Shown: positions 1-64,000 of the stretch, piece after piece
How the letters are laid out: the number at the start of each line of letters is the position of its first letter
Numbering within the stretch: position 1 is the stretch's first letter
DNA from: an uncultured Lachnospiraceae bacterium
Lineage (GTDB): Bacteria > Bacillota > Clostridia > Lachnospirales > Lachnospiraceae
Length of the DNA stretch: 64,000 nucleotides
Assembly: GCA_947385725.1 (NCBI GenBank)
Contig: CANDMD010000001.1
Coordinates: 2,660-66,659, forward strand
Reading direction: 5' to 3'
Notes under the pieces: model-generated
What the model saw: the letters and a program-made list of their open reading frames with translations, nothing else
What the model was told of the DNA's origin: nothing
The model's database searches: none
Translations under genes and position numbers: made by a program

Positions 1-225
1 CTTAAACAAATGGGGTTTATCATCCCCTGTGGCAGCAAGCACATTCAGGATGACGCCCTTGCCCCGGAAGGATATTGGCTTGCCGTCCTGGAATACGGCG
101 TCCGCAAAAATCATATGTCTCCTGGCATTGATCTCCTGTACCTTGCTGGTAAAAACGAGGGAGTTGTTATTCACGCTGACGAACAGGGTAAGCTCCTGTC
201 CCGGTCTCAATTCTTCAATACGCAT
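1..225 (-). CDS. partial CDS (first 75 codons, continues past window start); hypothetical, weak resemblance to PilZ-N/YcgR-type N-terminal domain
   Basis: Own minus-strand translation: ATG at 225-223, open to base 1 (MRIEELRPGQELTLFVSVNNNSLVFTSKVQEINARRHMIFADAVFQDGKPISFRGKGVILNV...). It is absent from the ORF track because it runs off the window. The function is a guess. Confidence 0.3.
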   Translation of the reverse strand, partial: MRIEELRPGQELTLFVSVNNNSLVFTSKVQEINARRHMIFADAVFQDGKPISFRGKGVILNVLAATGDDKPHLFK

Positions 226-255
226 AATGTAACCTCTGTCTGTCTTTTACTGCTG

Positions 256-2148
256 CTACTCTATTTCCAATTCAAATTTTCTATCTGTCATGGCAAGCCG
301 GATGCGGTACAGATCATGATCCCACGCGGTCTGCAGCCTGGCGTCCGTGATGGGAAGGACTTCCACTGACGAAAGCTTTGCCCCCGAAAAGGAGGCCTGT
401 GCCAAAGCGCCAAGCTGTATGCAGCCATCCGTCACTTCCGGTTTCTCATAGGTGATAAAATTCAAAATGACATTTTCAGCATCTGTGGCATCTGCCAAAA
501 GAATCCTATTCTTTAGTTTATCAAAAAAAACCCTGCGCGTATAGTGTTTTTTACAAGTTTTCCCAGGATTGCCTTCCATACCGCTTCCCAAACTATCCCT
601 CATGGGATAAGCGCCGGATAGTTCCATGGAGATGCTGCTTTCTGTTTCGTGGAAGGCGGTTTTGACGTCACTGGCGCAGTATTCCGCGCCGTTCTGCTGA
701 TCCAGCCCTTCTATGGTGGGCAGATTGTGATAGCAGGACTGCATGGTCCAGATCTCGTATCTGCGGGAGGAAAAGGTTTTCGCCGAATAACTTTCCACAC
801 CGATGTCAACGAACAGGGGATGCCCGTTTTTGTATAGGGTAAAGCTGCCCGTGTCATTGTGGTTGTGGCTGTCGTCGTTATCCCCCGCCTTCACCGCAAG
901 GCAGAAGGTATCGTTCCTGGAAAGGAACAGTCCCACGCTGGGGTAATACATATCCCTGTGGGCCGGTGTCCGGGAGGTATCGTGATCCATGACCTCCTGA
1001 TAGTGGAACAGCGTCTGCATCCTGTAAAAGAGGTTCAGACGGTTGGATTCATCGGCGAAAATATCACCTCCCGCGGCTTTGAAATCCCTGGCGGCAAAGA
1101 GCATCAGTTCCGGCTGGCCGGTTCTTCTGCCAAAGAGAAACTCCCGCACGCCGGCGCGTCCCGCCACAGGGGAACAGTCCGCGAAATTAATGTAATATTT
1201 GTCATCCACGTGCACATGAAAGATATAGGATGCAATGTTTCTCATCTTGTCCCACGCGTACAATTCCTTTAAGGCGCCGCCTGTGACCTGATCCAATATC
1301 CATGCCGCGCCGTCCAGACACAGACCCGCATGGCGGAAATACTGGGCGCCTTCGTCGCAGCAGCCGTCCTCGCCGTAATCCTGCAAAAAGTAGTCAAGGC
1401 TTTCCGCGGCTTTCAGGGTGACAGCCTTCAGGGTGTCGTCTTTCATGGCGGCGGCCTTTTCCATGCCGGGAAGGACATCCTGTAGAAAGACGGCCAGCAG
1501 CACATTCTGTGTGCACCAGGGAGTCCAGTTGTTCAAAGCCTCCCCGTCTTTTCCCATCCACCAGAAATACTCATGCAGGTATGGAAGGAAAATACGCCGT
1601 TCCAGTTCCCGGGCGATGCGTGTATTGATGAAGGGACTCACCTTTTCCAGGCGGCTTCCCAGCAGATAACGGACGCAGGCAAGCTGTGCCCCTGTCTCAC
1701 AGGCGAACAGATCCAGCACAGGCCGTGTGACATCCGGCAGAATCTCCTGGGGGGTATCGCGGATATAAGAATTGTGGGCGGGAAGCTGCCATGCACTCTC
1801 TTCACAGAGGACAAAGATCCCGTTGATGATATCGTCCAGAAAACGCCCCTGATCCTCCAGGCATTCCGCCACAACCAGGGAGTTTAAGGCATATCGCCTC
1901 TCAAAATAGAGCTTTTCAAAGTCAACACGGTTCCCGGTGCGCTTGAAATGCATGAAATCAGTGGCTCTGATTACCGGATAATCATAATGCAGGAAGGCTT
2001 CTCCCTGCGCAATGAAATCGCTGCGCAGCGTCGGGTGGAGGCTGTCGTAAGCTTCTCTGTCCTCAATCGCGGGGAAAGGCCGGTAGTCCTGCAGCCGGTT
2101 ATTTTTTCCCCAGAAATTCTCCATTGCTTTTAAAATCCGTTTTTCCAT
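256..2148 (-). CDS. heparinase II/III-like family protein (polysaccharide-lyase-like)
   Basis: 630-aa ORF. The C-terminal block HNHNDTGSFTLYKNGHPLFVDIG is typical of the heparinase II/III domain. It lies directly downstream of a YesMN-type two-component pair on the same strand. Confidence 0.75.
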   Translation of the reverse strand: MEKRILKAMENFWGKNNRLQDYRPFPAIEDREAYDSLHPTLRSDFIAQGEAFLHYDYPVIRATDFMHFKRTGNRVDFEKLYFERRYALNSLVVAECLEDQGRFLDDIINGIFVLCEESAWQLPAHNSYIRDTPQEILPDVTRPVLDLFACETGAQLACVRYLLGSRLEKVSPFINTRIARELERRIFLPYLHEYFWWMGKDGEALNNWTPWCTQNVLLAVFLQDVLPGMEKAAAMKDDTLKAVTLKAAESLDYFLQDYGEDGCCDEGAQYFRHAGLCLDGAAWILDQVTGGALKELYAWDKMRNIASYIFHVHVDDKYYINFADCSPVAGRAGVREFLFGRRTGQPELMLFAARDFKAAGGDIFADESNRLNLFYRMQTLFHYQEVMDHDTSRTPAHRDMYYPSVGLFLSRNDTFCLAVKAGDNDDSHNHNDTGSFTLYKNGHPLFVDIGVESYSAKTFSSRRYEIWTMQSCYHNLPTIEGLDQQNGAEYCASDVKTAFHETESSISMELSGAYPMRDSLGSGMEGNPGKTCKKHYTRRVFFDKLKNRILLADATDAENVILNFITYEKPEVTDGCIQLGALAQASFSGAKLSSVEVLPITDARLQTAWDHDLYRIRLAMTDRKFELEIE

Positions 2149-2169
2149 AATGATACCTATGCCTTTCCT

Positions 2170-3780
2170 TTACACACTTATAAACTGGCTGTTCAGATAC
2201 TCGGTGGGGGAGACTCCCTCCACCTTCTTGAACACCTTACTGAAGTAAAAGGCGCTCTCAAAGCCCAGCATTTCCGCCACCTCATAGACTTTGAGATTTT
2301 CCTCCGCCAGCAGGCGCTTGCTTTCCGATATCTTGCAGGTGTTGATATATTCGGAGAACCCCACGTCATTATACTTGCCGAAAAGCTGGCTCAGATAGTT
2401 GGGGCTGATTCCGAATACTGCCGCCACCTCGTTGAGGGAAAGGCGTTCCTTCAAATGGGCGTTAATATATTTTTTCACGTTGGCGACAGTGTGATTCTTA
2501 TAGTCCTTATGATGACTCTCAAAAAGCTGACACATCTGTCGCTTAAAGGAACTGAGCCAATTGACGATCTGTTCCACGGTAGTCTGTTTATAGATGGAGC
2601 GATACCCGTCCGGGTTGTCCCGGAAGAAACCGGATACGATTGTCTCACCGTCCTGGAGCAGGGAGATTGACAGGTATAAAATATTACAGGCGCCGTCCAG
2701 AGCCTGTACAAAGTGGTCAGGATGTGACAGGAAAAGCTCACAGAGATTGTCCAGTGTGCGGTTCAGGATATCAGCGTCATACTCTTCAAAAGCCTTGATC
2801 AGATCCTGCCTGAACAGGCTGATGTTAAAAGAGTTATGAGAGGCGTCCGGCTTCACACATTCCTCAAAAAAAACAATGGGGTTTTCCTCCTCCGTGGAGA
2901 GGTTTGCCTGCCTGGAGCACTGATAGGAGTCGCAGATGGCAAGGGGAGCGTCCACCATGCTGCCGATACCGCAGCGGAAGGACACGTTGTAGTACTTTGT
3001 CAGGGTCTCGCTGATGTTGGCCAGAATCTCCTTTAGTTCCGCGCCATATGGGAAGCTGTCGGTCTGACCCGCCTCATAGCAGAAGATCAGGGCGAAGTGC
3101 CTGGTGTCCAGGGAAAGGCAGAAACAGGGGCGGTATTTTCCGGCCAGTTCCTTTAACATCTGCATGGAAGTAGAAAACAGGGACAGCTGTTTCTCCATGG
3201 GCAGGGAATCTGCCTGATTGCCGGTCATTGCCCCATAGCAGCACACGTAACCGTCATAGTGGAAATCCAGATTCAGGTCCTTGCTTTGCAGAAGAAACTG
3301 TTCCTCTGACTCAAACAGGTTATTGATCAGACGGATAAAAAACTTGTCATAAAAGGGATGCACAATGCTCTCCGGCGAACTGCTCCTGTTCGCCGATTCC
3401 TGTATCCGCTTCAGCACCCTTCCCACGGCCTCTGTCAGGGAAGCGGGTGTGAGCTCCATTTTCACCAGATAATCCGTCACCTGGTAAGTGAGTGCCTCCT
3501 TTACCATATGGAAGTCTTCATAGCTTGTCAGGATGATAAAATAAGGGTATTCGTCGCCGTACTGTTCCCTGCACTTCCGGATCAGCTCCAGGCCGCTCAT
3601 AACCGGCATTTTTACATCCGTGATCACAATGTCCGGCGACTGCTCATATATGATTTTGAGGGCAGCCTGTCCGTTGACCGCGGCGCCGATCACCTTGATA
3701 TCCAGTTCCGCCCAGTTCAGCATGGACTTAATGCCCACCTGGACAAGGGGTTCATCATCCACAATCAGTAATTTATACAT
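2170..3780 (-). CDS. two-component response regulator, receiver + AraC-type HTH (YesN-like)
   Basis: N-terminal receiver (LIVDDEPLV...ITDVKMPVMSGLEL). C-terminal AraC HTH (LSLNEVAAVFGISPNYLSQLF...GFESAFYFSKVFKKVEGVSPTEY). Confidence 0.9.
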   Translation of the reverse strand: MYKLLIVDDEPLVQVGIKSMLNWAELDIKVIGAAVNGQAALKIIYEQSPDIVITDVKMPVMSGLELIRKCREQYGDEYPYFIILTSYEDFHMVKEALTYQVTDYLVKMELTPASLTEAVGRVLKRIQESANRSSSPESIVHPFYDKFFIRLINNLFESEEQFLLQSKDLNLDFHYDGYVCCYGAMTGNQADSLPMEKQLSLFSTSMQMLKELAGKYRPCFCLSLDTRHFALIFCYEAGQTDSFPYGAELKEILANISETLTKYYNVSFRCGIGSMVDAPLAICDSYQCSRQANLSTEEENPIVFFEECVKPDASHNSFNISLFRQDLIKAFEEYDADILNRTLDNLCELFLSHPDHFVQALDGACNILYLSISLLQDGETIVSGFFRDNPDGYRSIYKQTTVEQIVNWLSSFKRQMCQLFESHHKDYKNHTVANVKKYINAHLKERLSLNEVAAVFGISPNYLSQLFGKYNDVGFSEYINTCKISESKRLLAEENLKVYEVAEMLGFESAFYFSKVFKKVEGVSPTEYLNSQFISV

Positions 3781-3886
3781 AATCTCTCCTCACTGTCCCT
3801 TTCCGTCTTAGGCAATTGCGATAGCCTGAATTAGAGTGGCGTCCCAAAGCCTGTCTGCCAGATGTGGGTTTCGCAATTGCCTGTCT

Positions 3887-5611
3887 TTACATCCGGCATG
3901 GGAGGTGGATGGACATGGTGGTATATTCGCCCTCCACGCTTTCTATCGTGATACCGTAGGACTCCCCAAATTCGTATTGCAGTCTCTTATGTACGTTGCT
4001 GACACCTATTTCCCGGAAGAAATCAGTGCTGCTGTCATCGTTTGACAGAAGGATCTGGGCGGCTTTTTCCGGGGACATGCCGATCCCGTCGTCTGTCACG
4101 TCGATACGGATGGACGGCGGGCTTTCTTCCGTCAGCCTTTCGTAAAACACATGGATCAGGATATGTCCCGCACCCTTGGGCTCCACACCGTGGAAAATAG
4201 CGTTTTCCACCAGGGGCTGCAGGGTGAATTTAATGATCTGGCACTGTAACAGGGAATCCTCGTCCACCCGTATCTCCATAGTGATGGTGCCGCCGTAACG
4301 ATAACTCTGGATGGTAAAGTAATCCTGTAACAGGGACAGCTCCTCTTCGATGGGAACCAGAAGCTTCGTCCCTTTGGAAATGCTCTTCAACAATTTGGCC
4401 AGAGCGGTGGTCATCTCTGAGATTCCCGCGGAACCCTGGATGGTTGCCATCCATTTGATGGAATTTAAAGTGTTATAAATAAAGTGGGGATTGATCTGGC
4501 TCTGGAGCATTTTATATTCCAGGTCTTTCTTCTGTTTCTCGTCCTCCAGCCTACGGTTCATCAGCAGATAAACATTTTCGGACAGATCGTTGATACCCCT
4601 GCCGATCTCACCCAGCTCGTGGTTCCATTCAATAGAAGGATCCCGCTCAAAATCGCCGTCCGCCACCCGCAGCATCTTGGCCCTGATCCTGGAGACGGGC
4701 ACATTGATCATACGGTTCAGGGTGATCATCAGCAGAATACCGATCCCCATGATGCTGACCAGTGTGCCACCAAGGATAAACCACAGCAGGCGTCTCTGGT
4801 CACGCAGCTCGGAGTCGGAAATGCTCTGTCCGATATAGCAGTCGGGCATGTTCAGGGGAGATACCACTACCAGGCGGGTTTTTCCGTTTTCCTCGATCTC
4901 GCAGACGCGGATATTGTCGATCAGTGCGGAGGAGGAAAGGTCACGTGTCAGCGTATAATCAGTGTCTGTTTCGGTCAGCCTGCCGTCCTGGTATCTGTAA
5001 TTGTGTCCGCCAACGGACAGGTACATATAGCTGTCTTCCGCCACGGAATACCGGTTCAGTGCGTTTGTAAATAAATCCGAGGATATTTCCAGAAAGAGGA
5101 TTCCGCCCCGGATGGAATTGTACTGATAAGTAATGGGTCTGATGACGGGAAGTATGTTTTTCCCGTTTCGGTAAAAGGGATCCTTCACAAACCCGGTGGA
5201 AAAATCATAGCTGGATGCTTCCAGCAGTGTGTTGAAATAGGGCAGTTCAGGCACTTCGGCTGCCAGATCCGCGGTGGAGGAATAGGAGGCGCTGACAATC
5301 TGCAGGAAGTGTTCCCGGGTGATCACGGCAAGCCTGTTGATGTAGTCCTTTGACGGATTATTACTGTATTCCTCATAGATGCGGTCGTAAGTGGATACGG
5401 ACAATACGGAGCCGGGATTTGGGTTCTTCTGTATATATGTGGCAATATTTGCATTGGTCTGACAGAAACGCACGATCTGTGAAATATCGTCCATGCTGCT
5501 GTTCATGGAATCCGAAAGCAGCTGCAGGCTTGCCTCCGTGGAGTGGATCAGGCTGTTCTGCAGATAGTTCTGAAAGATGTAATAACTGACAGAACTGATG
5601 ATGACGCACAT
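3887..5611 (-). CDS. sensor histidine kinase, YesM-like (HAMP, His_kinase, HATPase_c)
   Basis: The QINPHFIYNTLNSI histidine-kinase box and the HATPase motifs (ENAIFHG, DDGIGM) are present. The ATG at 5611 falls inside a predicted first TM helix. The frame stays open upstream to about 5766 with no ATG/GTG/TTG, so the true start is uncertain. Confidence 0.85.
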   Translation of the reverse strand: MCVIISSVSYYIFQNYLQNSLIHSTEASLQLLSDSMNSSMDDISQIVRFCQTNANIATYIQKNPNPGSVLSVSTYDRIYEEYSNNPSKDYINRLAVITREHFLQIVSASYSSTADLAAEVPELPYFNTLLEASSYDFSTGFVKDPFYRNGKNILPVIRPITYQYNSIRGGILFLEISSDLFTNALNRYSVAEDSYMYLSVGGHNYRYQDGRLTETDTDYTLTRDLSSSALIDNIRVCEIEENGKTRLVVVSPLNMPDCYIGQSISDSELRDQRRLLWFILGGTLVSIMGIGILLMITLNRMINVPVSRIRAKMLRVADGDFERDPSIEWNHELGEIGRGINDLSENVYLLMNRRLEDEKQKKDLEYKMLQSQINPHFIYNTLNSIKWMATIQGSAGISEMTTALAKLLKSISKGTKLLVPIEEELSLLQDYFTIQSYRYGGTITMEIRVDEDSLLQCQIIKFTLQPLVENAIFHGVEPKGAGHILIHVFYERLTEESPPSIRIDVTDDGIGMSPEKAAQILLSNDDSSTDFFREIGVSNVHKRLQYEFGESYGITIESVEGEYTTMSIHLPCRM

Positions 5612-5837
5612 ACAGAACAGACAGGATGTAGTGATGAGCAGTATCCTTTTCTGGATTCTGCCTATGGGAAACCGGATATTCTGTTTCAGTCTGTCCGCCG
5701 TTTTCGTGATGATAACCGTACCTTTCCGCAGTTTACCGGAGAAGCGCTGCCGAGAGCGTTTTCCTGACTGTCATTGACAAATATATTTTATCACAGATTC
5801 CGGAAAATGGTATCATTCTTTTTGCAGGCAGAAACAC

Positions 5838-5865
5838 TTGACAAACATTTCAGATGTGTTATAGT
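5838..5865 (+). promoter_or_regulatory. sigma-A-type promoter candidate for the permease/Fur operon
   Basis: TTGACA (5838-5843), 16-nt spacer, TATAGT (5860-5865), about 60 nt upstream of the ATG at 5926. Confidence 0.5.
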
Positions 5866-5868
5866 ACT

Positions 5869-5895
5869 AAATGCAAATAAGTCGCATTTGCATTT
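5869..5895. promoter_or_regulatory. perfect 10-7-10 inverted repeat, candidate Fur-family operator
   Basis: AAATGCAAAT-aagtcgc-ATTTGCATTT lies immediately after the -10 element. A Fur-family regulator is encoded in the same operon. Confidence 0.45.
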
Positions 5896-5925
5896 GAGAC
5901 TATTTTTGTGGAATGGAGACACATT

Positions 5926-6765
5926 ATGTGGGATGTTTTTTTAGATACGCTGCTGGATACGGTAAAGCTGGTTCCCTTTCTGCTGGTGACCTATCTGGCC
6001 ATGGAATACCTGGAGCATAAGACAGGGCAGAAGGCGCAGGGACTGGTGCGGAAAGCGGGAAGGTTGGGGCCTGTGATCGGCGGCGTACTTGGGGTAGTGC
6101 CCCAGTGTGGATTTTCTGCGGCGGCATCCGGTCTGTACGCCGGAAGGGTGATTACGCTTGGGACACTGCTGGCGATTTATCTGTCCACTTCTGACGAGAT
6201 GCTGCCGATCCTGATTTCGGAGCAGGCGCCTGCGGGGACGATAGCGCTGATCCTGCTGGCAAAGGCAGCGATAGGCATGGTTGCGGGCTTTGTCATTGAT
6301 ATTGCTTTTTCTTCCCGCAGGGAGGAAGACCATCACATTCATGAGATCTGTGAGCAGGGGCACTGTCATTGCGGGGAGGGAAGTATTTTCCGCTCAGCGC
6401 TGGTGCATACGGTGCAGATCAGCGGTTTCATCCTGATCATCACCTTTTTGCTGAACCTGCTCTTTTTCCTTGTGGGAGAGGATGCCCTGGCGGGACTGAT
6501 CCTGAACAGGAAGGTGCTGGGGCCTGTCCTGGCAGGGCTGGTGGGTCTGATCCCCAACTGTGCGGGTTCTGTGGCGATCACCCAGCTGTATCTGGAGGGT
6601 GTGATCGGCACGGGAGCCATGCTGTCGGGGTTGCTCACCGGTACGGGGGTAGGGCTGCTGGTTCTGTTCCGGGTGAACCATGACAGGAAAGAAAATCTGA
6701 TGATCCTGGGGATGCTATATTGTATTGGCGTTTTGACCGGAGTTGTGGTAGGATTAATGGTATGA
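5926..6765 (+). CDS. multi-pass membrane permease, putative metal-ion transporter (ArsP_2 / 'putative manganese transporter'-like family as I recall it)
   Basis: About 8-10 hydrophobic helices with two Cys motifs (VPQCGFS and IPNCAGS). The N-terminus MWDVFLDTLLDTVKLVPFLL is typical of this family. GGAG lies 7 nt upstream of the ATG at 5926 (the ORF track begins at an upstream GTG at 5908). Confidence 0.6.
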   Translation: MWDVFLDTLLDTVKLVPFLLVTYLAMEYLEHKTGQKAQGLVRKAGRLGPVIGGVLGVVPQCGFSAAASGLYAGRVITLGTLLAIYLSTSDEMLPILISEQAPAGTIALILLAKAAIGMVAGFVIDIAFSSRREEDHHIHEICEQGHCHCGEGSIFRSALVHTVQISGFILIITFLLNLLFFLVGEDALAGLILNRKVLGPVLAGLVGLIPNCAGSVAITQLYLEGVIGTGAMLSGLLTGTGVGLLVLFRVNHDRKENLMILGMLYCIGVLTGVVVGLMV

Positions 6766-7193
6766 AGGATATGGAGAAAAAGGAAGAGACAGGATACCCG
6801 CAGGGGATAAAGTGGACAAAGCAGCGTAAAAATGTGTATGCTGTGTTACAGGAGGCGACAGAACCGCTGACGGCGGTGCAGATCTATCATCTGTCGGAAA
6901 AACTGGCGGAGGGCGGGGAGTATGCGCTTTCCACGATTTACAGGATCCTGGCCGCATTTGAGGAAAAGGGGCTGGTATCAAAGACCACCTGGATGGGTGA
7001 CGGCACCGTGGTCTACGAACTGAACAGGGGAGAGCATACCCATTATGCGGTATGTCTGGAATGCCATAAGAGAATTGCCCTGCAGAGTTGCCCCTTTGCC
7101 CATATTCATTTGGATCAGGAGACAGACGGCTTTACGGTGACGGGGCATAAGCTGGAACTGTATGGATACTGTAAGGATTGCAGGAAGGAATGA
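6762..7193 (+). CDS. Fur-family metal-responsive transcriptional regulator
   Basis: wHTH (TKQRKNVYAVLQEATEPLTAVQIY...STIYRILAAFEEKGLV) plus CxxC...CxxC (CLECH...CKDC). The ATG at 6762 overlaps the permease TGA (ATGA), implying translational coupling. Confidence 0.85.
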   Translation: MKDMEKKEETGYPQGIKWTKQRKNVYAVLQEATEPLTAVQIYHLSEKLAEGGEYALSTIYRILAAFEEKGLVSKTTWMGDGTVVYELNRGEHTHYAVCLECHKRIALQSCPFAHIHLDQETDGFTVTGHKLELYGYCKDCRKE

Positions 7194-7237
7194 GCATAAT
7201 TTGGTATGAGTATAATCTATAGAGGCGGAGGTACTGC

Positions 7238-7467
7238 ATGGGAATTTATTTAAACCCAGAAATGATAGTTTCAGGAAAGCAATTCGATCGGAGATTTATG
7301 TGGATAAAACCGGATTGATTGCTTACACAAATAAATATCTGTGTACGGATCAAAAATTCATCTGTGTCAGCAGGCCGCGGTGTTTTGGAAAATCCATGGC
7401 GCTGAATATGCTTTGGGAATATTCCATGACAGACCCGATTGATTTTGAGGAATATACAAACAATTAA
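7238..7467 (+). pseudogene. frameshifted, truncated N-terminal fragment of a predicted AAA-ATPase/PD-(D/E)XK (PF09820-like) gene
   Basis: Frame 1 reads MGIYLNPEMIVSGKQFDRRFMWIKPD*. A shifted frame reads ...AIRSEIYVDKTGLIAYTNKYLCTDQKFICVSRPRCFGKSMALNML..., which carries the YVDKTxxI and RPRRFGKS signature of the family. It ends after about 75 codons. Confidence 0.6.
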
Positions 7468-7498
7468 TGCCGATTAAGGCAGACATGGAGGTAGGAAA

Positions 7499-7840
7499 AT
7501 GAAAACAGAAAAAAACCGTATCTGGAACGCGAATGGGGATATTGAACTGGAGGCGGCCGCAGACGGCGTGAACAGGAAGATCCTGTCGTACACGGATGAA
7601 CTGATGATTGTGGAAAACCATTTTGCCAAAGGCGCGGTGGGCGCCATGCATCACCATCCCCATACGCAGATTACCTATGTGGTGAGCGGGCAATTTGAAT
7701 TTACCATTGCCGGCGAGAAAAGAATCGTCAATCCCGGGGACAGTATGCTGAAAAAGGACGGGGTCGAGCATGGCTGCGTCTGTTTGGAAGAGGGAATTCT
7801 GCTGGATATCTTTACGCCCATGCGAGAGGATTTCGTCTAA
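7499..7840 (+). CDS. cupin domain protein
   Basis: 113 aa with the cupin metal motif GAMHHHPHTQITYVVSG...PGD...H. A GGAGG RBS precedes the ATG. Confidence 0.8.
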   Translation: MKTEKNRIWNANGDIELEAAADGVNRKILSYTDELMIVENHFAKGAVGAMHHHPHTQITYVVSGQFEFTIAGEKRIVNPGDSMLKKDGVEHGCVCLEEGILLDIFTPMREDFV

Positions 7841-7842
7841 AG

Positions 7843-8320
7843 ATGACTGTCGGAGAACAAGCTTCCCTTCCCGTAACCTATCGAGAGTACGTATTTTCAC
7901 AGGATTTCCCGATGCTTTTCGTGCAGGGAACCCGGATTTCGGATCATGTGGATTTTATCCATTTTCACAATTGCATTGAGATTGCCCTGTGTGAAAAAGG
8001 CTCCATGACATGGAATCTTGAAAATACATATATGCAGGTAAATGCGGGGGATTTTCTCTTTTTGCCCCCATTTTATACACATGCGTCCTTTTTCCCACCC
8101 CAGGAGGACGCCAATGTGTGCTGCCTTTTTTTTCTTTGATCCGCAGGAGGTTCTGACGTCCTTTTACCCGAAGGGGCTGCCAGAAGAATTGCTCTGGTAT
8201 CGTTATGCGGACTTCCCGAAAATTTTCAGGGAGAGTGATTTTCAGGAAGAAACCAGATTAATCCGTCTGATCATGGAAACGATTCTACGGAAAGAAGAAT
8301 CCCCAGGTCTTCCGCAATGA
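7843..8320 (+). pseudogene. AraC-family regulator remnant (N-terminal cupin-like part only, frameshifted)
   Basis: ORFs 7843-8139 and 8042-8320 join across a T8 run (8126-8133). The sequence is paralogous to the N-terminal half of CDS 10950-11906 (FIHFHNCIEIA..., FLFLPPFYTH). The C-terminal HTH is absent. Confidence 0.65.
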
Positions 8321-8396
8321 GAAGCGGGAGATCCTGAAGTCCGCGCCCAGATATGCTCCTTATAAAGCAAGCGGGGAGCCCTGTCTGACGTGCCGT

Positions 8397-9402
8397 CTAT
8401 AGTTCACACTCATTCAGGACCACGACTGCCATAGCATATATTTTCATCGCTTCTGTCAAAAGCCGCAGGTTCAGCCCTTCATCCGGCTCATGTGCGCCGC
8501 CGTGACCGGGGAGGAAAAGCTGCTTTTTGATCCGCAGGTCTTCTTCCGATTCCTTCATACCGCCCACCCCGTAGGCAAAGGCTCTGGGCAGTTTCCTGGC
8601 ATAGGTTCCGCCGCCCATGACAAAGCTTTCCGAACTGCTGTCCGTAATCTCATTGTAGAGATCCGTGAGAAGCTGTACCGCGGGGTGTTCCTTGGGGAAG
8701 TAATTAGGGGCGGAATCCCGCTCCAATATCCAGGTTAGATTGTTTTCCGCGGCTGCCTGTGCCAGACTTGCAGAGAGGGCATTCCTGTCCGCCGTGATGA
8801 CATATCGGATGTTAAAGTGGAGGGAAATCTGTCCTTCCTTAAGTCCCAGTACGGTGGCGGCACAGGTGGTTCTGCCGGATACTTCGTCATTTCCGGCAAT
8901 GCCGGTGTGTTCCCCGTGATATTCCTGAGAGAGGTAAGCCAGCCTGCGGAACAGTTCCCTGTCTTTTTCCGGCAGCGGGGTCAGTCCGCCCAGAAAACGC
9001 ATCAACTCGTGAATGGCATTTACGCTTCCCTCCGGAAAGGCGCTGTGCCTGCTTTTGCCTGTGGCGGTGATAAGGATGGTATCTTTTTCTATTTTTGCTG
9101 TAATCCAGGGGGAATCCTGTGTTTCTGCATCTGCGCCGTGAGGCGGATCAGGGACAGCTTGTGTGTCTGCGTCATGCCGTGAATCAGAAATAGTCTGTAA
9201 CGCCTCCGCCAGTTCCGGGGTGGATTTCAGCACCACATGGGCGGAATCGGGAATCATATTGCTGGCGCTTCCGCCCTCCAGTTCCAGTATCAGGCCGCTG
9301 ACGGAGATGAGGTACTTCCTGGAACCGCCGTCCCCGTAAGGCCCCGGTTTGGTTATATTTCATTGTTTCGCATCTGTTTTTCTGATTCATGTCAATAGCC
9401 AT
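8397..9402 (-). pseudogene. M20-family dipeptidase (PepV/Sapep-like) with internal deletion/frameshift
   Basis: The C-terminal 320 aa are intact (GGSASNMIPDSA..., GGGTYAR..., PGHGGAHEPDE). That frame is closed by a TGA at 9360-9362. A short MAIDMNQK... start at 9402, in another frame, sits 13 nt after the upstream gene's stop. About 150 N-terminal catalytic-domain codons are missing. Confidence 0.7.
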
Positions 9403-9414
9403 GTCTTTCTGAAA

Positions 9415-10384
9415 TTATATTTCCTTTGCATGTTTCTCCAGGGCTTCCCTGACCCAGATCAGCCTTTCGTGATCGATATCCGAGGGAACGGTGCAGTCGG
9501 CGCCGAAAACCACGCCGATGCTTCCTGTTTCCGTTAAAAGCCTGTCCACTTCCTTTTCAATGGCTTCCCTGGTGCCGGAGTAGAGCAGACCTTCCTTGCG
9601 ATTGTCAAAACCGCCCATGACACAGCGTCCGCCGAAAAACCTTTTGCCCTCCGCCAGGGAAAGGTTTTCCACATAAACGGCCCAGTTCACAGCCTTTGCG
9701 GGATAGTCCTGCCATACTTCGATCCGGTTGGGATCTCCCGCCCTGCCGCAGCAGTGCAGGATGTTATTTTCACTTAAGGTGTTTGCGTATTTCAGCACAT
9801 CCAGGTTTGAGGGCCTTACCAGCCTGCGGTATTCCTCCTCGGTAAAGCGGAAGGTTTCCGCGTTCTGTACGCAGTAGTAAATGCCGTCGCAGCCCGCCTC
9901 AGTGATCAGTTTCCGCACCAGGGTCTTGATATCCTCCGCAATGACCTGGAAAGCATGGCACACTGCTTCCGGCTTCGCCTTGAGATGGCTCATCAGGAGT
10001 TCCTCGCTGGTGCCGAAACGCATCAGGGACATGGGGCAGAACACATTGTAAAAAACGCAGCATTCCCCCTTTGCGCCTTCCACCACCCTTTTCGCGCGGA
10101 GTACCTGGTTGGCGATGTAGGGATGATCTTCCCCCAGGGGGGGTAAGACCGAACCAGTCTTCCGGGCAGGTAACCTTTTCAATGTAAGGATTGGGATAAT
10201 TAAAGTAACCGTCACACATGACCTTGATCATGTCCATACCCGTCTCCCGGAACAGTTCCAGATGCTGGTCCACGGTTTTCTGCCCGAAATCGTCATCGGG
10301 GGAGAAATGATACCAGAAGCCCATGGGAACCCTGTCCACCTCCCGGTTTTGAAATGCTCTTAAAAGTCTTTCTTTTTTCGTCAT
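9415..10384 (-). pseudogene. uroporphyrinogen-decarboxylase (URO-D)-family protein, frameshifted
   Basis: ORF 9899-10396 (MTKKERLLRAFQNREVDRVPMGFWYHF...) and ORF 9415-10215 (...LPPLGEDHPYIANQVL...) are the two halves of one gene. The frame switch maps to a G7 run at 10137-10143 (C7 on the coding strand). Confidence 0.75.
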
Positions 10385-10409
10385 AGCAGCCTCCATATAT
10401 TTTTATTTT

Positions 10410-10739
10410 TTATGACTCTTTTGCCATCATCATGTCCAGTATGACATGGTCGGTAACGCGCATCCCGTTGTTGCCAAGATTGCCCAGATTGCAAATGGTT
10501 TCCTCCACATCCCCGCAGACAATGCCATCGTGGTCGGGAGCCTCCACACCCTCCAGTGCCAGGTAAGCGCACTGTATTGCCCCTGCCACTGAGGCGGCTA
10601 TCTTCAAAGCACATCCGGCTTTTGCGCCGTCGCAGATCAGACCGGAGATATCCGCTACCATGTTTTTTACGGCGCACTCCACACTTCTGTCATCGCCGCC
10701 CAAGGCGCACACAATCTCCCGTTTCATAATACGGATCAT
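10410..10739 (-). pseudogene. C-terminal fragment of a UPF0597/YhaM-like (serine-dehydratase-alpha-like, L-cysteine desulfidase family) gene
   Basis: Only 109 aa are present, with the LICDGAKAGCALKIA motif. Full-length family members are roughly four times longer, and no upstream continuation is present. Confidence 0.55.
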
Positions 10740-10949
10740 TCAGCGTTGATGCTTTCTTTTTCAAGTGTCTGCATTTCCATGTCTTTTCTTCCTGCCTTTT
10801 CCATTGTGTGCATTCTGGTGATGTTCAGAAGTCTGTAATTTCTGCTCTTATTGTCAACTTGCTTGCTTTTTTTGTGGTTTTCGCTATACTTTTATACATA
10901 TTATACAGCGGCTTTCGCCTTTCAGCTTGCCGCTAAGGAGTTGAAAACT

Positions 10950-11906
10950 ATGCAGAAACGATCATCAGGGCATTTGCCGCTTACGTATCGGCCTTATGAT
11001 TTTCCGGCTTCCTTTCCTGTATTGGTTTTTTTGGGGGATTATTGGATCAATGGCGTTTCGACACCGGAATTTTTGCATTTTCATAATGGAATAGAGATCG
11101 GACGCTGTCTGGGCGGCTCGGGGAGATTTTATTGTGGGGAATCGGACAATTATCCATATTGTTGCGGCGACTACAGCATTATTTTTCCCCAGGTTCCCCA
11201 CATTGTGGTCAACGACTCCGAGCCTTGTGTCTGCGAATATCTGTATGTGGAGCCGAGGCTGCTTCTGCAGAAGGATGGTCATGGATGTGATATGCTCTGG
11301 CAGTTTTTCTATATTCCTCAGAAATTGCCGATCATCATCCGGAGAGAGGAGTATCCGGTGCTGCATTTCTTTATTTCCCGGATCTTTCAGGAATTCCATG
11401 AAAAAAGAGCCATGTATCAGAGGATGGTACATGGTCTGTTGGTGGCGCTCTGTGCGGAGATGAATCGCCTGACACTTATGGCGGATCAGGAGGACGGTTC
11501 GTCGGAGAATCTGACCAGCGCTCATTTTTACATCCGAACGGCTCTTACCTATATTTATGAGCACTATTCGGAAGCCATTTCCATACAGGAACTTTCCGCC
11601 CGATGCTGTATCAGTGAGAGTCATTTCCGCAGACTGTTCCGGCAGGTGGTGGGGATCAGCCCTTTGGAGTATATCCAGCACTACCGCATCCGGCAGGCCT
11701 GCCACCTGATCTACCTGAACCACGAGCCGATCAATATGATTGCGCGGCGGACGGGTTACCGCAGCCTGTCCAGCTTTAACAGGCAGTTTCAACAATATAT
11801 GCACAGCTCCCCCACAAGCTACCGCAGGGAGCATTTGCTGGATCCTGTACAGAATGAAGTGCTTTCCTATGAAGACAGCGCAACGAAGCATATTTTTCAG
11901 ATTTGA
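10950..11906 (+). CDS. AraC-family transcriptional regulator (cupin-like N-terminus + HTH)
   Basis: AAGGAG RBS 8 nt before the ATG at 10950. C-terminal AraC HTH (ISIQELSARCCISESHFRRLFRQVVGISPLEYIQHYRIRQA...GYRSLSSFNRQFQQYMHSSPTSYRR). Confidence 0.85.
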   Translation: MQKRSSGHLPLTYRPYDFPASFPVLVFLGDYWINGVSTPEFLHFHNGIEIGRCLGGSGRFYCGESDNYPYCCGDYSIIFPQVPHIVVNDSEPCVCEYLYVEPRLLLQKDGHGCDMLWQFFYIPQKLPIIIRREEYPVLHFFISRIFQEFHEKRAMYQRMVHGLLVALCAEMNRLTLMADQEDGSSENLTSAHFYIRTALTYIYEHYSEAISIQELSARCCISESHFRRLFRQVVGISPLEYIQHYRIRQACHLIYLNHEPINMIARRTGYRSLSSFNRQFQQYMHSSPTSYRREHLLDPVQNEVLSYEDSATKHIFQI

Positions 11907-12035
11907 AATGTTCATGGACATTTTATATACGTTATCTGGCTGGGTTTTCGCAAAAAGTCTTTTCACAAAAAAGCTTTCACGAACAGTCTTTCACTTCAGC
12001 TTTCACAAAAAATTAATAAAAATTTAAAAAAGGGG

Positions 12036-12064
12036 TTGCATTTCTTAAATAGATATAATATAAT
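12036..12064 (+). promoter_or_regulatory. sigma-A-type promoter for tRNA-Lys
   Basis: TTGCAT (12036-12041), 17-nt spacer, TATAAT (12059-12064), 40 nt upstream of the tRNA. Confidence 0.55.
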
Positions 12065-12104
12065 AACACTTGCGTTGCGAAAGACAAGCGCAAAATATTA
12101 AAAT

Positions 12105-12177
12105 GCACCGCTAGCTCAGTTGGTAGAGCACCTGACTCTTAATCAGGGTGTCCAGGGTTCGAGCCCCTGGCGGTGCA
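12105..12177 (+). tRNA. tRNA-Lys (anticodon CUU)
   Basis: Hand-folded cloverleaf. Acceptor stem is GCACCGC/GCGGTGC, D-arm is GCTC-AGTTGGTA-GAGC, and anticodon stem is CCTGA/TCAGG with loop CTCTTAA. T-arm is CAGGG-TTCGAGC-CCCTG and the discriminator is A. No CCA is encoded. Length 73 nt. Confidence 0.9.
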
Positions 12178-12808
12178 CACACTCCTCCCTGGAGGGGCAT
12201 GAAGTCTCAGGATTTGCATTTTTGCAGGTTGTGGGGCTTTTTTTTACACAGGGAAATACAGCGGCCTGAAAAACTCCTTTTTCTGTCTGAATTGTGATAT
12301 TATAGTGCCTTCCGATTGTTTCGCCCAGCTGTTCGACAGTCCCGATAAAGGTAATCTTGCCACTGGAAAGAATCGCAATCCGGTCACACAAATTTTCAAC
12401 CTCTGTCATATCATGGCTTGCTAATAGGATTGTCTTTTCCATTGCTTTTAACTGCCGGATCTGCTCATGTAAAGATAATCGTCCTTCCACATCAAGTCCT
12501 GCTGTCGGTTCGTCAAGAAACAGGATATCCGGATTCCGTGTTAAGGCGAGTGCTAAATGAAGCCGCCGTTTTTGTCCGGTTGACAACTGATAATACTGTT
12601 TTTTGGCAAACTCATAAATACCGAGGGCATCAAGCATTGTTTGATCAAGGGGTATCTTATTCCATTTGGATCTTCCTTCACTCATGGCAGATGGGGAAAG
12701 CAAGCCCTCTCTGTCGTAATGCTGTAATGTCCGTACAGTAACATCCATTTTCCCCGCAATCTCACCAACGGTCATATAGCCTTTTGGCATCGCTTTATGT
12801 TTATCCAT
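12143..12808 (-). pseudogene. chimeric remnant: MerR-type HTH N-terminus fused to the C-terminal two-thirds of an ABC-transporter ATPase
   Basis: aa 1-46 read YMTVGEIAGKMDVTVRTLQHYDREGLLSPS (MerR HTH). This is followed directly by the ABC signature LSTGQKRRL, Walker B ILFLDEPTAGLD and the H-loop LLASHD, with no Walker A. The open frame runs into the tRNA-Lys gene. The segment is lower in GC than its flanks. Confidence 0.6.
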
Positions 12809-13002
12809 ATCTCACCTCCTCGTATAGTATATCTTATTACGCTGCGTCACGAGCAGGCGTTTTTGTGAAGATTTCAGAAAAAATGTGGCCAATAGTGTAA
12901 AGAGGTAAATTGACGGCACTTTCTGCTGTGATGAAACTTTTCCCCGGGAATCTCGTTTATATGAATGAAATGATTTAAAACAGATTGCAGGAGGGAAAAG
13001 TT

Positions 13003-13905
13003 ATGAGGAAGATCACTTTATTGGCCACAGGTATTGCTTTGGGCATCGTATTATACGGATGCAGCGGAAAGGATCCGGCGGCTGACGGGGGACAGGCAGT
13101 TTCGCTGCAGGATATGGCGGTGGCTGTGAATGGTCAGGGGGACGTATTGCAAAGCGGCACGCAGGAAGCGGGACAGTTGAAAAGCGCACAGGGGGAAATA
13201 CAGCCGGGCGGTGTGGCGGGAGAAACCCTGCCCGGGGAAGCGGGAACGGCAGCAGGCACAGGGGAATCCGCACAGCCCGCAGCGACTCCGGCAGCATGGG
13301 ACACCCATGGCCGCGAACTGGAGGAAATCAAAGATTATCTGGCTCAATTTCCTGACACTTTGCAGGAAATATCGAAAGCGGAGTGTTATGTTGTACTGCA
13401 TGGCAATGAATACAGTGGAAGGGAATATCTGGATTCCTTTATGGAAAATGTGCGGACGGAAGTCCCGGATGAACTGGTGATTGTGCAGTTTACTGTGGAA
13501 GGGGATCCCATTCTGGTTTATTTGAATTATGACGCGGAGAACGTCTACTGTGTGGAGGATGCTTCCAGGGACGCCTGGGCGGGGAACGGTGAGAAATACT
13601 TCGAAAAGGATTATGATTCTGTCTGGCTTGCGGGAGAGGCAGATACGGATGGAAATTTCTATTTATCCCTCTATGCCCTGCAGGAGCAGGATATGGTGGT
13701 GGAAGTATTTACTGCATCAACGGAGCATCCGCTTGTGTGCGGTCTGCCTCTGGCGGAAGATTCTGCCATAAACCGGACCACGCAGACGCAGCCGGATTCA
13801 GAGGTGGAATCAAAGCTGCCTTCGTTTGAAAGGCTTGACAATGGAGAGGGAAACTGTATAGAACTGCACGATCTGCCGGATTGGGCGAAACCGCCTGCGC
13901 CTTGA
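13003..13905 (+). CDS. lipoprotein, function unknown
   Basis: GGAGGG RBS. Signal peptide with lipobox (LLATGIALGIVLYGC-SG), followed by a low-complexity linker and a globular domain. Confidence 0.6.
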   Translation: MRKITLLATGIALGIVLYGCSGKDPAADGGQAVSLQDMAVAVNGQGDVLQSGTQEAGQLKSAQGEIQPGGVAGETLPGEAGTAAGTGESAQPAATPAAWDTHGRELEEIKDYLAQFPDTLQEISKAECYVVLHGNEYSGREYLDSFMENVRTEVPDELVIVQFTVEGDPILVYLNYDAENVYCVEDASRDAWAGNGEKYFEKDYDSVWLAGEADTDGNFYLSLYALQEQDMVVEVFTASTEHPLVCGLPLAEDSAINRTTQTQPDSEVESKLPSFERLDNGEGNCIELHDLPDWAKPPAP

Positions 13906-13951
13906 TCCTGCGAAAGCGATACAGGCTTCCGCGCGGAGGAGGAGATGGGTT

Positions 13952-14800
13952 ATGAAAAAGAAAGCATGGGTCGCTATACTGACAGGTATCTTGCTTCTGG
14001 GAACTGTTATAGTTGTATGGAGTGCCTGGGGGCATTTGATTGTCGGCAGAAGACCGTTCCGAAATCTGGATCCATCGGAAATCCTGTCGGCTACAGTAAG
14101 ACTGACACCGCCGGATAAAACGATCCGGATCACGGACATAGAGGAGTTGACAGGCTGTTTAAAGGATGTGGTTGTCTATAATAAAGATAATTCCTATACG
14201 GAGTATGCCGGACAGGGGGTTACCTTTACCCTGATGCTGGCAGACGGTAAACAGGCGGAGGTTATGGCATATCATCCGTTCCTGGTGATGGATGGCGTTG
14301 GCTATCGGACGGAATATGAACCGTGCGAGGCGCTCCATGCATATGCGAACAGATTGCTGCAGGATGAAAATGCCATTGTAATATTGGAAGAACCGCCTCA
14401 ATTGACACTCCTGTGCGATCACACAGCTTTTGGCGCACTGCGGGGGACTTATTCGTGGCAGAAAAGAATTAGTGACGGAACTTCGACGGCAATAGAAGCC
14501 GACGGAGCCCATCCGCTGGACTGTAAAGACCGGTTGCTCAAATTTGATACGACGGAAACAACAGTCACTTTGGATTTTAAGGAAAAGCCCGATGCCATTT
14601 TAAGCGTCCAGTGCTGGAGCGAGGATCATTGGGGGAATCCCGATGCAGACAGTGAAGGCGTAGTCATGGATGGGTATGAAATGGAATTAAAACCGGGCGG
14701 ATATATTTATGAGATCATCGCTGAATGGAGTACGGAAGAGAGCGGCTATGGAGGCAGGGCACACTATTCCTTTTACGTGGAAGCTTTAGGGAAACGCTGA
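13952..14800 (+). CDS. membrane-anchored hypothetical protein
   Basis: Single N-terminal TM helix (WVAILTGILLLGTVIVVW). No recognisable motifs. GGAGG RBS. Confidence 0.5.
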   Translation: MKKKAWVAILTGILLLGTVIVVWSAWGHLIVGRRPFRNLDPSEILSATVRLTPPDKTIRITDIEELTGCLKDVVVYNKDNSYTEYAGQGVTFTLMLADGKQAEVMAYHPFLVMDGVGYRTEYEPCEALHAYANRLLQDENAIVILEEPPQLTLLCDHTAFGALRGTYSWQKRISDGTSTAIEADGAHPLDCKDRLLKFDTTETTVTLDFKEKPDAILSVQCWSEDHWGNPDADSEGVVMDGYEMELKPGGYIYEIIAEWSTEESGYGGRAHYSFYVEALGKR

Positions 14801-15152
14801 TGAAAGAGTTTCCTTAGAATAAGAATAAAATTTTGACAGTATGGCAGCGGTTTCCCTGGCGGAAACCTGCTGCCTTTGTATTTTACAGGAAATTCCGTCA
14901 CAGTGAGGGAAGAATGCGCGGCCCCGTACAGAGGGATACTCCTCCTGCTCGATTATCTGGAAATTATGCACAGGCAGCATGTTGTTTTTCACACCCACGC
15001 CACCGCGAGGTGTTTTCACACGTCTTTTGCGTGCAAAACCAGGGACAGCTGTGCGCGAAACCACTGTTTACGGTTTTTGTGCATATGTTGCTGGTCACGG
15101 AGTGAGCAGTAACGGCGGTATGACGGCGGGAGTACATTTTGGGATTTAAGTG

Positions 15153-15197
15153 TTGACACAGGAATTATGCAAGCGTATAATATGTTACACGGATGTA
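15153..15197 (+). promoter_or_regulatory. canonical sigma-A promoter plus TACA-N4-TGTA dyad (BlaI/CopY-type operator candidate)
   Basis: TTGACA (15153-15158), 17-nt spacer, TATAAT (15176-15181). The dyad TACAcggaTGTA lies at 15186-15197, directly downstream. Confidence 0.55.
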
Positions 15198-15262
15198 TAA
15201 CAAAAGATACGGAAACGCATGGATCGATATGATCAGATACAAAACAATAGGAGGTGTTTTAC

Positions 15263-15661
15263 ATGGGCAATATTCAGAAAAGGCTGGGAGAAGCGGAACT
15301 GGAGATCATGCAGGTGATCTGGAACAGTGCAGGTCCGGTTACTTCAAATTACATTCTGGCAGAAATAAAAGGGCAGAGGAAATGGCAGCTTTCCACTTTG
15401 ATGACTTCACTGGCGCGACTGTGTGACAAGGGATTTGCCAGCTGTGACCGTTCCACAGGCAGTAACCTGTATACGGCGGTTATTCCGGAAAATGAATATA
15501 AAGCCGGTGCCAGCAGGCATTTTCTGGAAAAACTGTATGGTAATTCCATACAGAATATGATAGCTTCGCTGTACAGCAGCAAGGATATCAAAGCTTCTGA
15601 TGTGGAGGAACTGCGGAGTTTTCTGGACAAAATGGAAGAAGAGTATTTAAGGGGGAAATGA
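15263..15661 (+). CDS. BlaI/MecI/CopY-family transcriptional repressor
   Basis: LGEAELEIMQVIWNSAGPVTSNYILAEI... is the typical penicillinase-repressor wHTH. GGAGG RBS. The stop overlaps the start of the M56 gene (ATGA). Confidence 0.9.
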   Translation: MGNIQKRLGEAELEIMQVIWNSAGPVTSNYILAEIKGQRKWQLSTLMTSLARLCDKGFASCDRSTGSNLYTAVIPENEYKAGASRHFLEKLYGNSIQNMIASLYSSKDIKASDVEELRSFLDKMEEEYLRGK

Positions 15662-17235
15662 GAATGACACATATTTTTCTGGCAGTCATGGAAATTTCGA
15701 TATCGATCAGTCTGCTGATAGCAGTGCTGCTTCTACTTACCCCTTTTTTAGACAGGCGATATGCCGCGAAATGGAAATATTGGATCTGGATATTTTTGGC
15801 ATTGCGGCTTATCCTTCCCTTTCACGGGGCGGATGTGAGAGCCGTGGTGGATGCCTGGTCACAGAAGGAATCCCGGTTTGAACGGAGGTTAGGGGAAAGG
15901 GATACGGAAGGTCTTCCCGAACAGACCATGCCTCAGGGCAGAATTATAATCGAGATACCGGCACGGATGATGACTCCCATTGCGCCTTCTTTCGAGGAAA
16001 ACAAAATGCATGTCACTCCGCTGGATATGGCTGCGTTTATCTGGATGATGGGAAGCCTGGCATTTATGGTAACACATCTGATCAGCTATGTCCGCTATAA
16101 AAATCTTGCATTAAAAAGAGGAAGCATAGTGAGAGACAAAGGGATCCTGCGCCGGGTATTTGAACTGAAACGGGAACTGCAGATAAAGGATTCCGTGCAT
16201 ATCATAGAATATCCGGAAGCTGCCAGCCCCATGGTGATCGGCTTTTTGCAGCCGGTTCTGATCCTGCCGGAAACGCAGTACGATCCGGTGGAACAGTACT
16301 TTATCCTGAAACATGAACTGGTTCATCTAAAGCGAAGGGATGTATTTATCAAATTGCTTCTGGTGGCGGCAAATGCGGTGCACTGGTTTAATCCTTTTGT
16401 CTGGATCATGCAGAAGGAAGCGGCTGTTGATATGGAATTATCCTGTGACGAGAGAGTGACCCAGGGGGCGGATCATGCAGCGCGGAAGGCATACACGGAA
16501 ACTTTATTGTCTACGCTTCACAGGCGATGTGCAGGGAGGACTGTCTTATCGACACAATTTTATGGAGGGAAGAAGATTATGAAGAAACGTTTTGAAAATA
16601 TTTTGCTTAAAACAGGTAAGAAAAATGGTGCGGTCATTCTGATGTGTGCGGTTCTGCTGACCTTGAGTCTGGGAACACTGGTAGGGTGCTCGGTTACAGG
16701 CGGAAATGGGGGAAATACTTCCGGCCAGGCGGGAAGTGGGAACATAGAAGGTCAGACCGGTCTGGCGCACAGTGGAAGTGCAGAGGGTACACCGGATCAA
16801 TCAGGAGGTGGACAGTCTTCATCCGGGACGGACGTGACTGATGCATCTAATACAGGAAATAACTTGACAGATGGAAATAATTTTTCAGGGGAAATCCTCG
16901 TTTACATTCATGAATTTGACGGGGCAACGCTTGCCTATGATGCGATTGAATGGGTTCAGGTGCCCGGTGAACGGGCGGCGGAGCTTGGGCTGACAGAGGA
17001 TGATGCGCCTTCCGGTTTCAGTATTTATAACGCGGAATCGGTGACGGAAGAACTGCCTCTTGCGAGTGACTGCACCTGCACGCTTTTGGACTGGACGGCT
17101 AATTATGTGGAGATGCAGGTTACAACGGAGGAATTAAAGGATATTCTGGCGGAGCGCGAAGGCACTGCCATTCCGTATCACCTGACAATCCAGGGAAATG
17201 AGATCATTGGTATTACAGAACAGTATGTGCCATAG
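15658..17235 (+). CDS. BlaR1/MecR1-like M56 family membrane metalloprotease (signal transducer)
   Basis: Zn motif ILKHELVHLKRRD, four or more TM helices, and a Gly/Ser-rich linker. The C-terminal extracellular domain is not a PBP-like domain. Confidence 0.85.
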   Translation: MRMTHIFLAVMEISISISLLIAVLLLLTPFLDRRYAAKWKYWIWIFLALRLILPFHGADVRAVVDAWSQKESRFERRLGERDTEGLPEQTMPQGRIIIEIPARMMTPIAPSFEENKMHVTPLDMAAFIWMMGSLAFMVTHLISYVRYKNLALKRGSIVRDKGILRRVFELKRELQIKDSVHIIEYPEAASPMVIGFLQPVLILPETQYDPVEQYFILKHELVHLKRRDVFIKLLLVAANAVHWFNPFVWIMQKEAAVDMELSCDERVTQGADHAARKAYTETLLSTLHRRCAGRTVLSTQFYGGKKIMKKRFENILLKTGKKNGAVILMCAVLLTLSLGTLVGCSVTGGNGGNTSGQAGSGNIEGQTGLAHSGSAEGTPDQSGGGQSSSGTDVTDASNTGNNLTDGNNFSGEILVYIHEFDGATLAYDAIEWVQVPGERAAELGLTEDDAPSGFSIYNAESVTEELPLASDCTCTLLDWTANYVEMQVTTEELKDILAEREGTAIPYHLTIQGNEIIGITEQYVP

Positions 17236-17338
17236 TGACAGGATGGAAGGTGCTCGTCGTTACCAAGATGGATCAGGACAGCTGGCGCAGTCCTTATGGA
17301 AATATCAAACCGATTATTCCATATATATAATATAAACA

Positions 17339-17367
17339 TTGACAGTATTCCACATGTATAATATAAT
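17339..17367 (+). promoter_or_regulatory. sigma-A-type promoter for the PadR operon
   Basis: TTGACA (17339-17344), 17-nt spacer, TATAAT (17362-17367). Confidence 0.5.
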
Positions 17368-17410
17368 ATGCAATGTATCAGAAGATAGGACATTGGAAAG
17401 GAATACGCAA

Positions 17411-17947
17411 ATGTTAAAACATGGGATTCTGGGCTTGATCAATTATCACGAAATGACAGGCTATGAAATTATGCAGGCATTCAGGGACTCCCTGAATTTC
17501 TTCTGGACGGCACAGACGAGCCAGATCTATCGGGAGTTACAGACGCTGGAGGAAAAGAAATGGGTCAGCAAGACTTTTGTACCGCAGCAGGGCAGGCCAA
17601 ACAAAAATGTGTACTCCATTACGGAGGAGGGAAAGTGTGAGTTGGTCAGATGGCTCTCAGACGGCAATCTGGGTCTGAATTTCCGTACACCGATCCTGAT
17701 GAAGGTTTTCTTCATGGGTGAACGAAGCAGGGAGGAGAACATACGCTATTTTGAGGGATTGAAATCTTATTGCGAAATATTTCTGGAAAGTCTTGCAGCT
17801 GTGCCGGAACATATAGAAACCTACAGTTCTTATCTGGACGACAGGGATAAATCCCTGTATTGGAAAATGACGGTGGAATACGGATGCAGGGAAATGCAGA
17901 TGTATATAGATTGGGCACAGGACTGTATTGATCAGCTGAAGGCTTAA
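17411..17947 (+). CDS. PadR-family transcriptional regulator
   Basis: MLKHGILGLINYHEMTGYEIMQAF...SQIYRELQTLEEKKWV...YSITEEGKCELVRWL is a PadR wHTH, followed by a C-terminal dimerisation domain. Confidence 0.85.
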   Translation: MLKHGILGLINYHEMTGYEIMQAFRDSLNFFWTAQTSQIYRELQTLEEKKWVSKTFVPQQGRPNKNVYSITEEGKCELVRWLSDGNLGLNFRTPILMKVFFMGERSREENIRYFEGLKSYCEIFLESLAAVPEHIETYSSYLDDRDKSLYWKMTVEYGCREMQMYIDWAQDCIDQLKA

Positions 17948-17969
17948 CAGAGAGGTGGATGTTAATAAG

Positions 17970-19706
17970 ATGAAAATTCTGGTCATAAACGGAAGTCCCA
18001 AGGGGGACAAGAGCAATACATACAAATTGACAAAAGCTTTTCTGGCAGGAATACAGGAAGGCGCAGAAGAAAAATCAAATGCAAAAGGAGTCCCCGAGGC
18101 AAAAATGGTATTGGAGGGAAAAGCCGGGCAGAGACCAAAGGAAGCGCTGGAAATAGAAGAGATCCAGGTTACCCGGCTTGACATACATCCCTGTCTGGGC
18201 TGTTTTTCCTGTTGGGATAAAACCCCCGGAAGCTGCTGTATGCAGGATGATATGGGGGAGGTGATCCGGAAGCTGCTGTGGGCGGATGTGACCATATGGA
18301 GTTTTCCGCTGTACTATTATACCGTGCCTGGCGGACTGAAAAATCTGATTGACCGGCAGCTTCCCATGGTGCTGCCTTTTATGGTGGAAAATAAAGACGG
18401 CACAGGCAGTGGAAGCCATCCGGCCAGGTATGATATGTCCGGAAAGAAAACAGTGCTTATTTCCACATGCGGGTTTTATGCGGCGGAAGGGAATTACGAT
18501 GGTATATACAGCCTGTTTGACCATATCTGTGGCAAAAACCAATACACCTCCATTTTTTGCGGGCAGGGGGAACTGTTCAGGGTGCCGGAATTATCCCGCA
18601 GAACCGATCAATATCTGGAGTATGTCCGGAGAGCGGGGAAAGAGTACCTTATGGGCGGTATTCGGCCGGAGACGGAGGCAGAGTTGAACCGGCTGCTGTA
18701 TCCCAGGGAAACATTTGAAGCCATGGCAGATGCAAGCTGGGGTATCAGCAGGGAAAATGGGGAAAAAGAGTCAGATGCGCTGGTATTTACCAGACAAATG
18801 GCGGCTCTTTACAGGCCGGAAAGTTATCCCGGCCGGGAACTGGTGCTGGAAATGCAGTATACGGATTTAGGGGAATGCTATCAGATCGTCCTGGGGAAGG
18901 AGGGCAGCCGGGTGATAACGGATGGCTTTATGGCTGCCACCACCAGGATCGAGACACCGATTACGGTATGGCGTTCCATTGCGGCAGGGGAGATCCGGGG
19001 GGATGAAGCACTGATGAAACAACTCTACAGAGTAAAGGGTGACTTTGACCTGATGCTGAAATGGGACACCTTTTTCGGAGGCCCGGGCAGCAGTGCGGAA
19101 GGGAATTCAAATGCAGCGGGCGGTGGAGACAGGCCGGGAACCGGGGGAGGGATCCACATCCCCCGAAAAGCCACCGATATGAAGATTCTGCTGTTTCCCT
19201 GGATGGCGTTCTGGATATTTCCGGCCATCCATAATAAAACCGGATGTTTGGTCAGCATTGCTGTCTGCGCACTGGTGCCGCTGTTTTTCTACCAGAATAA
19301 AAAGACGTTTTATGATGTGTTAAGCGGTGTGCTGGTCAGTGGATTTTCCATGGCAGTGCTGCTTGGTTTGTCTGACCGGATTGTTCTGCCATTGTCTTAT
19401 CTGACCTTCGGAATTATGTGGACAGTCACCTGTCTGGGGAAAATCCCCCTCACGGCACATTATTCCATGAATGATTATAATGGGGAAGATGCCTTGAAAA
19501 ATCCGCTTTTTATGAAAACAAACCGAATCCTTACCCTGGCGTGGGGAATCTTATACCTTTTGACGCCGGTCTGGACCTATCTCTTAATGGGAACCGGTCT
19601 GAAACCATACACAGGTGCGATCAATTCCATAATGCCTATTTTCATGGGAATTTTTACTGTATGGTTTCAGAAATGGTATCCGAGGAAGGTGGCAGGAGGA
19701 AACTGA
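17970..19706 (+). CDS. fusion protein: flavodoxin-like NAD(P)H-dependent FMN reductase + SCP2-like domain + C-terminal multi-TM domain
   Basis: N-terminus MKILVINGSPKGDKSNT...HPCLGCFSCW. Middle region ...YRVKGDFDLMLKWDTFFG (SCP2-like). The last ~170 aa contain 4-5 hydrophobic helices. Confidence 0.65.
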   Translation: MKILVINGSPKGDKSNTYKLTKAFLAGIQEGAEEKSNAKGVPEAKMVLEGKAGQRPKEALEIEEIQVTRLDIHPCLGCFSCWDKTPGSCCMQDDMGEVIRKLLWADVTIWSFPLYYYTVPGGLKNLIDRQLPMVLPFMVENKDGTGSGSHPARYDMSGKKTVLISTCGFYAAEGNYDGIYSLFDHICGKNQYTSIFCGQGELFRVPELSRRTDQYLEYVRRAGKEYLMGGIRPETEAELNRLLYPRETFEAMADASWGISRENGEKESDALVFTRQMAALYRPESYPGRELVLEMQYTDLGECYQIVLGKEGSRVITDGFMAATTRIETPITVWRSIAAGEIRGDEALMKQLYRVKGDFDLMLKWDTFFGGPGSSAEGNSNAAGGGDRPGTGGGIHIPRKATDMKILLFPWMAFWIFPAIHNKTGCLVSIAVCALVPLFFYQNKKTFYDVLSGVLVSGFSMAVLLGLSDRIVLPLSYLTFGIMWTVTCLGKIPLTAHYSMNDYNGEDALKNPLFMKTNRILTLAWGILYLLTPVWTYLLMGTGLKPYTGAINSIMPIFMGIFTVWFQKWYPRKVAGGN

Positions 19707-19784
19707 CCTCCTGTCCGAAGGAGAATAAGGGGCAGGAGGCTTGGCTGGACGGAAATCAGGAAGCTGCCGAAACACCTCCAACGG

Positions 19785-22700
19785 TCAGCTGCAGACCTTT
19801 AAGATCTCCGTCAGTTCATAGTGACAGGCATTCAGCTGCAGCCCCTGGACTGCCAGCTGCTTTGCCTGTTCTTTTTCGTTTTTTCCCAGATGGCCAAGGG
19901 CAGCCATGAGACAGCAGTGAACCCGGTTATTTTTGTTCAGGTCGCCCTCAAAGATCAGGAAGTCGGGCAGGGAGACTGCAAAGTATTCAATCTTCACTTC
20001 ATCGTCCCTGTGATCCTCCGCATATTGGATAAAAGCGTCAAAGCGCCTGTGGGCTTCCTCTGTTTCCCCCAGCTTTTCCAGCGCCAGGGCGGCATAGTAC
20101 ATCATCTGAGGGGGTTGGTCGTTATAATACATGGCGGAGGAAAGGCTGAACTCGCCCCTGGCGGCCAGCCGGTAGGCTTCGCGGGCCTTTTCGGGATCGT
20201 CGTACAGCGTACCCAGCAGATAGTAAATATCATTGTCCATATTGCCGATCAGCTTGCCTTCTCCCAGATTGCGGGGATAGACAAGAGCCTGCTGCAGGAG
20301 GGAGATTGCCCTTTCCCTGTGGACGGAGATTTCCTGCATGGTACAGAAGTATTGCAGTGCGATCTCCTTTTTGGCCTGCTGGATCAGGGAAATGCGGTAT
20401 TGGGCAGGAATTTTGCCTTCTCCGCCCTCCCAGGGATGGAAATTGTGGCTCATGATTTTCTCATAGCTTTCCACATATCTGTCGGCCAGATTCAGCAAAG
20501 TAATATATTCCGTGTAAAGGTCATCCCGCTGTTCCAGGAGTTCCCTGTGGGCTTTCATGTGGGCGAGGCGTTTTTTGACGGGGAAATTCATGGCTTTATA
20601 TAACTGATCCAGCTCAAAAAATATCCTGGCGTCATTGGTGTCCATGGAAAAGGCTTTCTCCATGGAAGCTTTTGCCCTTTCGGCGTCATGCAGCTTATTG
20701 TAGTACACAAGGGACAGGTTCCGGTGTACGGTGGGCAGCGGGATCTGCTCCGCGGCTTGTTCCCAGAGATGCTGCGCCTCCTCCCAGCGCCCCCTGTCGT
20801 ACAGCAGGTTCCCCAGGTAATAAGCGGCATAACTTCCCCGGGCGTCCACTGCCTTTTGCAGGACAGGGATATCCTCCAGCCGGTTGGGGAAGCAGTAGAG
20901 GCTGTCCGCGGCTTCCGCTTTGCGCAGTTCCTTGGGATCCTCTGTGAGGAAGTAGAGGTAATAGTGAACCATAGGTTCACGAACCATAGGTTCACGAACC
21001 ATAGGTTCACGAACCATAGGTTCACGAACCAGAGGTTCACAAACCGTAGAACTGTGGGTCAAAGGCTGGTCGGCGCCGGGGGCAAGCTTCAGGACTTTTA
21101 CGGCTTCCCCGCAAAGCCCCGCGCAGCTGTAGCACAGAGCCAGTTCTATATAATTGTGGGCGTCCCCGCGGAGCAAACGGGAGAATTGTTCTTTCTCCCT
21201 CTGTCCCAGCAGGTAAAGTTCGTAGCAGGCGCCGTGATCCAGGGGATCAAACGCGGCAGTTTCCAATGCAAAGGAGACAGCCGCCTCCTGCTGGCCGGTG
21301 AGACGCAGAAGGGCAGTCTTTAAGGTCCTTGCCTTTAAATTATGGACGCCCCTTGCCAGAGATTGCCCGAGATAATGCAGGGCATCCCCGTACAGGCCTC
21401 TGCCTGCGGCGATGCAGGCCAGCTGGTAAAAGGCCTTGTCCTGCATATTGCCGTCCCAGACCGCCTTGTAAAAGGCGTCAAACGCTTCGGCCATTCTCCC
21501 CTGCATTTTCAGGGAAAGCCCCAGGTTAAAGTAGGGTTCGCAGTCATAGGGATTAGGATTTTTCCACGTGGAGGAGCGGATGGCGCGGCGGAAGTAAACC
21601 TCGCTGTCCGCAAAGCGTCCCTTGTCATATAAATATTTTCCATAACCGTTGTTCAGGCGGATATCGCTGTCATCCCGCTTTAAGCCCTCCAGATAATAGT
21701 CCTCCGGAGAATAGGTGGCATGCCTGTACTGCTCCAGGTGGGTGGCGGCAAGGAACAGCTTTTCTGTGGTTTCCAGGGCTGACGGCTCCGGCAGCGCCTG
21801 GGCGGGAGAGGGAACAGGTTCATTGTAATCCGCGGGGGTGTAATGCAGGATTTCCCTGTCTGCCCTGCGGACTGTGGCGGTGACATCATATTTGCAGACC
21901 GTTTCCAGCACAGGTATTGTATCGCGGAAAGCTGCCAGAGGGGAGAGCTCCAGCTGCCTGGAGTATACAATGTTTTCCCCGCAGGAAAGCTCCACGGTCA
22001 CATCCTTTGCTTCCACGGGGGAATAGAGGGTGAGCATTGCTTTTCCCGCTTCAAATTCCAGATTCAGGACAGCCTCCGTAGTGGCGTTTTTCACAGCGCC
22101 GGCCTCCTTATAAGGCATGAAATACTGTACGAAGGTTTTCTCCTCATAGGGTTTCAGATAGGTGAAGTCGGGCTGGTTGTCAGTGAACATTCCCGTCATC
22201 AGCTCGATATAAGGACCATTTTCATCCGTGAGATTGCGGTCCCATGCTTTTCCGAAATCACCGCAGCCCCAGGTCCACTGTTTCTTGCCCGGAGACACGT
22301 GATGATCGGCTATGTGCAGCAGGCCGGCATTTTTGGAATGGTCATAATTGCCGATGAAATCGAAATCGGAGTGATATGCCATATAGGAGGTGGGCACGGG
22401 AATATTTTTATAGCGCGAAATATCCGTGCCGGGAGCGTAGTCCACCTTATAGTATACGCCGTCGGCAATGGGGAATCTGGACACATCCCGCTTGCCGTGA
22501 TCCATGACCGCGGTCACGTCAGGGGGGAAGATGGACTGTGTATGGTCGTTGACAGCCACGGCGGGATTAGCCCACCACAGGAAAGTCTGGGGTCTGTCCG
22601 TGGGATTGTAGACCTGTCCCCTGATTTCCAGATAGGCCCTGTCGGGGTATACCGTGAAACCGGCCATCCCCTTTGTGTGGAACATCTTTTCAATTTCACC

Positions 22701-23141
22701 CACCCAGACGGTGACAGAGCCGTCCCCGTGCTCCTCTACCGTGAAATCCACAGGGTCGTAGGTGGAGGGTCTGTGATGCTGGGGCCAGTTGAACTCGATG
22801 CCGCCGCTGATCCAGGGTCCCGCAAGCCCTACCAGTGCGGGCTTTATCACCTCGTTGTAATATACGGCGTCGTAGCCGTTTGTCTTATCGTAAAGTCTCT
22901 GGATGCGCCCGCCCAGTTCGGGCAGGATCATGACCAGGATATAATCATTTTCCAGGAAGACCGCGTCATATTCCCTGTCGGTCTTTACGTCAGCCACGCC
23001 CTCGCACACAGGATGAGGATATACCCTGCCGCTGGAACCCTGGTAGACGCGTTTTTCCAGGAACATGGGATTCTTGTCGTATTCTGCGGTTTCATAAGTG
23101 GGGATCGTTAGTTTTTCCTGCCGGACCGTTACTTTTTTCAT
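19785..23141 (-). CDS. DUF5107-domain protein with TPR repeats (1118 aa)
   Basis: The N-terminus ...LTIPTYETAEYDKNPMFLEKRVYQGSSGRVYPHP is characteristic of DUF5107 as I recall it. The C-terminal half is TPR-like. Confidence 0.7.
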   Translation of the reverse strand: MKKVTVRQEKLTIPTYETAEYDKNPMFLEKRVYQGSSGRVYPHPVCEGVADVKTDREYDAVFLENDYILVMILPELGGRIQRLYDKTNGYDAVYYNEVIKPALVGLAGPWISGGIEFNWPQHHRPSTYDPVDFTVEEHGDGSVTVWVGEIEKMFHTKGMAGFTVYPDRAYLEIRGQVYNPTDRPQTFLWWANPAVAVNDHTQSIFPPDVTAVMDHGKRDVSRFPIADGVYYKVDYAPGTDISRYKNIPVPTSYMAYHSDFDFIGNYDHSKNAGLLHIADHHVSPGKKQWTWGCGDFGKAWDRNLTDENGPYIELMTGMFTDNQPDFTYLKPYEEKTFVQYFMPYKEAGAVKNATTEAVLNLEFEAGKAMLTLYSPVEAKDVTVELSCGENIVYSRQLELSPLAAFRDTIPVLETVCKYDVTATVRRADREILHYTPADYNEPVPSPAQALPEPSALETTEKLFLAATHLEQYRHATYSPEDYYLEGLKRDDSDIRLNNGYGKYLYDKGRFADSEVYFRRAIRSSTWKNPNPYDCEPYFNLGLSLKMQGRMAEAFDAFYKAVWDGNMQDKAFYQLACIAAGRGLYGDALHYLGQSLARGVHNLKARTLKTALLRLTGQQEAAVSFALETAAFDPLDHGACYELYLLGQREKEQFSRLLRGDAHNYIELALCYSCAGLCGEAVKVLKLAPGADQPLTHSSTVCEPLVREPMVREPMVREPMVREPMVHYYLYFLTEDPKELRKAEAADSLYCFPNRLEDIPVLQKAVDARGSYAAYYLGNLLYDRGRWEEAQHLWEQAAEQIPLPTVHRNLSLVYYNKLHDAERAKASMEKAFSMDTNDARIFFELDQLYKAMNFPVKKRLAHMKAHRELLEQRDDLYTEYITLLNLADRYVESYEKIMSHNFHPWEGGEGKIPAQYRISLIQQAKKEIALQYFCTMQEISVHRERAISLLQQALVYPRNLGEGKLIGNMDNDIYYLLGTLYDDPEKAREAYRLAARGEFSLSSAMYYNDQPPQMMYYAALALEKLGETEEAHRRFDAFIQYAEDHRDDEVKIEYFAVSLPDFLIFEGDLNKNNRVHCCLMAALGHLGKNEKEQAKQLAVQGLQLNACHYELTEILKVCS
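20966..21040. repeat. 15-bp tandem repeat x5 (plus a degenerate sixth), in frame within the DUF5107 gene
   Basis: GAACCATAGGTTCAC is repeated head-to-tail and encodes (VREPM)n on the minus strand. Each unit is built from complementary arms GGTTC/GAACC, so the array is self-complementary. Confidence 0.95.
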
Positions 23142-23335
23142 CTGCTTTATTTTTCCTTCCTATCATATTTTATAATTTGCACTATCTTATCATTGATCAT
23201 ACCTTACCATTTATTAAGAATATTATATTTGCTGTATGGTAAATAAGCAATCTTTTTTCTGAAAATTTCTTGACCTTGCCCCTGGGACATAGTTTACTGT
23301 TGGATGGAGCAGATTATTTGCAGAGGAGGCTGTCT

Positions 23336-23995
23336 ATGGAAAAGGGACTTATGACGATAAGGGAAATAGCAGAATTTTATGGTGTGTCCAGAAAGGCCAT
23401 GCGTTTATATGAAAAGAAGGGTATCATTAAGCCGGTAAAGGTGGATCCGGCCAATGGATACCGCTACTACTCGGTTGCACAGGTAAAGTAGTTGAATGCG
23501 CTGCTGGTAAAGATGATATGCATCGAGGAAGCCGGGGGTTGTCTTGATCGCATCGCAGGTATGGTGGGCGGCACTGATTATTCTTGTTTTTTTAGTTCCT
23601 CTGTTTGTGCTGTCCATGAGGGCAGTGCTTTGGGGAATGTATATTTGACAGGCGGGGAAGGAGAGGCGGTTCGCGAGGCAGTCGGTCTGGCAAAGGAGAA
23701 GGCAGTCGGTCTGGCAGAAGAGGAGACAGCCGGTCTGACAGGGGAGGAGACAGCCGGTCTGACAGGGGAGGAGACAGCCGGTCTGACAGGGGAGGAGGCA
23801 GTCGGTCTGACAGGGGAGGAGGCAGTCGGTCTGACAGGGGAGGAGGCAGTCGGTCTGACAGCGAAGGAGGCAGTCGGTCTGACAGGAGGAAAGACAGCCC
23901 ATTTGACAGCGGAACAGGCCGCCCACCTGGCAGGACTGGATGAAGTGGTCAGCGGGTTGGGACAGGGAATCCATACCCCTTTGGGAAAAATCTGA
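23336..23995 (+). pseudogene. MerR-family regulator gene interrupted by an in-frame TAG, followed by a repeat-filled reading frame
   Basis: GGAGG RBS. MTIREIAEFYGVSRKAMRLYEKKGIIKPVKVDPANGYRYYSVAQVK is followed by a TAG at 23489-23491. The same frame then continues (LNALLVKM...) through the 24-bp repeat array to 23995. Confidence 0.5.
23676..23905. repeat. 24-bp tandem repeat, about 9.5 copies
   Basis: Unit GGCAGTCGGTCTGACAGGGGAGGA with minor variants (GAGACAGCCGGTCTGACAGGGGAG). The copies are contiguous with no spacers. They encode (EEAVGLTG)n on + and (CQTDCLLP)n on -. Confidence 0.95.
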
Positions 23996-24151
23996 AAAGA
24001 CGGTCAGGACATTTCCGGCGGACAATGGCAGAGGGTAGCCATTCCGTACCGCACTGGTTGAACGTATATGGCTGGCGTTATGTAGTCAGGTTACTCGGAA
24101 ATTTTAACTGTCAGGCAGTATAAATTGCAGTAATGCACAGCTTGGTAAAAC

Positions 24152-24211
24152 ATAAGTTAGTAAATTATAAATAAGTAAAATATAAACAAGTAAATCATTA
24201 ATAAGTAAATT
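24152..24211. repeat. four degenerate ~15-bp direct repeats containing AAGTAAA (iteron-like)
   Basis: ATAAGTTAGTAAATT / ATAAATAAGTAAAAT / ATAAACAAGTAAATC / ATTAATAAGTAAATT, located at the left edge of the AT-rich island. Confidence 0.6.
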
Positions 24212-24998
24212 GCGATTGACTAAAATGAAGCGGCGTGATACTTTATATTATAAAGATGGGTGGAATGGTTGTACGACTGTTGACTTGGTTTATACGAAAT
24301 ATTTGAAGGCTCTAATTTATTATGAAGGAATTCAGAGGATTGAGCAGTTTATGTTTCCGCAGGAAGCATTCCGTGAGATATTGCTGAATGCAGTGGTTCA
24401 CAAAGATTATAGTGCCTGTAACCCGATTCAGATCAGTATATATGAGGATAAAATATATATCTGGAATGACGGTGAGATGCCGCATGAATTGGATTCAACG
24501 GAGAAACTGTTCGAAAAGCATTCTTCCAAGCCGTATAATCCTAAGCTTGCAAATGTTTTCTTTAAAAGTGGTATGATAGAGGCATGGGGCAGAGGATTTG
24601 ACAAAATCAAGGAGGCATGCGTAAAGTATGATGGACGTCTGCCGGAATACAATATCAGTGCATCCGGAGTTATGGTGTTGTGTAAAGCATGTGACAAGTA
24701 TTTGGAATTGCTTTTTGGTTATAAGAATCATTCGCTCATTTCAAATGAGCGAATTATGAGTGAATTAATAAGTGGCAAAATGAAAGAACCGGTACAGCAA
24801 ATCCTTGATTATCTGAAAGATAATGATACAATTACAACTATGATAGGAAAGGAACTTACGGGTAAGTCAGAGGCTCAAGTCCGCAGATACTTAAAGGCAT
24901 TAACTGATTGTGGAGTTATAGAAAGCAAAAAGGTAACAAAAGGAAATATATATACAAGACTTTACGCAATTCGCTCGTTTCAAGTGAGCGAATTATGA
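24210..24998 (+). CDS. HATPase_c_4-type putative ATP-/DNA-binding protein with C-terminal wHTH; appears to lack the usual N-terminal AlbA_2 (Schlafen-like) domain
   Basis: FPQEAFREILLNAVVHKDY...IYIWNDGEMP...KPYNPKLANVFFKSGMIEAWGRGFDKI matches the family often annotated as 'putative DNA-binding / RecG-like ATP-binding' protein. The N-terminal ~130 aa of full-length members are not present, so it may be a 5'-truncated remnant. Confidence 0.55.
   Translation: MRLTKMKRRDTLYYKDGWNGCTTVDLVYTKYLKALIYYEGIQRIEQFMFPQEAFREILLNAVVHKDYSACNPIQISIYEDKIYIWNDGEMPHELDSTEKLFEKHSSKPYNPKLANVFFKSGMIEAWGRGFDKIKEACVKYDGRLPEYNISASGVMVLCKACDKYLELLFGYKNHSLISNERIMSELISGKMKEPVQQILDYLKDNDTITTMIGKELTGKSEAQVRRYLKALTDCGVIESKKVTKGNIYTRLYAIRSFQVSEL
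24730..24754. repeat. 25-nt perfect hairpin (copy 1 of 2)
   Basis: ATTCGCTCAT-ttcaa-ATGAGCGAAT, followed by TATGAG. Confidence 0.8.
24969..24993. repeat. 25-nt hairpin (copy 2 of 2)
   Basis: ATTCGCTCGT-ttcaa-GTGAGCGAAT (one G:T wobble in the stem), followed by TATGAG. It overlaps the stop codon of CDS 24210-24998 and is read in a different frame from copy 1. Confidence 0.8.
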
Positions 24999-25205
24999 GC
25001 GGAAAAGTAATTTAGAATAGTTTCAACTGCACCGTTGGAACTATTTTAATTTTGTTTGCCAAATGCTCTCCATAGTGTCATACTTTATAAGCTTTGTACC
25101 CCTAATGCCAATAACTATGAGGGTAATCAGCTATATAGAGGATGTTAAGGTATAAAGCGTAGTAATTATAGTGAAACATAGATTCATAAATCTTAATTAT
25201 GCAAA

Positions 25206-25234
25206 TTGCAATTGACCAAGAAAAATGATATAAT
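25206..25234 (+). promoter_or_regulatory. promoter candidate for the helicase/GHKL operon
   Basis: TTGCAA (25206-25211), 17-nt spacer ending in TGa (extended -10), TATAAT (25229-25234). This would give a ~185-nt AT-rich leader. Confidence 0.4.
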
Positions 25235-25420
25235 ATAAAAATAATAAAAGTTAATAAGCTTAAGGATAACAACATTTATTTTTTAGCAAAAATTGAATCA
25301 TTTAAGCGAGAAAGTAAGCCGGGATATTGTATGATAAATTTGCTATATTGATTGGGATAGTACAGGACAAGGATTTTAAAATAAATATAAAATACACAAA
25401 GATGAAGAGGATGTTTTAAG

Positions 25421-28400
25421 ATGGATAGCAATCAGATTACATGTAGTATGAAATCATATCTTCATATTTCAGAAAATCTTTTGGCCGAGTGGCTTGGTAA
25501 GCTTTTTCCGAAGACAACACCGGATTGGTGGGAAGTTTGTGTGATGCAAAAACTGAGTTACAATCAGAGGGAGATTGCGGAGAGCAAAGGTTTTACAAGT
25601 CTCGAGGATTTTGATTTGGCTTCTCTTTTGAGGATAGCAGATAAATCATGGTATACAATGCGGGAGGCAGCATATCTGCCAACACGGGAGCGGGAATGTA
25701 TCAGAGATATGATGCGTGTACGAAATAATTGGGCGCATTGTAGTACAATACTTCCTGGCAAGGATACTATTATTGAGGACCTTAAAACACTTCATCAATT
25801 CTTTGAACAAATGAAATGTGAGGATAAACTGGTCAACGAAATTGATCAGATGATAGAAGCGGTAAAGCTGCCGTCCACTGTGGATTTCAATGCGCTGTCA
25901 AAAAGTGGATCTGAGGAAACTGTATCAGATGTGTCAGGGGATGAAAATGAAATTGCAGAAAAGAGTCTGGTGTATTTAATTGGTGATCCTGCTGTACGTG
26001 GAGTTGTAATGTCCATTACAGATCTTGGTGATGTTAAGAAATATGATGTGTTTGTGGATGGAAATTTTAAAACTTATTATTCCGGACAGATCGCACCTGT
26101 GGTGGAGACTGTTTCTTATAACTGGGTGGATATCAGTACATTTCGATGCTATCTAACAGCATATCAGATTAATTACCCTTCTGGACGCGATTTATATTCT
26201 TTGAATTCTGCAAGAATAGATTTTGTGCCTTATCAGTTCAGGCCGGCATTGAAGCTGATTCATGCGGATGAACCCCGCATTCTGATTGCGGATAGTGTAG
26301 GTGTCGGCAAGACAATTGAGGCTGGACTTATCATTAAGGAACTACAGGCAAGAAAAGAACTTGAAAATGTCCTGATCATATGCCCTAAACCACTGGTGAC
26401 AGAGCGCAAATGGGAACTTGAAATGAAGAGGTTTGATGAAGAGTTTACTCCGGTTACCGGACCGGAACTTCATCAGATTATTTCGGATGTGGATAGGGAT
26501 GGGGAGTGGCCTGTCAGGTATAGCAAGATTATTATTCCTTATTCTATTTTGGATGGCCGTACATATAAAGGTAATTCTGGGAAAAAGGGTAAAGTCTTTG
26601 GACTGGAGGGTTTGGATCCGGCTCCGCATTTTGATCTTGTCATAGTTGATGAGGCGCATCATATCAGAAACGGCAGTCTGGAAAAGGAAAAAGCATTTGA
26701 ATATAAGTGTGTGAAATACTTTTGTGATCGTGCGGATGCAGTTGTTATGTTGACTGCTACCCCGTTACAGACCAGGGATGATGATTTGTATACATTGCTT
26801 AATGTCCTGAGAAATGATGTGATTTTTGATAAGCCTACATTCAATCTTATGGCGAAACCCAATGTTCATATTTCGGCGGCATCCAGTTTGATTCGTAGAG
26901 CCGGAAAAGACTGGCAGAAGCAGGCTGTCAGGGAATTGAAGGCTGTTCTTGAAACACAGTGGGGAGAGAATGTCATAGCGGCAAATCCCACGTATGCATC
27001 TATGCTTCAGACATTACAGCAGGAAAAAATTACAAGGGAGGAACGGGTAAAGCTTATTTCTGAAGCAGAGAGTCTGCACAGCTTTCATTCTATGCTCAAC
27101 CGAACCAGAAGAAAGGACATACAGGATTTCTGTATCAGACGACCGTTTACGCTGGCAGTGGAATTTACTCCTGCACAGCAGACTCTGTATGATGAGCTTC
27201 TTCGTTTTGAACAGAATGCCCTTATGCAGTTACATGGTGATGCAAGGTCGATCCCTTTTATGGTGTCCACTATTAAGAGACAGGCGGCAAGCTGTATATT
27301 CGGATTGGCGCCACATATTAGAGACCTTATCAAGCGAAGGTTTGTGCAAATAAATGGGGATCTGGATGGCAATATGGCAGAATTTGGATTTTCAGGGGCG
27401 GGCGCGGATACGTTAGAAGAATTGGCGCAAAATTTGCTGCAAATGGCAGACAGCCTTCCGGAGGACGATTCCAAATTTGACCAGGTGTTGTCAGTGATTC
27501 GAGAGAAACAAAAAGTTGAGAATAACAAAGTGATGATATTCAGTACATTCAGGTTTACGCTTGCATATCTGAAGAAAAAGCTTTTGGCAGCAGGGTTCAG
27601 GGTAGACCATGTTGACGGAGGCGTAAAGGATGCTGTACGTCAGGATTTGCGGGCAAAGTTCGAACTGCCAAAATCTGATCCGGAGGCACTTGATATTTTG
27701 CTGTTTACAGAAGTTGGCTCCGAGGGTCTTGATTATCAGTTCTGTGACATGATGATAAACTATGATTTGCCCTGGAATCCAATGAGAATTGAGCAGAGAA
27801 TCGGTCGTATTGACCGTCGTGGACAGAAAAGTGAGACGGTTAGTATATACAATGTTATCACAAATGGAACGGTTGACGCAGATATTTATTATAGATGCCT
27901 GATGAGAATTGGTATATTTGAGAGCAGTGTTGGTGAGTGTGAAGAAATCCTGGGTGAAATAGCCGACCAGATTGAGCATATTGTGGTTGATTCCACACTT
28001 ACAGAGGAAGAACGTAGAATCAAGCTGGAGCAAATGGCTGATAATGAAGTTCGAAAGATTCAGGAAATAAATCGACTGGAAGAGGAAGAAAAGGAACTTT
28101 TTGGGTTTGATTTATCGGAATACGTGACGAGCCAGGAGATTTATAATGCTGAGAATCCATGGCTGAACCAGAAGAATCTTCAGACTATGGTTGAGCGGTA
28201 TATGGAGGAAAGGCTTGGCAAGGGCACTTATTTGCTTGGGGAAGGTGATGTGAAGCAGTTGAGATTGTCTGCAAAAGCAAGGGAGATACTTCGAGAAGAT
28301 TTTAGAAAACTTCCAGCAGGCAGAAGTATGGTAAGGCAGAGTTGGGATGCATATTTAAAAGGAAAAAATCCGATGCATCCGGCTACTTTTGATTCTGATA

Positions 28401-28999
28401 CAGCAGAGAAAAGCCGGGATGCCTTTTTTATCACAGCAATGCATCCGCTTGCCAGGCAGGCTGCAGAATTTTATAGATCAAATGAGCAGGCATATATCAG
28501 GCTGCAGTATGCGAGTAATGGATTGCCTGCAGGAACATATCACTTTTCAGTTTATGCATGGAACTATGTTGGACTGAATCCGCATTTCAGATTGGTGGTG
28601 GTTTGTGATGATGATGTCGTTGCAGTCGAACTTCCGGACATTCTACAGGAATCTCAAAATGGAGTGCCTGCCGTGAAGCTGCAGCCTTCCGACTGGGATG
28701 CACTTGAGAGGAAACAGATAGAACTGTGGAAGAAAGAGAAGAGCCTTGAAGTGAAAGAAGCAGAAAAAGTATCTACTTCTAAGATTGAGAGTTTGACGAA
28801 TAATTTTCGGAATTGCCAGAGATCGCTTGAACAGAAGATTCTTGATACTGCTAATGAAAGCATTCAGAGGATGTATCACGGTGAATTGGAAAAAGCACGG
28901 GTAAAGTACGAAACAAAAGTTGCCTCTATCCATCAAAAGGCGGCACAGACAGATATTCATACAACATTGATTGCTAATGGCATACTGGAGATTGTTTAA
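25421..28999 (+). CDS. SNF2-family (SF2) helicase with an N-terminal HEPN-like (Rx4H) domain, 1192 aa
   Basis: Helicase motifs: I ADSVGVGKTIEAG, Ia ICPKPLV, II DLVIVDEAHHIRN, III MLTATPLQ, V FTEVGSEGLDYQ, VI QRIGRIDRRGQK. The N-terminal ~150 aa are helical and contain MMRVRNNWAHCS (R101-x4-H106). The C-terminal ~340 aa are unassigned. Confidence 0.85.
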   Translation: MDSNQITCSMKSYLHISENLLAEWLGKLFPKTTPDWWEVCVMQKLSYNQREIAESKGFTSLEDFDLASLLRIADKSWYTMREAAYLPTRERECIRDMMRVRNNWAHCSTILPGKDTIIEDLKTLHQFFEQMKCEDKLVNEIDQMIEAVKLPSTVDFNALSKSGSEETVSDVSGDENEIAEKSLVYLIGDPAVRGVVMSITDLGDVKKYDVFVDGNFKTYYSGQIAPVVETVSYNWVDISTFRCYLTAYQINYPSGRDLYSLNSARIDFVPYQFRPALKLIHADEPRILIADSVGVGKTIEAGLIIKELQARKELENVLIICPKPLVTERKWELEMKRFDEEFTPVTGPELHQIISDVDRDGEWPVRYSKIIIPYSILDGRTYKGNSGKKGKVFGLEGLDPAPHFDLVIVDEAHHIRNGSLEKEKAFEYKCVKYFCDRADAVVMLTATPLQTRDDDLYTLLNVLRNDVIFDKPTFNLMAKPNVHISAASSLIRRAGKDWQKQAVRELKAVLETQWGENVIAANPTYASMLQTLQQEKITREERVKLISEAESLHSFHSMLNRTRRKDIQDFCIRRPFTLAVEFTPAQQTLYDELLRFEQNALMQLHGDARSIPFMVSTIKRQAASCIFGLAPHIRDLIKRRFVQINGDLDGNMAEFGFSGAGADTLEELAQNLLQMADSLPEDDSKFDQVLSVIREKQKVENNKVMIFSTFRFTLAYLKKKLLAAGFRVDHVDGGVKDAVRQDLRAKFELPKSDPEALDILLFTEVGSEGLDYQFCDMMINYDLPWNPMRIEQRIGRIDRRGQKSETVSIYNVITNGTVDADIYYRCLMRIGIFESSVGECEEILGEIADQIEHIVVDSTLTEEERRIKLEQMADNEVRKIQEINRLEEEEKELFGFDLSEYVTSQEIYNAENPWLNQKNLQTMVERYMEERLGKGTYLLGEGDVKQLRLSAKAREILREDFRKLPAGRSMVRQSWDAYLKGKNPMHPATFDSDTAEKSRDAFFITAMHPLARQAAEFYRSNEQAYIRLQYASNGLPAGTYHFSVYAWNYVGLNPHFRLVVVCDDDVVAVELPDILQESQNGVPAVKLQPSDWDALERKQIELWKKEKSLEVKEAEKVSTSKIESLTNNFRNCQRSLEQKILDTANESIQRMYHGELEKARVKYETKVASIHQKAAQTDIHTTLIANGILEIV

Positions 29000-29034
29000 G
29001 ACACGTAAGAATCTATGTTTTGGAGGGAAGTACT

Positions 29035-32000
29035 ATGGAAAATGGGAGAATGGGTAGTGAGAACATTGTTAACGAAGTCATGCAAAATCAAGATAAAGAT
29101 GGCATGTTGCACCGTGCACTCGAAAAAATTATTCAGCTGTATACAGACAGAGCACACTTTGTATATGAGTTGTTACAGAATGCGGAGGATGCCGGTGCAT
29201 CTATGGTCAAGTTTGTACAATATCCGGACCGATTAGAGATGCTACACGATGGACACCCATTTTCAACGGAGAATTTACAGGGACTTTGTGATATAGGGAA
29301 ATCAGATAAGATCAATAAGCTAAACCAGATCGGAGAATTTGGCGTTGGCTTTAAGTCGGTCTTTGGCATTTGTGAAAAGGTTGGTCTTTTCAGCCATCCC
29401 ACAAGGGATGATTTTCAGAAGGGATATGTACAGTTTGCTGTGGAAATTTATGGCTTTACGAATCTCAAAGTTATTGATGATCAGATTATAGATGGCGGAT
29501 ATACTACAAAGTTTATATTCCCTTATTGCGTAGGACGCACATTCTCTGGTTTTGAGACGGTAGATAAGCTGAATGAGGTATTGTCGGGACGTCTACAGAA
29601 TCTTGGTATTACGACGCTTCTTTTTATGAAGAACCTGAAACTTATTGAGTATCAGATCGAATTGCCGATGCTTAAAAAATCTGGTTCTTATTTGTTGGAC
29701 AAGCATGCAATGAACGACCACTGTTCACTGGTATCTGCCATTGGAGAGTCTGATCATGAAGGTGATAAAGAAGAAGCTGCTTCTTACCTGATATTTTCCA
29801 GAAAGGTAGAGGGAATCCAGACGGGTAAGACAATTGATATTGCCTTTGCATTGAATGTGGGAGAAGATGGCAGCTATGATTTCAAACCATCAAAACATCC
29901 TTATATTTCTGTGTACTTTCCAACGGAAACAGAAAGTAAGCTGAAGTTTATCGTGCAGGGACCTTATCGAACTACGCCGAACCGGAGCAGTGTCCCGACG
30001 GATAATGAGGACAACATTGCATTGGCTGAGCAGACGTCCCAACTATTGAAAGACAGTATTATAGAACTGCGGGATGAGAGGAAGCTGGATTATAGTTTGT
30101 TAAACATTTTACCTATTGATCAAACAGTCTTTTATACATATTCTTTATACACCGATTCTTTGTTTCAAGGCATGTTTCAAGATATTGTTGATATGATGCA
30201 TGCTGAAAGGATATTATTATGTAAGGATCAGAAGACATACGCATCGGCAGACTGTGTGAAGATAGTCAGAAAAGCTGAACTTGCTGAACTGTTTACAGAC
30301 GAACTGTTAACTGAGTTGATCAATGATGAAATAGATTATTATTGGCTTCCGACTTATCTTACAGAAACAAGTGAACAGTATAAAACCTTGTATTCTTTTC
30401 TGACGGGACAGCAGGTGGGTATCAAAGTGATCCGTCCGGAGAATTTGAGCGATTATTTTAATGGAAACAAAAACTTCTTACCGAACCGGGACGACGAATG
30501 GCTGATTAAGTTCTATCAACTGTGCAAATCTGTACCTGCGGCTTTTTCAAGGCCGCGAGGTGCATTGTTAACAGCAGAAATTATTAAGACTTCTACCGGA
30601 GAATTTGTTGCTCCATACCGTAAAAGTGATGGAAGTACATCTTATCTCCCAAATGTATTTCTGTCGTCTGAGGGTATTGATGATATGGATGATTTTGCTT
30701 TTGTGAATGTAAAAATTTATCAACAGTGCAAGGATTTCTTCAAAGAAACCCTGAATCTTCATCAAAAACCAGGCGAATATGACTTGTTTGTCAAAGACTT
30801 TAAGAAAAGGAGTGAAAAAGGGCAAAGCGTTGCGGATGAACATAGGCATATTGCGGATGTTAAGAAATTATTGAAATACAAAACTGATTTTGAATATCAA
30901 GATGAAGTAGATAGCCTTATTAGAAAGTACCTTCTTTTGAAATGTATGAAAAAAGATGCAATCTCGTATGTGAATCCGTACAAAGAAACGGTTTACTTTG
31001 CTGTTAATTCTGAAGGTATGAGCATAGAGCAATATTGCAAAAATATTGTGGTCCATGCGTATGTGGATGTGGAATTTTACGAGAGTAATGGTATTAGTAC
31101 AGAATTATTGAAAGAGTTTGAGGTTAAGGAGAGTATAGCTATATACGAGAATACAATAAGTGGGGAATATTCTACAGGAAAACCAGGACGCCAGCCAGAA
31201 TGGCATACAGATGGAAACTTCAGGTGGAAGTTGACTTTGCAATATTTTATGTATGTATTGAAATACATTTCGGAGCATCCGGAAACTGTGGATTCTATGG
31301 CTAAGTCCAGTTTTATATTCAGATTTTTGCAGAACAATGAGTCGAAGCTTCAGGGAACGGTTTATGTAGGAGGAAATACGCCTAATTTAGTTAATGAAAA
31401 TGCAAATATTGTTGCCATACTTTGTGGGAAGATGTATTATACTGCTTACCCAGAGTGGGATGGGAAGTGGTTATACACAAAATCCGGGGAATTGGTTTCT
31501 CAAAAGGAAATATCCAAACATGATCTAAATCCGCAGCTTTATGGTGAAATTAAACCTGATTCTAATTTATATGAGATTCTTGGATTTAAGAAAAATGAAA
31601 CGGATTATTTGGAAGAGGCAACAAAGGATTATGACCGCCTGTCTGAGGAACAGAAGAAGCAGTATTTCGAAATTGAACTTCAGAGACGTTATGGAATCTC
31701 CATTACAGATCTTGATAACAAATTTGGAGAAAATCCAGTTGGTGGTTTAAGCAGTTCATCATCGATTACTCATGAGGATACGTATGAATTTCCTTCATCC
31801 AAAGTTAAGGATTGGGAGTACCTGCGCAAGCATGCCGCAGAGGTTTTATATTTTGCAAACCCTGTCAATTATGAGTATTGTGTACGTAAGCTTCGCACCA
31901 GCAGGTCTCGGGACGGGATCAGGGCTTATCTGAGGAATATGTATCAGGTTGATGGAGCGCATCAGTATGCCTGTCAAATGTGCCATGATGTATTTCCATC

Positions 32001-32319
32001 ACCGGGTGCGGAGATGTGCCAGATTGCAAATTCGCCGAAAGTAGAACTGGATCCGATGAATCTATGGTTTTGCCCTAATTGTGCAGCAAAATATAGAGAA
32101 ATGCGTAACGATGAAGTGGATACAGATAATTTTTTGAGAGAGATCAAGAATCTTGCTGATGAAGAGATAGATGATTCTGATCCGGTTAAAGTTCCATTTG
32201 CAGACAAGACTATCTGGTTTACCCAGACACATATAGCAGAAATCAGGGAGTTGATGGTTTTGCAGGAAGCAGCAGATAATTATAAGGATTCACCAGAAAA
32301 AAGTTTACAGGGTATCTAA
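29035..32319 (+). CDS. sacsin/MORC-type GHKL (Bergerat-fold) ATPase with a long unassigned region and a C-terminal zinc ribbon, 1094 aa
   Basis: GGAGGGA RBS 6 nt before the ATG at 29035 (the ORF track begins at TTG 29020). Motifs: N-box YELLQNAEDAGA, G1 LHDGHPF, G2 IGEFGVGFKSVFG. The C-terminus reads CQMC...about 30 aa...CPNC. Confidence 0.8.
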   Translation: MENGRMGSENIVNEVMQNQDKDGMLHRALEKIIQLYTDRAHFVYELLQNAEDAGASMVKFVQYPDRLEMLHDGHPFSTENLQGLCDIGKSDKINKLNQIGEFGVGFKSVFGICEKVGLFSHPTRDDFQKGYVQFAVEIYGFTNLKVIDDQIIDGGYTTKFIFPYCVGRTFSGFETVDKLNEVLSGRLQNLGITTLLFMKNLKLIEYQIELPMLKKSGSYLLDKHAMNDHCSLVSAIGESDHEGDKEEAASYLIFSRKVEGIQTGKTIDIAFALNVGEDGSYDFKPSKHPYISVYFPTETESKLKFIVQGPYRTTPNRSSVPTDNEDNIALAEQTSQLLKDSIIELRDERKLDYSLLNILPIDQTVFYTYSLYTDSLFQGMFQDIVDMMHAERILLCKDQKTYASADCVKIVRKAELAELFTDELLTELINDEIDYYWLPTYLTETSEQYKTLYSFLTGQQVGIKVIRPENLSDYFNGNKNFLPNRDDEWLIKFYQLCKSVPAAFSRPRGALLTAEIIKTSTGEFVAPYRKSDGSTSYLPNVFLSSEGIDDMDDFAFVNVKIYQQCKDFFKETLNLHQKPGEYDLFVKDFKKRSEKGQSVADEHRHIADVKKLLKYKTDFEYQDEVDSLIRKYLLLKCMKKDAISYVNPYKETVYFAVNSEGMSIEQYCKNIVVHAYVDVEFYESNGISTELLKEFEVKESIAIYENTISGEYSTGKPGRQPEWHTDGNFRWKLTLQYFMYVLKYISEHPETVDSMAKSSFIFRFLQNNESKLQGTVYVGGNTPNLVNENANIVAILCGKMYYTAYPEWDGKWLYTKSGELVSQKEISKHDLNPQLYGEIKPDSNLYEILGFKKNETDYLEEATKDYDRLSEEQKKQYFEIELQRRYGISITDLDNKFGENPVGGLSSSSSITHEDTYEFPSSKVKDWEYLRKHAAEVLYFANPVNYEYCVRKLRTSRSRDGIRAYLRNMYQVDGAHQYACQMCHDVFPSPGAEMCQIANSPKVELDPMNLWFCPNCAAKYREMRNDEVDTDNFLREIKNLADEEIDDSDPVKVPFADKTIWFTQTHIAEIRELMVLQEAADNYKDSPEKSLQGI

Positions 32320-32367
32320 AGCAACAAGATAATGCGGGGATGAGATAGCAGCTGTCGGTACGGGCGC

Positions 32368-32853
32368 TTATAAAAAATTTTCCGTCTGAGCCTTATACTC
32401 CTCTGTGATATGGGGCACCCCCGTAAACCGTCGCTTATATCCGGTGAGCACCATTTCCGGTTTCTCCTCCACTCTGTATTCCATCCTGTATCCTCCTTCT
32501 AATGACACTTTCAAAGACAGCCTTGAAAGGGAGTTTAACGTTGCGCCTTCCCTGCGCGCCTGGGATGGCGTGATTCCATGGAAACGGGTAAATGCCCTGG
32601 TAAAGCTGTCGGGATTGTCATAGCCGTATTTCAAAGCCACATCTATGACTTTTGCATTGCTTCCGGCCAGCTCACTGCCTGCCAGGGTCAGTCTGCGGCT
32701 GCGGATATATTCTCCCAAGGTGTATCCGCACAGAAGACCGAATACCCGCTGGAAATGATATCCGGTGGAATAACTCTGTCTGGCAATTTCATCATAATCC
32801 AACTCTTCCGCAATATGCGACTCCACGTAATCGATGGCTCGCTGTATTCCCAT
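32368..32853 (-). pseudogene. AraC/Rob-type regulator with a 3'-truncated GyrI-like effector domain
   Basis: The likely start is MGIQRAIDYVESHIAEELDYDEIARQS. The AraC HTH is complete (...GYDNPDSFTRAFTRFHGITPSQAR). Only ~55 aa of the GyrI-like domain follow (MEYRVEEKPEMVLTGYKRRF...) before a stop at the junction with AT-rich DNA. GC is host-like. Confidence 0.65.
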
Positions 32854-33093
32854 TACCCAGTCCGTGGCGTATCTCCTTGTCTGATGCGTTACAGTCCAAC
32901 CGCAACGTCCCTGTCTGCAAACAGGATAGCAGTTTTCCGGATGTGCTTCCCGACATTTTGTGGGGAGATGTGTAGGTTCAGAGGGTACCTGCTCCATGCC
33001 CTCGCCTGCCCGTTCAAATTGATCAGTATCATTATAAGTCATTTATAGTGGAAATCCAATTTTGATTTTAACCGTTTTTTTGCAGATGCTGCG

Positions 33094-33122
33094 TTGAAAA
33101 AAGTACTGTTTCATGATACTAT
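33094..33122 (+). promoter_or_regulatory. promoter candidate for the ATPase/HNH pair
   Basis: TTGAAA (33094-33099), 17-nt spacer ending in TGa, TACTAT (33117-33122). Confidence 0.4.
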
Positions 33123-33181
33123 TTTAGAAATGCAGACTAAAAACAGGGAATGTTTGATAATGTCAAATCGGAGGGCGAATC

Positions 33182-34438
33182 ATGGATCAGGTATTTATAA
33201 CAGAGTTGACAATACAAAAGGTCAGGCATTTAGAGAATATTACCATCCCCTTGTCGAAGGATCATATAAAGCATCTGATTCTGACAGGAAAAAACGGAAG
33301 CGGTAAAACAAGTGTCGTGGAAGCGATGGCGGAATATTTAGAAAATGCTTTTACAAATGAGTTTTTTGAAGCAAATAAAAAGAATTTGGGTAATGCAATA
33401 GAAAATAAAAATAATGCCGTCAAAAGTGGAGCTGATGAAGCAGAAATTCTAAAATGGAATCATGATGTCTGTGCTCTTGAAAATAAAGTGATGCAAAATA
33501 GAAAAGGCTTAGATTTACATTTTAATCATGATATGAGCAGCATTGTGTGGCTAAAAGAAAAATATCATTATATTCTGGCTTATTATAATGCGGACAGGAT
33601 ATTTCAAACAAAGCAGCCCAAGCATGTGGAAAAGGTGGAATTGAGAGATGATTATGAACTGGCGGAATTTCCCCGAAATGATTTTGCAAAATATCTATTA
33701 GACCTGAAAATGACAGAGGCATTAGCAAGAAACAATAATAAAACGGAAAAAGCGGACGAAATAGCAAAATGGTTTGAGAAGCTGGAAGCACTTCTGAAAA
33801 AAGTGTTTGATGATGAATCAGTGAAGATATTATTTGATGAGGAAACGTTCCGGTTTCAGATTTCACAGCAAGGAAAAGAACTTTTTGATTTTAACACTCT
33901 GTCCAGGGGGTACCAGGCAGTGTTGGATATCGTTCTGGACATTATTATGCGGATGGTGAGCCGGACAAAGCGTTCATTTGACTTCCTGCTGTCGGGGATT
34001 GTGTTGATAGATGAAATAGATGCGCATCTCCACCTGGAACTACAGAAAAATATTATGCCTTTATTGACTACAATTTTTCCTAATATACAGTTTATTGTGA
34101 CTTCGCACTCGCCTTTCGTTTTGAACAGTCTGGAGAATACGGTGATCTATGATCTGGAAAATAATGTATTAGTAGAAAGTGGATTGAATAATGTGCCTTA
34201 TGACGGTATTGTAGAAGGGTATTTCAGGGCAGACAAAATGTCTGATGCATTAAAGGAAAAGTTTGAGAGATATAAAAACCTTGTCAGCAAAGAGAATCTT
34301 ACAGATGATGAGATGGGTGAAATTGCAGAATTAGAATTGTATTTAGATGAAATACCGGACTATCTCGCATGGGATATTACAACCGAGTATCAAAGGATGA
34401 AACTGGAATTTATGAATCGGGAGGACATAGATGGTTAA
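33182..34438 (+). CDS. ptuA: ABC/SMC-like AAA ATPase (AAA_21-type), Septu PtuA-like
   Basis: Walker A LTGKNGSGKTSV, coiled-coil-like insert, signature-like LSRGYQAVLDIV, Walker B VLIDEIDAHLH, H-loop VTSHSPFV. It overlaps the HNH gene by 8 nt. Confidence 0.6.
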   Translation: MDQVFITELTIQKVRHLENITIPLSKDHIKHLILTGKNGSGKTSVVEAMAEYLENAFTNEFFEANKKNLGNAIENKNNAVKSGADEAEILKWNHDVCALENKVMQNRKGLDLHFNHDMSSIVWLKEKYHYILAYYNADRIFQTKQPKHVEKVELRDDYELAEFPRNDFAKYLLDLKMTEALARNNNKTEKADEIAKWFEKLEALLKKVFDDESVKILFDEETFRFQISQQGKELFDFNTLSRGYQAVLDIVLDIIMRMVSRTKRSFDFLLSGIVLIDEIDAHLHLELQKNIMPLLTTIFPNIQFIVTSHSPFVLNSLENTVIYDLENNVLVESGLNNVPYDGIVEGYFRADKMSDALKEKFERYKNLVSKENLTDDEMGEIAELELYLDEIPDYLAWDITTEYQRMKLEFMNREDIDG

Positions 34439-35099
34439 AATAGAACGCTCTTTCCCGGCGCCTGAATCATTGGCAGAAGAAGCACGGAAGGTAAATGGAA
34501 GGTATGATAAACAAGATGTGATAGAGCAGCTAAAAGAAGACTTTCATAATAAATGTTATATATGTGAGTTGAAGGATTTACAGGATCCGAATGTGGAGCA
34601 TCTATTCCCGCATAAAAACGGGAAATATCCGGAGAGAAAGTTTGATTGGGAAAATCTTTTCTGGTCATGCGGGCACTGTAATGGAATAAAGAACAACAGC
34701 AAATACGATGAGGGGATCTTAGATTGTTGTAAGAGTGATCCCGAAAAAAGTATTTGTTTTCGGCTAAGAAATAGTGATGTAGCAATAGCTGTGTCTGATC
34801 CGGAGGATGATATACTTAGAAGGACAGCTTCTTTGATAACGGAAACGTTTTCGCTGAAAAATACGGGTATGAGAATATATACCAGCGATGAAAGGGTAAA
34901 ACAGCTTCAAAAGGAGATGAATTTACTGTATAAGCAGCTTGAAAAGATTCATAATGGTTCTGGTTCAAAAGTAACCATGAGAATGATCCGAAGCATGTTA
35001 AGTCGGGAATCTGCGTTTGCTGCATTTAAAAGATGCTATGTGCGTGATCATGCCATGGAATATCCGGAATTGCAGCAATACGTGGAATTAGATACATAA
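34431..35099 (+). CDS. ptuB: HNH endonuclease (TIGR02646-like), Septu PtuB-like
   Basis: CYICE...NVEHLFPHK...WENLFWSCGHCNGIKNN is an HNH/ββα-Me motif with flanking Cys pairs. 222 aa. Confidence 0.65.
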   Translation: MVKIERSFPAPESLAEEARKVNGRYDKQDVIEQLKEDFHNKCYICELKDLQDPNVEHLFPHKNGKYPERKFDWENLFWSCGHCNGIKNNSKYDEGILDCCKSDPEKSICFRLRNSDVAIAVSDPEDDILRRTASLITETFSLKNTGMRIYTSDERVKQLQKEMNLLYKQLEKIHNGSGSKVTMRMIRSMLSRESAFAAFKRCYVRDHAMEYPELQQYVELDT

Positions 35100-35108
35100 T
35101 GTACTGGA

Positions 35109-35134
35109 GGAAAACGCATTTATCAGCGTTTTCC
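35109..35134. terminator. hairpin between convergent genes (possible bidirectional terminator)
   Basis: GGAAAACGC-atttatca-GCGTTTTCC, a 9-bp stem. There is no clear U-tract on either side. Confidence 0.35.
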
Positions 35135-35190
35135 CTAACTCAATGCCTGCTTTTCCAGGAATATTCTTTGTCCACCCTCCTGTTGGACAC

Positions 35191-36090
35191 TTATTTCCAT
35201 TTTTCGATAAATCGATGGAATACTTCTCCAATATCCCCATCTATGCATATGGACCGCTCCTTGATCTCCTGCGGACATCCCGTCTCCCCGTAATTGATGC
35301 AGGCATACACCGCCTTCGGGTTCTCAGCCGTCATTCGCCAGAAGGGGTATTTGATGATTCCGGGGGTGTTATTTCCAACACCCAATTCCAGAAATAAGAT
35401 TTTCTGTCCTTTATGGAGACGTATAAAAGCCTGATACCTGTCTGCGGCTTTATGCCAGCCGCTGTCTTCAACAAAGGTACTGTCCGCCCGCAGGTTCATT
35501 GACATAGGCGCGCCGCATACGGGACAATGCGGGATTAACCCGGATGGGATACGCATATTTTCCTGTTCGGCGACCATTTTTCTGATCACGGTTTCGTTGT
35601 CGTAAGTTTCGTCATGGCAGGGCTTTGAGCATTGCCACAATCCATAATCGCCCTGTGTATAAAACAATCTTTGCTTATCGAAACCTGCCTTCTGGAAACA
35701 GTGGTCTACATTGGTTGTCAGCACAAAATAGTCCTTATCCTGTACCAGCCTGAATAAATCGTCGTAAACGCCTTTCGGGGCATTTTGATATCGGTTCATA
35801 TCAATGTAACGGCTCCAGTACGCCCAGTATTCCTCCAATGTCTCGAAGGGATAGAAGCCGGCCGAATACAAATCCTGAAAGCCATATTTTGCTATAAAGT
35901 CCGGGAAATTGTCTGTAAAGCGTTTTCCGGAATAAATAAATCCGGCAGAAGCAGACAGGCCTGCTCCTGCCCCGATCACAATAGCATCGGCGCTTTCCAT
36001 TTCCTGCTTCAATTTTTCGATGGATCGCCTTGTCTCTGTATCACGGCAATTACTGCCGGCTGATTTCGTAGTCATTGTCCTTGCATACAT
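35191..36090 (-). CDS. SIR2-family protein (sirtuin-like) with Gln in place of the canonical catalytic His
   Basis: Rossmann motif VIGAGAGLSASAG, then TTNVDH, then CxxxC...CPVC zinc module. The position equivalent to the sirtuin catalytic 'HG' reads YTQGDYG. Confidence 0.75.
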   Translation of the reverse strand: MYARTMTTKSAGSNCRDTETRRSIEKLKQEMESADAIVIGAGAGLSASAGFIYSGKRFTDNFPDFIAKYGFQDLYSAGFYPFETLEEYWAYWSRYIDMNRYQNAPKGVYDDLFRLVQDKDYFVLTTNVDHCFQKAGFDKQRLFYTQGDYGLWQCSKPCHDETYDNETVIRKMVAEQENMRIPSGLIPHCPVCGAPMSMNLRADSTFVEDSGWHKAADRYQAFIRLHKGQKILFLELGVGNNTPGIIKYPFWRMTAENPKAVYACINYGETGCPQEIKERSICIDGDIGEVFHRFIEKWK

Positions 36091-36286
36091 TGAAAACTAC
36101 CTCCTAAATCTGACCTTGCCTGACTTTGCTTATGCAGCTTGTTTTTTCCTGCCTGCAAGACTATACTATAGCCGTAAAGAAGAAATGTAAAGTAAGCACT
36201 TTATGGTGCCATAGTAACCTAAAAGAAACTATTACGAAGAAATGGGGGTTTTATGGCTGTAGGCCGGAACGAGGAGGGAGGGTTAT

Positions 36287-36808
36287 ATGGGAACGGGGAT
36301 TATGGTGTGCGGCCTGAATGGCGCCGGGAAGAGTACGTTGGGGAGAGTCCTTGCGGAGGAACTGCATTTTCACTTTATCGATAATGAAGATCTGTATTTT
36401 CCTAAGACAGATCCTGATAATATTTTTGCTGATCCACGCACCCGTAAGGAGGTGGAAGAACTTCTTTTTCATGAAATAAATACACATGAAAATTTTGTGT
36501 TTGCCTCTGTAAAGGGCGATTATGGGGAAATGATTTATCCTTGTTTTCGGTATGCCGTATTGGTGGACGTTCCGAAAAAGATCCGGATGGAGCGGGTCAG
36601 GAACCGTTCTTTTCAAAGGTTTGGTGACAGAATGCTGTCCGGCGGGGATCTGCATGAACAGGAGGAACGCTTTTTCGCAATGGTTGAATCAAGGGCGGAG
36701 AATATGGTTGAGGAGTGGGTAAGGGCGCTAAGCTGTCCAGTGATCAGGGTAGATGGAACAAGGCCCATTGAAGACAATGTGAAGCTTATCACAGGGCAGA
36801 TGCGGTAA
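36287..36808 (+). CDS. small P-loop NTPase / nucleotide-kinase-like protein
   Basis: Walker A VCGLNGAGKSTLG at the N-terminus. 173 aa, with an adenylate/shikimate-kinase-like layout. Confidence 0.55.
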   Translation: MGTGIMVCGLNGAGKSTLGRVLAEELHFHFIDNEDLYFPKTDPDNIFADPRTRKEVEELLFHEINTHENFVFASVKGDYGEMIYPCFRYAVLVDVPKKIRMERVRNRSFQRFGDRMLSGGDLHEQEERFFAMVESRAENMVEEWVRALSCPVIRVDGTRPIEDNVKLITGQMR

Positions 36809-36970
36809 AACAGGTTGATAAGTTGAGACCGGATATTTTATCGAATATCAATAAAAATATATTGACATTCGATTTCCTGCGTGTTATATTGTCGGTACGA
36901 AGTCATAGGTAAAGTTTGGAAGTAAACTTCCATGCAATATTTGTACCGGAAAGCTGGAAAGGAAAGAAGA

Positions 36971-38278
36971 ATGATCAAATTTTTTAAGAGATTCCCTCTG
37001 ATATCATCCATAATATGGTCGACTGTCATCGGAATAGGTCTAACGCTTGTACAGGGGATGGATTCCATCGTAAAGGAGATGACGAGATACGGTTGGCAGA
37101 ACGGGCTCGAGGAACTGGTCAGGAACATTAATGTGGGAGTGTTCATAGTCGGAGCGTTCATGGTACTCCCGTTTACCTTTACGGCAGCAGAGATTTTTTT
37201 GCTGGTCAAGGGGTGGAAGAACCAGGGGATTCATAAGAAGGGGATCCGCTTTGACCTGGTGGGCATTGTGCTTGGGATGTTTTACTGCCTTATCTATCTG
37301 AGTATTTTTGATGATGTGGTATTTGGCAGCGATTGGACCGATCAGCTGGTGAATTCTCAGACGCATACACCGATCAATGTCCAGTCTGTGGTTACGGTGG
37401 CGGTGATTGCGCTGGCGGCTGTGGCCGGGTATATGGCGGTGAATCTGCTTCCTCTCAAAAAAGTGCCTCCGTTGGCGCTGGTATTGGGTATGGCGGCCAT
37501 GTATCTTGGCGTCATTGAGTGTGTGATCTGTGGGATACAGGTTTTTCGGGGGCGGACCTATGATTTTTATCTGTTGCTGTATCCTTTTAACTGTGTGCTG
37601 TTGACGGCCAGGACCGTGGGCCATAAGATGTGGGAATGGGACAGGATGATGGAGGAGGATGAGAGCCGTAGGGAACAATATTCCGGAGGAAAGGGATTTA
37701 TCCACGGGTGTAACCGTTTTCTGGTAAGCTCCCGGCGCTGGCCTCTGGCAGCATTCCTGCTGATGTGGCCCCTGCTGGGGATCCTGATCGGAATATTGAT
37801 TTTGTTTGGTCAGAGACCGGATGCGGTGATCAGGGCGTTTACGGAGACAAGCGACTGGAATCTGTCCCAGAGAGTCGCGCCCCAAAATGTGCTCTATGAC
37901 GAGCATTATCTCTGTACCGTGGCAGCAGGAGGCCATGAAAAAATTGTGAAACCCCAGAGACTGGGGGTGCGGCATGGGCATCAGGTCATTGTGAACAGGC
38001 AGCTCTGTGTGGCCAACGCCTTTGAACAGATCCTGGAAGAGCGCACACCCCGCTTCCACAGAGCCCTGCGCGGCTTTTATGACACCTGCGGGTTTCCTGT
38101 GGCAAGGCTGATCCATTCCCGATATGCCGCCGATCTGGTCTACTTTCTGATGAAGCCTCTGGAGTGGATCTTCCTGGCAGTGTTGTACCTGGCGGAGGCA
38201 AATCCGGAAAACAGGATAGTCATTCAGTATACAGGAAAGAGTCTGGAGGATTTCCGGAAGGAAACTGTGCATAATTGA
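36971..38278 (+). CDS. multi-TM membrane protein with a conserved C-terminal cytoplasmic domain (DUF6688-like as I recall)
   Basis: About 8 hydrophobic helices, then ...HYLCTVAAGGHEKIVKPQRLGVRHGHQVIVNRQLCVANAFE...MKPLEW. A promoter-like TTGACA-17-TATATT lies upstream (about 36863-36891). Confidence 0.5.
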   Translation: MIKFFKRFPLISSIIWSTVIGIGLTLVQGMDSIVKEMTRYGWQNGLEELVRNINVGVFIVGAFMVLPFTFTAAEIFLLVKGWKNQGIHKKGIRFDLVGIVLGMFYCLIYLSIFDDVVFGSDWTDQLVNSQTHTPINVQSVVTVAVIALAAVAGYMAVNLLPLKKVPPLALVLGMAAMYLGVIECVICGIQVFRGRTYDFYLLLYPFNCVLLTARTVGHKMWEWDRMMEEDESRREQYSGGKGFIHGCNRFLVSSRRWPLAAFLLMWPLLGILIGILILFGQRPDAVIRAFTETSDWNLSQRVAPQNVLYDEHYLCTVAAGGHEKIVKPQRLGVRHGHQVIVNRQLCVANAFEQILEERTPRFHRALRGFYDTCGFPVARLIHSRYAADLVYFLMKPLEWIFLAVLYLAEANPENRIVIQYTGKSLEDFRKETVHN

Positions 38279-38404
38279 TTCCCGCGGGCAAGCATTGCTT
38301 GCTATACTGCATAATGCTGAATGTTGCCTAATGTAATCATGCGATTGAACCAGTCAGCGTTATGCAGTCTGGTTTCGCGGCAAGTGAAATCTTAAGCAGT
38401 ATAA

Positions 38405-38446
38405 ATAAACATTGTTTATTGGGCAAACATTGTCCGTTGGACAATG
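38405..38446. promoter_or_regulatory. two palindromes sharing an ACATTGT core upstream of the DUF2975/HTH operon
   Basis: ATAAACAtTGTTTAT (38405-38419, perfect 7-1-7) and CATTGTCCgttGGACAATG (38428-38446, 8-3-8). Confidence 0.4.
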
Positions 38447-38480
38447 GGGAAAACAGCCAGCAAGGAGGGATTTTGGGGAC

Positions 38481-38948
38481 ATGAAGCAAATGGAAACAGG
38501 CTTAAAGCAGGCTTGGATAAAGGGAACAAAATATCTCCTGGACTTTATGTTCTGCGGGGGGATCCTGGTGACGGTCTCCCTGCCCTGGAGCATTAAATGG
38601 GCGGGAAGCCAGCTGCCATATCTCATCCAACATTATGAGGAGTCGGTCATCATCTATTTTGTCCTTGGGATTGCGGCAGAGAAGCTGCTCTGGGAACTGC
38701 GAAAGATTTTTAAGACAGTGCTGGCGGGTAATTGCTTTGTCCGGGAGAATGTGACCAGCCTGCAGAAAATGGCAAATTGGAGTTTCTTTATCGCATTGAT
38801 GTCAGTGGTCAGAAGTATTGTGTATATGACAATTGCCATGTGTGTGATCGTCTTTGTGTTCATGGTGGCCGGGCTGTTCAGCAAGGTTTTAAGCTTTGTG
38901 TTTGACCAGGCGGTGGCGTACAAGGAAGAAACGGATTGGACAATATAG
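38481..38948 (+). CDS. DUF2975-family membrane protein
   Basis: GGAGGG RBS, four TM helices, and the characteristic C-terminal ...AYKEETDWTI tail. It is followed by a YozG-type HTH gene, which is the usual pairing. Confidence 0.65.
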   Translation: MKQMETGLKQAWIKGTKYLLDFMFCGGILVTVSLPWSIKWAGSQLPYLIQHYEESVIIYFVLGIAAEKLLWELRKIFKTVLAGNCFVRENVTSLQKMANWSFFIALMSVVRSIVYMTIAMCVIVFVFMVAGLFSKVLSFVFDQAVAYKEETDWTI

Positions 38949-39004
38949 GGGGGACTTAAAATGTTGACTGATATGTGTGCCAAGGCAGGTAAAGGGGTAT
39001 CGTT

Positions 39005-39229
39005 ATGGGAATCATTGTGAATCTGGATGTGATGATGGCGAAGCGCAAGAAAGGACTGACGGAACTTGCGAATGAGGTGGATCTTACCCTTGCCAATCTC
39101 TCCATTCTGAAAAATAATAAGGCAAAAGCAATCCGCTTTACCACACTGGAGGCCGTATGTAAGGCTCTGAACTGTCAGCCCGGAGATATTCTGGAGTATG
39201 TGGAGGACGAGGAAGAACCAAATGGGTAA
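39005..39229 (+). CDS. small Cro/C1-type HTH regulator (YozG-like)
   Basis: IIVNLDVMMAKRKKGLTELANEVDLTLANLSILKNNKAKAIRFTTLEAVCKALNCQPGDILEY. 74 aa. Confidence 0.85.
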   Translation: MGIIVNLDVMMAKRKKGLTELANEVDLTLANLSILKNNKAKAIRFTTLEAVCKALNCQPGDILEYVEDEEEPNG

Positions 39230-39313
39230 AGTAGCGGAAAGAAAAACATGGTCGATGTTCCGGGTGGATTGACACAGGAATAATAGAGATAAAAAGCAGA
39301 AAAGAAGAGGAGA

Positions 39314-41284
39314 ATGACGATGAGTGATGTAAACAATAATCAGGGAACCTGGGCGGAACCGTCACAGTTTTCCGCAGGCAATGAGTATTCAGGTGCGCAG
39401 CAATCCTCGGCAGACATGACGGATAACACGGCTGGTACCCCGGCATCAGGCACTGGTACCCCGGCATCAGGCACTGGTATTCCGGCATCAGGCACTGGTA
39501 CCCCGGCATCAGGCACTGGTATTCCGGCATCAGGCACTGGTACCCCGGCATCGGCCACTGATGCTTCGGCTTCAGCAGCCGGCGCATTTACCGGGCAGCC
39601 GGCTCCCGCTTTCGTGAACGGCACGGCGGCGCCCCAGTCCGCACCGCCTGCTTTCGGGGCGGCGCAGGCGCCTTATCCGGTGGTGGTGCAGAACAGACCC
39701 CGTCACATGGATACGGAGGAGACAAAGCGTTTAAAAGAGAACTATAACTTTTTCGGAATGGCCTCCTTTCTCTATGCAGTATTTTATACCTTTTGCATGT
39801 TCCGCAACGGATCGGGGGTGACGTACCCTTTTTTCGTGGCAGGCAGTCTGTTACTTTTGTGCTTATCCTTAGCAAAGTTAGGGATTACCTTAAAAAGCGG
39901 AAGCGTTTTTTACATGGTGAGCATGATGCTGCTTGGCATTTCCACCTTTCTCACTGACGATGGGCGTATCATCGCCTATAACAAGCTGGGGATCTTCCTG
40001 CTGATTATGAGCCTCCTGTTAAAGCATTTTTTTGACACCACCCAATGGAAGCTAGGGAAATATCTGGGAAGCATTATACAGGCTGTTTTCTTGAGTATCG
40101 GTGAACTGCCGCGGCCTGTGCAGGACGGAGTCGCTTATCAGAAGAACAGGAGCGGAAAAAGAAGCAGGACCACGGGGTATATTTTGATCGGCCTTGCCAT
40201 CTCCGTCCCGCTGCTGCTGGTGGTACTGGCCCTGCTTGCCAGCGCGGATGCTTATTTCCTGGAGATGACGAAGAAGGTGTTCGGTAGCATCAATCTTCCT
40301 AACATGATGAACATCGTATTCCGCATCGCGTTTATGTTCTTCTTTTCCTATATGCTGACCTCATATCTCTGCAAGAGGCAGATCAAAGAGGAGGTGAAGG
40401 ATCACCGCACCGGCGAGCCGGTGATTGCAATTACCGTGACGGCCATGCTGACTTTTGTGTATCTGATCTTCTCCGTGGTGCAGATCGCGGGGCTGTTTCT
40501 GGGACAGTTAAAGCTGCCTGAGGGGTATACCTACGCGAAATATGCGAGACAGGGCTTTGCCCAGCTTCTGGTGGTGAGCATCCTGAACCTGGTCATTGTG
40601 CTGGTATGTGTGAGTTTTTTCCGTAGAAGCAAAGTCTTAAGGGCGATTCTGACAATGATGTCACTTTGTACCTTTGTCATGATAGCTTCCAGCGCCATGA
40701 GAATGTTCATTTACATCCGCTTTTATTATCTGACCTTCCTGAGAGTCCTGGTGCTGTGGGCGCTTGCGCTGCTGGCGGTGCTTTTCCTGGGGATCCTGAT
40801 CAGCATCTATGCGGAAAGGTTTCCGCTGTTCCGCTACAGTATGGCGGTGGTGACGGTGCTTTATCTGGGGCTTTCCTTTGCCCATCCCGACTATATCATT
40901 GCCCGGGTGAACATTGCGAACACGAATGAGCAAAGCAGGCAGTGGTGGGTGGATGAAAGTGTGGCGCCTTACCATGACTTCACATATCTCAGCAGACTCA
41001 GCGCAGATGCGGCGCCGGTGCTGGTTCCTTATATGGAAAGTCTTGGATATGATTTCGCGGCGTTTGACAGTGAAAGCGCGCTGGCCTATGCGAAGGAGCA
41101 GCGTACGGACAGTGAACCGCGCTATCTGCGCAGGCATGAGATCGGGGATTTCGGATACTGGTGGATGGAGAATCTACAGGACCGCACGGAAAACTTCGGG
41201 ATCAGGACCTTCAACCTGTCCCGGTATAATGCGATGCGGCTGATGGAGACAGGAACCGGGGGACTGTCTACGAATACAAAATGA
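39314..41284 (+). CDS. large multi-TM membrane protein (DUF4153/DUF4173-like) with a repeat-containing N-terminal tail
   Basis: The N-terminal ~130 aa are low-complexity, including (GTPASGT)n. They are followed by 10 or more hydrophobic helices. Confidence 0.5.
   Translation: MTMSDVNNNQGTWAEPSQFSAGNEYSGAQQSSADMTDNTAGTPASGTGTPASGTGIPASGTGTPASGTGIPASGTGTPASATDASASAAGAFTGQPAPAFVNGTAAPQSAPPAFGAAQAPYPVVVQNRPRHMDTEETKRLKENYNFFGMASFLYAVFYTFCMFRNGSGVTYPFFVAGSLLLLCLSLAKLGITLKSGSVFYMVSMMLLGISTFLTDDGRIIAYNKLGIFLLIMSLLLKHFFDTTQWKLGKYLGSIIQAVFLSIGELPRPVQDGVAYQKNRSGKRSRTTGYILIGLAISVPLLLVVLALLASADAYFLEMTKKVFGSINLPNMMNIVFRIAFMFFFSYMLTSYLCKRQIKEEVKDHRTGEPVIAITVTAMLTFVYLIFSVVQIAGLFLGQLKLPEGYTYAKYARQGFAQLLVVSILNLVIVLVCVSFFRRSKVLRAILTMMSLCTFVMIASSAMRMFIYIRFYYLTFLRVLVLWALALLAVLFLGILISIYAERFPLFRYSMAVVTVLYLGLSFAHPDYIIARVNIANTNEQSRQWWVDESVAPYHDFTYLSRLSADAAPVLVPYMESLGYDFAAFDSESALAYAKEQRTDSEPRYLRRHEIGDFGYWWMENLQDRTENFGIRTFNLSRYNAMRLMETGTGGLSTNTK
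39434..39559. repeat. 21-bp in-frame tandem repeat x6
   Basis: Unit GGTACCCCGGCATCAGGCACT (variant GGTATTCC...), encoding GTPASGT/GIPASGT. Confidence 0.9.
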
Positions 41285-41378
41285 GACTCACTGTTGCTGG
41301 AGTACTTGTGATGGTGGTCAATGGACTGAGAAATGTATCTAATATTTGGCTTTAGTTTTGGATGGGTGGTGTGAGATT

Positions 41379-41780
41379 ATGAATTTCACTGTCTACGTAG
41401 GAATTGGGATTTTGCTTGTTTTAACGATAATCGGATTACTTATTTTGCTAAGACACAATTCCTTTAAATCTGAAAATAGTAAAAGAATATATATTGTGAC
41501 AGGGGCGCTGCAAGCGGTTCATATAATATTGTATTTGACAGGATTATTGGAGAAAATCGCTCAAATTAATGTATATATTGCATTTGGAATTTGTGCTGTT
41601 GTTTCCATTGTATGTATTTTGACGTCTGGCTGGATGCTGCTGTCTTTTTCAAGATTTCAGCATGGAATAAAGTATCTGCTTATGTTTATTGCTATACTTC
41701 AAGTGATTAGTACGATTATTATATTTTTGTTGCCCGAAGCAGGTATTCCACCATTAATCCAATTTTCAGTAAATATATAA
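41379..41780 (+). CDS. small AT-rich integral membrane protein, unknown function
   Basis: 133 aa with four hydrophobic helices. The composition is markedly AT-rich versus both flanks. Confidence 0.45.
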   Translation: MNFTVYVGIGILLVLTIIGLLILLRHNSFKSENSKRIYIVTGALQAVHIILYLTGLLEKIAQINVYIAFGICAVVSIVCILTSGWMLLSFSRFQHGIKYLLMFIAILQVISTIIIFLLPEAGIPPLIQFSVNI

Positions 41781-41819
41781 TAAGTACTTATTGAACAAAC
41801 AGGTGGAATTTATTTTGCG

Positions 41820-43190
41820 TCATCTGCACAAGTTATTTTCGGACAGTTCTCCGGGCAGTCTCTTGGAAATCACAAGCCAGCTGGTCACCAGGATCACATC
41901 TGCGCCCAGCCAGGCGGCAATCTCGGCGTAGAAGATGCCTGTTTCCCCTATGGCCAGGGGCAGCAGGAGCGCAGTGGCTGTCCGCATGACAAATTCCGCA
42001 ATGCCGGATGCCATGGGGAGCAGGGTGTTGCCAAGTCCCTGGATGCAGGAGCGGATCACATGAAGGATATAGAGAACGGGAAGGCAGACACTCATGACGG
42101 CAAGGTAGAAATAGGCGATCTGCATGGTCTGCGCAGTCTCCTCCGGCGTGCCGGAAATGAACCAGCCTAAAATAGTCCTGCCGAACAGCAGCATGACCGC
42201 GGCGATCACAAGGGATGTTGCAATGGCGATCACAAGGGCAGAGCGTGTCCCCTGACGGATGCGCCTGCTCTTTCCTGCGCCCAGATTCTGTCCCACATAA
42301 GTAATCATGGCGTAGCCGTAGGAAGTGGCGGCAATCTCTAAAATGCCGTAAAGCTTGTTGGTGGCGGTAAAGCCTGCGATGAAAAGCACGCCGAAGCCGT
42401 TTACCACGAACTGCACGATCATGCCGCCGATGGCAATGATACAGTTTTGGAATGCCATGGGAAAGCCCAAAGCCATCAGCCTTCCGCTCAGTTTTCCCTC
42501 CATTCGGAAATCGGAAGCCGACATTTGCAGGATCTCAATCCTGCGGATGTGGTAAAGACAGAACAATCCCGAGACAAGCTGGGCGATCAGGGTTGCGACT
42601 GCCGCTCCGGCGATACCCCAGTGAAAGACCAGCACGAACAGCAGATCCAGCACAATATTGGTGAAGGAAGCCACCACCATGGCCCGCAGGGGAGTCTGGC
42701 CGTCCCCCAGGGAGCGCAGGATACTGGCAAAGAGATTATAGGCCATGACGATGGGCAGTCCCAGGAACATGATCCGCAGATACAGCAGCGCGCTTCCCAT
42801 AATATCATCGGGGGTCTGCAGCAGTGTCAGCACAGGACGGGCAGTCAGCTGCCCTATGATAACCAACGCCAGGGAAGAGAGCAGGGCGAGAATGCAGGAA
42901 TTGCCGATGACCTTCCGCAGGCTGTCATATTTCCCGGCGCCGAAATCCTGCGCCATGCGGATGGCGAAGCCCTGCGCAAAGCCCTGTACGATGCCCAGCA
43001 TCATCCAGTTCATCCAGTCCGAGGCGCCCAGCGCCGCAAGTGCGCTTACCCCCAGATATTTTCCCACCACCATGGTGTCTACTACCGTATACAACTGCTG
43101 AAAGACGTTGCCTGCCATCAGGGGCAGCGCAAAAGTCAGGATCAGCTTTCCGGGATTTCCCTCTGTCATGGTCTTAATATGCTTGTTCAT
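41820..43190 (-). CDS. MATE-family efflux transporter
   Basis: ...GNPGKLILTFALPLMAGNVFQQLYTVVDTMVVG... with 12 TM helices. I prefer the ATG at 43190 (MNKHIKT...). Confidence 0.9.
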   Translation of the reverse strand: MNKHIKTMTEGNPGKLILTFALPLMAGNVFQQLYTVVDTMVVGKYLGVSALAALGASDWMNWMMLGIVQGFAQGFAIRMAQDFGAGKYDSLRKVIGNSCILALLSSLALVIIGQLTARPVLTLLQTPDDIMGSALLYLRIMFLGLPIVMAYNLFASILRSLGDGQTPLRAMVVASFTNIVLDLLFVLVFHWGIAGAAVATLIAQLVSGLFCLYHIRRIEILQMSASDFRMEGKLSGRLMALGFPMAFQNCIIAIGGMIVQFVVNGFGVLFIAGFTATNKLYGILEIAATSYGYAMITYVGQNLGAGKSRRIRQGTRSALVIAIATSLVIAAVMLLFGRTILGWFISGTPEETAQTMQIAYFYLAVMSVCLPVLYILHVIRSCIQGLGNTLLPMASGIAEFVMRTATALLLPLAIGETGIFYAEIAAWLGADVILVTSWLVISKRLPGELSENNLCR

Positions 43191-43418
43191 GTGTCTCTCC
43201 AATATTCTTATCATACATTATCAGTAAATATATCATTTCAATGTACCTATTATAGCATAAAAACCCCTGCTGCAATTTTTTTGTTTGAATAAATCAAAAC
43301 CAGTGTCAAAATTATATTTTGTATGTTATGATTATTTATATTTCCTGTCGGACGGGGAATGGTGTTATAATAGCTGCAGGAAAAGTAAGCGGCGGCATGG
43401 CCGGCGCGGAGGAATAAA

Positions 43419-45299
43419 ATGAGATCTTTTGAGGAATTGGAACAGCTTTTCGGGAAATGTGAGCAGGCGTATTTTGTAACCACACATCCCTTTTCGGAGG
43501 ATGCTGTCCTGATATATGGAAACAGCGCTGCCGCTGCCCTGACGGGAATCAATATGAAGGAAATAGCGGGTCACGGGGTAAAGGACCTGGGCGGGCAGTG
43601 GAAGGATAAAAGGCATATGTACAGTTCTGTCTTTGACGGAGATCTCTGCCTTACGGTGATCGTTGACATGGCGGAGGCAGAGATAAGGGCGGAGGAAACC
43701 CATGAGGAATACCGCAGGAATATGGAGAAAGCGCTTGAGGCAGCCAATGAGGCCAATCAGGCGAAGACCAAGTTCCTGTCGGAAATGTCCCATGACATCC
43801 GCACGCCCATGAACGCCATTGTGGGCATGACGGATATTGCCCTGAAATATGTGGAGGACAGCAGGCGGACGGAGGACTGCCTGAAGAAGATCAAGATCGC
43901 CTCCGGCCATCTGATGGGACTGATCAACGAGGTGCTGGACATGTCCAGGATTGAAAGCGGCAAGCTCACTCTAAACCTGGATGATTTTCGTCTGACAGAC
44001 CTGATTCACTCTATCATGATCGTTATGAAGCCCCAGGCCGAGAAAAAGAAGATCCTTTTTCAGCTGGAACTGGGTGAAATCCTGTACGAAAACCTGCAGG
44101 GCGATGCCATGCGCATTCAGCAGATCTATATCAATCTTTTGTCCAATGCGGTCAAGTATACCCAGGAGGGCGGAAATGTGCGCATGAAGCTGCACCAGGA
44201 GCAGGGAGAAAACGGAATGGTACGCCTCATGGCCGAAGTGGAGGACAACGGCATCGGCATGACGCCGGAGTTTGTGGAGCGTATTTTTGATCCCTTTGAG
44301 CGGGAGCGCAACACTACCTTCAGCAAGATTGAGGGAACCGGCCTGGGAATGAGCATTACCAAAAAGCTGGTGGAAATGATGCAGGGTGATATCCGTGTGG
44401 TGAGCAGTAAGGGGAAAGGCAGCAAATTCAGTGTGTGCCTGCAGGTGGAACTTTCGGATAAGGGCGCTGCCTTTGAGAAAAATGCCCTGGCGGGGCGGCG
44501 TGTGTTGGTACTGCAGGGAGTGGAGGAAGAACTGAAGCAGCTTCCCGGAATGCTGAGACATCTTGGCATGGAAGTGGATGAGGCTTCCCGCGGCATGGAG
44601 GCAGTGGATCTGATCAATGATGCCGACATGGAGGGAGTGGATTATTTTGCCATGCTTACCGGCAGCATGCTTACCGACATGGAGATTTCCCTTTTTCTGC
44701 CCGAGGTCCGCGCGAGAAAAGGGAAGGATTTTCCCATACTGCTTTTGTCGGAGAACGACTGGTCGGAAGAGGAGTATCTGCTGAAGCAGGCCGGAGTGAC
44801 AGCCTTTGTCCCGCTGCCTTTGTCCGAAAGCCGCCTGTCTCAGGCGCTGTACGCCTGCACTGAGGAAGGCAGAAACAGCCAGGCCCGGGCGGAAAGCAGA
44901 CCTGAAAGGAGTTATCAGAGCAGCCGGATTCTTCTGGTGGAGGACAATGAACTGAACATGGAGATTGCACTGGAAATCCTGGGAAGCACAGGAGTGCAGA
45001 TTGATACGGCATACAATGGCCAGGAAGCGGTGGATGCTTTCCGAAGTAAGCCGGAATTTTATTATAAGCTGATTTTTATGGACATTCAGATGCCCGTGAT
45101 GGATGGTCTGGAGGCTGCAAGGCAGATCCGCGCCATGGAGAGGGCCGACGCTTCCGCGGTGACGATTGTTTCCATGACCGCGAATGCCTTTGCGGAGGAC
45201 AGGCAGCGGTCCATGGAGGCGGGTATGAACGCCCATATCACAAAACCTCTTGACGTGGAGCAGCTGCTGGAGTGCCTTGACCGGTGGTGTGGGAGGTAA
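43419..45299 (+). CDS. hybrid sensor histidine kinase/response regulator
   Basis: HisKA box FLSEMSHDIRTPMNAIVGM, HATPase motifs (DNGIGM, GTGLGMSI), one degenerate receiver, and one canonical receiver (ILLVEDNELN...FMDIQMPVMDG...TANA). Confidence 0.85.
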   Translation: MRSFEELEQLFGKCEQAYFVTTHPFSEDAVLIYGNSAAAALTGINMKEIAGHGVKDLGGQWKDKRHMYSSVFDGDLCLTVIVDMAEAEIRAEETHEEYRRNMEKALEAANEANQAKTKFLSEMSHDIRTPMNAIVGMTDIALKYVEDSRRTEDCLKKIKIASGHLMGLINEVLDMSRIESGKLTLNLDDFRLTDLIHSIMIVMKPQAEKKKILFQLELGEILYENLQGDAMRIQQIYINLLSNAVKYTQEGGNVRMKLHQEQGENGMVRLMAEVEDNGIGMTPEFVERIFDPFERERNTTFSKIEGTGLGMSITKKLVEMMQGDIRVVSSKGKGSKFSVCLQVELSDKGAAFEKNALAGRRVLVLQGVEEELKQLPGMLRHLGMEVDEASRGMEAVDLINDADMEGVDYFAMLTGSMLTDMEISLFLPEVRARKGKDFPILLLSENDWSEEEYLLKQAGVTAFVPLPLSESRLSQALYACTEEGRNSQARAESRPERSYQSSRILLVEDNELNMEIALEILGSTGVQIDTAYNGQEAVDAFRSKPEFYYKLIFMDIQMPVMDGLEAARQIRAMERADASAVTIVSMTANAFAEDRQRSMEAGMNAHITKPLDVEQLLECLDRWCGR

Positions 45300-45301
45300 G
45301 G

Positions 45302-47056
45302 ATGCGGCAATATCAGGAAGAGTACATTACAAACACGAAAAATCTCATAGAACTGGTGCGGCACAAAGCCCTTGCAGGACTGCAAAAGAGCCGGGCAGTG
45401 AGGGAGATTCGGGAGAGCAATACCCGGATCCTGCGGGAAAACCTGATTCCGACCCTGGATGATATCCTTACCGTCAGCCGGGATGATATCGATTCCCTGG
45501 TGGAGTTTACGGATACGTTGATGCGGCTGGGGCTGGATGCGGGTGTGCGCTATTATATCTGTAAGGCGCTGGTATCGTATGCGAGAGTGAAGGAAGACCG
45601 GAATCTGCTGATCAAGGAACTCTATATGACCGGGATGGCGCTTTTCGGGCTTAAAAATATTTCAGGGAACAGTAATGACGGGCAGCTTTGCTGGAAGATG
45701 CAGATGGTATTCGGTGAGGCCGCAGGCTATATCCGAAGCTATGATAAAATCGAGGATGCGGAGACAAGGGGCTATATCCACCGCTCCATGGGAAACCTGG
45801 CCCTGGGGCTTACGGGGCGTGACAGTAAGACGGCGGAACGGAAAATGGAAGTGATCAGGCGCTCCCTGCAGGTGTTGACGGATCCGGCATATCGTCAGAA
45901 GACCCCGGAGCTGCCATGGGAAACCTATCTTTATAAACAGCATCAGGAGCGGACCACGCTGATGGAGTATCTGCGGAGCGGGGAGGTCACGGCCAGGATT
46001 GTAGGCGAGGTCATGGAATCTGCCCAGTATGTCTATGACAGACAGGTGGAAAACGCAAGGGAAAAGGGAGTGCCGCTGGAGGCGCGGTGGCTCCATAATT
46101 ACTATGCAGCATCCTATTATTGCGGAGTCTATACGCTGCCGGAACTGTTACACCAGCTGGAAGGGGTATACGCATCACTGTCTTTTTCGGATTACAGTGC
46201 CAACGGGATGTACGGCAATATTTATCTTCCGCAGTTTTACTCTGTCTATGCTGCCAAGGACGCGGAAATGCTGGAGCGGAAGAGGCCGGTTGTGTTGATG
46301 ATGTACCGCCGGGTGGCGGAGTATTTGAAGCATGTGCCGCTGGGGGAGGACAGGGATAAGCTGTTCTTTTATGTGAGAGGCAGCCTGGCGGCCTATATAG
46401 AGTATCCGGGAGATAACTGTTTCCTGGATTATGTGAAGGAGGTAACCGCAGGCAGACGGCCGGAGGCGTATGCACTTTCCTGCCGGGTGGCGGAAACCGC
46501 TTTGCGTATCCTGGAAGAGATGATGGCGGAAATGCCGGGGCGGCTTCTGGGGATCAGGGGCACCCAGAGTATCCAGGAACTTATGGAGCGCAGGGAGGAG
46601 ATAAAGAAATTTCTGTATGACTGCTGTATCCTGCGCAATGTAGGAAAGCTGGAGATGCTGGAACTTTATGAGGTTTCAAGCCGGAGTTGGCTTGCGGAAG
46701 AGGAAGAAATGCACCGCGCCCATCCGCTCCTTGGAAGGAAAATATTGTCACGATGCGATTCCACGAAGGATCTCGCACCGGTGGTCCTGGGACATCACAG
46801 GTGGTATGACGGACAGGGCGGTTTCCCGGAGGAGTATCATCGGGAGGAGCAGCAGGACGCGGTACTGACGGACATTGTGAGTGTCGCGGATTACCTGGAA
46901 AAGGGTTTCGGCCGGAATGGGGACGGACAGGCGGAGGAAAACGGTCTGGATGAGTTGCTGCGGCAGCTGCGGTCCTTCAGCGGCACCAGGTTTTCGCCGT
47001 ATGTGGCGGAAGCGGCGGAAAGGTGTTTCTTCAAGGCAGCGTGCCCGAAAGGGTGA
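45302..47056 (+). CDS. HD-domain protein, degenerate HD-GYP-like
   Basis: GGGAGG RBS. The C-terminal region reads ...VVLGHHRWYDGQGGFPEEY (compare HHExxDGxGYP). The stop lies inside a tandem duplication. Confidence 0.65.
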   Translation: MRQYQEEYITNTKNLIELVRHKALAGLQKSRAVREIRESNTRILRENLIPTLDDILTVSRDDIDSLVEFTDTLMRLGLDAGVRYYICKALVSYARVKEDRNLLIKELYMTGMALFGLKNISGNSNDGQLCWKMQMVFGEAAGYIRSYDKIEDAETRGYIHRSMGNLALGLTGRDSKTAERKMEVIRRSLQVLTDPAYRQKTPELPWETYLYKQHQERTTLMEYLRSGEVTARIVGEVMESAQYVYDRQVENAREKGVPLEARWLHNYYAASYYCGVYTLPELLHQLEGVYASLSFSDYSANGMYGNIYLPQFYSVYAAKDAEMLERKRPVVLMMYRRVAEYLKHVPLGEDRDKLFFYVRGSLAAYIEYPGDNCFLDYVKEVTAGRRPEAYALSCRVAETALRILEEMMAEMPGRLLGIRGTQSIQELMERREEIKKFLYDCCILRNVGKLEMLELYEVSSRSWLAEEEEMHRAHPLLGRKILSRCDSTKDLAPVVLGHHRWYDGQGGFPEEYHREEQQDAVLTDIVSVADYLEKGFGRNGDGQAEENGLDELLRQLRSFSGTRFSPYVAEAAERCFFKAACPKG

Positions 47057-47152
47057 GCGGAAGCGGTGGAAAGCTGTTTTTTCGAAGCAGCGTGCCCGGA
47101 AAGGTGGCGGAAGCGGCGGAAAGGTGTTTCTTCAAGGCAGCGTGCCTGGAGG
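47003..47152. repeat. three tandem ~50-bp copies spanning the 3' end of the HD gene
   Basis: The copies are at 47003-47052, 47053-47103 (diverged) and 47104-47152. Copies 1 and 3 are nearly identical (GTGGCGGAAGCGGCGGAAAGGTGTTTCTTCAAGGCAGCGTGCC...). Confidence 0.9.
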
Positions 47153-47219
47153 AGCGAATGGAAGTGTCAGAAAAGTGTTTCTGCGGGACATTAGGACACC
47201 GGATGGAGGACTGATAGAA

Positions 47220-47660
47220 ATGACAGAAGTCAGGTTTTATGAAAATGCAGGGAATGAACTGCTGGAATTTGCTGTGATCATATCCATAACAGAAAATCAA
47301 TATGTCTTTTGCAAACACAGGGACAGGGAGACCTGGGAAGTCCCCGGAGGCCACAGGGAGCCCGGGGAAACTGTTATGGAAGCGGCAAGGCGGGAACTGT
47401 ATGAGGAAACGGGAGCCCTGGAATTTGACATAGAGCCTGTCTGTGTATATTCCGTTGCAAGACCGGATCAGGCTGATGACCGGGAATCTTACGGGATGCT
47501 GTTTTTTGCAGATATCAAACGCTTTGAGGCGGAACTGCACAGTGAGATAGAGAAAATTGTGATAACAGATGAACTGCCGGAGCGGTGGACATATCCCGAT
47601 ATCCAGCCTTATCTGATGAAGGAGGCAGCGAGACGTGGCTATCTATCAGTGGGGCGTTGA
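47220..47660 (+). CDS. NUDIX hydrolase
   Basis: Nudix box GGHREPGETVMEAARRELYEETG. The ATG at 47220 is preceded by GGAGGA. The long upstream extension in the ORF track crosses the repeat and is not credible. Confidence 0.85.
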   Translation: MTEVRFYENAGNELLEFAVIISITENQYVFCKHRDRETWEVPGGHREPGETVMEAARRELYEETGALEFDIEPVCVYSVARPDQADDRESYGMLFFADIKRFEAELHSEIEKIVITDELPERWTYPDIQPYLMKEAARRGYLSVGR

Positions 47661-47677
47661 ATTTTCATAAGCCTTCC

Positions 47678-48583
47678 TCAACAGGGCTTTTTCCCCGTAA
47701 GGTAATACTCCGTCGCAATATGATTTCCAGTCTCTATCAATGCATCCATAGGTAATACCAATATTGTTTTCTTATTCATTTCCTCTGTTATTTTACTTGA
47801 TACACGTTCATGATTCCATTTGTCATTAACCGACCCTGCAATCCATGTAAGGAACTTTTAAATTAAACCATTATCCACTTCTTCAATTACAACTAGTACA
47901 TCATTGCATTAATCCTGAAGTAAATCAGTGCTTGATGTATGCGTCAGCGCAAGGCGGAGGAAGGAGGCGATGCGGTGGCATCGTTGACTGACGAAAACGC
48001 AGCGATGGCGTGAACAGCGAGTGCTGATTACTCAGGAATTAATGCAATGATGTACTAGCGTATTCATTTTTGTTGTCAACATGGTTACAATAATTGCAAG
48101 GAATCGTAAAGTTCCATCCGACATACCTCGCGCATCTACAATGTTTTCCCCATTGTCCCCCCAGGACTCTTTACAGTATAGCATTGCGTCAGTATTAAAC
48201 TTGCCAATACTTTCCACCCATGTTTCTTTAATGTCCTTTTCTGGGATATCTTTCAGATATAAAGTCAATTTGCCCTCTATTTTCTTTTGCTGCGCCTCAT
48301 CCATGGCAGCCAATACACCTGCTATATTTGATGCATCCGGAAGTAATTTATCAGAAAGTGTAGAATAGTCTCTCATATGGTTCGGAATTGGATTAAGCAC
48401 AAAAATTCCACTCAGTTCTTTCAAAATACGCGTAACAATACCTATCGTTTCTTTTTTACGTAACGGTAAATTTTTTGCTTGATATAAAATTGCTGTATTT
48501 CTATTTCAATCAAAATTCTGGCCTTTCCCTTGAGTTCCTGTTGCAAAATATGTTGGAATATTCAGCAAATGAGAGTCTTTCAT
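47678..48583 (-). pseudogene. degraded ABC-type AAA ATPase (AAA_21/AAA_15-like) gene, disrupted by an insertion and frameshifts
   Basis: Three fragments are visible: MKDSHLLNIPTYFATGTQGKGQNFD*, then ...ARGMSDGTLRFLAIIVTMLTTKMNT, then (after the insert) LVVIEEVDNGL (Walker B), with more frameshifts downstream. The segment is AT-rich. Confidence 0.6.
47893..48058. mobile_element. MITE-like non-autonomous element, 166 bp including both flanking CTAG
   Basis: The terminal inverted repeats are identical for 21 nt counting the flanking CTAG (CTAGTACATCATTGCATTAAT). They remain about 80 percent matched for a further ~18 nt. They flank a GC-rich ~85-bp core with no ORF. The element is flanked by CTAG on both sides, and removing it restores the frame ...TTKMNT|LVVIEEVDNGL. 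Confidence 0.55.
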
Positions 48584-48607
48584 ATTTGTATAAAACAAAA
48601 ATAAGTA

Positions 48608-48636
48608 TTGCATCCTGTAGGCGGGGTGGGTACAAT
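48608..48636 (+). promoter_or_regulatory. sigma-A-type promoter
   Basis: TTGCAT (48608-48613), 17-nt spacer, TACAAT (48631-48636). Confidence 0.5.
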
Positions 48637-48648
48637 ATATAAAATGGT

Positions 48649-48746
48649 GTAACAGTTTAGCCGGGAGGGGCTTACCCACCTACTTGGGAATGGCGCGAAA
48701 TCGTGTTTGTCCACCTCCCTGTGAATGGTGTGGGCTGAACTGTTAC
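48649..48746 (+). promoter_or_regulatory. candidate structured 5' leader RNA (class unknown)
   Basis: A 14-bp closing helix pairs GUAACAGUUUAGCC (48649-48662) with GGCUGAACUGUUAC (48733-48746). It encloses GGGAGG/CCUCCC (48663-68 / 48714-19) and two small hairpins (CCCA-ccuacu-UGGG and CGCG-aaau-CGUG). Confidence 0.35.
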
Positions 48747-48804
48747 AAAATGGTTATGAGAGAAGCAGCGGGAAAAACAGTCATTCCGGAATGGAGGATT
48801 TAAG

Positions 48805-50517
48805 GTGGCTGACCAAACGGAGCAGACGGAACAAAAGGAGCAGGAACAGAACATGGAGGCGGGCGGTATGACGGGGCGTCTGGAAGCGGGAACCGGAATG
48901 GTATTCCATGACATCACCTACGGAGAGGAAGCACCCGGATGGGTGGACGGCGTATATTATCCCAGAGCTGCAAGGCGGGAATTGGGGAAAAGCTTCCTGG
49001 AGGAGCGGGATGGCATTCTCAGGATCCACAGCCGCGTGTGGCAGGAGATCGAGGAAACCGGTTTCGGCATTTATTATTACGAGGAAACGACGCAAATGTC
49101 AGGAAAGCTTTCCGGCAGTAATTACCTGATAAAAGCGGTTCTGGTAAATCCCACGGAGGAGCCCTATGCCTGTCACATCCGGGTAAACGGGATTGTGAAA
49201 GCGGAGGCGGTCACGGTAGCGCCGGGGGAGGAAAGGGAGGCGGCAGTCGCGCTCTGTCTTACCGAGGACCATTTTACCCTGACCTTTGCCACGGCGGCAT
49301 TGCCGGAGATTCGGGATCGGGTGCTGGAGGGGGATGTCTACATCAGTTCCCTTGAAATCGTGGGGCAGCCGCCCCTGGAAAAGCGGCAGGTTCCCAGAAT
49401 TTTCCTGGTATCTGATTCCACGGTGCAGAGTTACGAGAAGCGCTTTTATCCCCAGACGGGCTGGGGACAGGTTCTTTGCCAGTTTTTTAAGGGCTACGGG
49501 CAGTACCGGGAATATCCGGCGGAGCACAGCACTTATTCCCTGGCAAGGACTTATGAGCTTCCCCGGGTGGTGATTGAAAACCGTTCCATCGGCGGCAGGA
49601 GCGCAAGGTCTTTCTATGATGAGGGAAAGCTGGATCAGGTGCTGGAGATATTATGTCCCGGCGATTATATGTTTGTGCAGTTCGCCCACAATGACGCCAC
49701 GGCCATCCGGCCCAACCGGTACATACCTGCGGAGGAATTTCCTTTTTTCCTGCAGCGCTATATTGACGCATGCAGGCGCAGAGGGGCGCAGTGTGTCCTG
49801 GTGACGCCTGTGACCATGCGGGTGCTGGAGGAGGACGGCAGCAATAAGCTGTGTTTTGCCGAGTATCGGGAACAGGTGTTAAAGCTGGGTGAGGAGCAGA
49901 AGATTCCCGTGCTGGATCTCAGCAAGCGGAGTAACGATTATGTCAATCAGATCGGTTCGGAGGCCAGCAAGGGTCTGTATATGTGGCTGGAGGAGGGGGA
50001 ATACCCTGAGGGCGCTTATGCGGCGGGGGTTTCCGACAAGGCCCATCTCCAGGAATATGGCGCCAGGGTCTATGCGGATATGGTGGCGCAGCTGATACAG
50101 GAGTATGACCGGGACGGACAGCTGGACGGACTGAAGGAACTGGTTCAGCCAATACCCATTGAGGAGATTAAGAAACCGGAAAAGCGGGCTGACGGCGCCG
50201 GCAGGGCGAGAGTGTACGCGGAGGATGCGGTGACCGGCTTTGTGGCCCAGGAAATTTCCGTGGAGAACGGCAGGGGCAGCTTTCTGCTCAACTGGAATCT
50301 TGTGGAAAACGCGGTCACGTATCACATCTACGGCAAGAAGAAAGAGGAGCTTACCTTCGAGGTGGTGCGAACTGTGACGAAAGAAGAAAAAGAGTCCCTG
50401 GCTGTGTTTCCTTTTACCGCGGAGGCGGGCATTTTCTGGCAGTATTATGTGACGGCCGTCTTTGCCAACGGCAGCGAGGGACACGCAAGCAGGATGATCG
50501 AGGTTGATTTGACATGA
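48805..50517 (+). CDS. SGNH/GDSL hydrolase, rhamnogalacturonan-acetylesterase-like, with N- and C-terminal extra domains
   Basis: Block I IFLVSDSTVQSY, block II IGGRSARSF, block III FAHNDA, block V SDKAHLQEYG. The GTG start at 48805 has a GGAGGA RBS, but downstream ATGs are possible. Confidence 0.65.
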   Translation: MADQTEQTEQKEQEQNMEAGGMTGRLEAGTGMVFHDITYGEEAPGWVDGVYYPRAARRELGKSFLEERDGILRIHSRVWQEIEETGFGIYYYEETTQMSGKLSGSNYLIKAVLVNPTEEPYACHIRVNGIVKAEAVTVAPGEEREAAVALCLTEDHFTLTFATAALPEIRDRVLEGDVYISSLEIVGQPPLEKRQVPRIFLVSDSTVQSYEKRFYPQTGWGQVLCQFFKGYGQYREYPAEHSTYSLARTYELPRVVIENRSIGGRSARSFYDEGKLDQVLEILCPGDYMFVQFAHNDATAIRPNRYIPAEEFPFFLQRYIDACRRRGAQCVLVTPVTMRVLEEDGSNKLCFAEYREQVLKLGEEQKIPVLDLSKRSNDYVNQIGSEASKGLYMWLEEGEYPEGAYAAGVSDKAHLQEYGARVYADMVAQLIQEYDRDGQLDGLKELVQPIPIEEIKKPEKRADGAGRARVYAEDAVTGFVAQEISVENGRGSFLLNWNLVENAVTYHIYGKKKEELTFEVVRTVTKEEKESLAVFPFTAEAGIFWQYYVTAVFANGSEGHASRMIEVDLT

Positions 50518-52280
50518 AAAAATTTTCTCTTACCCCATATTTATGGAAATATAAATGGAATTATATCGCAGGAATCATTATCCTGCTGCTGGTAGACCTT
50601 GCCAGCCTATACATCCCGCAGTACACGGGGGAGATCATAGACGGCCTGACGGAGGGAGCCTTCGGCATGCAGGGAGTGATCCCCATACTGGTTAAGATCT
50701 TTGCGGCAGGCATGGTCATGACGCTGGGGCGCTTTGGCTGGAGATATTTTCTCCAGGGCGCGGCGCGGGGCATCGAGTATCATCTCCGCAACGACATGTT
50801 CGGGCATCTGGAAACTCTGTCGGCCAGATATTTTAACAGCCACAAGACGGGAGATCTGATGGCTCATTTTACCAATGACCTGCAGGCCATCCGACAGGCG
50901 GTGGGTATGGCGGTGGTGACTACCTTTGACGCGGTGGTAATGACTGTCATGGTGCTGGTGAAAATGATCGTGTATGTGGATTTCCGACTGACGCTGCTTG
51001 CTTTCATCCCCCTGATCCTGGTGGCAATCGGCTGCTATTTTTACGGCATTGAAGTAAAAAAGCGGCAGCTGCGGCGGCAGGATGCCTTCTCCGAGCTGTC
51101 GGACAAAGCCCAGGAGAGTCTGGCGGGTGTCCGGGTGCTTAAGGCGTTTGTCCAGGAGGAACCGGACTTTAAAGCCTTTGAGGCGGCAAGTCTTAACAAC
51201 ATGGAGAAGAATCTGGCGGTGGTAAAGCTTCGCACCGTCTTCGGACCGCTGCTGGACGCCATCACCGGCGTCAGCCTTCTGCTGACCCTGGTTTTCGGCG
51301 GAAAAATGGTGCTGAACGGACAGGTCAGCATCGGCCAGTTCGTGGCCTTCAACACTTATATCGGCATGCTGGTGTGGCCCATGATTGCCTGCGGAGACTG
51401 TATCAACTCGTTCACCCAGGCGGCAGCGGCGTTCAAGCGTATCGCTTGCATTTTTGCGGAAAAGCCGGATATCGTGGACAAATATCCCGAGTGGACGGAA
51501 ACAGACCACATCAAAGGGGATATTCAGCTGAATGACCTGACTTTTACATATCCTGACGGGGAACTTCCGGTGCTGAAAAATATTAATCTGCATATCAGGG
51601 CGGGGGAGATGCTGGCGATCCTGGGCAGGACAGGCAGCGGGAAATCCTCCCTGGCAGACCTGCTTATGCGTGTCTATGACTGCGGGGAGGGGATGCTGCT
51701 GATCGACGGGAAGCCCATCGACGAGATTCCCCTGGCCATGCTCCACCGTGACGTGGCTTATGTGCCACAGGATAATTTCCTGTTCTCCGACACGCTGGAG
51801 GAAAATATTGCATTCGGGCTGGAGGAGAGGATTGTGGAGCATCCGGAGCTGCGGAAGCGGATTCATCAGGCCGCAAGGCAGGCATGTATCCATGACAATA
51901 TCATGGAGTTTCCGGAAAACTATGAAACTGTGGTGGGAGAGAGGGGCGTCACCCTGTCCGGCGGGCAGAAGCAGCGCAGCTCCATTGCCAGGGCATTGCT
52001 GATGAACGCGCCCATCCTGATCCTGGATGATTCTCTCTCAGCGGTGGATACGGACACGGAGGAACAGATTCTGGAAAACCTGGTGCAGCTGCGCCAGGGC
52101 ATGACCACGATCCTCATTGCGCACCGTGTATCCACCTTACAGAAAGCGGATCATATCGCTGTGCTGACGGAGGGCGAGATGACGGAGTACGGCACGCACG
52201 AGGAGCTGCTGGAGCTGGGAGGCTTCTACGCCCATATCTATGAGAAGCAGCAGCTGGAACAGGAATTGAAGGAATTATAA
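50514..52280 (+). CDS. ABC transporter, fused permease/ATPase (exporter half-transporter 1)
   Basis: Six-TM domain, then Walker A GRTGSGKSS, signature LSGGQKQR and Walker B ILILDDSLSAVD. It overlaps the previous gene (ATGA). Confidence 0.9.
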   Translation: MKKFSLTPYLWKYKWNYIAGIIILLLVDLASLYIPQYTGEIIDGLTEGAFGMQGVIPILVKIFAAGMVMTLGRFGWRYFLQGAARGIEYHLRNDMFGHLETLSARYFNSHKTGDLMAHFTNDLQAIRQAVGMAVVTTFDAVVMTVMVLVKMIVYVDFRLTLLAFIPLILVAIGCYFYGIEVKKRQLRRQDAFSELSDKAQESLAGVRVLKAFVQEEPDFKAFEAASLNNMEKNLAVVKLRTVFGPLLDAITGVSLLLTLVFGGKMVLNGQVSIGQFVAFNTYIGMLVWPMIACGDCINSFTQAAAAFKRIACIFAEKPDIVDKYPEWTETDHIKGDIQLNDLTFTYPDGELPVLKNINLHIRAGEMLAILGRTGSGKSSLADLLMRVYDCGEGMLLIDGKPIDEIPLAMLHRDVAYVPQDNFLFSDTLEENIAFGLEERIVEHPELRKRIHQAARQACIHDNIMEFPENYETVVGERGVTLSGGQKQRSSIARALLMNAPILILDDSLSAVDTDTEEQILENLVQLRQGMTTILIAHRVSTLQKADHIAVLTEGEMTEYGTHEELLELGGFYAHIYEKQQLEQELKEL

Positions 52281-52305
52281 AAGGCGGAAAGGAGCGTATT
52301 GTAAT

Positions 52306-54081
52306 ATGAGTGTTTTGACGGAAGACAATCTGGAATCTAATTATAAGGGAAACGCGCTGCTTCATCTGCTTTCCTATATGAAGCCCTACGCGGGCTGGAT
52401 GCTTTTGAGCCTTATGCTGGTGCTTGCCCTGACGGGAATCGACCTGTACCGGCCCACCCTGATCGGAAATGCGGTGGATACCTTTGAGGCCAACGGCAAT
52501 TACGACATTATCATGGATACGGCAATCAAATACGGGATTGTGCTGGCGTTAAGCTTTGTCTTTAATATCTCCCAGACATGGATCCTGCAGAAGACGGGAC
52601 AGAGCATCATCCATACGGTCCGCAAGGAACTGTATGCCCATATCCAGAGTCTCAGCAGCCGCTACTTTGACCTGACTCCCGTGGGCAAGCTGGTGACCAG
52701 GGTGACGAATGATGTGGAGGCGTTGAATGAAATGTACTCCGGTATTCTGGTCAGGCTGTTCCGAAACATTATCAAGATCATCGGTCTGGCGGCGGTGATG
52801 CTGCTGATGGACTGGCGGCTGGCGCTGATTTCCTTCGTGTTGCTTCCCGTTGTGGCAGTGCTTACCGTGGTGTTCCGGAAGATCGCCAGGGAGACCTACC
52901 GGCTGTCCAGGACAAGGCTGACGGATATCAATACGTTTCTGTCGGAAAATATTTCCGGTATGCGCATTATTCAGATCTTTGGAAGGGAACAGCGCAAATT
53001 TGAGGAATTTGACGATAAGAATCAGAAGCTGTTCAAGGCTTACTATCGGGAAATGCTGGTGTTTGCGTTCTTCCGCCCGCTGATCTATATCCTGAGCGTC
53101 ATTTCGCTGATGATCGTGCTGGGCGTGGGCAGCAGGGATGTGCTGGGTCAGGTGATTTCCATCGGTACGCTGTACATCTTCGCCCAGTATATCCAGTCCT
53201 TCTTTGAGCCGATCCAGGAACTGGCGGAGCAGTTTTCCACACTGCAGTCCTGTATCGCTTCCGCGGAGAAGATTTTTACCATCATGAATGAGGAGCCCAC
53301 GGTGAAGGAAGATGACAACCCTGTCATATTGCCGGGGATCAAAGGGAAGATCGAGTTCTCCCATGTGTGGTTTGCCTACGACAACGAAAATTATGTGCTG
53401 CGGGATGTGTCCTTTGTCATAGAGCCGGGACAGAGCGTGGCCTTTGTGGGCGCTACGGGGGCGGGAAAATCCTCTATCCTGAATCTGATCGGCAGATACT
53501 ATGATATCCAGAAGGGAAATATCTATATTGACGGCGTGGATATCCGGAGACTGAGCAAGAAACAGCTGCGCAGCGCCATCGGGCAGATGCAGCAGGATGT
53601 GTTTATCTTTGAGGGAAATATTGAGAGCAACATCCGGCTCTATGATGAGGACATTACACCGGATCAGATCAAGGAGGCGGCGGAATATGTCAATGCGTCC
53701 CATTTTATAGAGAGACTGCCGGGGAGATATCAGGAGACGGTCTCCGAGAGGGGCGCGACCTTCTCGGCCGGGGAGAGGCAGCTGCTATCCTTTGCCAGGA
53801 CGCTTGCCCATAAGCCCCAGATCCTGGTGATGGATGAGGCCACTGCCAATATTGATACGGAGACAGAGCTTCTGATTCAGGAAGCGCTTGAGAAGCTGAT
53901 GAAGGGCAGGACGACTATTATGGTGGCACACCGTCTGTCCACCATCCAGCATGCGGACTGCATTATGGTCATGCATAAGGGTAAGATCAGGGAGCAGGGG
54001 ACACATCAGGAGCTCCTGGCCCAGAATGGCATTTATAAGAAATTATATGAATTACAGATCCAGCATGAGGTTTCCGCCTGA
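52306..54081 (+). CDS. ABC transporter, fused permease/ATPase (exporter half-transporter 2)
   Basis: Walker A GATGAGKSS, degenerate signature FSAGERQL, Walker B ILVMDEATANID. This is a typical heterodimeric exporter partner. Confidence 0.9.
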   Translation: MSVLTEDNLESNYKGNALLHLLSYMKPYAGWMLLSLMLVLALTGIDLYRPTLIGNAVDTFEANGNYDIIMDTAIKYGIVLALSFVFNISQTWILQKTGQSIIHTVRKELYAHIQSLSSRYFDLTPVGKLVTRVTNDVEALNEMYSGILVRLFRNIIKIIGLAAVMLLMDWRLALISFVLLPVVAVLTVVFRKIARETYRLSRTRLTDINTFLSENISGMRIIQIFGREQRKFEEFDDKNQKLFKAYYREMLVFAFFRPLIYILSVISLMIVLGVGSRDVLGQVISIGTLYIFAQYIQSFFEPIQELAEQFSTLQSCIASAEKIFTIMNEEPTVKEDDNPVILPGIKGKIEFSHVWFAYDNENYVLRDVSFVIEPGQSVAFVGATGAGKSSILNLIGRYYDIQKGNIYIDGVDIRRLSKKQLRSAIGQMQQDVFIFEGNIESNIRLYDEDITPDQIKEAAEYVNASHFIERLPGRYQETVSERGATFSAGERQLLSFARTLAHKPQILVMDEATANIDTETELLIQEALEKLMKGRTTIMVAHRLSTIQHADCIMVMHKGKIREQGTHQELLAQNGIYKKLYELQIQHEVSA

Positions 54082-54230
54082 AAAAAGGCTGTGCTGCCAC
54101 AGGACTGGAATGATGGCATGACAGATTGGGTATAATGGAAGATAAGCCCATGGAAAAAGTTTCTTTCAGTTTGTATGGAATGACAGGAAAGAAACGGCAA
54201 TGCCGGAACGTGCAGAAAGGAAGGAAAGCT

Positions 54231-54950
54231 ATGAGAAAGAAATGGATTGTGTATTTATGTGCAGGAGTTATGGTGATGAGCCTGGCGGCCTGCGGAAACG
54301 GTGATAAGACCGGGGAGAGCCAGAACGGTACATCGGGAAGCCAGACGGAGAGTGACGTCCTGGCGGGAAACCAGACAGGAAGCGGAGCGGGTGATCAGGC
54401 ATCCGGCGGCGCAGGAGACCAGTCAGGTAGCAGTTCCGGGTCGGGAAATGTGGAGCAGGGCGGTTCTGGGGCGGGAAACGGCCACAATTACGAGGAGGGC
54501 TGGACCGAGGAGATGGCGGGGATCAAGGCTGCCATCCTGGAGCAGGCGGGAGACAATTACTTCCCCGATATGGCCTTGCTGCCCGATATGCTGGAGGCAC
54601 AGTTCGGGATCACCGCGGATATGTATGACGATTACTTTGCGGAGATGCCGATGATCAGCGCCAATGTAGATACCTTATTGATAATCAAGGCAAAAGATGG
54701 TAAGGTGGAGGATGTGGAAGCTGCCCTGGAGGCTTATCGTGATGTCCAGATCAACGGGGCGATGCAATATCCCAAGAACATCGGTGTTGTACAGGGCTCC
54801 CGGATTGAGACCATCGGAAATTATGTCTGCTTTTCCCAGTTGGGCGGCGACACCATGGATCTGATGGAAAGCGGCGACGAGGCGGTGATTCTTCATTGCC
54901 AGGAATTGAATGATCTTGTGATCGGGATCATCCGTCAGAATGTAGAGTGA
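54231..54950 (+). CDS. lipoprotein, DUF4358-like
   Basis: Signal peptide with lipobox (VMVMSLAAC-GN), a Gly/Ser-rich linker, and a conserved C-terminal domain (...DTLLIIKAKDGKVEDVEAALEAYRD...). Confidence 0.65.
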   Translation: MRKKWIVYLCAGVMVMSLAACGNGDKTGESQNGTSGSQTESDVLAGNQTGSGAGDQASGGAGDQSGSSSGSGNVEQGGSGAGNGHNYEEGWTEEMAGIKAAILEQAGDNYFPDMALLPDMLEAQFGITADMYDDYFAEMPMISANVDTLLIIKAKDGKVEDVEAALEAYRDVQINGAMQYPKNIGVVQGSRIETIGNYVCFSQLGGDTMDLMESGDEAVILHCQELNDLVIGIIRQNVE

Positions 54951-55107
54951 AGTTCTAAATCTCACACTGAAGAATGCAAGAGCAGCGTTTTTTTCATGGA
55001 ATGTTTGTGCCGATTGCATCGGTATGGCGGAAGGTGCGAGGATCTGAGCAGGCGTACTCGGGATCTGTGGATGGGAATGCCGTCTGCGCGGCGGATTGAG
55101 AGGGAAA

Positions 55108-56520
55108 ATGGTTTTCAGCAGTGTTTTGTTTTTGTTCCGGTTTCTACCCTTTTTCTTTATCGTGTATTTTCTGATTCCCGGAAGGGGAAAGAATGTGGTT
55201 CTCTTCCTGGGGAGTCTGCTTTTTTATGCCTGGGGGGAACCGGTTTACATATTGCTGATGCTGTTTTCCACGCTGGTTGACTATGTGAACGGGCGTCTGA
55301 TCGGGAAGTTTCAGGGCAGGAACCAGGCGAAGGTTTTCCTTGTGCTCTCCGTTGTGATCAATCTGTTTATTCTCTGCTTTTTCAAATATGCGGACTTTCT
55401 GATACAGACGGTGAACGGCCTGACAGGCGCAGGGCTGCCGCATCTGAATCTACCGCTGCCCATTGGGATTTCCTTTTACACCTTTCAGACCATGTCTTAT
55501 ACCATCGACGTATACCGCGGCAAGGCGAAGGTGCAGAGGAATATCCTGGACTTCGGGGTGTATGTCACAATGTTTCCCCAGCTGATCGCGGGTCCTATTG
55601 TAAAGTACAGCGATGTGGAGCGCGAACTGCATGGCAGGAAGGTTGATATCATCGGGATCAGCCACGGGACAAAGCGATTTGTCACCGGCCTGGCGAAGAA
55701 AGCGCTTCTGGCCAATATGATCGGCGAACTCTGGGCGGATATTTCGGCCATGGAATTTGCGGGTATGAGCGTACTTACCTCATGGATAGGGGTGCTGGCC
55801 TTTGCTTTCCAGATTTATTTCGATTTTTCGGGATACTCCGATATGGCCATTGGCCTGGGGGAGATCATGGGATTCCATTTCCCGGAGAATTTCAATTATC
55901 CTTATATTGCATCGTCGGTGACAGATTTCTGGCGCAGGTGGCATATCTCGCTGGGAAGCTGGTTCAGGGAATATGTATACATCCCCCTTGGGGGCAACCG
56001 AAAGGGACTGTCCAGACAGCTTCTGAACATTCTGGCGGTCTGGATGCTCACCGGCATCTGGCATGGCGCAGGCTGGAATTTCCTTTTGTGGGGCCTCTGG
56101 TTCGCGTTTCTTTTGATGATGGAAAAGCTTTTCCTGGGTAGGGTGCTGTCACGGCTGCCCGGGGGGATCGGAATGATATATAATGCGTTGGCGGTACTGC
56201 TGGGGTGGGTCCTGTTTGCGCTGGACACTCCCGCCGGGATCGGCGGATATCTGGCGGCAATGTTTGGACTTGGGGGAAAACTGATAGACAGCCAGGGACT
56301 CTATCTGTTGGGCGAATATTTTGTCCTGCTTGTGATTGCCGCGGTGGCGGCAACCCCTCTGCCCGGACTGCTGGCAAAAGGACTGGAGAGGGCGGAGACG
56401 GGATGGGGAATCGCATTGTACCGTCTGGGGGAAAAGGTGGTTCCGGCGCTTCTGCTGCTGCTTTCCATCGCCGTTATCGTAGACGGTACCTTTAATCCTT
56501 TTCTTTATTTTAGATTTTAA
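55108..56520 (+). CDS. MBOAT-family membrane O-acyltransferase (AlgI/DltB-like)
   Basis: ...PIGISFYTFQTMSYTIDVYRG... and the catalytic-His region FWRRWHISLGSWFREYVYIPLGGNR. Confidence 0.9.
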   Translation: MVFSSVLFLFRFLPFFFIVYFLIPGRGKNVVLFLGSLLFYAWGEPVYILLMLFSTLVDYVNGRLIGKFQGRNQAKVFLVLSVVINLFILCFFKYADFLIQTVNGLTGAGLPHLNLPLPIGISFYTFQTMSYTIDVYRGKAKVQRNILDFGVYVTMFPQLIAGPIVKYSDVERELHGRKVDIIGISHGTKRFVTGLAKKALLANMIGELWADISAMEFAGMSVLTSWIGVLAFAFQIYFDFSGYSDMAIGLGEIMGFHFPENFNYPYIASSVTDFWRRWHISLGSWFREYVYIPLGGNRKGLSRQLLNILAVWMLTGIWHGAGWNFLLWGLWFAFLLMMEKLFLGRVLSRLPGGIGMIYNALAVLLGWVLFALDTPAGIGGYLAAMFGLGGKLIDSQGLYLLGEYFVLLVIAAVAATPLPGLLAKGLERAETGWGIALYRLGEKVVPALLLLLSIAVIVDGTFNPFLYFRF

Positions 56521-56534
56521 CGGGAAGTGTCGCT

Positions 56535-57653
56535 ATGGGAGAGAAGAAAAATGCGCTTTTTACAACCGCGGTGATAGCTGCGATCATATTGATCTTTACC
56601 GCAGCCGATCTGTGCCGTGGCGACAGGTTTTATTCGGAGACGGAAAACAGGCTGCTTGCGGCCAGACCCAAGGCATCCGGGGAGACTGTCTTTTCCGGGA
56701 AGTTTGCGGAAGACTATGAGGCTTATGTGACGGATCAGTTTGTCAGCAGGGACAAGTGGATCGGGATCAAGACCCGGATGGATATCCTGCTGCAGAAAAA
56801 GGAGATCAACGGAGTCTATCTGGGAGAGGATGGATATCTGATTGAACAGCATCTTCCGGAGGATTATTCCGAGATCCTGGCAGCCAAGAAAACGGCGCTG
56901 CTGCTGGAACTGGTGGGAGAGTGGGATGCCGCTGTCATGCTGGTGCCTACCGCGGATAATATCCTGGCGGACAAGATGCCTGCAAACGCGCCCTGTTATG
57001 ATCAGGCGGCGCTGCTGGAACAAATAGCGGCACAGGTGGGGGACAGGAATTATGTGGATGTCTACGGAAGCCTGAAAGCCCATTCACAGGAGGATATCTA
57101 CTATCGCAGCGATCATCACTGGACCAGCCTGGGGGCATATTACGGGTATCTGGCATGGGCGGAAAACAGGGGAGAGACTCCCTATGCCTACCGCACCAAT
57201 GCCATGACTGTTGTCTCCGAGGATTTCCTGGGAACGCTGCATTCCAAAACGAACCTTGACAGGGCAGGGGATACCATCCGGTATTTTGAGGGAACGGAGA
57301 AACGTCCCGTGACGGTGACTTATGATTTTAACAGGGTCACGGATACTTTTTATGAGAGATCCTATCTGGATACGAAAAACCAGTATGGCTTTTTTTTGGA
57401 TGACAATCATGCCTTTATTCAGATCGACACCAGCTATCGGAACGGGAAGACCCTTTTTGTCATTAAGGATTCCTACGCGAACAGCATGGTTCCGCTGCTG
57501 ACGCCGCACTATGAGAGGATTTATGTGGTGGATCTGAGATATTATAACGGCAGACTTTCGACGCTGATGAAGCAGATGGAACCTGAAGGGGGGATGGATG
57601 TGCTTGTGCTCTACAACTGCATTCACTTTTTGGAGGAGTTCGAATATATGTGA
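56535..57653 (+). CDS. DHHW-family protein (AlgJ/AlgX-like SGNH partner of MBOAT)
   Basis: N-terminal TM anchor and the eponymous motif YYRSDHHWTSLGAYYGY. Confidence 0.8.
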   Translation: MGEKKNALFTTAVIAAIILIFTAADLCRGDRFYSETENRLLAARPKASGETVFSGKFAEDYEAYVTDQFVSRDKWIGIKTRMDILLQKKEINGVYLGEDGYLIEQHLPEDYSEILAAKKTALLLELVGEWDAAVMLVPTADNILADKMPANAPCYDQAALLEQIAAQVGDRNYVDVYGSLKAHSQEDIYYRSDHHWTSLGAYYGYLAWAENRGETPYAYRTNAMTVVSEDFLGTLHSKTNLDRAGDTIRYFEGTEKRPVTVTYDFNRVTDTFYERSYLDTKNQYGFFLDDNHAFIQIDTSYRNGKTLFVIKDSYANSMVPLLTPHYERIYVVDLRYYNGRLSTLMKQMEPEGGMDVLVLYNCIHFLEEFEYM

Positions 57654-57684
57654 TGACCAGAAGATGAAATAGGGAGGTGCAAGC

Positions 57685-58344
57685 TTGAAAGCGGTAGTAT
57701 TTGATATGGACGGGGTTCTGTTTGACACGGAACGGATATGTATGGAGAGCTGGATCGCCGTGGCGGAGGAGGACGGCCTGCCGGACATGGAGAAGATCTT
57801 TCCCCTGTGTATCGGCGGCAATGCCAATGACAGCAGGCGGATCGTGCTGGATGCATATGGACAGGACTTTGACTATGAAGCCTTTCGGAAGAAGGCATCT
57901 GATAAATTCTGGAAGAATATCGGGGAAAACGGCCTGCCCATGATGACGGGGGTGCGGGAGATCCTGGAATGGCTGAAAGAGGAGCAATGGATCGTGGGTC
58001 TTGCCTCCTCCACCAAACGGTCATCTGTCCTTGACCATCTGGAGCGGGCGGGGATCAGTGGCTATTTCCAGGCCGTCGTGACGGGAGATATGGTGGAACA
58101 TTCCAAGCCTCTTCCGGATATCTATCTGATCACATGCAGGCATCTGGGCATAGAGCCTTGTGAGGCATATGCCATTGAGGACTCTCCCAACGGGATCCGT
58201 TCCGCCTACGCCGCGGGGATGTGTCCCCTTATGGTGCCGGACATGCTGCAGCCTGATGAGGAGATAAGGCATCTGAGTTACCGGATCTTTCAGGATCTGC
58301 CGGAGGTCCTGGAGTTTCTGAAATGGGGTGACAGCCTCGTTTGA
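57685..58344 (+). CDS. HAD-superfamily hydrolase (beta-phosphoglucomutase-like subfamily)
   Basis: TTG start with a GGGAGG RBS. Motif I VVFDMDGVLFDTE, motif II ASST, motif IV EDSPNG. Confidence 0.85.
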   Translation: MKAVVFDMDGVLFDTERICMESWIAVAEEDGLPDMEKIFPLCIGGNANDSRRIVLDAYGQDFDYEAFRKKASDKFWKNIGENGLPMMTGVREILEWLKEEQWIVGLASSTKRSSVLDHLERAGISGYFQAVVTGDMVEHSKPLPDIYLITCRHLGIEPCEAYAIEDSPNGIRSAYAAGMCPLMVPDMLQPDEEIRHLSYRIFQDLPEVLEFLKWGDSLV

Positions 58345-58408
58345 GAGAAGGAAAGCGCAGGAAAATGCAGGCGTGCGGTGACGTATGCCGGAAAGCGGGA
58401 AGTGCCGG

Positions 58409-59272
58409 ATGGCGAATTTAGGGATACCACGAAATACGATTGAAATTTTACAGAGATACCATTTTAATTTCCAGAAAAAATACGGGCAGAATTTTCTCAT
58501 CGATGTCAATGTTCTGGACAGAATCATTGCCGCCGCGGAGATCACGAGGGAAGACTGCGTGCTGGAGATCGGTCCGGGTATCGGCACCATGACACAGTAT
58601 CTGGCGGAGAGTGCAAGGGAAGTGGTGGCGGTGGAAATTGACAGGAATCTGATCCCCATCCTGGAAGATACGCTGTCCGGTTATGACAATGTGACGGTCA
58701 TAAACGAAGATATCCTGAAACTGGATATCCGGAAGATTGTGGAGGAAAGGAACGGCGGAAAACCTGTCAAGGTGGTCGCCAACCTGCCTTATTACATAAC
58801 CACGCCGATTATCATGGGACTCTTTGAAAGCAAGGTGCCCTTAAAGAGTATCACTATCATGGTGCAGAAGGAAGTGGCGGACAGAATGCAGGTGGGGCCG
58901 GGCACCAAGGATTACGGCGCCCTGTCCCTGGCGGTGCAGTATTACGCGAAGCCGGAGATCGTGGCAAATGTGCCGCCCAACTGTTTCATTCCCCGCCCCA
59001 ATGTGGGCAGCGCGGTGATACGGCTGACCAGGTATGATACGCCAACCGTCAGAGTGCAGGATGAAAGAAAACTGTTTTCCCTGATCAGGGCTTCCTTTAA
59101 CCAGAGGAGAAAGACCTTGGTCAACGGACTGTGCAATGCGGCAGAGCTGCATTTGTCTAAGGAACAGGTGGCCGGTGCGCTGGAGGAGATGGGACTGCCG
59201 CCAGCCATACGGGGAGAGGCGCTGACCCTGGAGCAGTTCGCGGAACTGAGTGATCTGCTGTGCGGAAAATAG
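58409..59272 (+). CDS. rsmA: 16S rRNA (adenine1518/1519-N6)-dimethyltransferase
   Basis: YGQNFLIDVNVLDRII...VLEIGPGIGTMT...VVANLPYYITTPII are classic KsgA/RsmA motifs. Confidence 0.9.
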   Translation: MANLGIPRNTIEILQRYHFNFQKKYGQNFLIDVNVLDRIIAAAEITREDCVLEIGPGIGTMTQYLAESAREVVAVEIDRNLIPILEDTLSGYDNVTVINEDILKLDIRKIVEERNGGKPVKVVANLPYYITTPIIMGLFESKVPLKSITIMVQKEVADRMQVGPGTKDYGALSLAVQYYAKPEIVANVPPNCFIPRPNVGSAVIRLTRYDTPTVRVQDERKLFSLIRASFNQRRKTLVNGLCNAAELHLSKEQVAGALEEMGLPPAIRGEALTLEQFAELSDLLCGK

Positions 59273-59694
59273 ATTATAATTTTACCAATAATTGCTTTTA
59301 TGTAGACAAGACGGATTTTATCCGGGAATGGTGGGAACGCAAGGATGATGTGACTTTGATTACCCGTCCCCGCCGTTTTGGCAAGACGCTGAACATGGGT
59401 ATGCTGGAGTATTTTTTCCCGTGGACCATGCCGGGCAGGGAGAATTGTTCCAGGGTCTTTCCGTGTGGAAGGATGAGGAATACAGGGCGATTCAGGGAAC
59501 ATGACCGGTGATCAGCCTGTCCTTTGCCAGGGTAAAGGAAGCTTTTTATCACGGATTTGTACTGGGGCTTCTGCTGGATTTGGGAAATGATTATATAATT
59601 ACATACTTGCACAAAAGACGCGATTATTATAGAGTTTAAGGTGCGGAACCGGAGGAGAGAAAAAAGGTATTCATCGGCTGAAATTCCTGCATAA
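59272..59694 (+). pseudogene. multiply frameshifted/deleted remnant of a predicted AAA-ATPase/PD-(D/E)XK (PF09820 + PDDEXK_9-like) gene
   Basis: Fragments in three frames: ...CFYVDKTDFIREWW...LITRPRRFGKTLNMGMLEYFF, then ...EAFYHGFVLGLLLDLGNDY, then ...AIIIEFKV. A full-length gene would be roughly 4-5 times longer. Confidence 0.55.
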
Positions 59695-59730
59695 ACAACA
59701 TGTCTTTTTGCCGCTATTATATGTTTGATA

Positions 59731-59768
59731 AAAATACAAGGTATAGATACTATATCTTGTATTTTTTA
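59731..59768 (+). terminator. rho-independent terminator
   Basis: A 13-bp stem ATACAAGGTATAG-ata-CTATATCTTGTAT followed by TTTTT. An A-run precedes it, so it could act in both directions. Confidence 0.55.
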
Positions 59769-59921
59769 TGAAAAATTATAAAAAATTAAACTATATTTTT
59801 TGACATGTACCTATAGATTATGGTAAACTATAGAGAATCAAAATAGTGGGATATTATTGCCTGGCAGAGGATAAAGACTTTGATGTCGTGAAAACAGATT
59901 CGGAAGAGGGAGCGAAGTACC

Positions 59922-62900
59922 TTGGATAAGTATGAATATAAAGTAAGAGCGGATGAGATAAAGGATCTGATTGCTCAGGGAGAATATGTGCAGGCCGCAG
60001 AGATCGCGGATACCATTGACTGGCGGCGGGTGAAGAGTGTGATGATGCTCTGCACCATCAGCGATCTGTATAAGATTAACAGACGTTATGAGGATGCAAG
60101 GAATATGCTTCTCCTGGCTTATGAAAGAAGACCCGGAGGCAGGACGATCTGCTATTCTCTCTGTGAACTGTCTATTAAGATGGAAGATTATGTGCCGGCG
60201 GTCAATTATTATAAGGAATTTGTACAGGTGGCGCCCAAGGATCCGGGACGCTACATTTTGCAGTATAAGCTGTATGAGGCCCAGGATGTGAGCCTGGAGG
60301 AACGTATCGGGGTCCTGGAGGAACTGAAGAAGAGGGACTACCGCGAAAAGTGGGCATATGAACTGGCATATCTTTACCACAGGGTAGGGCTTGGTACACG
60401 CTGTGTGGAGGAGTGTGATGAACTTATCCTCTGGTTTGGTGAAGGAAAATATGTCATAAAGGCTATGGAACTGAAAATGCTTCATCAGTCTCTGACCCCT
60501 TCCCAACAGGAGAAGTATGATCACCGCTTTGACGGGGCTGCGCAGACTTATTATGAGCCTCAGCAGGAAGTGTCCCGCCAGGAAACATCCCAGGATCAGT
60601 ATTACGAGACCCGTCAACAGGCGGCGTCCCAGGGTCAGCTCTATTATGAAGACCAGCAGACGGCGCCCCAAGATCAGTTCTATTATGAAGACCAGCAGAC
60701 GGCGCCCCAGGGTCAGTTCTATTATGAGGGGCAGCCGGGGATGTCCCAGGAGCAGTCCTATTATGAGGGGCAGCCGGGGATGCCCCAGGAGCAGTCCTAT
60801 TATGAGGGGCAGCCGGGGATGCCCCAGGAGCAGTCCTATTATGAGGGGCAGCCGGGGATGCCCCAGGAGCAGCCTTATTATGAGGGGCAGCCCTATTATG
60901 CGGAACAGCAGGGAGCGCTTCAGGGGCAGCCGGGGATGTCCCAGGAGCAGTCCTATTATGAGGGGCAGCAGGGGGTGTCTCAGGAGTCGTCTTATTTTGT
61001 GTCGGGGCAGGAAATGGTGCCTGGCTATGAAATGGGGGACAAGCCCCGGATTTATGAAACAATTTCCGGAGGGGCATCCGCAGACAGTGAGGTTTTTGGA
61101 GAGCAGGAATTATATAACCGACAGGGGGTTCCCGCGGAGACGGCACAGCCCGTGCCCGCGCAGACCGAGGAATTGGATATTCAGGTGAAACCCATGGATA
61201 TGGGGCAGTATAATACCATCAATCTTCAGGCGGAGATTGCTGCGGGTCTGAAAGAAGTGTTGGAAGAGGATCAGAAAGCGGCACGGGGGGATGAGATAAC
61301 CCGTGCGATCATGGCACCAATGCTGGAAACAGAGACGGAATCCCTGGATCTGCCCGAGATCGATGAGGTGGATGCGGAGGATCTGGGACCGGAAGCTGAG
61401 GTGATGGAAGGTTCAGAAGTGTTCTTCGGCGAAACGGGGGAGATCGGAGACTTACAGTCTTCCACCCAGGCATCTTCCGATGGAGAAGCGGGCAAAGTGA
61501 TTGTACCTGAGATTGGTAAAGCAACTGTTTATGCAGGGGACATATCCGGGAAGTATTCTGTGGGTTCCATGCAAAAGGAGACGGCGAACACCCCGGTAGA
61601 GTGGGAAACATTGAAACAATCGGCGGAAGCGGAGACGGCGAACACCCCGGTAGAGTGGGAAACATTGAAACAACCGGCGGAAGCGGAGACGGCGAATACC
61701 CCGGTAGAATCGGAAACATTGAAGCAACCGGCGGAAGCGGAGATGGCGAATACCCCGGTAGAATCGGAAACATTGAAGCAACCGGCGGAAGCGGAGATGG
61801 CGAATACCCCGGTAGAATCGGAAACATTGAAGCAACCGGCGGAAGCGGAGACGGCGAATACTCCGGTAGAGTCGGAAACATTGAAACAGTCGGCAGAAGT
61901 GGAGCAGAAACTGACGGAAGCGGATCCTGCGGAAGGACAGCCTGAAACGGATGCCACAGCGGAAATTGTCATGGCACAGATCAGACGTGAGTCCAGAGCG
62001 GAAGAACAGGTGCTGACTGCACAGCCTCCCAGGGAGATCGCCGGAGTCCTCTCACAGGAGTCGGACGGACAGATCAGTCTTGTCATGCCGGAAAGCGAAC
62101 AGATCGAGAAGCAGATCACCGGACAGATGAATCTGGAGGATGTCCTGAAAGAATGGGAGCGCATGAAGCAGGAGAATGCGGAAAAGCGTAAGGAAGAAGT
62201 GCGCCAGCATGTGCTCCGTCATACTGGTGAAATGTTCACTGCATTTGAAGCGTCAGTCAGGGATGGCCTGCTGGAACAGCTGGAAAAAGATAACGCCAAA
62301 GCTCAGGAAAGTTCGGAAGAGCCGTTTGTGGAAGAAGAGTTGGCAGAGGACATGGCGACAGAAGACGGGGCTGTGGAGGAAACCATCTATGAGCCTTCGG
62401 AAGAAGAGCCGGTAGAGGAATATGCGGAGGATAATGAGGACTGGGACAGCCTGCTCCGGGAGGAACCGGAGGAAGAACTGGAGACGATCCTGAAAGAGGC
62501 AGAGCAGGAAGTTATCTTTGGGGATGCCGATGCAGTGGAAGAGATTGAGGAAATCGAAGAGATAGAGGAAACCGGGGAGACCGATGGATTCGAACCGGAG
62601 GAAGCAGAGGAGCCTGCGCCTGGGAGAGAAGAGGCGGAGGAAACTTCTTTTGAAGCAGAAGGGGCGGAAGACCTTGAGGCGGAAAAGGAAAAACCGGAAA
62701 AGGAAAAACCGGAAAAGTCTGAGCCTGAAGGGGAGAATCGGAAGAACCCTGAGCAAGCTGCGAAATCGGAGAAGACCCAAAAACCAGATAAGCCTGAAAA
62801 GCCGGAACAGAAAGAAGAAGCAGAAGCTTCTACTGTGGAGCGTGAAAAAGGGAAAGTGCGCAGCCTGACCAGAGAAGAGAAGGAGTTGTATGGTCCTTAT

Positions 62901-63602
62901 ATCCAGAGCCGTGCTTCCAGGGAGCAGCTTGTTCAGGCCATCGATAATATCAGCATGGCGGCCTACACCGGAAATATCATTATTACCGGCGAGGAAGGCA
63001 TGGATACGGTGTCCCTGGCCAAGGATATGATCCGCGAGGTGCAGATGACAGACAGCAACTTTGCCGGAAAGGTGGCAAAGATCTCCGGTCAGGCATTGAA
63101 TAAAAAAGATGTGGAGGCCACCATAAACCAGCTGGCCAGCGGTGCGCTGATCATCCAGAAGGCATCAGGCATGGATCCGGATACGGCGAAGCGCCTTCAC
63201 AAGGCATTACAGCAGGAATCCTTTGGCATCATCATCATCCTGGAGGATGTGAAGAAGGCGATGAACAAATTCCTGGAGCAGTATCCCAAACTGGCCGCCT
63301 GCTTTACCGCAAGGATGGATGTGGAGTCCCTGAGCAACGGTACGCTGGTGGCATTCGGGAGAAAGTATGCCCGGGAGAGGGAATACTCCATTGACGATAT
63401 GGGTATCCTGGCGCTTCACACCAGGATTGACGAAATGCAGACCAGCGACCATGTGGTGACTGTTCTGGAAGTCAAGGAACTGGTGGACAGCGCCATCAAA
63501 CATGCCAACAGGAAAACACTAAAGCATTTCTTTGACATATTGCTTGCGAGAAGGTATGATGAGGAGGACATGATTATTTTGACCGAAAGGGATTTTGCGT
63601 AA
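59922..63602 (+). CDS. 1226-aa repeat-rich protein: TPR-like N-terminus, Q/Y/P-rich and acidic repeat arrays, C-terminal degenerate AAA-like module
   Basis: TTG start with a GGGAG RBS. The N-terminal ~190 aa are helical-repeat-like. The C-terminal ~330 aa resemble a CbbX/SpoVK-type AAA domain, but the Walker A position reads ITGEEGMDTVS. Confidence 0.55.
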   Translation: MDKYEYKVRADEIKDLIAQGEYVQAAEIADTIDWRRVKSVMMLCTISDLYKINRRYEDARNMLLLAYERRPGGRTICYSLCELSIKMEDYVPAVNYYKEFVQVAPKDPGRYILQYKLYEAQDVSLEERIGVLEELKKRDYREKWAYELAYLYHRVGLGTRCVEECDELILWFGEGKYVIKAMELKMLHQSLTPSQQEKYDHRFDGAAQTYYEPQQEVSRQETSQDQYYETRQQAASQGQLYYEDQQTAPQDQFYYEDQQTAPQGQFYYEGQPGMSQEQSYYEGQPGMPQEQSYYEGQPGMPQEQSYYEGQPGMPQEQPYYEGQPYYAEQQGALQGQPGMSQEQSYYEGQQGVSQESSYFVSGQEMVPGYEMGDKPRIYETISGGASADSEVFGEQELYNRQGVPAETAQPVPAQTEELDIQVKPMDMGQYNTINLQAEIAAGLKEVLEEDQKAARGDEITRAIMAPMLETETESLDLPEIDEVDAEDLGPEAEVMEGSEVFFGETGEIGDLQSSTQASSDGEAGKVIVPEIGKATVYAGDISGKYSVGSMQKETANTPVEWETLKQSAEAETANTPVEWETLKQPAEAETANTPVESETLKQPAEAEMANTPVESETLKQPAEAEMANTPVESETLKQPAEAETANTPVESETLKQSAEVEQKLTEADPAEGQPETDATAEIVMAQIRRESRAEEQVLTAQPPREIAGVLSQESDGQISLVMPESEQIEKQITGQMNLEDVLKEWERMKQENAEKRKEEVRQHVLRHTGEMFTAFEASVRDGLLEQLEKDNAKAQESSEEPFVEEELAEDMATEDGAVEETIYEPSEEEPVEEYAEDNEDWDSLLREEPEEELETILKEAEQEVIFGDADAVEEIEEIEEIEETGETDGFEPEEAEEPAPGREEAEETSFEAEGAEDLEAEKEKPEKEKPEKSEPEGENRKNPEQAAKSEKTQKPDKPEKPEQKEEAEASTVEREKGKVRSLTREEKELYGPYIQSRASREQLVQAIDNISMAAYTGNIIITGEEGMDTVSLAKDMIREVQMTDSNFAGKVAKISGQALNKKDVEATINQLASGALIIQKASGMDPDTAKRLHKALQQESFGIIIILEDVKKAMNKFLEQYPKLAACFTARMDVESLSNGTLVAFGRKYAREREYSIDDMGILALHTRIDEMQTSDHVVTVLEVKELVDSAIKHANRKTLKHFFDILLARRYDEEDMIILTERDFA
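60642..60990. repeat. 39-bp in-frame tandem repeats (about 8 copies, partly degenerate)
   Basis: Unit TATTATGAGGGGCAGCCGGGGATGCCCCAGGAGCAGTCC, encoding YYEGQPGMPQEQS. Confidence 0.9.
61578..61901. repeat. 54-bp in-frame tandem repeat x6
   Basis: Encodes ETANTPVE(W/S)ETLKQ(P/S)AEA six times. The copies are nearly identical at the nucleotide level. Confidence 0.95.
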
Positions 63603-63634
63603 AAGGAATATAGCTGTATAGGGAGGGATATCTT

Positions 63635-64000
63635 ATGGAGAAAGAAACGCAAAAGGTATTTATTTCGGAGGCAGACCAATACCTGTTCTCACAGGGTACG
63701 CACTATGACATTTACAAGAAGCTGGGTGCGCACCTTTCTGTGGAGAAGGGGAAGGCGGGCGTTTACTTCGGCGTCTGGGCGCCCAATGCGGAAGAGGTGC
63801 ATGTGATCGGCAGCTTCAACGGCTGGAATGAGACGTCTCATCCCATGGAAAAACTGGGGCCTGTGGGGATCTGGGGCCTGTTCATTCCCAATGTGGGGGT
63901 GGGAACGTTATATAAGTTCCTGATCACGGCGAAGGACGGCAGAAAGCTTTACAAGGCAGATCCTTTTGCAAATTATGCGGAACTTCGCCCGGGGACCGCT
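63635..64000 (+). CDS. glgB: 1,4-alpha-glucan branching enzyme, N-terminal 122 codons (partial, runs off window)
   Basis: GGGAGGG RBS. MEKETQKVFISEADQYLFSQGTHYDIYKKLGAHL...GVYFGVWAPNAEEVHVIGSFNGWN... is the typical GlgB N-terminus/CBM48. Confidence 0.85.
   Translation, partial: MEKETQKVFISEADQYLFSQGTHYDIYKKLGAHLSVEKGKAGVYFGVWAPNAEEVHVIGSFNGWNETSHPMEKLGPVGIWGLFIPNVGVGTLYKFLITAKDGRKLYKADPFANYAELRPGTA

Follow-up and report, generated by a model that had tools for sequence, protein, structure and literature searches.

Genomic context of the locus

The window analyzed here, a stretch of 64,000 nucleotides from an uncultured Lachnospiraceae bacterium, carries two large genes on the forward strand: gene A (25421..28999, ATG start, 1192 aa), coding for a HEPN-SNF2 protein, and gene B (29035..32319, 1094 aa), coding for a sacsin/Hsp90-type GHKL ATPase with a putative C-terminal zinc module. 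The ORF coordinates bear out the original prediction of two co-directional genes of this size, with 35 nt between the stop codon of A and the ATG of B. The ORF listing gives a TTG at 29020 as the start of B, and the ATG at 29035 yields the 1094 aa. The predicted ribosome-binding site of B's own, GGAGGGA (29022..29028, + strand), can be read directly from the sequence, 6 nt before this ATG. Upstream of A, a consensus scan returned a weak promoter-like site (25206..25234, + strand; TTGCAA-17-TATAAT with an extended -10 TG), and a terminator-like hairpin is located at 25012-25049, at the end of the preceding ORF. The GC content is 0.36-0.43 over 24-36 kb vs ca. 0.50 in the flanks, and the neighboring gene pair, 0.9 kb downstream, is a true Septu (PADLOC profiles, PtuA 7e-121 and PtuB 1.5e-85), confirming the AT-rich island beside a Septu-like pair that had been described. 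Homology with sister contigs (99% identical) begins at 25390, i.e., 31 nt before the ATG of A, and the sequence further upstream is not common to them; in these contigs, PD-Lambda-5 and an AAA_15 ATPase are found upstream of the pair. Both ORFs of the window are intact and keep all their catalytic motifs, with 99-100% identity between several independent samples.

Protein A

Protein A starts with a Swt1-type HEPN domain (residues 20-130; 25478..25810, + strand) that carries RNNWAH at positions 101-106 (R101...H106) and matches PF18731 with 30.9 bits, above the cut-off of 27.5. The SNF2 ATPase core (residues 278-801; 26252..27823, + strand) comprises both RecA-like lobes and an insertion between them, with the motifs GVGKT (294-298), DEAH (410-413), TATPLQ (445-450) and QRIGRIDRRGQ (792-802). 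Pfam accordingly divides the protein into HEPN_Swt1, SNF2-rel_dom (287-513) and Helicase_C (685-801), and every motif quoted in the original prediction, an N-terminal HEPN domain followed by a complete SNF2 set, is in place. Most positions of the four SNF2 motifs are conserved in 56-57 of 57 A homologues. As for the HEPN motif, its R, N, W, A and H are each kept in 48-49 of the 49 homologues that bear the domain, and a precomputed PF18731 match is present in 119 of the best 120. The Rx4-6H motif and the Swt1-like profile match place the N terminus of A in the HEPN RNase superfamily, and it is a predicted RNase. The domain is absent from 9 of the 57 homologues, which means that the mechanism of the family must involve more than a HEPN output and that its conserved core is SNF2 plus GHKL; the main output may lie elsewhere, with the HEPN RNase as an accessory. 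Between the HEPN domain and the motor, the alignment and the N-terminal sequences delimit a small beta-rich linker domain (residues ~183-240; 25967..26140, + strand), retained even in the HEPN-less homologues of the alignment, which may be SH3/Tudor-like to judge from the appearance of its sequence.

The ca. 340 residues at the C terminus, previously described as unassigned, turned out to be largely covered by profiles. Residues 802-1062 (27824..28606, + strand) form a region common to DrmD/RapA-type SNF2 proteins according to the profile alignments: the PADLOC DrmD profile (1.5e-106) aligns to residues 238-1062 and the NCBIfam RapA model to residues 256-1040. RapA is also the closest solved relative of A (6e-29).

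Protein B

The N terminus of B is a Bergerat-fold ATP-binding domain (residues 25-122; 29107..29400, + strand) that matches the sacsin SRR structures 5v44-5v47 (E ~1e-10), with the motifs ELLQNAEDA, HDGHPF and GEFGVGFKSVFG within residues 45-111. The N-box and G-boxes hardly vary, and eight residues (E45, N49, D52, G73, G100, G103, G105 and K107) are the same in all of 95 sequences. Pfam SACS (2.3e-15) and the NCBIfam sacsin ATP-binding domain (83.7 bits, cut-off 50) both recognize this region, and HATPase_c_3 remains just under its Pfam cut-off (24.0 vs 25). The assignment to the sacsin-type ATPases therefore stands, and the label "MORC-type" given along with it probably does not, since Pfam, NCBIfam, the PDB sequence search and Foldseek all put B with sacsin/Hsp90. 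The AF2 model of B (pLDDT 84.9) aligns with full-length Hsp90/TRAP1 over 570-730 columns (Foldseek, E 2e-10); the best folds were Hsp90, TRAP1 and Grp94, with no MORC or MutL among the 50 matches listed. B has >2500 homologues. The following part of the protein (residues 123-898; 29401..31728, + strand) consists of Hsp90-middle-like (Foldseek) and subsequent domains that, by hhalign, are common to Tiamat-type proteins. What had been seen as about 900 aa with no motif is, then, an Hsp90-like N+M fold with Tiamat-type homology to about residue 900.

The last ca. 190 residues of B are a putative four-cysteine zinc module instead of a nuclease. This family-specific module (residues 919-1080; 31789..32274, + strand) has the pattern CQxC...CPxC and an invariant FTQxHxxE helix, and it occupies the place of the NOV_C nuclease of Tiamat; a Pfam search of B gave no match to NOV_C (PF13020). 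The CxxC...CxxC ribbon predicted at the end of the protein corresponds to C980xxC983...C1013xxC1016. In the same 95 sequences, C980, C983, C1016, E1004, F1062, T1063, Q1064, H1066 and E1069 are invariant and C1013 is kept in at least 90%. The pattern recurs in B homologues at only 25% identity, and a profile of the module matched 326 representative clusters (E<=1e-10). An identity as an HNH nuclease was considered for the module and is unlikely: the positions for the catalytic His and the helix His/Asn are occupied by Q/I and Ala, respectively, in nearly all sequences.

Co-occurrence of A and B

Of the informative genomes, 61 had a match to B that ran past residue ~880. Full-length A was found directly upstream, on the same strand, in 60 of these 61 loci, with B identities down to 25%, so that the conserved neighborhood proposed as a test of the pair is borne out. 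At 41 of 59 loci, the stop codon of A and the start of B are <=40 nt apart; overlapping genes were seen at 7. The pair is present in Bacillota, Bacteroidales, Planctomycetota, Spirochaetota, Verrucomicrobiota, Chloroflexota, Latescibacterota, Proteobacteria, Acidobacteriota and others, about a dozen phyla judged by record titles, the taxon labels of many loci deriving from MAG bins that may be wrong. By contrast, A was absent from all 17 loci that matched the N-terminal <=660 residues of B alone, and six of eight such standalone proteins that were scanned carry the Tiamat-type NOV_C/DUF3883 nuclease. The association of A with B is far beyond chance. B evolves faster than its partner, with identities of 73% vs 92-98% for A between the same genomes.

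Linkage to known defense genes

The expected proximity to known defense genes was found in the window (Septu), in the sister strain (PD-Lambda-5) and elsewhere; near other loci there were Type III R-M, PglZ/BREX, MkoA-like (Mokosh-like) plus PIN, UvrD/GajB-like and PDC-S68 genes. As for Type III R-M, the gene immediately before A is Res-like in 18 of 60 loci, 13 of which also have Mod in front of Res, and the intergenic gaps are 3-25 nt. Res co-diverges with A, their identities in four pairs being 91.6 vs 91.9, 98.0 vs 98.4, 62.6 vs 63.4 and 60.3 vs 60.6%. This indicates that some lineages carry a four-gene form and, as the two divergences agree almost exactly, that the ancestral unit of the clade may have had four genes. 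Since Res is carried by the subclades of A at 76% and at 57-63% identity alike, the lineage of the window has probably lost it. Mod and Res are, however, absent from 42 of the 60 loci, including all those of distant phyla. In the window, tblastn with a related Mod was empty, Res and PDC-S68 likewise have no homologue, and the scanned ORFs flanking A-B gave no methylase match; the copy of the window is the minimal two-gene form. The original statement that no methyltransferase accompanies the pair is therefore right for this window and wrong for its relatives with Mod upstream of Res-A.

Comparison with known systems

Tiamat (TmtA), the closest known relative of B, is reportedly a single-gene defense system, ascribed to Millman et al. 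2022. It has been listed among the PD-(D/E)xK single-gene systems (bioRxiv 10.1101/2024.10.26.620412), and we found no description of its mechanism in the literature. B shares with it the sacsin/Hsp90-type GHKL ATPase followed by ca. 800 residues of homologous middle domains: PADLOC TmtA matches residues 13-709 of B (3.4e-52), the best TmtA profile being matched over positions 12-686 of 1302, and in hhalign comparisons with NOV_C-bearing relatives B aligned over residues 136-693 (E 3e-86) and 733-898 (E 1.6e-7). However, Tiamat-type proteins end in a NOV_C/DUF3883 PD-(D/E)xK nuclease where B has its four cysteines, and the Tiamat-type gene stands alone, whereas B follows an SNF2 gene, usually HEPN-bearing, at nearly every locus. 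The claim that the pair is uncharacterized holds insofar as we found no name for it in the PADLOC v2 system models or in the literature; B is nonetheless no orphan, and the homology of residues ~1-900 to TmtA means that a genome annotator could already label it Tiamat-like.

The SNF2 core and C-terminal region of A align with DrmD of DISARM, BrxHI and RapA (BrxHI/HII, DpdE and RapA being SNF2 proteins related to DrmD). In contrast to DISARM, the NCBIfam DISARM_DrmD score of A (285 bits) is well under the cut-off of 610, the DrmD profile matches only from residue 238, leaving the HEPN domain outside the alignment, and in the ten island ORFs scanned there was no match to DrmB, DrmC or the methylase DrmM, the DrmA profiles matching A itself only. 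Hma/Type-1 "BREX-related" systems comprise a HEPN-DUF499 ATPase, an N6-methylase and an SNF2-DUF3883 helicase (PMC12839542, PMC11232893). The ingredients are similar (a Swt1/Abi2-type HEPN, an SNF2 helicase, a large ATPase and an R-M-like context), and A has a partial match to HmaA (8.4e-45, best stretch 665-872). However, the Hma ATPase is DUF499/BrxC-like AAA+ and B is GHKL; HEPN sits on the ATPase and the DUF3883 nuclease on the helicase, whereas here HEPN is on the SNF2 protein, in which Pfam found no NOV_C/DUF3883; and the methylase (HmaB) is a core part. HmaC models did not match B, whose sole PADLOC matches are to TmtA. The resemblance to Hma initially pointed out is thus superficial. 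More generally, where a helicase or ATPase of an R-M-like system has a fused HEPN domain, the prediction is that this domain serves as a suicide or backup RNase (PMC3710099, PMC12839542).

Prokaryotic MORC/paraMORC genes code for GHKL ATPases next to SWI2/SNF2 helicases in R-M contexts, often with an HNH nuclease (PMC2292703), an arrangement like that of B and A; B differs in that it most probably belongs to the sacsin/Hsp90 branch (Pfam SACS, Foldseek Hsp90), and the word sacsin has 0 occurrences in that paper (Iyer, Abhiman and Aravind 2008). Eukaryotic sacsin (SRR ATPase repeats, DnaJ and HEPN) likewise combines this ATPase functionally with HEPN, but does so within a single polypeptide and with a HEPN of another family, while here a Swt1-type HEPN is on a separate SNF2 protein. 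The shared combination is a likeness that need not reflect common descent.

Proposed mechanism and alternatives

The reading that we favor, with a probability of roughly 0.55, is that A and B make up a self-contained two-gene module against phages or other mobile genetic elements, an unnamed relative of Tiamat. The pair is probably an autonomous candidate defense module. B would be a Tiamat-family GHKL ATPase that lost the C-terminal NOV_C/DUF3883 nuclease and carries the zinc module instead, and A a RapA/DrmD-like SNF2 translocase bringing a Swt1-type HEPN RNase on its N terminus. We infer that B, the faster-evolving partner, may act as an ATP-driven clamp or sensor of some feature of the invader (DNA or a phage protein), and that A would supply ATP-dependent translocation on nucleic acid; upon activation, its HEPN RNase would cut RNA, leading to growth arrest or abortive infection. 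In the lineages that inherit the pair with Type III-like Mod/Res, it would probably be a second layer coupled to restriction. Comparable arrangements would be the HEPN nuclease PrrC alongside EcoprrI and the HEPN-DUF499 ATPase of Hma. If confirmed, the pair would be a widespread two-gene addition to the defense catalogue, given the number of clusters with the B module. Tiamat would appear as built from parts, with a nuclease whose place a zinc module and a separate HEPN-SNF2 partner can take, and this natural "split" version would open sensing and effector functions to separate study. Tiamat, the Hma/BREX-related systems and the DISARM-like SNF2 proteins would be linked by common parts (HEPN_Swt1, SNF2, DUF3883 and a large ATPase). 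In addition, the sacsin-type ATPase, poorly understood biochemically in the human disease protein, would gain a tractable model in bacteria. A more specific version, which taken as a whole we consider improbable, is that the sacsin/Hsp90-like B recognizes a phage protein as a chaperone "client," not DNA, and so licenses the RapA-like motor, with the HEPN RNase destroying transcripts. If true, it would represent a new type of immune sensor and a prokaryotic counterpart, even the source, of the unexplained SRR-HEPN combination of eukaryotic sacsin.

The pair of the window could depend on a partner no longer present. It is conceivable, if unlikely, that it is an accessory of a Type III-like R-M system (Mod-Res-A-B) and that the window holds an orphaned remnant with little effect alone. 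The tight spacing and co-divergence of Res and A, and the probable loss of Res in this lineage, are in line with this, but most loci lack Mod and Res, homologues of Mod, Res and PDC-S68 are absent from the window, and two intact ORFs so nearly identical across samples fit decay poorly. We give slightly less credit to a DNA-directed output, with either a cryptic HNH-type nuclease in the zinc module or a complex that would block the DNA of the invader, or remodel it, in a MORC/SNF2-like manner; HEPN would then be only an optional backup. The HEPN-less variants do have to work through some other effector or in a non-nucleolytic way, HNH nucleases are frequent in MORC-SNF2 operons (PMC2292703), and the layout of the module (CxxC, a beta-hairpin and CPxC at the start of a helix, with "ELDPMNLxxCPNCAxxYR") recalls HNH. 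Its sole Foldseek matches are HNH nucleases (4h9d and Cap5 8fmf), but these are nonsignificant (E 0.7-5, probability <=0.33); a His at the expected position occurs only in the "KEHE" variant of one distant clade and is absent from the window as from most of the B family, Ala stands throughout where HNH has His/Asn in the helix, and the HEPN motif is strongly conserved wherever the domain occurs. Very unlikely, in our opinion, is a housekeeping or stress module without immune function, e.g., a RapA-like transcription-recycling motor with an Hsp90-like chaperone, even though RapA and the Hsp90 chaperones are the closest solved relative of A and the closest folds to B, and a chaperone role is reported for eukaryotic sacsin (cited in PMC3710099). 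Against it stand the patchy distribution across phyla, the low-GC island, the strain-variable hotspot flanking the pair with PD-Lambda-5 and Septu as neighbors, the recurrent linkage to R-M, BREX and PDC-S68, the conserved toxin-type HEPN motif of A and the homology of B to the Tiamat family.

Gene organization and protein architecture

The two large codirectional ORFs of the original prediction were recovered in the ORF list: A (25421-28999, + strand, HEPN-SNF2) codes for 1192 aa and B (29035-32319, + strand, GHKL ATPase) for 1094 aa when counted from its ATG, the mechanical list placing the start of B at a TTG at 29020. Inspection of the sequence confirmed the 35-nt spacing and a GGAGGGA at 29022-29028, and all the motifs that had been named in both proteins are in place. 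The AT-rich island proposed around them is equally evident, with a GC content of 0.36-0.43 across 24-36 kb versus ca. 0.50 on both sides. On one side of the pair lies a short HATPase_c_4 ORF; on the other come an AraC-type regulator, Septu, and a weak SIR2-like ORF, in this order. The first of these (24210-24998, + strand, 262 aa) has an HTH-like region at its C terminus (weak CARF/Csa3-type matches), lacks the N-terminal part usual in such proteins, and may be a truncated Schlafen/AlbA_2-type regulator; after it comes a terminator-like hairpin with a 16-bp stem (25012-25049). The AraC/MarA-type regulator (32368-33042, - strand, 224 aa), kept in sister contigs, separates the pair from Septu, runs in the opposite direction to the pair, and might control either of them. 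Septu itself, already noticed as a neighbor, was identified by PADLOC (PtuA, 7e-121; PtuB, 1.5e-85) at 33182-35099, 0.9 kb downstream of B, and its two ORFs overlap by 8 nt. The 299-aa ORF that comes next (35191-36090, - strand) has no PADLOC match, is under the Pfam cutoff for SIR2 (7.6e-4), and matches NCBIfam deacylase models at 1e-5; it is part of the block kept in sister contigs and could be a divergent SIR2-type effector.

Pfam places HEPN_Swt1 at residues 20 to 130 of A (30.9 bits, cutoff 27.5), SNF2-rel_dom at 287 to 513, and Helicase_C at 685 to 801. The top PADLOC model is DrmD (1.5e-106, spanning residues 238 to 1062), followed by BrxHI, DrmA, HmaA, and DpdE; the NCBIfam DrmD model gives 285 bits, short of its cutoff of 610, while the NCBIfam RapA model aligns with residues 256 to 1040, and RapA is also the nearest solved relative (6e-29). 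Since the DrmD and RapA matches extend this far, the C terminus, formerly described as unassigned, is mostly the region common to DrmD/RapA-type SNF2 proteins. Among 57 homologues, most positions of the ATPase motifs are conserved in 56-57; RNxWAH is retained by 48-49 of the 49 that bear the HEPN domain. The domain itself is missing in 9 of the 57; it is thus frequent and dispensable, which leaves SNF2 and GHKL as the invariant core.

For B, the evidence comes from several sources: a Pfam SACS domain (residues 25 to 120), the sacsin ATP-binding domain as sole NCBIfam match, a profile of 95 homologues matching the sacsin SRR structures 5v44-5v47 (1e-10) and also Hsp90 N-domains, and an AlphaFold2 model of the full-length protein (pLDDT 84.9) that matches full-length Hsp90, TRAP1, and Grp94 over 570 to 730 columns (E 2e-10). 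Judged by these profile matches and the predicted fold, B is a sacsin/Hsp90-type GHKL ATPase and probably not a MORC one, so that only the first half of the sacsin/MORC assignment is supported. The N-box and G-boxes are invariant in the 95 sequences, as are, within the last ca. 190 residues, C980-Q-x-C983, E1004, the helix F1062-T-Q-x-H1066-x-x-E1069, and C1016 of the CPxC motif, whose C1013 is found in at least 90% of them. A sequence-profile search of residues 700 to 1094 against the PDB gave no match, and Foldseek of a separate model of this region (pLDDT 79) against the PDB gave nothing significant, the weak top matches being HNH nucleases (E 0.7 to 5). The sequence layout is reminiscent of zinc-bound HNH; the would-be catalytic His is missing in most members of the family, with Ala at the helix His/Asn position, and the module is probably a noncatalytic zinc module. 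Its profile (residues 700 to 1094) recovers 765, 326, and 141 representative clusters at E values of ≤1e-3, ≤1e-10, and ≤1e-30, respectively, nearly all of which match at an equivalent location in proteins ca. 1020 to 1220 aa long.

Conservation of the pair and relation to known systems

The scan, in which each species was represented by a single genome, yielded 80 loci, all of which were searched for A by tblastn. Where the match to B extends past residue ca. 880 (60 loci), a full-length homologue of A is found immediately upstream on the same strand. One further locus (L045) has a shorter B-like protein without A upstream, two (L023 and L027) are cut at the contig end within B and are uninformative, and 17 match only the N-terminal part of B and have no A upstream. 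The conserved neighborhood on which the original prediction hinged was therefore found in 60 of 61 informative loci, and the pair is a real, well-conserved two-gene module. According to the record titles, the 60 loci belong to Bacillota, Bacteroidales, Planctomycetota, Spirochaetota, Akkermansia, Chloroflexota, Latescibacterota, Gamma- and Alphaproteobacteria, Terriglobia, Nitrospirae, Thermodesulfobacteriota, Marinamargulisbacteria, and Cloacimonas, a list to be taken with care because many records are MAG bins and near-identical loci are sometimes labeled with different taxa. B identity in these loci goes down to 25%; of 59 loci, 41 have a gap of ≤40 nt between A and B, and in 7 the two genes overlap. 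When the same genomes are compared, B diverges faster than A (e.g., 73% versus 92 to 98%), the pattern that would be expected of a recognition component. In plasmid and phage collections, all tblastn matches to B were N-terminal and Tiamat-like, none of them being a full-length B; thus, there is no evidence of the pair traveling on known plasmids or phages.

TmtA, the single protein of the Tiamat defense system, is the only PADLOC model matched by B (best 3.4e-52, positions 12 to 686 of the 1302-position profile). The proteins matching only the N-terminal part of B (ca. 540 to 660 residues) are standalone proteins of ca. 1030 to 1100 aa, and six of the eight scanned have a C-terminal NOV_C/DUF3883, i.e., the architecture of Tiamat, which has been listed among single-gene PD-(D/E)xK systems (bioRxiv 10.1101/2024.10.26.620412). 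Profile-profile comparison of B with Tiamat-type proteins gave E values of 3e-86 for residues 136 to 693 and 1.6e-7 for 733 to 898. The two are homologous except for the last ca. 190 residues, where Tiamat-type proteins end in a NOV_C nuclease, whereas B ends in the four-cysteine zinc module. The most fitting description of the pair is a Tiamat relative, split and nuclease-swapped, with a DrmD/RapA-like HEPN-SNF2 partner.

Parts of this arrangement have precedents. HEPN fusions to the SWI2/SNF2 helicases of restriction-modification (R-M) systems, in general terms, and to paraMORC GHKL ATPases were described by Anantharaman et al. 2013 (PMC3710099), who do not describe the A-B operon, and MORC-SNF2 operons in R-M contexts by Iyer et al. 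2008 (PMC2292703), who never mention sacsin. The suggested resemblance to Hma, which consists of a HEPN-DUF499 ATPase, an N6-methylase, and a SNF2-DUF3883 helicase (PMC12839542, PMC11232893), did not hold beyond common parts, since the ATPase class (DUF499 versus GHKL) and the layout differ. No system model of the PADLOC v2 library is matched by both A and B, and full-text literature searches (HEPN, SNF2, sacsin, GHKL, and phage defense) found no paper naming the pair. It is widespread and, as far as we could establish, unnamed; it is not categorically new, and it is informative on Tiamat and sacsin-type ATPases.

Defense context and proposed mode of action

From position 25390 of the window on, contigs of four other samples (L081-L084) share 99% identity with it over a block that comprises A, B, AraC, Septu, the SIR2-like ORF, and DUF6688. 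Their sequence upstream of the recombination breakpoint, located 31 nt before the ATG of A, is unrelated to that of the window and carries PD-Lambda-5 A and B (1.3e-52 and 1.2e-114), an AAA_15/PtuA-like ATPase, and a 66-aa ORF. Strains therefore differ in the promoter region of A, and this stretch behaves like a strain-variable defense hotspot. In other genomes, immediate neighbors of the pair include a Type III Mod methylase (5e-157), a Res-like helicase, an MkoA-like helicase with a PIN protein, PglZ (4e-237), and UvrD/GajB-like helicases. PADLOC on 117 nonredundant flank proteins gave mostly redundant GajB/UvrD profiles and no usable enrichment rate. The PADLOC candidate PDC-S68 (E 0) adjoins the pair in 13 of 60 loci, very distant ones included (13563-17801 in L001, Butyrivibrio sp. 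M55; also L003, L004, L006, L007, L018, L029, L034, L036, L041, L042, L047, and L074), and could be a functional partner that recurs with the pair, not just a neighbor by chance. It is a RecD-like protein of ca. 1210 aa, located directly after B or before A; the pairs linked to it include some with B only 25 to 32% identical to that of the window, and in five loci it is followed by a ca. 200-aa ORF without family match. In L001, the operon consists of six genes, in the order Mod, Res, A, B, PDC-S68, and a 200-aa ORF.

Of the 60 loci, 18 have a Res-like gene immediately before A, and in 13 of these Mod precedes Res; the spacing is operon-like. Compared with L001, the identities of Res and A are 91.6 and 91.9% in L003, 98.0 and 98.4% in L007, 86.6 and 89.4% in L029, 62.6 and 63.4% in L010, and 60.3 and 60.6% in L013. 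Because Res tracks A in this way, Mod-Res-A-B must long have been passed on as a single block in those lineages. Nearly equal Res and A identities extend to L015, L018, L020, L032, and others; Mod and B diverge differently, and Res and A behave as one coinherited unit. Such coinheritance could mean that the pair depends on its Type III partner, which we consider unlikely: homologues of Mod, Res, and PDC-S68 are all absent from the window, the remaining 42 loci have no Mod/Res and have unrelated upstream genes, and the pair thus occurs in two forms, as two genes alone and within a larger R-M-linked operon. The genes upstream of A in the Res-free loci do not code for methylases or restriction enzymes; their products include FHIPEP, a trypsin-like peptidase, an SMC-like ATPase, and proteins without family match.

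Both proteins have intact ATPases with conserved catalytic residues, and A has a conserved HEPN motif. The pair is most likely an anti-phage system, in which B would act as an ATP-driven sensor or clamp and A would provide the motor and an RNase output leading to abortive infection or growth arrest. An output directed at DNA, either by the zinc module or by remodeling, would fit the HNH-like layout of that module and the existence of A homologues lacking HEPN; the absence of the would-be catalytic His in most of the family and the retention of RNxWAH point elsewhere, and we give this option rather little weight. A nondefense role is very improbable for a pair found next to Septu, PD-Lambda-5, PglZ, and Type III genes. 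As an anti-phage system, the pair would form a second layer coupled to restriction in the Mod-Res-A-B operons, for which PrrC with EcoprrI offers an analogy. The HEPN-DUF499 protein of Hma is another (PMC12839542).

Variants of the pair

In five of the nine loci in which A lacks HEPN (four Latescibacterota and one Caldilineaceae), a conserved ORF of ca. 205 aa is located between A and B (9253-9870 in L038, ca. 9262-9870 in L043, L044, and L067, and 9227-9868 in L049). It matches neither the HMM of the A-type HEPN nor any Pfam or PADLOC model, and a relocated (split) HEPN was ruled out, this HMM giving 0 matches in 638 flank proteins; the ORF might act as an alternative effector, or as an adaptor. 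In Thioalkalivibrio sp. HK1 (L039, 6043-13111), a tandem of two B paralogues (1031 and 1041 aa) comes after A. Most B homologues (P0008-P0120) are ca. 1170 to 1187 aa long, with an additional C-terminal tail of ca. 80 aa following an acidic linker (consensus GTDVYKxYIGKR...GxVxxCDGKY...GLI), which is absent from the B of the window and its closest relatives (P0002 and P0004-P0006). One B-related protein of 2197 aa (P0368) was considered as an A-B fusion and discarded, as BLASTP gave no similarity to A. It contains two sacsin-like ATPase modules, around residues 24 to 120 and 1532 to 1626, and ends in a B-type zinc module (31% identity over 217 residues), a predicted tandem-SRR architecture reminiscent of eukaryotic sacsin.
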